A DNA stretch of 48,905 nt from Stramenopiles sp. TOSAG23-2 (lineage: Eukaryota): the NCBI GenBank assembly GCA_900128395.1, contig LT649274.1:1-48905 (forward strand), given 5' to 3'. Positions 1 through 48,905 of this stretch are shown here, in pieces. Below the pieces are notes generated by a model, which was not told the DNA's origin, did not search any database, and saw nothing but the letters and a program-made list of their open reading frames with translations. Both the position numbers and the translations under genes were made by a program. The stretch's first letter is position 1. Every line of letters starts with the position of its first letter.

Positions 1-103
1 ACCACGCAAGAAATAGTTTTACACAAAAACATAATTCTATATTGAATCTTACTGGAAACAATTATCTTCATCAATAGTTTTAATTTCATTCACGTTTTTA
101 AAT

Positions 104-2923
104 ATGACTTCTCTTGCTACCGATAATAAAGCCAAAACTCCATCCAAAGATACTCCTCATGCACGGCCAGTATGGGAGCCTGCTCCTTATCCTTCATGGG
201 GGAAACCAGACAGGAAGGGCGACAGCGGTAGCTTTACCTATGCGAAAGATAAAGAACTTGTTGAACACTGTGCGGAGTATAAACGATTACCTACTAAAAA
301 AAAAGGAATAGCTGTTGAAGGTGAAACAAAGTATTATACTCGGTGGAATCGTGCGCAAAATGGATATTATGAAGCATACCAAGAAACGGGAGACGAAGAA
401 TATATTATTGCATTCAAGAGGCTTGAGAGGTGGATAGCTGGCGCATGCGGCAAAGAAAATATCAGCGAGCTATTTACTGACGTAAGAACAATGAATAAAC
501 GTGATAAAATGGTAAAGTTTGTTGCCCAAGAACCTACTGAAGAAATGGCGAATATGTCGCTTGATACGAAACCACCTGCCGTGGAAGACAAAGCTCTTCA
601 GAAATATTACACGAGGACAGCGAGGATAGCGAAATGCATTGCGACGATACGTGAGAAGCTCAATATTAACAAAGATGATGTTATTATTGAACCAAGTGCG
701 GGGGACGGGCGATGGATTCCGTATTTGAAAACATTGTGTAAAAACGTTGAAGCTTACGATATTAAACCCGACGTTCCTGAAGTGAAAAAGATGGATTTTT
801 TGGAGTATGTGCCTCCTACGGACAAGAAAATTCACGTGATTGGAAATCCTCCTTATAAAAAGATTGAAGAGAAGTTCATTAGGAAATGCGTTCGGTTTGC
901 TGATTCTATTTCATTTATACTGCCCGCAAAGTATATGAAGCGTGATAATTTGGAACTATATTACAACGCGGATGGAACTGAGCACAAAACCATCTATCAT
1001 TTGCCGTTGGAATTCCACCCAGTTTATACAGAATATTTGGAAAAGGAGAAGTTTGGCGGAACTTACAATAAGCAATCTGTTGCCTTTATCATATGGGAAA
1101 GACGAAGCGACCCCCGTCTAACTATTTCAATGCCTACCGAATGCGAATTTTATGAATATGTTGAACACCGCAACCGCGAATCGGCAAATGCGAAAATTGT
1201 GATGAGCAAAGGAGTTGCGTATTGTTACGAAAAGAGGCGCGAAAGAGCATATATGCGCAATACAGACCGCCATTTTTATTTGAAAATAAATACATCTTTG
1301 ATATCTGCGAAAGCATTCGTGGAAGAATATAATAAGTGCGAACCAAAAAAGAGATATCCTGAGCTTTCCTATTGTCGCCGAATGGATAGGATATCCAAGT
1401 TTGATTTATTCACCGCATTGAACGAGTTTTGGGACCAGCAAGCTCCAATAGACTGGGCGGTTGTTGAAAAAGTTTTAGGTATCGTAAAAGAGGAAGCAGA
1501 TAAGAATAAAGAATTTGGACGGATGATAATTACAAATGAAGAAGAGTGCCGATTGTTAAAGAAATTAGATGACTACAGTTTAGTTTTTGATGACGGGTGC
1601 CCGTATTCTCAACTTGAGTTCAAAGGACTCAGTGATAAATGTTATAAAATGTTGTGCCCCATATTTCGTGACTTGTCTATTAGAGCGGAATTTATTATTG
1701 AGGGTATTACAGATAAAGGTATGAAACACTTAGTAGAAACGTTACAAGTTACTGCCGATATTTTACATATTAGCAGCGAAGAATTGAGTGATAACGGGTG
1801 GCGTGAATTTATAGACACGCTTAGATGCCGAGATTACTGTCTGAGAGGATTGTGTTTAATGGGTAGTGGTGTTACAGATAATATTTGTTCCTGCTTGGCG
1901 GACGTTTATAAAGTGAATAAGTTTGACCTCGGGGATTTTGAAGAATTATCTATTACTTCAAAAAACGTAGGCGCTCAAGGAAAGAAAATCTTAGAAGACC
2001 TACAGTGTGCTTGGGGAGGAACGGTGAATTTGAATACTGAAGCTGCTGAACCAAAGAAGGCGCCCGCCGAACCAGCGAAAGTTGCCGAGGATAGCAGCAG
2101 CAGCAGTGAGGACGATGATGACGATTATGATTGGAGTAAGATAACATACCATTGGGTTTGTCCTAAATGTGAAAGTCGCGTAAGTGAATGTGATACCCAC
2201 TGTAAGTGTGGTTATATGTGGAGACCTCCTCACGAAGAAGTAGAAGAAGAATATGAAGATACTGGTGTTGTTTATTGGTGGTGCCCAAGATGCGATTATA
2301 ACAATGACGATAATTTTTGTGAAGGTGGGTGTGAATATGACCACGAAGACGCATTTTTAAAAATCCATAGAAAGATGGAAGCAAGGTATTTCAGTAAAAA
2401 TAATATTATTGATACTGCTTGGTGGCGCAACAATTATCGTCCTGGAGCAGAAAAAGTATTATTTGATGGTAGAAGATATACTCCCTGGAATCACCGAGAT
2501 ATAAAAGATATGCTTAGACTTTTCAAAGACGGGAGGGTATATGGTCTCCACGATGTTAAATTTTATGGAATATACTGTCCTGAAACTGATACAATCGTAA
2601 AAGATGGAAAAGTTGTAAAAGATGTTGAAGATGAAAAAATGCCTGCTGTTGAAAAAAAAGAAAGCGATAAAGAAGAGGATACACAACAAGATATATACGA
2701 AAGTATGCTGAGAGAGATTAATGAACATAAATATGATGAAGATGGTTTTAGACCATTTACGCATTGGAGTGAAACTCTCCCATTGAAAATCCGTCGTAGT
2801 GATAATGCTGTCTATTATGTAGATATACCTGAAACAGCAGGGTTTTTGGGATATTACAATAGCGATACCGATAAGATAGAAAGCGATAGTGAAAGCGATA
2901 GTGGAAGTGATGATGATGTTTAA
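104..2923 (+). CDS. Viral-type N6-adenine DNA methyltransferase fusion protein (MTase + LRR-like region + two Cys4 zinc ribbons + acidic C-terminal repeats), 939 aa
   Basis: YYT, motif I IIEPSAGDG, AYDIKP, MDFL and catalytic VIGNPPY occur in gamma-class order. They are followed by LRR-like segments (GLSDKCYKML, GITDKGMKHL, ELSDNGWREF, GVTDNICSCL), WVCPKC..HCKCG and WWCPRC..FCEGGC. Intronless. Confidence 0.85.
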   Translation: MTSLATDNKAKTPSKDTPHARPVWEPAPYPSWGKPDRKGDSGSFTYAKDKELVEHCAEYKRLPTKKKGIAVEGETKYYTRWNRAQNGYYEAYQETGDEEYIIAFKRLERWIAGACGKENISELFTDVRTMNKRDKMVKFVAQEPTEEMANMSLDTKPPAVEDKALQKYYTRTARIAKCIATIREKLNINKDDVIIEPSAGDGRWIPYLKTLCKNVEAYDIKPDVPEVKKMDFLEYVPPTDKKIHVIGNPPYKKIEEKFIRKCVRFADSISFILPAKYMKRDNLELYYNADGTEHKTIYHLPLEFHPVYTEYLEKEKFGGTYNKQSVAFIIWERRSDPRLTISMPTECEFYEYVEHRNRESANAKIVMSKGVAYCYEKRRERAYMRNTDRHFYLKINTSLISAKAFVEEYNKCEPKKRYPELSYCRRMDRISKFDLFTALNEFWDQQAPIDWAVVEKVLGIVKEEADKNKEFGRMIITNEEECRLLKKLDDYSLVFDDGCPYSQLEFKGLSDKCYKMLCPIFRDLSIRAEFIIEGITDKGMKHLVETLQVTADILHISSEELSDNGWREFIDTLRCRDYCLRGLCLMGSGVTDNICSCLADVYKVNKFDLGDFEELSITSKNVGAQGKKILEDLQCAWGGTVNLNTEAAEPKKAPAEPAKVAEDSSSSSEDDDDDYDWSKITYHWVCPKCESRVSECDTHCKCGYMWRPPHEEVEEEYEDTGVVYWWCPRCDYNNDDNFCEGGCEYDHEDAFLKIHRKMEARYFSKNNIIDTAWWRNNYRPGAEKVLFDGRRYTPWNHRDIKDMLRLFKDGRVYGLHDVKFYGIYCPETDTIVKDGKVVKDVEDEKMPAVEKKESDKEEDTQQDIYESMLREINEHKYDEDGFRPFTHWSETLPLKIRRSDNAVYYVDIPETAGFLGYYNSDTDKIESDSESDSGSDDDV

Positions 2924-3672
2924 AAAAATAAACTATCCCAGTTCATATTATTGTTGTTTCTATTACCGTATATGCTTGGTGCGGACGGTTTCGGTGTAGG
3001 CTTTGGTCTTGCTGCCGCTTCGGCTTCTTTCCGCTTTTTCTTCCTTGCTTGCCTGCGATTATCCCACTGGTCCATCAGCCCAAAGAACGCTTCAGCTGCT
3101 TCTGCTTTACTCGGTCTATGCTGTGGCTTAGCTTGAGGTATGGGTATCGGTTGCGATGCTTGTCTTTGCTGAACTGGAGGTTTAGGAGCGGGTGGTGCTG
3201 GATGATTGTATCGCTCATTCTGGTCTCGCTTCTTTTCTGCCTTTCGCTTCATCGCTCGCTCCTTACGCACTCGCAAAGCTTTCTCCCTTGCCTTCGCCAA
3301 TTGAGCCTTCCGAGCTTCAGGCATACCATTTGGATAACGCTTCTTCCTTACTTTTTTGTCTCGCCCTCTATCTCCTAATCTTCGCTTTGGGGATGTAGGC
3401 TCTGGCTTAGGCTCTTTCGGTACCTCTGCTGGTTTAGATTCAGCTTCCTGTTTCGCTTCCTTCTCAATCGTTTCGGCACTTACAATTTTTACGTTGTCTG
3501 TTGAATTAGATTCCATTTTATTATTACTATAGAGAAAAATGTCTTTGGTTTTTTTTGCTGGTTTCTTCTTTTCTTTTATGTGGAGAGAGGGGCGTGACGG
3601 TGGTGATGCTGGTGGTGTTGGTGGCGAATCCATCTTTACATCGGGTAAAAAATCTTTCAAATTATTAAACAT
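2920..3672 (-). CDS. Lys/Arg/Pro-rich helical protein of probable PLV/virophage origin, 250 aa
   Basis: Long ORF with RKKR..ARKAQLAKAREKALRVRKERA, a motif reminiscent of small dsDNA virus proteins. Its stop overlaps the MTase stop (shared TTAA 2920-2923). Confidence 0.65.
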   Translation of the reverse strand: MFNNLKDFLPDVKMDSPPTPPASPPSRPSLHIKEKKKPAKKTKDIFLYSNNKMESNSTDNVKIVSAETIEKEAKQEAESKPAEVPKEPKPEPTSPKRRLGDRGRDKKVRKKRYPNGMPEARKAQLAKAREKALRVRKERAMKRKAEKKRDQNERYNHPAPPAPKPPVQQRQASQPIPIPQAKPQHRPSKAEAAEAFFGLMDQWDNRRQARKKKRKEAEAAARPKPTPKPSAPSIYGNRNNNNMNWDSLFF

Positions 3673-4385
3673 ATTATATTAATAGTGACTATTAAAATAA
3701 TATAATCGCCTCTTTTTTCCTCACTGTCTCCGCTCTCTTGATTAGAATTATTTTTTCTGGCTGGTGACTCGGGGCGTTTCTCTTCGGTATCTTCTTGTTC
3801 TGCTCTTTGCGGTTCTTCCTCCTCTTCTCTCCGCTCACCTCGCACTCCTCTCACTGAATTTACTAATTTATTGATTAGTTTCTCTTGCTTATTTACTATT
3901 TTTACCAACTGTTCTGTAGGGTCTATGGTTTTTGGTTTTTCAATACCCAATGGTATCTGAGTGTTTCTCTCTATACGGAACGTAACACACGAATTAGGAC
4001 TTAACCGACATAATTTATTATTATCAGGATTATAAATATCAATCTTGATGGTAGATAACGAACGCTTCTCAGTCACAGGAATACCAGTGGAACCTGACCC
4101 ATAGATAAAATTACCACTGGAGTATGATTTTTGTATGTTGAAGATACAGTTGCTCTGGACTCCATTCCCATTATAATAGTTGCTTGGGACTAAATCAGTA
4201 ACCAGGTTGTAGTGGCCTTCACTACTTAATCTCGGCATCTTGTCTGCTGTCCATAGAGAAGTGTTGGTGCTTACAAATGTAGATAAGTTATTAAGACTTC
4301 CAAGGTTGAACAAAGTTGTACCTGTACCTGGGTCGCCTGTCGTATGCTGATATAGCACATTCAGCGATGGATTTGTAGCACTGTA
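3657..4385 (-). CDS. C-terminal part of a probable minor capsid (penton, single jelly-roll) protein of a Polinton-like virus; 5' truncated
   Basis: YNLVTDLVPSNYY..CIFNIQKSYSSGNFIY..VTEKRSLSTIKIDIYNPDNNKLCRLSPNSCVTFRIE resembles the PLV/Polinton penton C-terminal pattern. Sequence character changes near 4385, so the ORF-track start at 4460 is doubtful. Confidence 0.65.
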   Translation of the reverse strand, partial: YSATNPSLNVLYQHTTGDPGTGTTLFNLGSLNNLSTFVSTNTSLWTADKMPRLSSEGHYNLVTDLVPSNYYNGNGVQSNCIFNIQKSYSSGNFIYGSGSTGIPVTEKRSLSTIKIDIYNPDNNKLCRLSPNSCVTFRIERNTQIPLGIEKPKTIDPTEQLVKIVNKQEKLINKLVNSVRGVRGERREEEEEPQRAEQEDTEEKRPESPARKNNSNQESGDSEEKRGDYIILIVTINIICLII

Positions 4386-4883
4386 CAAAGAAAAAAGGAT
4401 GAAACTAAGTATTAACAGGGGATTACCACCTACCATAGGGATACTATAGGGACTGAACATTCAAAAAATCATTGGAATTAGGTGAAGATTCACTACCTCT
4501 TTATAACGTTTTTATAAGCTAATTTTTGGTGAGCCGACTACTTATCCAAAAACAATAACAATCCCGTTTGAATTAGATTTTTATCTTTTGATTTGAATGA
4601 GACGATTTTCACCATCCGCAACGGTTTTTATGAATTCTCACGCGGGTGGGGAATCGGAGTTTGAAAATAATTCTCCGCGGGTGGTGCCGCGAACGGAGTA
4701 GCAGGAACACAGCATTATTAATAATCAAGTATAGAAATAGTATTTTAAGATATTTATAGTTCCTATCAAAGAGCCGCGCCAAATAGCAGCGACTTAGTAG
4801 CGGGTTCCACTCAAGTATAAACACGCGTAGATTCGCGGTTGGTGTTGCTATCAAAAAAAGACCGTTGTAGTGCTGTGACGCTT

Positions 4884-5087
4884 ATATAATGTTAAAACTT
4901 TCCCAACTAATCCGCAGTCCTTAACCAACCTGAAATTGTTAGACGATAATAGCATTAGTAACCGAGATTTGAATAAATTAACAGGGAATTATGCTTTGAT
5001 TAACGGTGAATCGTTGCCTTAATTATTTCTATATTGGGAAGGTTGGTTAAGGACTGCGGATTAGTTGGGAAAGTTTTAACATTATAT
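4884..5087. repeat. Perfect 48-bp inverted repeat with a 108-bp spacer
   Basis: ATATAATGTTAAAACTTTCCCAACTAATCCGCAGTCCTTAACCAACCT at 4884-4931 and its reverse complement at 5040-5087. Confidence 0.95.
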
Positions 5088-5733
5088 GGGTGAAAAAGGT
5101 AGTGTGTGAAAGATTCGCTCCCCTCACAACGCTCTTTCGTGTGGCAGTAGTGTGGCAGTGCTATCTGGCTATACTGTATACCCTCTAAAACATGCTTAAC
5201 AAATAACACTATTCACTATGGGAAATATGTATTTATCGTTTTTTAAAATGCCAATTTTATTTTTCATATAATATTGGAAAAAATAGCAAATATCCGAAAA
5301 TATAGAAACAATGATGAATATTTTCCCCATAGTGAATTTTGTTAAGTGTACATTTTTTGCACGAAGAAGTGTACATTTTTTACCGGTTCCCGAGGGTAGC
5401 ACTGCAGTGGGCAAAAACAACAGAAAAAACATATAACGTAAATGAATTATAAACATATATATCCACACTGATGTGGGACCAAAAAGTATGTGTGTGATCA
5501 TATATATATATCATCGTGAAAACAGAAGGACGATTAAAGGTAGATATATATATATTTAATATTATATATTGAAATATTGAGAAGAAGTAATAAATAAATG
5601 AAAAAAAAAATTTTATTTTTTTTTTCATCTACTAATTTATTATAAAAATATTATTGAACATTTTAACATTTAACAATAGGTTCGCCAAGGGCTAACAACA
5701 GGTAGTCTTAATAAACAGTGGTAATCATAACGC

Positions 5734-8700
5734 ATGAATATTCAAGAGTTAAAGCTAAATGGTACGCCATTGGTATGTGCATGTGAACAAGGGCATTTGG
5801 AGGATGTAAAATTATGCATTACAGGTCATGATGTAGAAGCTACTGGTATGACAGTAAAAGAAATGGTGAATCAAGTCGGTCGAAATCCTAAGGAATGTAC
5901 ACCTTTAATGGCAGCTGCACAGAAAGAACATTTCCACGTAGTTCAATATTTGATTGAACAATGCGAAGCTGATCCAAATATTGCAAATTATAGTGGTTGG
6001 AATGATTCAGTAGGTGGAGCAATTGGGGGGTGGAATGCATTACATGTAGCAGCAGAGAGTAACAGAACGAATACTGATGTGATTCAATTGTTACTAACTC
6101 ATATGTCTATTAATTGTATTAATAAGAGATCCGGGACGGGATCCACTCCCTTGGACAGGGCATATGAATATAATAAAAGTCCAAATAAACAAGAGATCAT
6201 TGATCTTATACGTAAGCATGGTGGGAAACGTGAAAAAGAGATTGATGAGATGGTAATTCCATTTATTAATGCATGTAGAATAGGACTTTTGAAGGTGAAA
6301 GAGTTTCTTACAAGCCACGATGTGAATGGTAGTAATGGTAATAATATGACATTGAAAGAAATGGTCAATCTAGAAGGTGCATTTGATACTTGGAGATCTA
6401 CACCTTTAGAGGCAGCTGCACAGTGCGAACATTTCGACCTAGTTCAATATCTAATTAAAGAAGGTGGAGCTGATCCAAACATTGCACATTGTCATGGAGA
6501 GAATGCATTACATGCAGCAGCATGGCATAACAAAAAAAATACTGATTTGATTAAATTTTTATTAAAGCATATGTCCCTTGATAGTATTAATCAGAAGGAC
6601 TCGTCCAGGTGGATAGAGACTCCTGTGGACAGGGCATATCGTAATACTAGTTCAATTAAACAAGAAATCATTGATCTTATACGTTTAAAAGGTGGAAAAA
6701 GTGCAAAAGAAGCAAATGGTAGAAATGTGGGAATGGGTAAAGGTGATTTAAATGCAAAATCAAACTCGCAACTTCAAAAAATTTCATCGGTTTCTGGATC
6801 AATGTCAAATACTTTAGAAGGAAATTGGTACACTATTGATACTCGTACTGGACAGCCAACTGGAGACAAATATGAATTTCGAAAGATAGAGGAAAATTAT
6901 TATGGAATGTATCACAACGGTAAGAATGGGGATAGGGTACTCTGGACACCAGAGATTTTCCTTGCCAGTACCCTGACAAGGAAAAGGGATAGGGATTGTT
7001 TTCGAATAAATGGCAATGCACTCAATCATGAATATGGTCATACTGCTGAAATTCAAGCAAATGGAGATATTCGATGGATATCAGTTGAAAATGGTAGGTA
7101 TATATCACGTCGAGAAGGCGGTTATGTACACACCAAAAAAAAATCATCAAAAAAAAAACTACCAGGACATCCATCAACAAATATTCAAGAATTAAGTCAC
7201 CATAAAGATTTTGCATTTGTGTTATGCCATGTTGCAGATAAAAATTCTTTTCTTGCATATGATAGAAAACATGTTATTGAAGATAAATGGAATTTATATG
7301 GTGCTTCAATGAAGCCTTCTACTTTAAAAAATGCAGCAATATTTACGTTCCATGAACATGGACACAGTAAAAATGGTGGACGGGGACTATCATATTCCAG
7401 TGATCCATATATGGGTTTGGAGGTCAATTGTAGGCAATTTGTAGAAGGTGGGTCGTGTCAATTGCTTCGTTCCCGTGGTGTAGATCGTGGGTGTAGCGGA
7501 GTGAAATGGGTTATTAATGGTGATGGTACACTTACACCTGATGATGGACCGAGAGATTTAGTATTAGGTTTTGGGGATATTACGTATAATAATTGGAATA
7601 AAAAACCTGAAAAAAGAAGTTACAAAGCTATTGGTTTGGTAAAGAAAACATCAGTAAATCGTGTTATTGCTGTAATTGCTCAGGTAAATGACAATTCAAC
7701 AAAGAGTCTATTGAAAAATGTAGAAATGAACCAGCAGACTGCAAGTGAATTTAACAAACAAAAATCAACCTTGCAAGCAACCAAAGACCTAAAACTACCA
7801 GGGCATCCAACAGTTGTGTTAAAAACTGACAGTAACAACAATAATAACAATGAAGATCCATTTTCAGTTTTAGGTCCAGGTTGCTATCGAATCTTGACAA
7901 CAGAACATGCTGATGGAAAACAACGAAGGGGGTGGGGGCTTTCAGTAAGCCGTACTGAAACGGATTGTTGTCGGAATAACAAATCCACATGGGTATGTGT
8001 CCAAGAAGCTAAATGGTTGCATATGGTATGGAACGTTGTAAAAGGCAAAAAACAGAATACGTGGCGTATTTTAACGACTGGATATGAAGATGGTGAGCAA
8101 CCAGCAAATTGGGGGCTCAGTGCATGGAATACACACGGTGCAATACGAAACAAAGTATCCAGCTGGACAGCTGTTCATTCAGGAGATCATTGGCCAATGG
8201 ACTGGAAAATTATAAAAGGAAAAAAACCTAATACGTGGCGCTTGTTAACAACGAAACATGATGCTGGGAAACAACCTGAAAATTGGGGACTAAGTGCATG
8301 GAATGCCCATGGAGCTAAAAGAAATGCTCATTCATCTCGAGTTGCAGTGCATGAAGGAGATCACTGGCCAATGGATTGGGTCTTTCAAAAAGTTGAGACA
8401 TTGTTTGATGTAAAACCAAAAGTTAAAATATTACCAATGAAAAAGTCCGCAGCAACATCGTTGATACCGCCAGTAAATGTAAAAAACCGTAACAAATATT
8501 TTGAAAACCATAAAGTAAAGTTAAAAGGTTACGAAAACGAAATGAAAGAGATGATAAAATCAAATGAATATAATATTGATTTGTTGAACAGGTTTACACA
8601 ATATTTAAATTCATTTGAAGTAGATGCATATGATAAATGCCTCCCAGAATATGATTTTTATAAAGGTGGTGATACCGTAACTGTTAAATTTTTTTGTGAT

Positions 8701-11700
8701 GATTTCATTGATGAAGTCTATTACAACAATGTAAATATACGTGGTAAAGTTGAAGGAAATGTAAATGGTTGTTGTACCTGGAAAACATTAAAATTTGTTG
8801 GTCGCCCACGTGCAGTATTGGCAATAGCATGCAACGATAATCAACCTGGAACTTCTGCATCATTTGCCTTTATTGCGAAGAGTTCAGATCCAGATAGTCC
8901 ATGGAATTTTTCTTCCTTTCCAAATGATCAAAGTGGCCGTACGTACAAATTGAATTGCATTGCTATACATATATACATATATTAATACACATATATAAAA
9001 CCACAACTAATTAAAATAGTTGCTAACATAATCTCATATTTCTTCTTCATACATTCTATATAATAATATATCCAGGCATCCGAGTGTTCGGAATCCATGG
9101 TCCAGATCAACATCATGGCAGCATGCGAAGACCAAAAAACAAGGATCCTAAAGAGTCGAATTGGTTTTCAAGTAAATATAAAGGACATTCCAAATTGAAT
9201 ATACCAATGAATGCAACAAATGGTCATAAGAATGATGAACATGTATGGCATGGTCGTTGCAAATATAACTTTTATCGCATTTGTCCAGATCATAAATCAG
9301 TCAATTTGTCCAAGATTGAAAGAGGAAAACAAATGTTTGAAAAAAAATTTGGTAATGTTGAATATGAATATAAAGTAGATGAAAGGCAATTAAATTTTAA
9401 AGAGCATGAATCAAATGCGCTAGAATGGGGAGGGCATATTGTATCAATTACATCAAAGGCAGAGCAAGCATTTGTTTATAATCTAATTAAAAATTCGGTT
9501 CGTCAACATATTTGGATTGGCGGTATGCGACGTGGTAAAAGTAATGGTAAAGGTTCCAAGTATTGGAAATGGAGTGCGGAAGCAAACAAAGCGAAAGGAA
9601 GAACGTGGTGGTCTATGTTTGGCAGAAAAGAAAACTCTGATACTGTATATCCATGGAAATATGAAAATTGGGCCCGTGGGGAGCCGAATAATTGGGGAGG
9701 TGGTGAAGATCGGGTTCAAATGTGGCATCATAATGGCCAATGGAATGATTGCAATCAACATGCAAGAATGGCTGCTGTTTGGAAACGGGTCAAACCAACA
9801 AGAAAAGATTTAAGACGACAAGATGCACAAATAGAAACAGCGGCAATGGAAAAAGAACGTATGGAAAAAGAACGAATGGAAAAAGAACGAATGGAAAAAG
9901 AACGAATGGAAAAAGAACGGGAACTTGTAATGCAGGAAATTGAGCAAGGTATTCAGGTAGGTGAGGAGTTATGTGCCTCTTTTTTCAATGATATGGCAAA
10001 GCTTTTTGAGAGGTTACATGTACAGAAAACTTTAGCTGAAATTGAAGAGAAAAAAGGCTTGTTAAAAAGATCAAATAAGCTAAAAGAACCTGTTGTTCTT
10101 GATATAATCCAGATGATAAAAAAACAACAAGACATTCGAAGTTTGGGTAAAACTGTTTCTAATAAAAATGATAACGTTGGAAGCAATGAGAACAGAAAAA
10201 ATACAACGTCGGATTCTGAAATAGTCTATTCTATAGCTAAAAAGGTAGATGATACAATAGCAGAAATAAAAAAGCTTCAAACATTTTCATCGGTTTCTGG
10301 ATCAATGTCAAATACTTTAGAAGGGAATTGGTACACTATTGATACTCATACTGGACAGCCAAATAAAGACAAATATGAATTTCGAAAGATAGAGGAAAAT
10401 TATTATGGAATCTATCGCAACGGTAAGAATGGGGATAGGGATCGTTTTCGAATAAATGGCAATGCACTCAATCATGAATATGGTCATACTGCTGAAATTC
10501 AAGCAGATGGAGATATTCGATGGATATCAAAAGGCAATGGTAGGTATATATCACGTCGAGAAGGCGGTTATGTACACACCAAAAAAAAATCATCCACGGA
10601 GGATATTGCAAATGAAGAAAGTTACAAAATGTTACAAAATTATTGCAACACATTGCTGAAAATAAAACAAGATGTAACAACATCAATTGCTTCTGAATAT
10701 GCATATTTACCAAATATTCGTTCGATATCAGATGAAAAGGTTCAAGTACATTGGACAAAAGATTGGGCTGTTTTGCCTGAATATCGAAAGGCAAAAGCAA
10801 TGTTTTGTCTTGAAAGTGAATGGTTATCGGATACAATGTTATTGCGTCAGATACGGGATGCAAATGCGCGTTTTGGGGAAGAATTGAAAAATATGAACTC
10901 CAACAAGGCTTTTGAAACAGCATGTTTGGAAGCAATATGCAAAGGATATAAATTAAAAAGCAAAAACAAGGCAAAGAAACAAAAAGATTTATTAAGCCAA
11001 CGTGTAATTTTAAATGAAGTTAGAAAATGCTATAATAATTTGGAAGCATGGAAAAAACCGTACTTTAATCATGCGTTACATATTTTAAGTAAATATGAAT
11101 CCGATAATGGGGCAATAACGACGAAATTAGCAGAAGTATGCGATAGAGCATTGCATTGTAGGCAAGTTCAAGTGAAGTCCTTTAATTTACTAATGTCCCA
11201 TTCATATCGATTAATACTATCTTTAAGAAGTCAAGTTGGTTTAGAGGAACAAGTTGGAAAAGTTATGGAAGAAAAAAATGGAGAAGAGGAAGAAAATCAT
11301 AATGTTGTGCCAGATCTTCCTGCTACGTACGAAGATTTAAAAGTTGGGGCGCATGTAATTTGTTCTTGGGACAATGCTATGGATAAATGGGAACATTCTC
11401 CAGATGGAAAAATGGTAGATCTTAGTGCTGTGAGGAAAGGGAAGCTATACTCAGCACAGGTAAAGGGGAAAACGAACAATAATAAGGCCAGTCGGCCAAT
11501 ACAAATTTCATTTCAGGATGGAAATACAAAGTGGGTTCCAGCTGATTTGCTAGTTATAATTCAAAATTTTTCCAATTCATCACAACAAAACGTAATTGCT
11601 GTTAAATGTACAGAAAAATGGTCATATAAAAGTGGACCTACAATTGAATGTACAGTTTGGGAGCGTACTAATCGTACAAAAGTGGAAATAGAAGCTATCA

Positions 11701-13988
11701 TGGATGTGCAAAAAAAGAAACGGGCTCATCACAAGGATATTGATAAATTGACTTTGCACATCGATGATGGTGCATCTGTGGTAAAACGTTTACCAAGCAT
11801 AAAACGTAGTTACAGTAGTGGTGAAGATTTGGAATCATATACCAATGCCTTGCAAAGATTTTATGAAATCATGGAGGATTATATTGATGATCACAAGGAA
11901 AATGCATTTCAATCATCGTTCGTTGAGCCAAGTGAGTTTTATTTTCACTTTAAAAATCGCAGGGAGGGTTGGAACGAAGACAATGTGGTTACACATAGTA
12001 TTAACTATTATTTAACCCTTTTAAACTCCACAGTTGGTGTCCATTTACCAATGCTACCTGCATATTGGGAAAATTGGCCGGAAACAGTTTGTGATTTTTG
12101 GGCAGGGCTTTCAGATGAAGCATGGGAACAATTTTCAGCTATAAATCATTTTGGCATAAGTTATGAAGGAATTTCTGAATTGAAAAACCATGCAAAAAAA
12201 TATATAAAAAATGGCAATATCCCACGAGCTCAATTTCCAAAGGGTTCAAGACCACCTCCAGCAAAAGAATTTGCAAATAATAATGTAAATCCAAACGGAA
12301 ATGCAAATCATCGTAAAGCATTAGCTCTATATATTGAACGATTTGCATCATTTTTCAAATTAGATTTTTTCGTATATAAAGCATTTAATAAATTGTATAG
12401 CGAAGAAAAACCGGAACATGCCGGTTTTCGCAGAGCATGTGCCACGTTATACAATGTGTATAGAAATGAGCAAAGTCCTGATTATGAAGAAGAATTTATT
12501 GAATATTGTTTCAAAGATGAAATGTTTATGGAATTAGATATTGAGCGTGTAGCAAGATTTTTTGTATGGCTTGGTGTTGTGAAACCAACTGAAAAAATAT
12601 TTGTTACAAAACGTGATGTAAATCGAAAAAGCAAAAAAAACAGTGATAACAAAAGTAATAATAACCATACAAACATATCCAAGAATAATCGTAAAGAAAA
12701 GAAAGGTTTAGAAGAAGTTGAAAAAGTTTTACTTGATATTGAAAAACAATTACAAAAAGCTATGAAAGACAGAGATACCAATTCCATTCGAGCTTTAATG
12801 GCAAAACGAAACGAAGTACAAACAATGCGTTCAGCACGGTTAAAAAAAAATAGTGAAATATCAAGAGCAGATAATAATAATAATGATGATGATGCAAAGG
12901 CTTTGGGTGATAATAACAAAGTATTTGAGAAGAAATTATTAGATATTAATAAAAAAATGCAGAAAGCTATGGCAGATCGTGATACAAATAAAATAAGATC
13001 ATTAATGGCTGAACGAAGCAAAATGCTACTTGAACAAGATGCAAGTAAAGTTCCACCAAAGCAAGTTGTTGTGTATAATAAGATTGTCAAAACTGCAAAA
13101 GAGAGTCTTGATGGAAAAGAAAATTTAGGTTTTTCTTCAAGTTTAAGATATGAATTTGGCGACGTTGAATTGGAATTAGAACACCGTTGTGTGTATATAG
13201 ATGGTTCACAAGGTGCAATTGAAGTTACTACAAATAGTACTGATAAGGCAACTGTAACTTGTAAGTTGAATATTGATACATTCATTCAAGTCATCATGGG
13301 AGAATTAAAACTAGAACAAGCGCTTGGATCTGGAAAAATGAAAATGGAAGGCAATACAAGTGTTTTAGGAGCTGCAGCAAATTTATTAGAATTGTTGGAT
13401 AGTGGGATGAAAAAATTATTCTTAGAAATGAATAATAATGATAGTAATAGTGATAATAGTAATTACAAATCCATAAAAGGAGGGATAAACACAGGGAAAA
13501 ATGTTATAATTAAATTTGGACTTATAAATGAAACTTTTGATTTAGAAGTAAAATTATATGATGATATCACACCGTTAACTTGTAAAAATTTTAGAACAAT
13601 TGCTTCTAAAGGTATTAATGGTAAAACATACAATGGATGTATAATACATAGGATTATTAAAAGATTTATGTTACACGGTGGAGATATAGTAAATGGAAAT
13701 GGAACTGGTAGTATATCTATATATGGTAATCAATTTAAAGATGAAAATTTTATTAAAAAACATGATAAAGCGGGATTATTATCAATGGCAAATAGTGGAC
13801 CAAATACTAATGGATCACAATTTTTTATTACAACTGTTCCTACTCCACATTTAGATGGAAAACATGTTGTATTTGGAGAAGTAGTAAAAGGTATAGAATA
13901 TATTAGTAAATTTGAAAATTTATCAACTGATACTTCTGATAAACCATATCAAAATTTAGTGATTATATCTATTAAAGAAAAAAATTAA
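5734..13988 (+). CDS. Giant multidomain protein (~2705 aa; exons 5734-8938 and 9076-13988): ankyrin modules, beta-trefoil-like repeats, jelly-roll-like domain, C-type lectin, MEKER repeats, SCP2, C-terminal cyclophilin
   Basis: Intron 8939-9075 (GTACGT..TGCTAAC..CCAG) joins the 1083-aa and 1634-aa ORFs in frame (C|GC = Arg). Domain motifs: TPLxxAA/NALH ankyrins; WIGG..NWARGEPNN..GQWND lectin; GELKLEQALGSGKMKMEGN SCP2; HRII..GGD..GTG..SMANSGPNTNGSQFFIT..LDGKHVVFG cyclophilin. Confidence 0.85.
8939..9075 (+). other. Spliceosomal intron (137 nt)
   Basis: GTACGT donor, TGCTAAC branch site near 9021, CAG acceptor; splicing restores the reading frame. Confidence 0.9.
9846..9920 (+). repeat. Coding 15-bp minisatellite x5 (MEKER)
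   Basis: ATGGAAAAAGAACG(T/A/G) repeated five times. Confidence 0.95.
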
Positions 13989-14244
13989 AAAATATTGAAA
14001 TTAATTTTAAAAAATGATTTAAAAATAATTTAATAAATAAATATATTGTCACTGGGGAATTCGAGGTTGTGGCTATCGATGGGAAGTTGATGATGTGGAC
14101 CCTAAGGAAGTAGGCCGTAGTCCAACTAGCAAATCCTTGTGACACACTTCATCAGGTCTGGGTGCGGTTTAAACCAGGTGTTTTAAAAACATTAATTTAA
14201 AAATACACACTAGCATTCTTTATACGAATATTTAATTTATATGA

Positions 14245-14488
14245 TAATATTGATTTTTGAAGTCCAAAAAATAGAATATAAAAATTCTAAAGTGATTCGT
14301 ACTTACATTATTTATATAATAATTGATTTTGAAGTGTCCAAAAAATATAATATTTAAAAATTCTAAAGTGATTCGTACTTACATTATTTATATAATAATT
14401 GATTTTGAAGTGTCCAAAAAATATAATATTTAAAAATTCTAAAGTGATTCGTACTTACATTTATATTTATATAATAATTGATTTTGAA
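14245..14488. repeat. 76-bp AT-rich tandem array (~3 units), resuming at 16524-16575 after the CACTA-like insertion
   Basis: TTCTAAAGTGATTCGTACTTACATT at 14285, 14361 and 14437, and again at about 16550. Confidence 0.9.
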
Positions 14489-16523
14489 CACTATGGATGA
14501 AATACGCCTCTTATTTTAGCTAAAATCGGTCATGTTTTTTTGAGCTGTCCCATGGCTGCCGGCTGATTTTTTGAAAGGCCCGCTCGGCCTCTAACAATCA
14601 CCCACTATGGATGAAATACGCCTCTTATTTTAGCTAAAATCGGTCATGTTTTTTTGAGCTGTCCCATGGCTGCCGGCTGATTTTTTGAAAGGCCCGCTCG
14701 GCCTCTAACAATCACCACATCAAAAATCATGTTTTTTTGTACTAAAACAATACAATTATATTCCTATATAGCACGCAATTGTCGTCCTATGCTAATTTTT
14801 GTATATGGGAATAGCATTAGCGTCTATAATTAAAAATCAATCCATCAAATTTCTTATTATTAATTTATTATAATTGTTGAAATTACACTATTGCAATGTG
14901 CTATTATACCATCTTACACTATATATATAGACTTATAGACTTTTTACCCATTATAGATATAGACATATGCTATACTTTCATAGTACTTCAGTGAACAAGA
15001 AGGATTTCAATCGAGAACTATCAATTAATAACTAGAACAAGAATAACAAGAACAATGTCAAGAATAGTTCAAGCAGAGACAAGGGAATACAATCTTCAGC
15101 AAACGAATAATCCTGCCCCAAGTAGTACATCTGGTTGGTCGAAACTAGATGGTGGCGATTTTGACGATGCATTAGTACTAAAGATGTATTTCTGTTACAA
15201 ATATTATCACAATGGGATTTTATACCGATGTCGTACAGAGATTGGCAAAGAAAAATTTAGTGATATCTTTTTTTTTGCAGATAATTCTACAACACATTTG
15301 CAGATCTGGTTAGCTGATAAATGTAAAGCACAGGCATTAACATCCGCTACTTCTGGTGGAAATATAAAGATCCCTCAGTTCTTTTGCAGATAATTCTACA
15401 ACACATTTGCAGATCTGGTTAGCTGATAAATGTAAAATCAAATCAAATAAAAGATATGAATGAAACAAGCTTCTTGATGTTTTTAAAATCAAATGAAGAT
15501 GTTTCCACACAGAAGCTCATATCGTGATTGTTAAATGGCGATTTGACATATCTATACGATAAATATGGGGTATCATTCGGATAACTTGTGTGCATTGCCT
15601 GAATCACGGTGAACCCTTTTTCTTCAAGTAATGCATGTGCAGCAGCGTGGTACTTCTGTCTCAATGCTTTGGCTTCGTCACGTGATCCACGTTTACTTCT
15701 GGTGGAAATATAAAGATCCCTCAGTTCATGACAGGTCGAACTCATCAGGAAATAGTTATATTCAAGAAACTAGACGTACCTAAGTATATTTATATTATAC
15801 AATATACTTCTGGTGGAAATATAAAGATCCCTCAGTTCATGACAGGTCGAACTCATCAGGAAATAGTTATATTCAAGAAACTAGACGTACCTAAGTATAT
15901 TTATATTATACAATAGTATTATTATTATTAGAATGTGGTCTCTCTGGTATATTGTGTTAAGTCTGGGAGTTCTTGTTAATTACAGTACCTGTATATATTC
16001 TTTTGGTTTTGTTATGTGTGTGTGTAAAGCAGTTGTTGAGTTTTTGTAGTCGCTTCATATGCGTCAATCATAAAATTGTGCATGCTATTTGCCTGTTATC
16101 GGATTGGGCTAGTAATATTTCCTTTGGTTTTTTTTTCTTCGTATGTGCAAGTGCATGTGCGTATTTCGTATTTCTTATACGTCCTTCGGCAGGCTAAATA
16201 TATATAGGGTATATAAAAATATAACAGTACAATTAATATATACTTAATCGTAAAATATACACCGTTCAAAAAAAGTTTGTATATTTTTCATTTAGCATAG
16301 GACGACAATAGATAGAGTTAGAGAAATGAGGGTTATAACACGTAAAAAATCAGCGGCTGCTCAAAAAAACATGACCGATTTTAGCTAAAATAAGAGGCGT
16401 ATTTCATCCATAGTGAAGAGAAAAAAGCGGAAAAGAAAGTTCTTTTTTCTTTTTTTCGGAAAAAGCTGTCAAAAAAACATGACCGATTTTAGCTAAAATA
16501 AGAGGCGTATTTCATCCATAGTG
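14489..16523. mobile_element. Non-autonomous CACTA/CMC-like DNA transposon with 57-bp TIRs (both ends doubled)
   Basis: CACTATGGATGAAATACGCCTC...TTTGAGC starts at 14489 and 14603; reverse complements end at 16415 and 16523. Internal 18-bp inverted repeat at 14778-14795/16292-16309. No transposase recognised. Confidence 0.8.
15443..15745 (-). CDS. Possible small ORF or gene fragment inside the CACTA-like element
   Basis: 100-aa ORF with protein-like composition; no recognised motif; the region is scrambled by duplications. Confidence 0.25.
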   Translation of the reverse strand: MSSTCHELRDLYISTRSKRGSRDEAKALRQKYHAAAHALLEEKGFTVIQAMHTSYPNDTPYLSYRYVKSPFNNHDMSFCVETSSFDFKNIKKLVSFISFI

Positions 16524-16699
16524 TGTCCAAAAAATAGAATATAAAAAAATTCTAAAGTGATTCGTACTTACATTTATATATTAGTATTGTAAAACACTAT
16601 AAATTTTTCTATCAAATACGCCACCCCCGAAAAGCGTTATTTTTCATTCACGCTTCTTTCATATTTATCAATGTACACATCCATTTAAACAAAAACAAT

Positions 16700-16987
16700 T
16701 TGATGTTTTGGGAAATATCACAATTAAAAGAAGAAGTTAGAGATTTAAAAACATTGGTAAAATCATTAATTTCTAAATTGAAAGATAATAATAAAAATAT
16801 TGTTGGTGATATTAGCAATGACGTGACATTAGATAGTTACCTTCATGAGGTAAATGTGGAACAAGCAAATAAGGCGATTGATAATCCAGAGGAATTGAAT
16901 GATGTTGGGGAAAAGGAGGAAGAGGAGGAGGAGGAAGAAGAAGAAGAAACCGATGATACACTTAATGAACAAGAAGCAAAAAAGTGA
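16700..16987 (+). CDS. Small coiled-coil/acidic hypothetical protein
   Basis: ORF with ATG at 16703, a heptad-like N-terminus and a poly-Glu tail, in otherwise very AT-rich flanks. Confidence 0.45.
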   Translation: MMFWEISQLKEEVRDLKTLVKSLISKLKDNNKNIVGDISNDVTLDSYLHEVNVEQANKAIDNPEELNDVGEKEEEEEEEEEEETDDTLNEQEAKK

Positions 16988-17368
16988 TGGTACGATATAA
17001 TAATTTGTACATCCCACATCGATCGTGATATATAATTTTAAATACACGAATATCTTATATCTTTAATACTTAATTGCAATAACTTATTTTTTAATTTACT
17101 CATGATAATTCCTACTATCTCCCCATTTCAACAATTATTGCTAACAAAATAATATTTTCCCCATTGTCCTTAGTTTTAAAAATTGTGTTGTTTTTTTTTC
17201 ATTCACAAGGATACAGATACAGTAGATAGATACAACAAAAGAAGAAATAGAAACAACAATCAATCATTCACACACCGTGTCATCTCACATTATATATATT
17301 TTCAAACAAAAGAATTCACATACACGTTATATATCCCCATTTCCCTCCTACGTCCTTCATCATTCACC

Positions 17369-18343
17369 ATGTCAGCAATAAAAATATTATCGCAACGAAA
17401 AGTTGCATCAGGAATATTAACAAGATTATCGTTCAAATCACAAGTATTAAATTCCACTACAACATTCACCATGTCAGCAATAAAAATATTATCGCAACGA
17501 AAAGTTGCATCAGGAATATTAACAAGATTATCGTTCAAATCACAAGTATTAAATTCCACTACAACAACATCAACGTTTATTCCAAAATCAGCACCTGGTT
17601 CTAGTGCAAAACCAGCTTTGTATTGGCTCTCTGGATTAACGTGTACTGATGAAAATTTTGTAGAAAAAGCAGGTGCATTTCATAGTGCATCAAAACATTC
17701 TTTAAGCTTAGTAATACCGGATACATCACCACGTGGCGATAGTGTTCCAAATGATGAAGCATATGATTTAGGTCAAGGTGCTGGTTTTTATTTAAATGCA
17801 ACTGAAGACCCGTGGAAAGAACATTACCAAATGTATGATTATATCACGAAAGAACTACCGGAGGTACTTGCAAATTCAGAATTTAATATATGCAAAAATT
17901 ATCGCTCCATCTCTGGTCATTCCATGGGTGGGCATGGTGCATTAACAATAGCAATGAAAGATGAAGGTAAATCATATGCAAGTGTGTCAGCATTTGCACC
18001 AATTGTAGCACCTGCACAAGTTGACTGGGGAAAAAAAGCATTTACAAATTATTTAGGTTCAGTGGAAAATGGTGCAAAAGAATACGATGCTACAAATTTA
18101 TTATTGGAGAATGGTCCATTTCCAGAATTAGGAACGATATTAATTGATCAAGGTACGGATGATGAATTTTTAGATAATCAATTAAAAACGGAATTGTTTG
18201 AAAATGCATGTAAGCAAGTTGGACAATCAAAACAAATTAATATGAGAGATGGATATGATCATTCTTATTTTTTCATCTTATCATTTATTGATGAACATAT
18301 TCAACATGCATCAAAAGCAATTAAAGCAAGGATGAACCAGTAA
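17369..18343 (+). CDS. ESD: S-formylglutathione hydrolase (esterase D); first 34 codons duplicated in frame
   Basis: LYWLSGLTCTDENF, PDTSPRG, GAGFYLNAT, GHSMGGHGAL nucleophile elbow, GYDHSYFF. Real start is likely ATG 17369 (or the duplicate copy at 17471). Confidence 0.95.
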   Translation: MSAIKILSQRKVASGILTRLSFKSQVLNSTTTFTMSAIKILSQRKVASGILTRLSFKSQVLNSTTTTSTFIPKSAPGSSAKPALYWLSGLTCTDENFVEKAGAFHSASKHSLSLVIPDTSPRGDSVPNDEAYDLGQGAGFYLNATEDPWKEHYQMYDYITKELPEVLANSEFNICKNYRSISGHSMGGHGALTIAMKDEGKSYASVSAFAPIVAPAQVDWGKKAFTNYLGSVENGAKEYDATNLLLENGPFPELGTILIDQGTDDEFLDNQLKTELFENACKQVGQSKQINMRDGYDHSYFFILSFIDEHIQHASKAIKARMNQ

Positions 18344-18811
18344 ATATTATGTAGGCGTATTACAAAGCTTATTTTTTCATCTTATCATTTATTGATGAAC
18401 ATATTCAACATGCATCAAAAGCAATTAAAGCAAGGATGAACCAGTAAATATTATGTAGGCGTATTACAAAGTTTGGTTTACAAAAATATATTTCAGTTAA
18501 ATATTGAAACAAATATTGAATGTTTGTGTTATAATTTAATTTACTTTATTTTATACCTTTTTTGATTTTTTAATGATTTTTTACTTTCGTATTTTTTTTG
18601 CTCTACTACAAATTAAAATCTCTTTTTGTCTTTTACTTTGTCAAATCATAAACTGAATAAGTGGCTAATATATCTAGATATATATATATAAACAAAAGTG
18701 AAATCAAAATATAATAAGATATACAAATATCGTATCATAGTAAACATTACATATAAGAAAAAGAAGAAAAAGGTGCACATATACATATATATATATTCCA
18801 ACAATAAAAAT

Positions 18812-19948
18812 ATGTTCCTAACACGCCAATTATTACGTAATAATAATCTTAAGCTCATTTCAAAGAGGAACCAAAAATTTTTCTCATCCACACCGTTTCA
18901 ACATAGTAATACTAACACAAAATTAGTTACAACAACAATTGCTGCTATTGTTGGTGGTGCAGCTGGTATTTCATATTTTACAACGGATGGAAACAATAAC
19001 GGTAATGTATTATTAGCAGAAGATGTAGAGACTTTAACTGCATTATCAAAAAAAGACTTTAAGACATTTCCTGTAGTGAAAAATGAAATCTTATCAAAAG
19101 ATACGAACTTGATAACGTTCAAGTTACCTTCTGAGGAACATACACTTGGATTAACTGTAGCCTCTTGTTTATCTATGTCGGCAGAGATTGATGGTAAAAC
19201 GGTGAATCGCTCATATACACCAATTTCAAGGAGAAATCAACAAGGTACAGCTGAATTTATCATCAAATCTTATCCACCACGTACGGATGGAAAACCAGGC
19301 GGGATGGGAAGACATCTTCGATCATTAAAACCTGGTGATTCCATTAAAATGAAAGGTCCATGGGGTAAATTTGCTTATAATGCAAATGAGTTTGAAGAAG
19401 TTGGTATGATTGCTGGTGGTACTGGTATAACACCAATGTTTCAAATCATTCAGGAAATATTATATAATGAAGATGATAATACAAAAATTAAATTGTTATA
19501 TGGAAACAAAACTACTGACGACATACTAATTAAAGAAAAATTAGATAATTTACAAAAAGAATTTCCAACACGTTTTAATGTTAGTTATACAGTTGATAAA
19601 GCACCATGGTGGTGGCAATTAAGTGGTGAAACTGGATTTGTTACGAAACAAATGGTAGAACGATGTGTATTCAGTGCAAATAATAAACAAAAATTTAAAA
19701 TCTTTGTTTGTGGTCCACAACCAATGGTAAGTTTGTCATCTATTCCTTCTATTTTAATAGATAATGATTTGTATATATAATATAAATATTCTAACATGAT
19801 ATGATATATATTCTTTTGACAATGATTATGATATATAATTATATAGATGAACGCAGTTAGTGGAAAAAAAGCAGGGAGAAAACAAGGAAAGATTGGTGGT
19901 TGTTTGAAAAAAGCTGGATTTACCGAAGAACATGTTTATAAATTTTAA
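18812..19948 (+). CDS. NADH-cytochrome b5 reductase, mitochondrial MCR1-like (exons 18812-19726 and 19847-19948)
   Basis: RSYTPIS, MIAGGTGITPMFQ, VCGPQPM. Intron 19727-19846 (GTAAGT..TTCTAAC..TAG) gives the typical end QGKIGGCLKKAGFTEEHVYKF. Transit-peptide-like N-terminus. Confidence 0.92.
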
Positions 19949-20307
19949 AAAAATCTCACAAATTTGGTTTGATATTGTTCACATTAGTTTTTTTTTGTTG
20001 TGCTTTGAATTGCATAAATTCAAGTTTTTGGAGAAGGTCATTGACAAGTTACGTGCACCAAAAGTACAAAAGCTATGCTTTATTACACCAACAGTTAGAG
20101 AAGAGAGGGGGATTAGGATTTACAACCCGCAGTATTTAAAAAGAAAAAAGATTAAAAAAATATAAATATATACACTCCCTTATTGCGCACATATATTTAA
20201 CAATAATTATTTTACTCCACCTCCACCCATGGTAATGCTTTTCTATCTTTCGATGAATTTTTCTTACACACTCCCTTATTGCGCACATATATTTAACAAT
20301 AATTATT

Positions 20308-21165
20308 TTACTCCACCTCCACCCATGGTAATGCTTTTCTATCTTTCGATGAATTTTTCTTACGTCGTTTTGACATGTATTTATTTAATTGACCTTGTTC
20401 TTCCAATTCTTTATATTTTTCTTTCAATTCCTCTTCACGTAACATTGATTTTTTCATGAAATATGGTTTTTTACCACTAGCAATTTGATCACGTTCACGT
20501 TTACGTATTTTCTTTTCTAATTCTTTTCGTTTATCAAATTTTTCTTTCGTTACCAGTTCGTTTTTTAATTTGCTCATTTGTTTTGTCAATTTTTCTTTTA
20601 AATAAACATCATTCTTTTTACATTTTTTGATTTTTTTTTTCAGTTCATTAATTTCATCTTCTTTATGTTGTTTTAAAAAGGAATATGCCGTATTCCAATG
20701 TCCAATATTTAATGTACCACTCATAGAATCAAACCGTGGATCCCTTGTTTTACCAGCATAATTCATACCATCTGAATCTTCAACAACTTGCCTAAATCGA
20801 CTGACTTGCCTTTTTGAACTCATCTCCGTTGGTCGATTTTTATTTAAACGCTTATTCTTTTTCTTATTATTATATTCATCCATGTCTATTAATTTATTAG
20901 TTTTTTTATGGTTTGCAATTTTCCGGTTTGTTAATTGTTCTTGAAATGATGGTGCGTCATCTTCCGAGGAGGAGGTATTATATTCATCCATGTCTATTAA
21001 TTTATTAGTTTTTTTATGGTTTGCAATTTTCCGGTTTGTTAATTGTTCTTGAAATGATGGTGCGTCATCTTCCGAGGAGGAGGAGGACGAGGACGAGGAG
21101 GAAGAAGAAGAGGAGGAGGAAGAGGATGATGAATCTGATCTGTTTCTATTCATTGTTTCTCGCAT
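20308..21165 (-). CDS. RRP36: rRNA biogenesis protein RRP36 (DUF947)
   Basis: PTEMSSKRQVSRFR, RDPRFDSMSG, GKKPYFMKKS and a basic C-terminus. Contains a 108-bp in-frame duplication. Confidence 0.9.
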   Translation of the reverse strand: MRETMNRNRSDSSSSSSSSSSSSSSSSSSSSEDDAPSFQEQLTNRKIANHKKTNKLIDMDEYNTSSSEDDAPSFQEQLTNRKIANHKKTNKLIDMDEYNNKKKNKRLNKNRPTEMSSKRQVSRFRQVVEDSDGMNYAGKTRDPRFDSMSGTLNIGHWNTAYSFLKQHKEDEINELKKKIKKCKKNDVYLKEKLTKQMSKLKNELVTKEKFDKRKELEKKIRKRERDQIASGKKPYFMKKSMLREEELKEKYKELEEQGQLNKYMSKRRKKNSSKDRKALPWVEVE

Positions 21166-21316
21166 GTGATTTTTATTTTGTTGATTATATCTATCTATCT
21201 ATCTATCTGTTGATCTATATCTATTTTAATTCTTTCTTTTTTGTTTTAGTAATAGTCATTATGATATATATATATATAATATATATTGTGGTGTAATTTG
21301 TGTGAAAAGGTGTATT

Positions 21317-22931
21317 TTACGCCCCACCCAGCGATTTGTGACTGAAACGCAGTCGGTGATGGTGTGTCCATGCAAAAAAAAGTTATTTTACAGTCTCAGG
21401 CACACACCATTAGCGACTGCGTTTAAAACGCAGTCGAAATGTGGACTGCGTTTAAAACGCAGTCAGTGTGATACTATTTACATGCTGGGCCTGAGGGTGT
21501 AAAATTCCCGCTAGTCTAAAAAAAAATTACTTTATATTTTAAGGTTTTAAGGGTTTTATTTTACACCCTCAGGCCCAGCATGTAAATAGTATCACACTGA
21601 CTGCGTTTTAAACGCAGTCCAACATTTCCCCCATATTTTCAATTGGTAGAACAATACTGCCCTCAACATTACTAATTGTGACTTTAAAGTATAAATTAGA
21701 CACCCTGCTTATTTTTTCTGGTTTTTCCAATTACACCTGAACGGGAATTATTTTGAAAATATTTATATATCCACATATGCATATACTAAGAAGTATATTT
21801 AGAGCAAGAATATAGCATTATAATACCAAAAAAGCAAGTTTTTTTCATAAAATGACAACATAGTTTGTAACTTCAAGTGACCGTTGAAAAAATTATCAGT
21901 GGTAATTACTTTTTAGCATTATTTAGTTGTGATGAATATCAAAAGCAAATGTATAAAAAAGTAACATAAGGTTGAAGCATTTAGTGCTTTTTTTTATCAA
22001 ATTTGAATATGTATGTATGTACTATTTACCGTATTTAGTAATTAGTGGGGGAATAGCATTGATATTTAAGGTGTATTGTAATTAGTATGGAATAGCATGA
22101 GAACTGGTAGAACTGTACATATATATTTTCAAAATAAATGAAAATAAAACAATAAATATATATACTTGTATATCCAAATTGATAAATTACCTTTGTATAT
22201 ATATTATAAGTTGAATGTATGAAAATTTAATCGGACCTTTTTTGTATTCAACAGTTACAAGAAGATACAAAGTATCGTGTTTGTGTTAAAAATATTAGTA
22301 TGGAAATAGCATTAGTGAAATACACATTTAAGAAAACTGGAAAACATTTATTTTAAAAATCAAATTCAAATTCAAATTTAAAAATCAATGCATTATTACA
22401 TATTTGATATGCATTTACACAAGTTTATACAGTGTTTTTTTCAAAATGCTGTATACTAAATTTGTTACAACATGATTTGACAAACGTATATATTTTTATA
22501 TATTTAAGGTATTTTAACGATGCTGTGATGGTGTTAGACAATTTGCAAGAGTTTCTGCTGTTTGTGACTGCGTTAAAAACGCAGTCTCCCATTGTATTCC
22601 AATGTTAAATTCAATTACTTTATAATTTTTTTTTCCATGGACACACCATTAGTGACTGCGTTTTAAATGCAGTGCTGCGTTTTAAACGCAGTCGAGAGTT
22701 GTTGACTGCGTTTTAAACGCAGTCGCTAATGGTGTGTGCCCGCCAGAGAAACAACTATTTTTTAAAGGTAAAGTTATTGTTTTTTAATACATGGAATAGC
22801 ACAAGCGACTGCGTTTTAAACGCAGTCGCTCATGGTGTGTGCCTGAGACTGTAAAATAACTTTTTTTTGCATGGACACACCATCACCGACTGCGTTTTAA
22901 ACGCAGTCACAAATCGCTGGGTGGGGCGTAA
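21317..22931. mobile_element. Non-coding foldback/MITE-like element with ~120-bp terminal inverted repeats and ten 21-bp palindromes
   Basis: 21317-21436 is the reverse complement of 22806-22931 (one 6-bp deletion, one mismatch). Second inverted repeat at 21436-21505/21558-21628. Repeated unit GACTGCGTTT(T/A)AAACGCAGTC. Confidence 0.8.
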
Positions 22932-24694
22932 TTTTGGTATTCTAATCACTTTTAAGTATAAATTATGGATGTTTGATAGGTGAAAAGAGGAATCGAACGG
23001 CTTGTAATGAATGCTGTGTCTATAGTAAATATAGAACCCTCATCGAAACATGAAAATAATGGACACATTTTACTATGAGAGGATCTGACAGTTATCACTA
23101 CTGAAAGTGATTGCGGTCTAACAACACCCGCGCGGCTGAAGCCATCGACGGGTGAAGAAGTAGAAAGTAATTGCGGTCTAACAACACCCGCGCGGCTGAA
23201 GCCATCGACGGGTGAAGTAGAACACAAATGCAAATTGAAATACATAATAGGAATATAAAAGATACGAAAAATAAAATTGCGCAATGTATATATATATATA
23301 CATAGATTGTCTACTTGTTTTTGTTGTTCCACTTGTTGAATAGATGCACTGTATTCATCCACACTAGCTTCATTGTAATTTTTAATATTTTCTGTTGTAA
23401 CAAATCTTCCCATGGCATTTCTTTTTCGCAAAATCTAGCATTTCGAAAATGGCGGTCCCATACATGTGTATGGTTGTTCATTTTATCAATATTACCAATT
23501 TTCTCCATAAGCTTATCCAATGGAATGTTACCACCATGTTTAATCCAAAAGATCCTGTACTGTCAAGATGTTGATAAAATATTCCAATATAGAAAATTAT
23601 ATGAACAATCCTTTGTATCTTTTTATCAAACGTTGCAACCTAATGGATACAACAGCGTCAACCCTGATGCCAATCAAATGAAAGTTGATGTTGGAACAGT
23701 TGATGAAAATCGTGATAGTGTAAGAAGGCGAAAAGATACAAAATAAATGAAGGAAAGAAAAAGAAATTGTTAGAATTGAAAAATATGAGGAGAAGGACTA
23801 TACCAAAAAGTCTGTTTATTATGCAGCAAAAAAATAAAAAGAAATTAAGAAAATGGAGTTTCCTCATGGTACATATGAATACAGAGATGAAATACTGGTA
23901 GCAAATATATACCTTGTAGATTAACAAATGAGGAGGCACGGGCAGTAGCAAGAATTCCACAAGTGTGCATAAGACCATATGTTGCTGTGACCTCCCCATA
24001 TTTGGAAGGGATTTGGTTTCATTGGGTGGCTCTAATAAATTGCCACTTGATATCTCTGAAAGTGTGAATACTAGTTTGAGTGATAGTGGAAATGATTCAT
24101 TGGAAACACCCTTGGAACCTAATAATGAAAAACTTGGATCAACAAAAAAACGAGCAGTATCTGCAATTTCCTGGAGAAGTAGTAACTGGAAGAAAACAAA
24201 AAAATCTACCAAAATTTAATACTAAACACAGATACAGAGTTTTAACAACAAAGAATGCAAGGAAGCAAGAAGCTCTCACAGTCAAAGCAGAGTAATAAAA
24301 TATATATACAGTATATATATATTTCTTCTTTTCTATATATATATAATAATTCTTGATCTGGATGCAAGAAACAATATTACAACTATCCCAGATGATTTCA
24401 ATTGCTTGCAATGAATCAAATGGATATGTGGTCACAAGATTATATCAAAACTGTTACAAACAATTTTGAACAAATAAAAAGCAAACATGTCCTAATCCAC
24501 TATTATAATACATCATAGCATTATTATCATATTTAGCACTACACAGCATTGGTTAACATAGATATTCTCATCAAAATAGAAGAAAGACATTTTTTCATTG
24601 AATTCATATATATATATATTTATACACATACAGAGTAATTATATAGAGAGAGACGACAGATAGATTCTTACAGTATCAACAACAGAACAATAAC

Positions 24695-25635
24695 ATGACA
24701 CATTTACAACGCTTAGTATTGACGGTATTAGATTCAAAAAAAGATGAACAATTTGCACATTATGAAAATAAAGCTGGTTTAGGACGTGTTGCATTAGTTG
24801 CTTGTTTTTTAGCATTTACTGGTGGGATACATTTTATATTATTGACAATTTGCACATTATGAAAATAAAGCTGGTTTAGGACGTGTTGCATTAGTTGCTT
24901 GTTTTTTAGCATTTACTGGTGGGATACATTTTATATTATTGACCACGTCACTAATAAATGGTACATATAGTATTTTTCAATGGTCTTTTTATATATTAGT
25001 ACTTGTTATATTTCATTTACTTGAATTTTTTTTAACTGCAATGTACAATCCAAGAACATGTACCGCGGATTCGTTCCTTGTAAACCATTCAAAAGCATAT
25101 ACAATAGCAGCATTAGCAAGTTGGTTTGAATTTTGGATGGAATTATATTTTGTTCCAAGTTGGAAAGGTAATTTATGGAATATTTACCTTGGTGGCATTG
25201 TAGTGATCTTGGGTCAATCATGTCGTACATTAGCAATGCATACGTGTGGGAAACATTTTCATCATATTGTACAAATTCAACGTAGTAAAACACATCAATT
25301 AGTGACAAGTGGTTTATATTCAATCTTTCGACATCCATCATATTTTGGTTGGTTTTATTTTAGTGTTGGTACACAAATCTTACTTGGTAATCCATTTTGT
25401 GTGATTGCATATGCATTAGCATCTTGGCAATTTTTTAACGATCGTATCCCATTTGAAGAAATGTGTTTAGAGGAAATTTGGTAATCCATTTTGTGTGATT
25501 GCATATGCATTAGCATCTTGGCAATTTTTTAACGATCGTATCCCATTTGAAGAAATGTGTTTAGAGGAAATGTATGGAAAAGAATATGATGAATATAAAA
25601 AGAAAACAATTATTGGTATACCTTTTATTTCGTAA
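24695..25635 (+). CDS. ICMT: Protein-S-isoprenylcysteine O-methyltransferase; frame broken by 97-bp and 94-bp tandem duplications
   Basis: FHLLEF, SFLVNHS, HQLVTSGLYSIFRHPSYFGWF, RIPFEE. Collapsing the duplications gives ATG 24695 through ..YGKEYDEYKKKTIIGIPFIS-stop at 25635. Confidence 0.9.
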
Positions 25636-25891
25636 AGCTTAGAGAGTGATGTGCATGGATCGGATTGGTGAAAATTTTCGTTTACCAGGAGTTTTTTAAA
25701 AATTTTTACACACTCCCCTCTCGTTTAAAATATTTTGTTTCAATAATATATGCATACTATTTATTATTATTATTTTACAAACCAATTTGAATGAATAAAA
25801 ATGTCAATAAAAACATTTACTATCTATAAATATATATATAGACATACACATATAAAAATACAAACATATATATATATACATAACCACCACC

Positions 25892-27198
25892 ATGGCCAAT
25901 ACATACAATACACGAATTGCTATAGAAGGTTGTTGCCATGGGGAATTAGATCAAATATATGATGCAGTAAAAAAAGCAAATGAAAATGAGTTAGAACAAT
26001 CGAAAATTGATAATAGACCATATAAAGAAATTGAATTATTAATATGTTGCGGTGATTTCCAAGCTGTTCGAAATCAAACCGATTTAAATTGCATGTCATG
26101 TCCAGTGAAATATAGAAGAATGAATTCGTTTTATAAATATTATTCTGGTGAAAAGAAAGCACCAGTTTTAACTATTTGTATTGGTGGTAACCACGAAGCA
26201 TCAAATCATATGCAAGAATTACCATATGGTGGTTGGGTTGCACCAAATATATTTTATTTAGGTTATGCTGGTGTGATTAATTATCGCGGCTTGCGTATTG
26301 GTGGCTTATCCGGTATCTTTAAGCAACACAATTACATGAAAGGGCATTATGAAACCTATCCATATACACCATCGTCCGTACGAAGTGTGTATCATGTCCG
26401 TCAAGTTGATGTATATAATTTAGCATTATTACCAAAAGAATCAAGGGATATTGATATTTTTTTAAGTCATGATTGGCCACGAGGTATTGCATTATATGGT
26501 AATGTGGATCAATTATTACGTAAAAAACGATTTTTAAAAGATGAAATTTTAAGCAATACACTTGGTAGCATGCCAGCAGAAGCATTGTTGCATGATTTAA
26601 AACCACGATATTGGTTTTCTGCACATATGCATGTGAAATATGCTGCTATTGTTAAACATGAAGAAAATAATACAACTAATAGTAACATCAATATGAGTAA
26701 TAATGATGATGTAAATGAAGTAAAAAAAGAAGAAGAGAAAACGACGAAATTTTTAGCATTAGATAAATGTTTACCAAATCGTAAATTTTTGCAAGTATTG
26801 GATATGACAAGTAGAGAGAATAATACAAACAATACAGTACCAAAATATACTGATGAAATTGTTTGGGATATTGGTTGGCTTGCTGTGATTAAAGGTATGC
26901 ATCATATATCTTCCAGTCCATACAATATGCCAATACAATTACCACCAAGAAATGTTTCAGATGAATTTGTACGTAAAGGATATGAATTTGTGAAAAATAA
27001 ATGTAATGGCGATGATAATAATACCAGTAACAATAATATATTTGTAAAACCATATCAATTTGTTCCAACTGCACCAATGGATCCAAATCCACAAACCATA
27101 CGATTTGGTAGTCCACAAACAGATTATTTATTAAATTTTCTTGAATTGCAACATACATTTACTGTACCAACCTCTGTCAATTATGGACTTCCGATGCG

Positions 27199-27238
<40 letters not shown>

Positions 27239-27424
27239 AATAATTTTCATGAGCATCAAAAGATAATAAAAAAGCAAAATACATTTAATGAACCATTAAC
27301 AACAACAATCAGTAATAACGGTGGTGGGGTAATGATGTCAACAAATAATATCAATAACCATACAGCCGTCATGGTTGAAGATGAAAATGAAATTGATTTA
27401 AGTTTAAGTGATGAAGATGATTGA
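25892..27424 (+). CDS. DBR1: RNA lariat debranching enzyme
   Basis: [55 protein letters not shown] and C-terminal DENEIDL. Confidence 0.97.
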
Positions 27425-27608
27425 GAGTATGTGTGTGGGTGTTATTAAAAAATAATAATTTTTGACTGAGATAATAATTATTATATTCATTTTTGTTGAA
27501 TTTTGAATCGATTCTCTCGGTAATATATATATATTAGAAAAGAAATATAACGTACCAAAATACAAAACACAGCAGTATATACATATATACAAATTATACA
27601 ATACAACC

Positions 27609-29525
27609 ATGATATTACATAAACATTTACTCATATACATTGCATTGTTATTATTATTCACAAATGTAATCATCAATGATGTATCTAGTTTGAAAATACC
27701 ATCACGTAATAATAATAATAATAATGAAGGAAAAATCATTCAACAAGTGAATAATTTGGACAATAATAATGAACAACATCCATCTACAGTAAACTGTACT
27801 TGGAAATATTTTACACAACCACTTGATCATTTTTCACCTGGTGTAGTCAATGTAAATGGAGATAATAGTAGTGCTATTGCAACGTTTCAACAACGATATT
27901 GCATATATGATAAATATTTTAACAAGGAAGTAAAGATGAATGGTCCACCACCAAATATATTATTTTACACCGGAAATGAAAGCCCTGTGGAAGAATATAT
28001 TAATCAAACTGGTCTAATGTGGACGTTAGCGCCAAAATTAAATTCATTGGTTGTCTTTGCAGAACATCGTTATTTTGGTGAATCGGTTCCACAACTAAAA
28101 GGTGTACGTAATTGTTTATCATATTGCACAACACAACAAGCATTAGCAGATCATGCATTATTAGTTTTGGAAATTAAAAAAAATTATAACATTCAAAATA
28201 ATAATGCAAAAGTAGTTGCTTTTGGTGGAAGTTATGGTGGAATGTTAGCTTCATGGGCACGAATTAAATATCCAAATGTATTTGATGGTGCAATAGCAGG
28301 TAGTGCACCGATATGGGGATTTCCATTATTAAATCCACCATTAGATGGTGCAACACAAGCTATCACACGTTCAGCATCGAAAGCTGGTGGGGCAACAGAT
28401 CAATGTAAAGAGAATATACGAACAGTATGGCCAATTATTTATGATATTGGAAAAACAGCACTTGGTCGGCAATACTTATCCGAAGTACTAAATTTATGTA
28501 AACCTATGATTTGGATGGAGGATGTCAATGAATATTTACAATATGCACAAGCATTATGGTTTGATTTAGCAGAAGGCGATTATCCATTTCCATCTACATA
28601 TATAACATTTGCAGTTGGACCTGGAAATTATCCATTGCCACCTTGGCCTGTACGAGTAGCATGTGATCAAGGTTTAAATACAGATTATGATATTAAAATA
28701 ACTGGCAATACATCAAATGTTACATATTCAATTGAAATTGATAAAGTTGAAATTGTTGTCAATTGGGATGTTACATCAAGCAATGGGTATTCCATAAATG
28801 CCCTGAAAAAAAGTAAAATTCATACATTATTAACATCAATACAAAAAGCTATTGGTGTATGGTATAATGTTAGTGGTACATTACAATGTTTTGATTTTAG
28901 AAACAACGATGTATTGAAGAAAGAAGATGAGAAGAAGAAAATGAAAATGAAAACTGTCAAGGAAAACAAGGCAGTAATGGATGTAGTAGTGGATGTGAAT
29001 AATAATAATGACGATGATGATAATATATGTACTAGTAATGGAATACCAGGTAATGCTGCATATTGGAATGTAATTTGTTGTAATGAAAATTTAAATTTAG
29101 TCAATACAGTCGTACAAGGTGTTGGTAATGATATGTATTGGCCACCAAATGTGAAACGTAATTATACATATGATAGTGTAGTCAATGCTCCAAATTCATG
29201 GTTAAATACATGTAATGAATATTATGATAGTATTGGTTTATATGGTGTTTCAAAATTTCATGATAACTATGCACATTGGGATACTATGTATTATGGTGGA
29301 AAAGATATTACAAGTGCAAGCAATATTGTATTTAGTAATGGTTTATTAGATCCATGGAGTAGTGCTGGTGTATTGCAGAATTTAAGTGATACATTATTAG
29401 CAGTTATTATTGATTTAGGTGGACATCATTTGGATTTGTTTTTTCCAACTAAAAATGATCCTGAATCCGTGATTAAAGCAAGGGAAATTGAAGAGCAAGA
29501 GATAAGAAAATGGATTGGTCAGTAA
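27609..29525 (+). CDS. Secreted/lysosomal serine peptidase, family S28 (Pro-X carboxypeptidase/DPP2-like)
   Basis: Signal peptide, FTQPLDHF, FYTGNE, EHRYFGES, GGSYGGML, SNGLLDPW, GHHLDL. Confidence 0.95.
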   Translation: MILHKHLLIYIALLLLFTNVIINDVSSLKIPSRNNNNNNEGKIIQQVNNLDNNNEQHPSTVNCTWKYFTQPLDHFSPGVVNVNGDNSSAIATFQQRYCIYDKYFNKEVKMNGPPPNILFYTGNESPVEEYINQTGLMWTLAPKLNSLVVFAEHRYFGESVPQLKGVRNCLSYCTTQQALADHALLVLEIKKNYNIQNNNAKVVAFGGSYGGMLASWARIKYPNVFDGAIAGSAPIWGFPLLNPPLDGATQAITRSASKAGGATDQCKENIRTVWPIIYDIGKTALGRQYLSEVLNLCKPMIWMEDVNEYLQYAQALWFDLAEGDYPFPSTYITFAVGPGNYPLPPWPVRVACDQGLNTDYDIKITGNTSNVTYSIEIDKVEIVVNWDVTSSNGYSINALKKSKIHTLLTSIQKAIGVWYNVSGTLQCFDFRNNDVLKKEDEKKKMKMKTVKENKAVMDVVVDVNNNNDDDDNICTSNGIPGNAAYWNVICCNENLNLVNTVVQGVGNDMYWPPNVKRNYTYDSVVNAPNSWLNTCNEYYDSIGLYGVSKFHDNYAHWDTMYYGGKDITSASNIVFSNGLLDPWSSAGVLQNLSDTLLAVIIDLGGHHLDLFFPTKNDPESVIKAREIEEQEIRKWIGQ

Positions 29526-29641
29526 AAATTATGAACCAAGGGAGGAGTCGGTGTGGACACCAAAACAGGATACGCTCTTATTAAAAATATATTAGAGATA
29601 ATAATATCTATTTTATACACAGCTGTATTCGTCAAAAAAGT

Positions 29642-30343
29642 TTATCCTTTCTTTTGTTCTTTGTTTGTCATACCCTTTGTAGTTATCGTTCCACTACGTA
29701 TAATTTCAAGTGTATCGTAATTAGAAAAGACCAAACCTAATGAACCAATTGTTAAAATACTTGTTACAAATATAATACCAAAGACATTATTTGTTCCTAA
29801 CATAAATTTTCCTTTTAATAATGCTTTTTGTACGGAATAATATCGATTCGTTGCATGAGCTAACATGACACCACCCGTTGCAATGCAACCAAATGCTGGT
29901 AAATGTATTGTTAAAATATCATCATGATTTGTTTTATTATGTTCATCAATTGTAATATCCTTACTTTCGTTAACTTTTATTACTTTAATATTTGATGTTA
30001 CTGATGAGGACGGGTCATGTAATAAAGATTGATTTTGTATAGAATCAATAGCAACTCCTAATGCAACAAAACCCATGCCTGTTCTAGCCCATGCAAGAAA
30101 CGTCCTTTCGTTCGCTAAATGATCACGTGCCGTTGATCCTGCATTTTCAATTAAATTACGATACTTTTTTTTTTTAGACGACGAAGAAGATGAAAAATAT
30201 TGTTTTCTATTATTATAAATTCTATTATTTTTTTTGCATAATGTTGTTGTTGATGATGATATTTTTTTTGTTTTTCCTATTGTTGTTGTGACTTTATTTA
30301 CAATTCCAATACATTGATTATTTTTTATAATATTACAAAACAT
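29642..30343 (-). CDS. DUF202/YidH-type small membrane protein with a possible mitochondrial transit peptide
   Basis: NAGSTARDHLANERTFLAWARTG followed by three hydrophobic segments. Confidence 0.85.
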   Translation of the reverse strand: MFCNIIKNNQCIGIVNKVTTTIGKTKKISSSTTTLCKKNNRIYNNRKQYFSSSSSSKKKKYRNLIENAGSTARDHLANERTFLAWARTGMGFVALGVAIDSIQNQSLLHDPSSSVTSNIKVIKVNESKDITIDEHNKTNHDDILTIHLPAFGCIATGGVMLAHATNRYYSVQKALLKGKFMLGTNNVFGIIFVTSILTIGSLGLVFSNYDTLEIIRSGTITTKGMTNKEQKKG

Positions 30344-30754
30344 ATTGTGTTTTTGACTTGGTATACGTTCTTTAATTGTTAATGATCTTTATATATACGT
30401 CCTTTCTGGTTTCTTGTGTATGTATCGTATTCTCTTTTCTTTCTCTTGTTTTAAAATAAAATCTATATTTTTTTTGCTTTTGATATATATATACTTGTAG
30501 TAAAAAAAATGAAAATATAAAATGGATTTTTATATAAAAGTATTAATAATAAAGTTGTAAATAAATACTTGTAGTAAAAAAAATGAAAATATAAAATGGA
30601 TTTTTATATAAAAGTATTAATAATAAAGTTGTAAATAATATTATAAGATAAGCAAAGAGTAATATTACATCGATGCTAAAGTAAAAATATAAAATTTATA
30701 TTTTTATAGGATATTTTATATATTCAACAGATCAAATTGGAATATTTGATATTT

Positions 30755-31189
30755 TTAATGATTTAAATCACCATTACCATCTCCTACATCATTACCATTT
30801 TCATCATGATCATTTGCTTTTCCACCTTTTGAACGTATAAGATCAATGATCTCTTGGCGAATTGGACTTTCATTATTATATGCACAGTCCAGGGGAGTGT
30901 ATCCCTCGTCCCCGTCCTCGTCCTTCTTATTAATGCTATCAAGAGACATATTAGTTAATAAGACTTCAATCAACTTAGTATCCTTTTTGTTATAACGTGC
31001 TGCTAAATGTAATGCATTTTGTCCATCACCATCTGTCATATTACAATCTGCACCATTTACCACAAAGCATTCCACAGCTTTCAAATTTTCCTCGGTGCTT
31101 GCTTTAAATAATGTATAATGATGATGCATATATATTTGGCATCTACGCCAAGATTTTTCTGCAGTGGGATTCGTCATCAATGATGCCAT
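30755..31189 (-). CDS. Small ankyrin-repeat protein
   Basis: GQNALHLAARYN, YTPLDCAY, QEIIDLIRSKGGKAN. Start taken at ATG 31189 (MASLMTNP). Confidence 0.85.
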   Translation of the reverse strand: MASLMTNPTAEKSWRRCQIYMHHHYTLFKASTEENLKAVECFVVNGADCNMTDGDGQNALHLAARYNKKDTKLIEVLLTNMSLDSINKKDEDGDEGYTPLDCAYNNESPIRQEIIDLIRSKGGKANDHDENGNDVGDGNGDLNH

Positions 31190-31881
31190 GGTATAAACGC
31201 AATATATTATTACCTTGTGATGTGTGTTCTTCGTATATATGTTTCGACTGTGTTTGATATTATATGATATCAAACCCAACGTAATTCTGAACGTATAATA
31301 TTATTTATTTCAAAATGACAATTAAACGTAATGCTATTATATATCAATACAATAACAAATATGAAATATATATAAAATGTATGATTCAATTTATCTTCCT
31401 TTTCCTTACTATCAATCTATCTTTTCCATGTCCATGTACACATTCACACACATCACATGTTAATGTGTTTTTACTTCCCCTCTTGTTTATTCTCATGTTT
31501 TTTTCTTGCACCATCATCTCATTTTCCTTCATTTTATGGTGGTTGGTATAGTCACAAGTATAAATACGCCCATATTTCTCCTATTATCAGATCGTGAAAA
31601 ATAATCCGAGGCCAATATAAATATTACCTTAACCTTATATTCGAAAAATATATAAAAAAAAAGAAGAAAAAAAAAGAAGAAGAAAAAAGATATGTTGTTT
31701 TTCTCGTTTCTCCGTAAATATAAAATATAAATAAATACATGTGATATATATATATTGTTTTGTTTGGGTATATTTTTTTGCGTGTGTTTGTTTTAAACAT
31801 AGTAGTATAGTGTTTAGTATCATCAATATATACAGTAGGGAGCTAGAGCTATTATTATCAGGAAACACAACATAAACGAGG

Positions 31882-33717
31882 ATGAGTGCATTGTCGTCGT
31901 TAGCAGATCCAGGGAGAAATTCATCATATTATTATGATGCATTAAATGTGGAGTTGGAACAAGTAAAGATGGAGTTGGAAAAGTGGAAAAGTGGGGACAT
32001 GAGGTACCAAGAAGTTTTTGATGTAGAAACGGGTGTAGTAACCTCAAGCAGTCTTAGTAATAGCAGTGGTAAAAGGAATACCAGTGATGATGATGACAAG
32101 CGTGTATCAAAACGTCAAAAAACAACTAAGAGCAGTAGTGGTAATGGTAGTGTTAATAATAATAATAATAATAATGGAACAAGTTTATTGAGCAGACTTG
32201 TAAAAGTCAAAGAAGAGCGTAATGATAAAGCTGGGGATTTGGAAGATGCTAATGAGACTTTAGAAATGCAAGCTCGCACTACTGATATATGGCAAGGTCG
32301 TTTTGACGAGGTATATGAGCTGGCAAAAAATAATGGGGTGGATGTACACGTTTTAAATACTATCAGAGACCGTTCCGTTTTAGAATCCCCACCTACTGCT
32401 CCAACAATAGCACCAGATACAACAACCGCCACCACGACGACGAATACTAATACAACAACAACAACAACAACAACAACCACTCCTGAAATAACCCAAAGTT
32501 CCCAAGCAAATGTTGTAATGCCCACTGTATATGCATCACCTGGGAAATTTACCAACCGGGTAACTGTTGCTTATAAATTTGCGTCTCGGCGTACGTATTT
32601 AGTAAGTAAGAATTATGGGTTACAAGGGGAATTATTAATACCTCTATTGCAGGATCCTGAAACTGGATACACCCGGTTTAATGATTGTCCTACTGAATTT
32701 ATAGGGAAGATTACAGGATATGATCCGGTGAAACAAGAAGATTTTACAGAAGAATTCAAATGTTTCTATTTCCACAATTCAAAAGGACAGTTCAAAATAT
32801 GGTTGGGTATTGAACTTGAAATGCTTGAAACAGGGCCAAATAATAGACATTTTCTAATGACTTCTCCTGATACAAAACTACAAATGCATCAGCTACTTAG
32901 TCGAGAGCCTCGACGCTTTGCTGCTAGCAAAGCGTCACTAGAAGAAACGCGTTATTTTACAACAAAAGCCAGGAAAGATGTTGATGGTACCCATATAAAG
33001 AATTGGATGAAAAACCAAGGTGGAAATTTGAATTTTTATTGGCATAGTAGTGCTTATAATTGGGGTGATGGTAATTATGAGGACATGGGTTTTGAAACAC
33101 GTATTGTTAATGGAAAAGAGGAAATTGAAGAAGGGGTTTTGGAAGATTATACATTAACAGCGGATGCAAAAATTAAATTCTATACAGTACTTTCGGCGCA
33201 CAAATCGTTTGAAAGCAGAACAACCAAAAAATCACTGAAAGACTGGGGCTATGAAAGTAATGATGATGATAACGAACTTCCACATTGGGAGAAATTGGAA
33301 AAAAGAGTTTCGGCACGTTTTCCAAACAAACCACCAGAATGGTCAAAAAAAGCTGTGGTGCAATATAAATACTTTTTGGAGCTAAAGAAGGAGCATAAAG
33401 ATTGGAAATCAGAAAAATTTTCACCATCAGCAATGATCGATGAGGTGTGGCATACACATCTCAGTTTTAATCTTGATTACACATTAGACATTTTAAAGTT
33501 TACTGGTGGTCATTTAATTGAACATTCTCCTGTACTTGGAGACAAACCAAGACAAAATTACATTGCAGCATATAAGGAAGCAAAAAAGAAAAAATATAAT
33601 TTGGATATTGAATTCTGGCCACCAGTCATAGAACAACCCTATGAGAGTGATCATGATGGAGACTCTGATGCATTCATCCATATCCCAGCTTGGGACGCAG
33701 GCCCGCATTGTGGTTAG
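31882..33717 (+). CDS. Hypothetical protein with a C-terminal GRDP-like (glycine-rich domain-containing protein family) domain
   Basis: 611-aa ORF with YKYFLELK..SPSAMIDEVWHTHL..IEHSP, an N-terminal coiled coil and a Thr-rich linker. Confidence 0.7.
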   Translation: MSALSSLADPGRNSSYYYDALNVELEQVKMELEKWKSGDMRYQEVFDVETGVVTSSSLSNSSGKRNTSDDDDKRVSKRQKTTKSSSGNGSVNNNNNNNGTSLLSRLVKVKEERNDKAGDLEDANETLEMQARTTDIWQGRFDEVYELAKNNGVDVHVLNTIRDRSVLESPPTAPTIAPDTTTATTTTNTNTTTTTTTTTTPEITQSSQANVVMPTVYASPGKFTNRVTVAYKFASRRTYLVSKNYGLQGELLIPLLQDPETGYTRFNDCPTEFIGKITGYDPVKQEDFTEEFKCFYFHNSKGQFKIWLGIELEMLETGPNNRHFLMTSPDTKLQMHQLLSREPRRFAASKASLEETRYFTTKARKDVDGTHIKNWMKNQGGNLNFYWHSSAYNWGDGNYEDMGFETRIVNGKEEIEEGVLEDYTLTADAKIKFYTVLSAHKSFESRTTKKSLKDWGYESNDDDNELPHWEKLEKRVSARFPNKPPEWSKKAVVQYKYFLELKKEHKDWKSEKFSPSAMIDEVWHTHLSFNLDYTLDILKFTGGHLIEHSPVLGDKPRQNYIAAYKEAKKKKYNLDIEFWPPVIEQPYESDHDGDSDAFIHIPAWDAGPHCG

Positions 33718-34415
33718 TCCAGGTAAAGGAAGGTGAGAGTAGAGCGAAGAGGAATTAATGATATGTATATGACAACAATGGATATCTAGGTATCGATACA
33801 GCATCAAAATTTCTGTGTCAATCCTATAAATCTGGAATAAATAAAGAAACTGATAAAATGACTGTGCAGGAAACAAAAAATATACTTAGCCGGAATTAGA
33901 CTTTATTTCCGTAAATGGCATAATGTATCTATTACAAAAATATATTTTATAAAAGGTTACTATCTTCTTTTTTTTTTCTTCCCTTTTTTTCCCCTCCTCT
34001 TTTCCTTTTTTTTTGTGTAAAAAAAGTCCGACTGGTATAAATGATTATAACCCTAATTCTAACTATAGGCTGGCTGGGCTGGCTCTGGCTTTCATTTCAG
34101 TCAGACACATAACGTAAACGACGCTCAGAGGAACCACCGCTGATATTTTTTTATTTTTGCTGCATCATGATTTCTTCAGTGTGAATATTATTAATACCAT
34201 GAACACATCACTGTGATTCACCCGCAGGAATATCTTTTTTCTAAATCATCCCCGATCAAACATAAACATATATATCTATCTATAGGAATCAATCTAAGTT
34301 ATCTAGAGAGAGAGATATTCAATTTAAATATACACAATTATACATTCAAGAAGACAAGATTCTTATTTATCATATATAAAGGAAAGTATCAATCACAACA
34401 ACAAACACAAACACA

Positions 34416-36116
34416 ATGAAATTAACAGTAGCATTATTATTAACACTTGCGCTTGTAGCATCTACATGCCAAGCTATTGAAACAAATAGGAAAGCGCCAA
34501 CTTTACCAGCTGAATGGGTCAAAGCTAAAAAAGCTGTGAATGACGATACCGAAGTCATGGTCACTTTAACTTTACGTCAACAAAATTTAGATGAATTGAA
34601 ACAGATTGCATCTGATGTATCTGAACCAACACATGCTAAATATGGACAACATTTAACCATGAAACAAGTACATACATTAACAAAACCAACAGAAGAAACA
34701 TATCAAATTATTAATACTTGGTTTGATGAAACTGGTGCTGCTATTACTAATATTGAAAGTCTTCAAGGTGGTAGTGTATTACGTTTAACTATGTCAGCAA
34801 AAGATATTAAAGTTCTTTTCAAAACGACTGTAAGTTATGTACAGTTGAAAGGTACAATGGAAATGAAGATTCGCGCCGGTGATATTACAATTCCATCAAA
34901 AGTTGCTAAAGAAATCTCTGCTATTTTTGGCTTACATGGTCTTCCTTTACCAAAACAAAGTAAATTTATTGCTTTAAAAAGTGGCGGTGGTGGATCCCCA
35001 GCAAAAGTAACACCAACTGTTATTGGAAAAACATACAATGCATCTGATAGACGTGGTACTGCTGGTAAAGCATCAAGACAAGCTGTTGGTGAATACCAAG
35101 GACAAGATGCTTTAGATACTGATACTGCATCTTTTTTCAAACAATATGTACCAAATGCTAAACAAGGGGATGAGAAATTATTTAAAGTTGTTGGTACAAA
35201 TGATCAAGGGTCATCTGGCGTTGAAGCAGCATTAGATGTTGAATATATTATGGGTGTTGCACCAGGTGTATTAACAGAATTTTGGGGATATCAACAACAA
35301 GATTTTTGTGGTGATTTGCAAAAATTTAGTCAAAAAATATTAGATACGGAAGATGCACCAAATGTATTTTCCATATCGTATGGATGGCAAGGAAAATTAT
35401 CTCAACTTGGTTGTCAAGATTCAGAAGTGCAAGCAGTTGATGTGAATTTCCAAAAATTAGCAGCACGTGGTGTTAGTATGATCATTGCATCTGGCGATAC
35501 TGGCGCTGCATGGACACCTGGGTTTTTCAAAAAAGGTCAATTATTCCCATCATGGCCAGCATCTTCTCCATGGGTAACAGCAGTTGGTGCAACTCGTTTC
35601 ATCAACCAAGATCCATCCCAAGCTGAACAAGCATCCGATCAATTTGGTTCCGGTGGTGGTTTCTCAAAAGACTTTGACCGTACAAATGCTACTTGGCAAG
35701 AAGCCCATGTGACTGGATATTTGAAATTGGCTGATAAATTGCCGCCTACATGGGCTTTCACAGCAAGTGGCCGTGCAACACCTGATGTATCTGCATTGGG
35801 TGAAGGTTTCATGGTTGTATCTGGTGGGCGCAGTGAACCAGTTGGCGGAACCAGCGCATCCACTCCATTATTTGCTGGCCTTGTATCATTGTTAAATGAT
35901 GCTAGAGTAAGCAAAGGAAAAAAACCAATGGGATTTTTAAATCCATTCATTTATTCCAATCCACAAGCATTTACTGATGTAACTGTTGGTAACAATGCAA
36001 TCGATCGCAGTGGTTCCCCAGCAAAATATGGTTTCCAATGCACAAAAGGTTGGGATCCTGTTTCCGGGATGGGAACGCCAAAATTCGGTGCGTTATTAGA
36101 AGCCGCGATGAAATAA
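34416..36116 (+). CDS. TPP1: Sedolisin/tripeptidyl-peptidase I-like peptidase (S53) with prodomain
   Basis: Signal peptide, prodomain YGQHLT, EAALD, ASGDTG, GRATPDVSALG, GGTSASTP and the Ca-site GWDPVSGMG. Confidence 0.93.
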   Translation: MKLTVALLLTLALVASTCQAIETNRKAPTLPAEWVKAKKAVNDDTEVMVTLTLRQQNLDELKQIASDVSEPTHAKYGQHLTMKQVHTLTKPTEETYQIINTWFDETGAAITNIESLQGGSVLRLTMSAKDIKVLFKTTVSYVQLKGTMEMKIRAGDITIPSKVAKEISAIFGLHGLPLPKQSKFIALKSGGGGSPAKVTPTVIGKTYNASDRRGTAGKASRQAVGEYQGQDALDTDTASFFKQYVPNAKQGDEKLFKVVGTNDQGSSGVEAALDVEYIMGVAPGVLTEFWGYQQQDFCGDLQKFSQKILDTEDAPNVFSISYGWQGKLSQLGCQDSEVQAVDVNFQKLAARGVSMIIASGDTGAAWTPGFFKKGQLFPSWPASSPWVTAVGATRFINQDPSQAEQASDQFGSGGGFSKDFDRTNATWQEAHVTGYLKLADKLPPTWAFTASGRATPDVSALGEGFMVVSGGRSEPVGGTSASTPLFAGLVSLLNDARVSKGKKPMGFLNPFIYSNPQAFTDVTVGNNAIDRSGSPAKYGFQCTKGWDPVSGMGTPKFGALLEAAMK

Positions 36117-36684
36117 AATTCTTTTTTGCTTCGTATTATGCGCAGCAGAGATGAAAGAGAGGGAGAGCAATATGATAGTATGTGCTGGTGTGCATTATAT
36201 TATTGTTCTGAATTAACATTAATTATATCAAAAAGTATTTTGTGTGTGAGAGATGTGGTTCTATATTTCTACGTTTCGTAGATCATATTATCAAAAGCTG
36301 ATGCACGAATCCTATATTTATCTTGATGGTTAAAATCTAAAAAAGTATAATACCAACGTAAAATAATAATGTTACTTCCCGTGATAAATACTATGATATG
36401 ATATGATATGATATTTAATGCTCAATACTCTCTATCTCAGAAATAATAGTCAATCCTACTGAAGTAAAGCTGGTAATGCACCGTCTCCCAAACTCTTTTT
36501 TGAATGCTTTACGAGAGGACTCTCTGCACGAGTCTTGAACGTCCTTGAATGACATACTTAAAATTTTATTAATCAAGTATCACATGATGATATTTTACAT
36601 TTACCAGTAATTGCAATAGCAGCAACAGATAATAATATTATTGATAATGCAAACATAAACAAGTATCATCATGATGATAAACCA

Positions 36685-37245
36685 TTGTCCTCTAGTACAT
36701 TTGATAATGATAAAATAAAGTTACAACAACAACAACAACAAACGTATTCGTTGCTTTCAAAACTTGATGTAAATAATAACAACGATACAAGTCTTAATTT
36801 GGTTATACCGACTAAGCCTATTCATGGGAAAAAATCGTCAAAGAAATCAAATGAAATTAGACGGAATTTATATCGTAATAATAATAATAACAATGATAAT
36901 GATATGAACAAGGAAATGAAAAAGGATGATGATAATAATAACATGAATAGTACTAATACAGTAAAGAATCATTTTAAAAAACAAAAGAAAAAGAAATCTA
37001 ATATGTTCAAACCAATCATGCCAGTATCAAAACCACCAACAATTGCAGAGATGCCAAGATTATATTCATATCGTAGAAGTCGAAACAAAGAGAAAAAACC
37101 TGCTTCTTTATATCCATCATTTGTGAAAGAAAAATTCAAACATCAAGGAAAAAATGATACAGCATCAGCAGCAGCAGCAAATTTTAGGATACAATATTAT
37201 TTAAAGAAACATCATCATCATGGTATGCGAAATGATGAGGAATAG
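36685..37245 (+). CDS. Low-complexity hypothetical protein (start uncertain, possibly a last exon)
   Basis: Open frame with poly-Q/N and Lys-rich segments like other host genes; no motif recognised. Confidence 0.4.
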   Translation: MSSSTFDNDKIKLQQQQQQTYSLLSKLDVNNNNDTSLNLVIPTKPIHGKKSSKKSNEIRRNLYRNNNNNNDNDMNKEMKKDDDNNNMNSTNTVKNHFKKQKKKKSNMFKPIMPVSKPPTIAEMPRLYSYRRSRNKEKKPASLYPSFVKEKFKHQGKNDTASAAAANFRIQYYLKKHHHHGMRNDEE

Positions 37246-37595
37246 GTTTATGATTTACGAACGTAATTAAAATTAAAACTATGCGTCGTAGATGATAGTG
37301 TGTGGATTGTGCTCGGAAGAATTTATCACACGCCTAAAAAAATTGAAATTTTGGGTTCTGTGTATCACATGAGATTTTCTTTTTAAAGAATAAGGGAGAG
37401 GGCTTTAGTTTTTAAAGTCATGCTACAAACATCATTTTATAAAATTAATTTATTCCACACTAATTAAAATGAGAGATATAATAAATTTGCCATCTTCCGA
37501 CAATTTATCTCACATGTATGCATAATATATATTTTTTTAAAATAAAAACTTTTTATATCTCAATATCATATGATAGGTCCCTCTCCTCCCTTTAT

Positions 37596-38658
37596 TCACA
37601 ATCCTAATGCTTTTAAAAAAACGCTTGCCATGAATGTGTAACCATTATCATCTGGGTGGCATTGATCGCATTGCCATTTTTGATCTTCCTCGCAATAATA
37701 TTGACATGGTTGAAATTTCGTTGTTAATGTACAATTTAAGGGAAAGGTGTGTTTCCAATTATCAATCGTTCCACCCATATTTTCATAAATATTAATAATA
37801 CCATCTACATCATTTGCATCACCAATTAAAGGAATTAATTTTGGTAAGTTTCCAATTATCAATCGTTCCACCCATATTTTCATAAATATTAATAATACCA
37901 TCTACATCATTTGCATCACCAATTAAAGGAATTAATTTTGGTAATACTGTATTTATAACAGTTTGATTCATACCATATACAGAATGTTCCATCAATGGTG
38001 GTGGTATTGATATGTAAATTTTTGGAGATTTCCCTGGTTCTTTCCCTAAGGTACGTATTAAATTAATCATCTCTTTGTAATTATTTGCATATGTACAACC
38101 GTTCAATGAAGTACCGCCATTACATACATTTGTCTTCCAATTATCTGGACCATTATCTGCTTTATCTTTTGCATCATTCGTCCCTAGTTGAATGGTTACT
38201 ATATCCCATTTATTTTCAATTAATGTTTGATATTGTGGTCGTTTCCAATATGGACTGTTACCATCTTTCAACATTGTAGAACCACATGCACCTAAATTGG
38301 TAACAGCATATTTTTGATCTCCATATTTTTCATCAAGCATTGCTTGTAATTGAGATGGATACGTATGGTTTGAAGAAGATGAATGAACCCCAGCTGTTAT
38401 ACTATCGCCAACCATTCCAATATGTATGGGTTCATCGGTAGCAGTATCATATTTCTTTTGATGGCATATTAAATCCTGGGCCGCATCTTTCACTGACATT
38501 TTAATATGTGGGTGCAAACGTTTGCATTCTGGTAAATAACCGGGGACTCCTAATTGTCCAACATGAACAACATTCATATCATGTGCTTCAATTGTTAATG
38601 TTATCATAAGCAATAACATTGTTTTTATTACTACTACTATCTTTTTATTACACAACAT
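37596..38658 (-). CDS. Secreted SGNH/GDSL hydrolase (acetylesterase-like); frame broken by a 97-bp duplication
   Basis: Block I VGDSIT, NLGACG and LGTND; block V DQCHP lies in the 37596-37901 frame. Signal peptide present. Confidence 0.88.
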
Positions 38659-38950
38659 CTTTACCCAAAAAAAAAAAAAATTTATTATGTTATATATATA
38701 TAGTTCAAATGATTATATGCTAAGCAATAACATTGTTTTTATTACTACTACTATCTTTTTATTACACAACATCTTTACCCAAAAAAAAAAAAAATTTATT
38801 ATGTTATATATATATAGTTCAAATGATTATATGCTTTAATTTCATTTATGATGTCTTTCCCATCAAACATTTTGTCATAATGTAATATATATATAGATAT
38901 TAATATAAATAATTGAATAATTGATAAAAAAAAACAAACAACACGTTTTT

Positions 38951-39274
38951 TTCCTAATCGGGTCCATCATCATTCGGTAGGAAAATATCATATATTGAAG
39001 TACAATAATTAGTAGTCTAAATAAGAATCACAGAAATTGAAAGCATTTTGCTCCTATAACCCTATGGCTAACCAGGATAATTCTTTAAAAAATCGCTAAA
39101 TTTCTCTTGAATATGGTGATTCTTATTTAGACTAATAACTATTGTACTTAATTATATGATATTTTCCTACCTACTTCCGGATTAACAGGTACACAGTACT
39201 GGTTATTGGCAATGAACAAATAACCAGTGCTGTGTAGGCGCATCACTTTTATGGATAATGGACCCGATTAGGAA
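38951..39274. other. Branched inverted-repeat structure (17-bp closing stem, 56-bp and 18-bp internal hairpins)
   Basis: Arm pairs: 38951-38967/39258-39274; 38976-39031/39116-39171 (4 mismatches); 39190-39207/39219-39236 (1 G-U). Confidence 0.9.
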
Positions 39275-39534
39275 TTTCGAATATAAGTTTGTAGAGGATC
39301 ATCGATACGGTCATCAAATAAATATATATTATATAATATATGATAGGAACAAATCAGACTAGATATAGATATATACAGATATACCAGTTAAAGAAAAGAA
39401 TTATATCTCAACCTCTCATTATTAAAAATAACAAATAGAAATAGAACATAGTAGTAGTATTAAAAAAGATATACGTGAATACAATATATATACAACATAT
39501 ATGTAAATATAACAACAATCCTTCTCAACACAAT

Positions 39535-40287
39535 ATGGCATCATCAATACGAACAATGAATATACCATTAATATTTGTAAGGCACGGACAATCAGAAGGA
39601 AATGCAAAGAGAGTATGTTCAACAAAAGAACAAACATTGACTGAAAAAGGCATTGAGCAAGCTGAAAAATTAGGAAAGTATTTGCATGATAATAAAGCAA
39701 AATTCCATTTTGACCATGTATATACCTCAGATTTAGATCGTGTATTGTTGACAACAAAAACAATATTAAAATATCAACCAATAGAAAGTGAAGATCAGTT
39801 GAAAGTAATGCCAATATTACGAGAAAAAGATCCAGGAATTTTTGCTGGTAAACCAAGGATTGGTTTAAAAAATGAACGTGCCAAAACCAAAGCACCAAGA
39901 GACCATCGTCCGAAAGATGGTGAAAGTTGGAACGATGTAAAAGCACGTACAATTAAATTTTTAATAGACGATATCATCAAAAGACAATGTGGTACTAATA
40001 ATCATTCATCATCATCCCAAAATAATAATAATAATAGTCCTGGTAGTAAATTTGAAATGACAGATGATGGAACATTGATATTATATAAATTCCCATTGAT
40101 AAGCACAAGTGGTGGTGTCATTAAAGAATTTATCAATGCCCATGTTTCACCATATATTTTTCATTCAGATTATCCAAATTGTGCTAAGAATTGCTCAATA
40201 TATACCTTCAATGTAAACATTCCTGATGTAAACGATCTAACCGATTATAAAGTAGAAATGGTTTTAGAAAACCATGTTGCTCATTAG
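39535..40287 (+). CDS. Histidine phosphatase (phosphoglycerate mutase/TIGAR-like)
   Basis: LIFVRHGQSEGN, LTEKGIEQA, YTSDLDRVLLT, LREKDPG, GESWNDV. Confidence 0.88.
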   Translation: MASSIRTMNIPLIFVRHGQSEGNAKRVCSTKEQTLTEKGIEQAEKLGKYLHDNKAKFHFDHVYTSDLDRVLLTTKTILKYQPIESEDQLKVMPILREKDPGIFAGKPRIGLKNERAKTKAPRDHRPKDGESWNDVKARTIKFLIDDIIKRQCGTNNHSSSSQNNNNNSPGSKFEMTDDGTLILYKFPLISTSGGVIKEFINAHVSPYIFHSDYPNCAKNCSIYTFNVNIPDVNDLTDYKVEMVLENHVAH

Positions 40288-40488
40288 AAGACGACACATT
40301 TTTCTCTTCACAATAACAAATATAATATTATTTAAATATAAAGAGAGTAAAAAACTGTTCGTATTATTTTTGAAAATTTTTCTGTGAGCTGTGAGGGTGG
40401 TGTGATTGAATCTTAAGAGACCCAAAATAATATATTTGACAAAACAGATAATATTATTATTTTACAATGTTAAAATGCTTCTTCCTTT

Positions 40489-40950
40489 TTACTTTCTCTG
40501 CTGTGGGTTTCTTTTAGTTGCATTACTTTTTCTTTTTTTCTTACGCTGCTTGATAGTTTTATTATTATTATTATTACTTGGACTTGAAATTTCTTCTTTA
40601 TCTTCTTCTTTATTATTCTGATTATCAACTATATCATCTACACTGCCAAAACCATTACCAAAATACAAAACCATAAAAAATGTAAAGTTACCAAGCACGA
40701 TTGTAGGTGTGACCAACTTGTGTTGCAATATATCAATATAGCTCAACGACGAATCAATCTCATCTGCATGCAAATGCAATAAAAATTGTAAAAATCCGAA
40801 ATTATAAATTACAAAAATACAGAGTCTGATCCACCATTTTGTTAATATTTTGTCAACATTAATATTATCTGTAATTGAAACTCGTCGGCCACGACCCCTT
40901 GCTTTCAAGTTACGCTTCATTCTTTCCGCGCCAAATTCTGTAATTGGCAT
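40489..40950 (-). CDS. Hypothetical small membrane protein
   Basis: 153-aa ORF with two hydrophobic segments and a basic tail. Confidence 0.55.
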   Translation of the reverse strand: MPITEFGAERMKRNLKARGRGRRVSITDNINVDKILTKWWIRLCIFVIYNFGFLQFLLHLHADEIDSSLSYIDILQHKLVTPTIVLGNFTFFMVLYFGNGFGSVDDIVDNQNNKEEDKEEISSPSNNNNNKTIKQRKKKRKSNATKRNPQQRK

Positions 40951-41381
40951 TGTTTTTATATTGATCCTACGTATTGTATTGCCTGTCTATCTATATATAC
41001 GTACATATATATATATATTAATTATTGCTTGTATTATTTTTTGCCATTTGTATATGCTGGTATGTGGTGCTATAAGAAGTTTGATTTTAATTTTAAATAT
41101 ATTAGGATCAATTCTGGAATTCAACAACAACTATAAAAAAAATCGACTGGTAGATTTTGTAATGAATAGATGTACTACAACAAACTACAAAGAGCAGAGA
41201 TAAGATTAGAATTTACTACAACGCAAAACAAAGAATTAGCCTCGCACTGGTATTGACAGAGGACTTTTTCCATTTCAAATAGTCGAAATATATCTCTACT
41301 CTTGTGTACATGTTTATTTGTTTTATTTTTTTGTGTTACATATTTTTAAAACACACACACTATACCTGAAGTACACCTTTT

Positions 41382-42735
41382 TCAACCCATCACCATACGT
41401 ATTTCCTCACGCATTATATAATATACAGCAATGGTAAACAAACTCAACACGGCAGTTGATATACGAAGTAATGTAGAGACAGTAATTTTAAAGCCAAATG
41501 CACGTTGTGAATTTAATTCATGATGATTTAACCATTGATCAAATGTATTTCTTGTTCCAAATGTTTTATAAATACGAAATTGTATGCGTGAATCGTTTAA
41601 CATTATCTTACAATTTTTATCCCAAATTGTATTTGGTTTTGTCATTTCATTTAAACTTCTAATAAACATTGCTAGAAATAAAATTCCAAAAAATGCAGTT
41701 AAAAGAATTTTCCAAGTTGCATTACCGTCCTTGTTACCTAGCTGTAATATAGCTAGATGAAAAATATTAATGAATAAAAGAGGTTAGAATGTGTGATTTA
41801 TATAAAATATATAATTATATATATATAGACAGATAGAGGAGACGTGTGGATGGGATATATAAAAATAAAAACTTACCAGTCATAAGCAGCATAATTATTG
41901 TTATCACTAAATTTAAAAACAGTTGAACACCATTGCTTGTGGACATACTTTTATTAATATCATGTGCCCATTGCTCCACGTCTTTTTGCACTTCATATAT
42001 ATCTTGCCAACATTTTTCTTTATCCCCAGTTTCTACATCAAAGCTTAACAATGTATCTCGTATACGTTTAATATATTCTTCTATTTTCCTTTTACATGTT
42101 AAAGAAATATATTTAATAACAACACGATTAAAGCGCACTCCAACAACGTAACAAAAATGCAGAAATGGTAATGTAACTATTTGTATATATATCATTAAAT
42201 ATGTATGCTTTCCAAATAATGTATAATTTTTACTTGTTGGATCAGACAATGCAGATATACCAGGAGATAGAAACATGATTGCCGTTATAACATAAACTGA
42301 AAAGTATAAAGGAAAGTTTTTTTTTCCCATTTTGTAAAACGTAACACTATCATTTGCAACTAGTTTATATAAAATAGACGTTTTCTTCAAATCTTTTTTT
42401 TTTACAAAATGTTCCACAAGAGCATGTATAAAGCCATATACACCAAATGTCACGCCAACATATGCATTTTCAAATAGAAATCCAAAAAATAGCATAGATG
42501 TAAAACATAGTGTTGATAATTGGCCAAACACATTTACCTTTTTAACGAACTTTTTTGTTTTAATTAAGTATTTTCTTTTCTTTTCGTCATCCTCTGTCTT
42601 GGCGTTGTTGTTTCTACTAGTATTATTATCATTATTATTATCTAACAGACTATTATTATTACCTGTGTCGATCATTTCCAACATTTGTTCTTGATCATAG
42701 ACATATGCTTTTGTAGCAGAATTTTCCACCTTCAT
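41382..42735 (-). CDS. Multi-pass membrane protein resembling gustatory-receptor-like/DUF3537 7TM channels (409 aa; exons 42735-41877 and 41752-41382)
   Basis: Intron 41876-41753 (GTAAGT..TTCTAAC..TAG) joins the two ORFs in frame. About seven hydrophobic helices and a C-terminal AFGFKITVSTLLRISTAVLSLF. The gene structure is well supported; the family is inferred. Confidence 0.7.
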
Positions 42736-43584
42736 TGTTTATAGGTGTGGTATCGGGGGGGGGTAGTTATACAAATTTATTTAAGTACATATACGTACTT
42801 TGTATTGTTTCTATATTGTATAGTTTTGGTTGTTTTTTTCTATGTGTATTTGTATACTGTTGCTTCTTTAGTTTTATAAATATGTTTTTTAGTCGAGTTG
42901 CACTTACCAGCAGCTTACCTGGCTTATATACTACACTGTAACTGGTTTGAGCACTCTTCTAATACTATTAAAAGGAGTATTATATACAAGATAAAGACCA
43001 AAAAGCCAAAAGAAGCATTCTAAATAACATTGGATTACAGTATCATCCATCATCCAAATTAAAATGTTATTTAGAATGCTTCTCGGATACACCGGCACAC
43101 GCCGCTATTATATTTTAAGATGGTGCTTTTACAATAAATTCCCCCCCTCAAATTCCAAATTCGGAGATTCGGAGAGTTTCTTTTTTTCTTGTTTTACCCT
43201 TATTATTAGAATGAATTGTTAGGGTACTTTGTAGTGCACTAGTCTAAGTCTAAATTTGGACATTTGGACCAAGTCAAGTCAAAATCCAATAATACCAAAA
43301 ATAAAGTCATCATGTCAGTCGAATGCCTTGGGAATGCTGGAATAATAGCTGTCGTCAGCTGATGTCAACAACTTCTTACAAAAATAAATATATATTATAT
43401 AATATATATATTAATATATTATGAATACAGAAGGATATATGCAAAACTACTCCGGGTACCTGAGCATATAAACTTAGCATTGCGAGCGAAGCGTATGTAA
43501 TACAAAACGTTTGTAGACGACACGATAAAGAAGCAATAATTTTGCAGTCGATGCAGATATCTGCATAAGAAATTATATTACAAC

Positions 43585-44666
43585 ATGGCAAATAAAGCAA
43601 ACAATGATGAAGTTGTTACATGGAGAAATGGGAAGAAATTAAACGAGGAAAACCGTTTGGATCATCTTTTATATAAAAAAGAATCATTGGAAAATAAAAA
43701 AACAAAAATTGAACTATTAATTGAAAAGTTAGGTATTGAGAAATATGCAAAAGAATTAGATGAAGAAGGTTATACGGTTGTTCCACCATCAGTTACTGGT
43801 GTTAATGAAGAAATGGTTGATGAATTGATTAAAGGATTATTGGAAAAATCTGAAGAATTAATACCCGGTACAAAATTTTCGTTAGATATGAAAGGTAATG
43901 ATGTTCTAGACTATGGTAAATTTGAAGGGTTTATTGAACGTATGTCCGGCGCAAAACCTGCACAGTTTCAATTGGTCCAATTATGTACATACAAAAATCG
44001 TGCATTTCGTGATTTAGCAATTAATCCAGTTGCAACTGCATTGATTCAACATATGGTTGGATATGGTGAAGCAAGATTTAGCTCTCATAATGCATTTGTA
44101 AAATGGAGAGGTGAAGGTTATGGTGATTCGTTAGGTCTTCATGTAGATCAAGGTGCAGTCCCTTATCCATGGGGAAAACAAGCATACAATGCAAACTGTA
44201 ATTGGGTATTGACTGATTATACTAGAGATGCAGGTCCATTAGCAGTAGTTCCAAAATCACATTTGTTACGTAAACATCCAACTTTTCCAGATGCAATTGA
44301 ACAAGCAATTCCAGTATTATGTCCAAAAGGCTCGCTTGTTATCTTTCATGGTGCAACATGGCATGGTGCATATCCTCGAAAAGATGAAGGGTTACGTCTA
44401 GTAAGTTAAATTCTATTCCCCTAAGCCTAACAAAGATATCCTCGCTAACACATCACTCAATCATACGCTACGCTCCACAGACAATTGCAAATTATTATCG
44501 CCATGCTAGTATTCAATCTCAAGATGATATTGTCAATCATTTTCCACAACATTTAGCAAATGATTGCTCAAATCCAAAGTTATTTCGAATATTTGCTGGT
44601 TTTAATAGTGTCTATCAAAGTCAAAGAGTTTTACCATTGCCAATTGCAAGAAGTAGTCGTTTGTAA
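43585..44666 (+). CDS. Phytanoyl-CoA dioxygenase (PhyH) family Fe/2OG enzyme with peroxisomal PTS1 (exons 43585-44400 and 44481-44666)
   Basis: LDEEGYTVV, LHVD (HxD), GPLAVVPKSH, GSLVIFHGATWHGA..R. Intron 44401-44480 (GTAAGT..GCTAAC..CAG). Spliced protein ends SRL-stop. Confidence 0.9.
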
Positions 44667-45140
44667 AAGTAGTTTAAACGCGCGTAAAATTTACGAGGTA
44701 CAAATTTAATATTAATATTCGTACTTCGTACTGATGGGAGGGAGGGGAGACAAAGATTGTAAACCTGATTTACAAAAAGTATCATACCATTATATTTCAA
44801 TATTTAATACGTTCAAATTAAATTACCCTGTGTGTGTGTGTGTATTTTAAAGCTCTAAAATCTCATTTTTAAAATAATAATAAATATACACAAAAATGTT
44901 ATAAAATACGAGTATATAATACGAAGCAGGGGGCTTCGTATAATACTGTGGCAAAAAACGATTTCGTAAATATTATAACACTGATATGATTATTACGCGT
45001 GTACGTTTATTTCTAAAATATGCATCATTTATTTCATTTATAATTCATTTTTTTATATAAATAATATATACGAATTACGAACTAAAAAAAAAGAAAACTC
45101 TGAGAAAGATTTTTTGAAAAAACTTTCTCTCCCAGTTCTT

Positions 45141-48100
45141 TTATGACACACGTTCACCATTATATCCTTTAAAGAAATCTTTTTTCATTTGTTTTCTGTT
45201 TCTATTTCTTACACCGTTGTCATTTCGAGCGTTATTGTAATCGTTATCAGTACCACGATGACGGGCACTTTTTCCGGGATATCGTTTGCGGGTATCGTTT
45301 GAACTCAATCTATCTTGAAAAATAGGTACATTTTTTACCATTGTACTTTCACGTGTGCTGTGATCCTTCTTTTTACTTCGACGACTACCACTTTTATTGA
45401 TAATAGAATCTGGTAATTTTTCTCCTCCAAAACCGATGAAAAATCTGCTATTCTGTGTTTCAGCATAATCGTATGAATCATCGTCACCGCTTGTATCATT
45501 TGTATGTAACGTATCATCACTTTCAGGATTGCGAATTGTTGAAGTCCTATTAGATCTATTATCATCTGCAATATTGCCACTATATATATTACCATTATTG
45601 TAACCGCCAAATATTTTTCCTGTTTTTCTCATCGTCTGCTCAATATTGTTTGAATCGTTTTGTCGCCTATCATTATTGACTGCCTTTTTTGGAACAATAT
45701 GTACAGGTAAGAGTTTAGTTTTTAGTTTTTTCAATTTTCGTCTGCGTTTTTCACTAATTCTCATTTTTGTTCGCCCAATACTACCCATTGAATGTTTAGT
45801 TTCATCTATTTTTTCTGTAATAATTGACACGGGGAAAATTGCATTACGTCTCTTTTTGACAACCGGTACAAACTTTCTTCTTGCGATAGCTTCAGCTACT
45901 TTTTCCTCTAAGTCTTTTTCTGTTTTCAACAAGATTTTATGCAACGTATCTTCAGTGAGCCACTTCATCGAAGTACCTTGCTTTTCTACCCATGCGTGCG
46001 CAAAATTCCTAGGATTGTCTTTTTTCCTTTTATTTAGAAACGCAACGAAGCGCTCTTTTAAACATGGAACTGAAATGACCAAAGCAAATATACCTAATAT
46101 GATGCACCCACCCGTCATAAAAACAAACAACCAGTCAAAGAACATTTGCTCTAATCTATCGTTGGTTTCCTGCATGTTGTACATTTTTAATGCCATTCCA
46201 CCAATTAGAGTTAACATCAGATGCGCAGATAAAATTATGGAGAGAATATTATCCCAATAAGCCAGATATGGGCGTTTAAATGCAACTAAACCGAACCATG
46301 TAAAACAAACCAAAACACCTAATACAACTTGGGCAACACTATCTTCACCAACTAAAATCAAACCACCCGTTAATAATAACCTTCTTACTAAATCTATAAG
46401 ATCATAATAATAGCAATCTTCTGTATAATTTTCATAAATCGCACCGAAGCGTTTCTTAGCTTGGCGGTGAGATGTTTTGTCTAATGCAGTTGATTCATGA
46501 AGGTGGTGGCGATATTTCCAAAGAGACATAAATTGAATTAAAGGCACTCCGATAACATATATAAATATACAAAGAATAGCCATACTGCCATACCACCACC
46601 AGTTGTCATCATAACATGTAACACTGTAATCATCCGTCAAATAAAAGACACCATGAACTTCGCGACATTTAAATAAACGAAAAATACGTGTTGAAAGTCC
46701 TGTATATAAACCGAATGAGAGTAACGATCCACTTGTAAACAACCGAGTTTTCAGCGATTCGCGAGTGTATCTTATTGGACAACAACAATAACGTCTCCGG
46801 ATCAAGGCTGCTGTCCATACTGTAAAAAAACATCCAGCAATTGCTGGGCCCAAAGACATGTGAAATACGAATTTTTGTGTAAATCCAGTTTGCATCCTAC
46901 AACTCACTTCGCCAAAAAACGCGTACACATCGAACGAAGTAAATTCCAGTAATTTCATTAGCAGCAATAAATTTTTAGGCCATGGAACGTCAAATGTGAC
47001 TCCAAAATTTGTTAAACATTGCGTATATCCAAACAAAATTTTCAGTTTCATTAATGCAACTCCCACATCCTTCATAGCATCACCGCCATCGGTGGTTTCA
47101 GCTTCCGCTTCAGGTGTGTCGTCCTCAGCTGACGATCCACCAAAATCAAAGAAAAATTCAATCATTTCAGCATGGTCAACATAGCCAGTGCTATCTTTAT
47201 CTATAGCGTCGAATAAAAATCCTACTTCTTTCACAGTGAATCCACCACCATGCTCTTCAACCAAGCGGTGAAAATGTATTAGATCTATTTGTCGCAACGT
47301 ATGATCAAAAACTTTTTCCATATCCATATTGTATAATTTTTGACGTAGCTCTTCTTCCTCGGCGTAAGTCAACGCCGGTTGCGTAATATAATTATAAATG
47401 CCGATCATAAATGTAACCATCGTGAGCAATGCAGCCAACATGAGCTCTCGTGTAGGTTCCGTAGCACCACCAGGAATATATCCTGGGCAACTTACACAAA
47501 ACCCTTGCTGCATTACATGTTCTTTTGCACAAACTGCGCATAAAGGCGAGTTATCATCATACTCCGGTGCGCATCGGCCAGTAGTTTCATTGCCACCTGC
47601 ACATGAATTTGGTATGATGCAATTGAAAAGCGGGTAAGAATCAAAATCTGAACTTTCTGGGAGGTAACGCCAATAATTTGCTGCAACAGCGGGTATTTTA
47701 ACACCAATGTCATCACAAAGTACACCTTCAATGCATTCTGTGCAATCAAGGAAGGGGGGCTTCCAAAATTTGACTCCACATATACATTCAGTTCCATTAT
47801 TCGCTCTTTCATAATCACCACGAAATTCTCCAATCCCACAACCTTCACTGATTATATTTACTTCCATTATTTGTGCTGGTATATCTGTAAAAAAGGTATC
47901 CTCACTCTTCATTTTATGATGAACAGTGCATGAAGCAACCACGGACCCTTTGGCGGTTCTCTCCTGGGGCGGTTTTGAAACAACTCTCACTCCTACAGGT
48001 GTTTGGAAGCTATCAGAAGTAAACGTGGTATCTTCTGGTGAAGTTACACTACACGCAGAAGAATTTGATGTTATAGAAACCTCGACTGTTTCGCTCGGGG

Positions 48101-48905
48101 CTATATTCAATAGGATATTATACAAAATAATACCGCCTTCATTTATTTGACCATTTGGTGGAATTCCTTCCACACTACCCATCGTTGGCAAGGGATTACA
48201 AGTACTAGCGCCATCACTAGAAAAGAAATTAAGTGCACAAGTTTTACAATTTATAGCACCAACACCATCTTGATATTGACCCGAAAGGCATGAACTACAA
48301 TTCGTTCCCCCTGCAGTCGATATGTAGAATCCACTTTCACATTTCTGGCATTCGCAGCGGCTTTCTAATCCAATGTTGGGCCCAATTCGTCCGGATGGAC
48401 AGTCTTTGCAATCTGAAGGATCATCATGCAACGAAACAGTCTCGCCATCATCTTCTAAATATGTGCCTAGTTTACATAGAAGACAATCGTTTTCATCGTT
48501 ATGCAATGAAGCGTTTGTCCCATCGTTTGTTAAATATTTGCCAGCTGGACAAATTGTACAATCATCCTCTGCATCGTGAGCTGCCGAAGAAACTCCTGTA
48601 TCCATTAAATATGTCCCTTTTGGGCATACAATGCATTCGGTTTGGGAATTCGGAGAATATGTTCCTGCATTACACACAGTGCAATTTGTTCCACCTGATA
48701 ATGATAATGTATCTGTAATACTACCTGGTTGACAGATTTTACAATTAGCAATACCAGTATTTAAATCATTATATGTACCAGCTGAACAATTACTACAATT
48801 AATTTGAGAATTTTGTGAAAATGTACCAATCAAACACGCTGTACAATTTGTACCACCTGATAATGATAATGTATCTGTAATACTACCTGGTTGACAGATT
48901 TTACA
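45141..48905 (-). CDS. Large surface protein, 5' partial: Cys-rich GCC2_GCC3/ephrin-receptor-like repeats, beta-rich domain, EF-hand and multi-TM C-terminal domain
   Basis: Many CxxCxxGxY repeats, EF-loop DKDSTGYVDHAE, and KLKILFGYTQ..VPWP..LFKC..FGAIYENY..KRPY TM block. The frame stays open to the window end, with a repeat unit recurring at 48843-48905. Confidence 0.88.
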   Translation of the reverse strand, partial: CKICQPGSITDTLSLSGGTNCTACLIGTFSQNSQINCSNCSAGTYNDLNTGIANCKICQPGSITDTLSLSGGTNCTVCNAGTYSPNSQTECIVCPKGTYLMDTGVSSAAHDAEDDCTICPAGKYLTNDGTNASLHNDENDCLLCKLGTYLEDDGETVSLHDDPSDCKDCPSGRIGPNIGLESRCECQKCESGFYISTAGGTNCSSCLSGQYQDGVGAINCKTCALNFFSSDGASTCNPLPTMGSVEGIPPNGQINEGGIILYNILLNIAPSETVEVSITSNSSACSVTSPEDTTFTSDSFQTPVGVRVVSKPPQERTAKGSVVASCTVHHKMKSEDTFFTDIPAQIMEVNIISEGCGIGEFRGDYERANNGTECICGVKFWKPPFLDCTECIEGVLCDDIGVKIPAVAANYWRYLPESSDFDSYPLFNCIIPNSCAGGNETTGRCAPEYDDNSPLCAVCAKEHVMQQGFCVSCPGYIPGGATEPTRELMLAALLTMVTFMIGIYNYITQPALTYAEEEELRQKLYNMDMEKVFDHTLRQIDLIHFHRLVEEHGGGFTVKEVGFLFDAIDKDSTGYVDHAEMIEFFFDFGGSSAEDDTPEAEAETTDGGDAMKDVGVALMKLKILFGYTQCLTNFGVTFDVPWPKNLLLLMKLLEFTSFDVYAFFGEVSCRMQTGFTQKFVFHMSLGPAIAGCFFTVWTAALIRRRYCCCPIRYTRESLKTRLFTSGSLLSFGLYTGLSTRIFRLFKCREVHGVFYLTDDYSVTCYDDNWWWYGSMAILCIFIYVIGVPLIQFMSLWKYRHHLHESTALDKTSHRQAKKRFGAIYENYTEDCYYYDLIDLVRRLLLTGGLILVGEDSVAQVVLGVLVCFTWFGLVAFKRPYLAYWDNILSIILSAHLMLTLIGGMALKMYNMQETNDRLEQMFFDWLFVFMTGGCIILGIFALVISVPCLKERFVAFLNKRKKDNPRNFAHAWVEKQGTSMKWLTEDTLHKILLKTEKDLEEKVAEAIARRKFVPVVKKRRNAIFPVSIITEKIDETKHSMGSIGRTKMRISEKRRRKLKKLKTKLLPVHIVPKKAVNNDRRQNDSNNIEQTMRKTGKIFGGYNNGNIYSGNIADDNRSNRTSTIRNPESDDTLHTNDTSGDDDSYDYAETQNSRFFIGFGGEKLPDSIINKSGSRRSKKKDHSTRESTMVKNVPIFQDRLSSNDTRKRYPGKSARHRGTDNDYNNARNDNGVRNRNRKQMKKDFFKGYNGERVS

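Follow-up and report, generated by a model that had tools for sequence, protein, structure and literature searches.

A probable endogenous remnant of a Trimcap-type polinton-like virus, with the end of a very large penton gene, beside marine protist genes

Introduction

Polinton-like viruses (PLVs) of the Trimcap group, or group X, are defined by three MCP genes (bioRxiv 10.64898/2026.06.19.733378; PMC7805220). The text of these sources describes the group as the most abundant PLV type in marine surveys, with hosts that are inferred mainly by correlations and from a few endogenous copies; the viruses themselves are those of Bellas & Sommaruga 2021 and 2026, Piedade et al. 2024 and PLV-SP03 of Yutin et al. 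2015, as cited there. Endogenous PLV and virophage elements of protists are the subject of Bellas et al. 2023 (PMC10120064), the text of which reports Trimcap EVEs in unclassified stramenopiles.

In this study, we analyzed one stretch of DNA, 48,905 nucleotides in length (the window), at the start of which an earlier note, made from the letters alone, had placed a PLV or virophage fragment next to protist genes. Like the endogenous elements of protists described so far, the window contains a partly degraded viral block of its own composition that adjoins host genes; different from them, it shows one truncated end, without terminal repeats, target-site duplication or integrase. Hackl et al. reportedly described such endogenous elements in 2021 as well. 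The fragment probably is a Trimcap-type member and, endogenous PLVs in protists being already well documented, the insert itself is ordinary.

Layout and composition of the fragment

The features of the fragment, including those defined by comparison with the metagenome contig L002 and with the penton-like protein P0029 that it encodes, are as follows:

104..2923, plus strand: ORF1, 939 residues, stop-free
2920..3672, minus strand: ORF2, 250 residues, stop-free
3657..4460, minus strand: ORF3, 267 residues, stop-free; 3′ end of a penton gene plus extensions
3657..3704, minus strand: read-through tail of ORF3, 15 codons into sequence upstream of ORF2
3698..3707, no strand: deletion junction, heptamer TAATATA; a 4.6-kb cassette is gone relative to L002
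3705..4382, minus strand: penton remnant, 226 codons (ORF3 residues 27–252), matching P0029 residues 893–1115
4383..4460, minus strand: outer break, 26 codons that match no penton and carry ORF3 up to its ATG at 4460

The earlier note had described three ORFs with overlapping ends, and the coordinates and both overlaps were recovered. The TTAA at 2920–2923 is common to the TAA of ORF1 (2921–2923) and the opposite-strand TAA of ORF2 (2920–2922); ORF2 and ORF3 overlap by 16 bp, between the stop of ORF3 at 3657 and the ATG of ORF2 at 3672. None of them is a chance frame, because all have homologues: 23 for ORF1 at E ≤ 1e-3 (best identity 76%), three metagenome copies for ORF2, and 84 for ORF3 at E ≤ 1e-3, searched among 1.84 billion representative proteins. 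The window sequence contains no N, and the contig is continuous.

The composition is unlike that of the host genes, as had been claimed. GC content is 0.397 in 1–4382 versus 0.324 in 4383–48905, and GC3 is 0.335–0.375 in ORF1–ORF3 versus 0.166–0.280 in nine neighbouring eukaryotic ORFs; the GC3 of the three ORFs agrees with that of their viral relatives, unlike that of the host. Outside the fragment, the window is eukaryotic and belongs to an intron-bearing marine protist. It encodes RRP36, DBR1, a sedolisin, an S28 peptidase and a cyclophilin, and one host intron (GTACGT...CAG) lies at 8939–9075. With relatives of ORF1–ORF3 residing on PLV contigs, a PLV-type fragment thus adjoins protist genes in the contig. 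Two DNA runs from two samples under one organism label contain 85% and 63%, respectively, of the words sampled from window positions 1–9000, which are word shares and not read alignments; the top-scoring run may be the source of the window itself. The best-matching runs are very small data sets, of 17–21 million letters.

Relatives and the capsid module

The nearest relatives of all three genes are on the metagenome contigs L001–L003, which are 18–35 kb in size and carry three divergent capsid genes beside an A32-like ATPase. L002 holds an ORF1 homologue (40% identity over the methyltransferase core), an ORF2 homologue (∼80%) and P0029 on one contig; L001 holds homologues of ORF1 (52%) and ORF2 (77%), with order and strands as in the window. 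The Trimcap/group X arrangement, in which an A32-like ATPase precedes three MCP-like genes that diverge from one another, was seen in L001–L003 and in 25–26 of 26 IMG/VR contigs with a homologue of the giant penton. Among these 26, the ATPase was found in 23, MCP1 in 25, MCP2 in 25 and MCP3 in all; the gene order is mostly ATPase, MCP1, MCP2, MCP3, penton, the last being 1682–2476 residues in size. L001 and L002 have three MCP-like genes each, and the ATPase is a P-loop protein of 245–270 residues that precedes the MCPs (23/26 IMG/VR loci, L001 and L002).

For the relatives, the MCP and ATPase calls draw on published work, the order of the genes and weak family matches, not on folds. Among 21 MCP1 members, three have a Capsid_N match (best E 0.0035); Pox_A32 matches 1 of 19 ATPase members (1.3e-4), and MCP1 adjoins a Capsid_NCLDV cluster in the ESM Atlas (0.96). 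By hhalign, MCP1 and MCP2 are paralogues (96%, E 3.9e-9), whereas MCP1 and MCP3 are weakly related (33%).

Different from these viruses, the window itself carries no MCP gene and no ATPase: tblastn with all ORFs of 31 loci found neither an MCP homologue nor an A32-like ATPase in the window, and no further PLV gene remnant in 4476–48905. The fragment is therefore assigned to the Trimcap type by linkage in its relatives only. Homologues of ORF1, ORF2 and a 607-residue gene occur in L001–L003 and in none of the 26 IMG/VR loci, so the window's element and L001–L003 form a sublineage with its own accessory genes. The 607–614-residue protein had no Pfam match at E ≤ 10, no PHROG match and no PDB match; its C-terminal pattern resembles R..HxxR..H..Y, which we take to be the tyrosine recombinase signature.

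ORF1 and ORF2

ORF1 has a conserved N-terminal part, an adenine-N6-methyltransferase-like core (∼residues 159–480), a weak leucine-rich repeat (LRR) region of ribonuclease-inhibitor type (∼500–640) and an acidic tail, with two zinc-ribbon-like CxxC...CxC motifs at residues 686 and 727. Within its family, EPSAGDG and NPPx (NPPY/W/F) are invariant in 7/7 and in 5/5 aligned sequences; in ORF1, NPPY follows EPSAGDG by ∼50 residues. We take EPSAGDG to be the AdoMet-binding motif I of a Rossmann-type fold, and NPPY presumably is catalytic motif IV, (D/N)PP(Y/F/W). ORF1 matches phrog_5172 (5.5e-17) and phrog_799, 'DNA methyltransferase' (2e-12), and its profile matches the rRNA adenine methyltransferases ErmAM (E 0.0018) and ErmC′ (0.017). 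By motifs I and IV, ORF1 is a putative N6-adenine methyltransferase, in keeping with the remark of the earlier note that PLVs often encode DNA methyltransferases.

In the order of its motifs and in its PHROG, ErmAM and ErmC′ matches, ORF1 resembles the gamma-type N6-adenine and Erm-type rRNA adenine methyltransferases. Different from them, its core is fused to the LRR-like and zinc-ribbon-like regions, and ORF1 stays under every Pfam gathering score (RrnaAD, 12.7 bits versus a cut-off of 24). For the LRR part, the family profile matches ribonuclease inhibitor at 3.9e-30, ORF1 by itself at E 0.77. The C-terminus of ORF1 is unlike that of all its relatives.

ORF2 has a pI of 10.4, with 24% Lys plus Arg and 13% Pro. 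It is 74–83% identical to its copies on L001, L002 and L003, with position and strand unchanged; it has no Pfam or PHROG match, and no homologue was found in IMG/VR. Judged from its sequence, ORF2 is a basic protein without family assignment, kept beside the methyltransferase gene in related viral contigs.

The penton remnant and the giant penton family

ORF3 residues 27–252 align with the C-terminal 223 residues of the 1115-residue P0029 at 83% identity (E 2.7e-118). By tblastn, P0029 residues 893–1115 map to 4382..3705 of the window, and nothing maps farther upstream in the gene; ∼890 N-terminal codons are thus absent and the C-terminal quarter is left, so the penton ORF is indeed cut close to the proposed position, 4385. 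Matches of 14 giant-penton ORFs from IMG/VR to the window are confined to 3855–4475.

The fold evidence comes from P0029 and not from ORF3, the single-sequence model of which is poor (pLDDT 46.6). The AlphaFold model of P0029, built with a 43-sequence alignment, has a pLDDT of 67.3 and a pTM of 0.70. When it was compared with 651 chains by VIA-align, the best 22 entries were all pentons, with Z of 8.4–12.7; the next were an iridovirus capsid chain (Z 6.4) and entries of at most 5.4. The best match is PBCV-1 6ncl_a6 (Z 12.7; 140 residues aligned, rmsd 3.5), and the others include 8h2i_bG (Z 10.7), Sputnik 3j26_N (Z 10.6), mavirus 6g41 (Z 10.4; 255/287 aligned), adenovirus penton bases (Z 8.6–10.0) and EhV-201 (Z 8.4). 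Foldseek alone gave penton matches only at E 0.013–0.05. P0029 shares 7–11% sequence identity with the structurally matched pentons, and the giant penton family has no sequence match in Pfam, PHROG or PDB.

In the P0029 model, the jelly roll appears to be made from both termini around an insertion of ∼800 residues, and the segment kept in the window corresponds to the C-terminal jelly-roll strands and the helix after them. The modelled fold therefore supports ORF3 as the C-terminal end of a gene for a penton, the minor capsid protein with a single jelly roll. The earlier proposal of a penton stands, because the full-length relative models as one, although this is not a small ordinary penton but a form of 1100–2500 residues. 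The model superposes on the mavirus, Sputnik, PBCV-1 and adenovirus pentons (6G41/6G42, 3J26 chain N, 6NCL/8H2I, 1X9P and others; Z 8.6–12.7), and the adenovirus penton base also has a large insertion within its jelly roll. However, the known pentons are ∼290–570 residues in size, whereas P0029 has 1115 and its IMG/VR relatives 1682–2476, with an insertion of ∼800 residues or larger and a long low-complexity C-terminal tail.

The cut gene thus led to a very large penton family (1100–2500 residues) common to a PLV group, with a fold recognisable only by model, and this giant penton is a more interesting by-product than the insert. Tentatively, and with more doubt than confidence, we propose that the Trimcap/group X vertex protein might be one polypeptide of 1100–2500 residues that takes up about a quarter of the genome, its jelly roll split by an insertion of ∼800 residues or more, with a long disordered tail, so that base and spike or fibre would be fused. 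If so, the window copy would link the virus lineage to an actual protist genome and offer a handle on its host. No description of a giant penton was found in the literature searched, figures and supplements lying outside that search; if indeed undescribed, giant pentons bear on the vertex construction of three-MCP capsids and on cell attachment.

The deletion junction and the outer break

Two homology blocks link the window to L002: 2920–3704 corresponds to 12104–12869, and 3698–4373 to 17478–18144. The cassette between ORF2 and the penton gene that is missing relative to L002 holds genes for proteins of 607, 106 and 706 residues. L002 has the heptamer TAATATA upstream of its ORF2 homologue and a near-copy, TAATCTA, across its penton stop, and this stop codon is missing in the window, as seen in a three-way DNA alignment. 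The 4.6-kb deletion between the near-identical heptamers removed the penton stop codon too, the ancestral gene order being inferred from L002 at only ∼75% DNA identity. With the stop lost, ORF3 runs on, and its 16-bp overlap with ORF2 arises.

At the outer break, a pyrimidine tract plus CAG on the minus strand ends at 4381, where the penton homology begins. No TIR, TSD or integrase was found within the window, and its sole visible boundary is the truncated one.

Origin of the fragment

Positions 104–4382 are likely the truncated end of an endogenous Trimcap/group X PLV in the nuclear DNA of a marine protist with introns. A PLV of the L001–L003 lineage would have entered the host chromosome, relatives carrying the 607-residue protein with a C-terminal pattern like that of tyrosine recombinases; later decay would have comprised one terminal truncation and, by microhomology, one internal deletion. 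With half of the jelly roll gone, the remnant could not make a capsid vertex, and so the fragment would not be a functioning virus end. ORF1 and ORF2 keep open frames that could be expressed. The GC3 is still viral and no stop occurs in 226 codons, so the insertion event is probably recent. The insert is a candidate for a physical tie of a Trimcap-type PLV to the genome of one particular marine protist.

A giant virus (Nucleocytoviricota) as the source, instead of a PLV, is very improbable. In the ESM Atlas, P0029 has as neighbours unnamed clusters of 1011–1064 residues labelled Nucleocytoviricota (0.90–0.91), and the best BFVD rows include proteins of 800–1040 residues from Bodo saltans virus, Tupanvirus, Klosneuvirus and Yasminevirus; these leads are weak, with a recognition of 1488, below the 2300 mark, and E of 3e-4 or worse. 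Every contig with homologues and context is 10.6–35 kb in size and has ATPase, three MCPs and penton together in a compact module; the contig parts examined showed no core genes of giant viruses. A more serious alternative, although still an unlikely one, is that virus and host sequence do not adjoin in nature, and that an assembly or amplification chimera at ∼4383 joined a PLV from the same sample, free or episomal, to a host contig. The abrupt break at 4382/4383, the undecayed remnant ORF with GC3 equal to that of viral relatives, and the small size of the best-matching runs would all suit such a join. Neither a stop nor a frameshift interrupts the remnant, and its composition shows no drift towards that of the host; this speaks against the endogenous reading, as a recent artefactual join would look alike. 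However, a functioning free virus would require the whole penton, and the second rearrangement, with its 4.6-kb deletion and lost penton stop, suits a decaying insert better. No repeat by which an assembler might be misled is common to the junction and the remaining window, and by arithmetic the word shares of the 9-kb stretch imply that each sample has some of both halves.

Even if the truncated PLV end is a real insert, the host could have retained ORF1, ORF2 or both and express them, for example as a domesticated gene for DNA modification or virus sensing, with the penton tail perhaps spliced to a host exon; we consider this improbable. Both ORFs are fully open, but a recent insertion would leave the frames open anyway, and their GC3 is still viral. 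The penton homology begins exactly at the pyrimidine tract plus CAG, and host introns are of the GT...CAG type; the frame would be held by one ATG exon upstream that has a GTGAGA donor, yet a single frame-keeping candidate in 1.3 kb is within chance. The divergent C-terminus of ORF1 gives no sign of conservation within hosts, and six RNA runs contain only 7–14% of the sampled words.

The viral fragment and the neighbouring eukaryotic genes

The first 4.4 kb of the window contain three viral ORFs:

ORF1, 104..2923, forward strand: putative methyltransferase, 939 aa
ORF2, 2920..3672, reverse strand: basic protein, 250 aa
ORF3, 3657..4460, reverse strand: cut penton gene, 267 aa

The stop codons of the convergent ORF1 and ORF2 share the letters TTAA at 2920–2923, and the start of ORF2 overlaps the stop of ORF3 by 16 bp; both had been read in the same way in the earlier note. 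The GC content is 0.397 in 1–4382 and 0.324 in the remainder of the window, which contains no N. GC3 is 0.335–0.375 in the three viral ORFs versus 0.166–0.280 in nine neighbouring ORFs, confirming that the composition of the fragment is unlike that of the host genes.

The other large ORFs of the window include ordinary eukaryotic genes, coding for RRP36, the lariat debranching enzyme DBR1, a sedolisin and an S28 carboxypeptidase; further eukaryotic ORFs encode an esterase, a cytochrome-b5-reductase-like protein, a cyclophilin fusion and an ephrin-receptor-like/TRP protein. On the forward strand, ORFs 5734–8985 and 9084–13988 are two exons of one gene, joined in frame by removal of a 137-nt intron (8939–9075); its donor at 8939 reads GTACGT, and it ends at 9075 with CAG after a pyrimidine tract. 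Taken together, the genes and the intron indicated that the neighbouring DNA is nuclear DNA of an intron-bearing eukaryote, in line with the protist host genes of the earlier note. The product of the two-exon gene (5734–13988) is ∼2700 aa in size and has an unusual domain mix: ankyrin repeats and three copies of an unnamed ∼60-residue repeat in the first exon, and C-type lectin, SCP2 and cyclophilin domains in the second.

ORF3 is the C-terminal remnant of a giant penton gene

HMMER, run exhaustively on 1.84 billion representatives, identified 84 relatives of ORF3 at E ≤ 1e-3, 21 of them at E ≤ 1e-10. In almost all of these, residues ∼25–185 of ORF3 match near the C-terminus of proteins of 1100–2470 aa. 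The top match is P0029, a 1115-aa protein encoded on metagenome locus L002; ORF3 27–252 and P0029 893–1115 are 83% identical. When P0029 was aligned to the window by tblastn, 4382..3705 was the only aligned part, so ∼890 codons are missing from the ORF3 gene. The first 26 codons of ORF3 (4460–4383) are unrelated sequence, and neither the rest of the penton gene nor other genes of the related viruses were found elsewhere in the 48.9-kb window. The proposal that the penton ORF is cut near 4385 was thus correct, homology to P0029 stopping at 4382. ORF3 belongs to no family in Pfam or PHROGs, and single-protein pattern scans of IMG/VR with ORF3 or P0029 found no relative. A word-index protein search in the 146–468 aa range also found none, the relatives lying well above this length range.

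Folded as a single sequence, ORF3 gave a poor model (pLDDT 46.6). P0029 was modelled by AlphaFold2 with a 43-sequence alignment (pLDDT 67.3, pTM 0.70); the model contains two blocks of β-strands (residues 3–111 and 927–1036) and one helix (1047–1070). Foldseek search of the PDB gave weak but coherent matches (E 0.013–0.6) to PBCV-1 capsid chains, the mavirus penton, Sputnik and the adenovirus penton base. In a second comparison by VIA-align, covering 651 of the Foldseek chains, 22 penton entries rank first; below them are an iridovirus capsid chain (Z 6.4) and unrelated folds (Z ≤ 5.4).

Table. VIA-align comparison of the P0029 model with penton structures
PBCV-1 6ncl_a6: Z 12.7 (140 residues, rmsd 3.5)
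8h2i_bG: Z 10.7
Sputnik 3j26_N: Z 10.6
Mavirus 6g41/6g42: Z 10.4 and 10.2 (∼255 of ∼290 residues)
Adenovirus penton bases: Z 8.6–10.0
EhV-201: Z 8.4

The penton identity suggested in the earlier note is therefore upheld through the P0029 model, which aligns best with pentons, whereas ORF3 itself folded poorly. Every penton alignment spans model residues ∼5 to ∼1035, from which we infer a jelly roll built from both termini around an ∼800-residue insertion. Like P0029, the adenovirus penton base has an insertion in its jelly roll; that of P0029 is far larger. Judged by the model of this 83% identical relative, ORF3 encodes the predicted C-terminal strands and trailing helix of the penton; owing to the absence of the N-terminal strands, it cannot form the jelly-roll fold.

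In the penton family, the N-terminus and the C-terminal domain are conserved. Pfam gave no match in any of the five giant pentons scanned, and the family profile gave nothing significant against PDB sequences. BFVD rows for P0029 include the PLV Tetraselmis viridis virus S1, the mavirus 'minor capsid protein' and giant-virus proteins of 800–1040 aa. Complete giant-penton ORFs on IMG/VR contigs are 1682–2476 aa in length (for example, L017 9992–17080, L019 8116–15501 and L020 7318–14745), and the gene occupies ∼23–24% of the 28.8–29.6-kb contigs behind L018 and L017. In the IMG/VR loci (L006–L031), the jelly-roll strands are followed by a long low-complexity tail. A giant penton with a predicted split jelly roll, common to this abundant PLV group, is a by-product of the analysis; no published description was found in the text passages searched, and authors may have annotated it in figures or supplements.

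Two probable rearrangements of the fragment

L002, which is ∼75% identical to the window in DNA, served as the reference for the deletion. Window 2920–3704 aligns to L002 12104–12869, and window 3698–4373 aligns to L002 17478–18144; the switch between the blocks falls in the window heptamer TAATATA. L002 has TAATATA on the upstream side of its ORF2 homologue and a near-copy, TAATCTA, spanning the penton stop codon. Deletion between these near-repeat heptamers, either in the virus or after insertion, would remove the genes of the 607-, 106- and 706-aa proteins and replace the penton stop codon; the replacement would result in the 15-codon read-through of ORF3 and the 16-bp overlap with ORF2. 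We rejected the overlap as a native trait of a compact genome, as it would be produced when the deletion removed the stop codon of the penton gene. The 607-aa protein has no match in Pfam, PHROGs or PDB; its C-terminal pattern may be tyrosine-recombinase-like.

The outer break, at 4382/4383, is the other rearrangement. On the reverse strand, a pyrimidine tract plus CAG at 4381–4400 immediately precedes the start of the penton homology and resembles a splice acceptor; upstream, there is one candidate ATG exon (4642–4715, reverse strand) that, spliced from its GTGAGA donor, would leave ORF3 in frame. The two features may reflect chance or exonisation of the remnant.

ORF1 and ORF2

The core of ORF1 (residues ∼159–480) matches phrog_5172 (5.5e-17) and phrog_799, 'DNA methyltransferase' (2e-12), although Pfam thresholds were not reached. 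Every aligned relative has the motifs EPSAGDG and NPP(Y/W/F), and a five-sequence core profile reaches the adenine methyltransferases ErmAM (E 0.0018) and ErmC' (E 0.017). Based on these matches, ORF1 is a putative adenine-N6-methyltransferase-like enzyme, and the methyltransferase gene implied in the earlier note is supported by the phrog_799 match and the invariant motifs. According to part of one preprint (bioRxiv 10.64898/2026.06.19.733378), most PLV genomes carry methyltransferase genes. Bacterial or phage origin of the fragment was rejected, PHROG matches being confined to the methyltransferase core.

The ORF1-family profile matches ribonuclease-inhibitor-type LRRs at 3.9e-30, owing to relatives with clear LRRs; the E-value for ORF1 alone is 0.77. 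Two CxxC...CxC motifs are located downstream of the LRR-like region. Among the relatives, the core is joined to varying C-terminal modules: P0004 and P0006 have clear RNase-inhibitor-type LRRs, P0007 has three tandem cores, and P0001, P0002, P0003 and P0005 share one conserved C-terminal motif of ∼60 residues; the C-terminus of ORF1 is different again. Cluster look-up of the relatives returned no names, and a single-protein pattern scan of IMG/VR with ORF1 found no relative.

ORF2 is basic (pI 10.4) and proline-rich, and its homologue always adjoins the methyltransferase gene in the related metagenome loci L001–L003. It has no Pfam match or known family, and an alignment pattern scan of IMG/VR found no relative; our guess is a DNA-binding or core protein.

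Gene context in related viral loci

The metagenome scan with the ORF1 family gave five loci. L002 is part of a 27.9-kb contig.

Table. Gene order of L002
1. 263-aa P-loop protein, then Gly-rich 257-aa protein
2. Proteins of 498, 444 and 496 aa
3. RING-finger protein, 6303–7061, reverse strand
4. 444-aa protein, after the RING-finger gene
5. ORF1 homologue, forward strand
6. ORF2 homologue, reverse strand, ∼80% identical to ORF2
7. 607-aa protein, then 106-aa protein, both reverse strand
8. 706-aa protein, 15331–17451, forward strand
9. P0029, reverse strand

L001 (34.7-kb contig) keeps this order as far as it reaches; its homologues are 52% (ORF1) and 77% (ORF2) identical. The IMG/VR scan, for which the query was a sub-alignment of more closely related penton-family members, gave 26 contigs of 6–30 kb. 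By BLASTP against all their ORFs, the P-loop protein is present in 23, the 498-aa protein (MCP1) in 25, the 444-aa protein (MCP2) in 25 and the 496-aa protein (MCP3) in all 26. In most cases, these genes immediately precede the giant penton gene; in four loci, the 496-aa gene is located downstream, on the other strand.

The MCP1 and MCP2 families are paralogous (hhalign 96%, E 3.9e-9), and MCP3 is weakly related to MCP1 (33%). Capsid_N weakly matches 3 of 21 MCP1 members (top E 0.0035), Pox_A32 weakly matches 1 of 19 members of the P-loop (ATPase) family (E 1.3e-4), and in the ESM Atlas MCP1 has a similarity of 0.96 to a Capsid_NCLDV cluster. Pfam gave nothing for the L002 structural genes, the MCP1 and ATPase profiles gave nothing significant against PDB sequences, and a single-protein pattern scan of IMG/VR with the L002 ATPase found no relative. 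This weak family evidence agrees with putative packaging and capsid roles.

In part of bioRxiv 10.64898/2026.06.19.733378, and likewise in parts of PMC7805220, 10.64898/2026.05.28.728513, PMC11502894 and 10.64898/2026.10.13.758929, the hallmark of the Trimcap/group X PLVs is described as a gene order in which three divergent MCP genes come after an ATPase. By linkage in its relatives, the fragment can be placed, provisionally, in this lineage; part of PMC10120064 reports endogenous Trimcap MCPs in unclassified stramenopiles. The earlier reading, a PLV fragment with a methyltransferase and a cut penton beside protist genes, stands.

The 706-aa protein, located between the 607-aa and penton genes (L002 15331–17451 and L003 10555–12672, both forward strand), has jelly-roll-like termini by eye and one weak relative in L022 (E 8e-7). 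It was considered as a second penton; hhalign against the penton profile found no relation, leaving the idea unsupported. The RING-finger protein (zf-RING_2, 2.3e-8) is encoded on the reverse strand of both L002 (6303–7061) and L001 (7019–7846), and ubiquitin-ligase-type host manipulation is a possible role.

Probable integration into host DNA

Integration of the fragment in host DNA is probable. The contig is continuous across the fragment and the host genes, the two rearrangements leave the piece non-viable as a virus, and the junction has no repeat able to mislead an assembler; all three argue against a chimeric join of a viral piece and host DNA, which we regard as unlikely. Sampled words of window 1–9000 were present at 85% and 63% in two DNA runs (one organism label, two samples). 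Each half of this interval makes up ∼50%, so neither share could be reached from one half alone; drawn from word shares, this speaks to the presence of both halves in each run, contiguity apart. However, the run with the top share may be the source of the window itself, and the remnant is undecayed and unchanged in composition, as it would also be after a recent chimeric join. Endogenous PLV remnants are already known, and the integrated copy favoured here is a further example.

The viral break is separated from the host gene by 1.35 kb of AT-rich DNA, which contains one perfect 48-nt inverted repeat (4884–4931/5040–5087) with a 108-nt spacer, within an imperfect palindrome of ∼204 nt. The repeat occurs as one copy in the window, matches nothing in the loci of the viral relatives, and could be a hairpin element, an MITE-like relic or a regulatory region.
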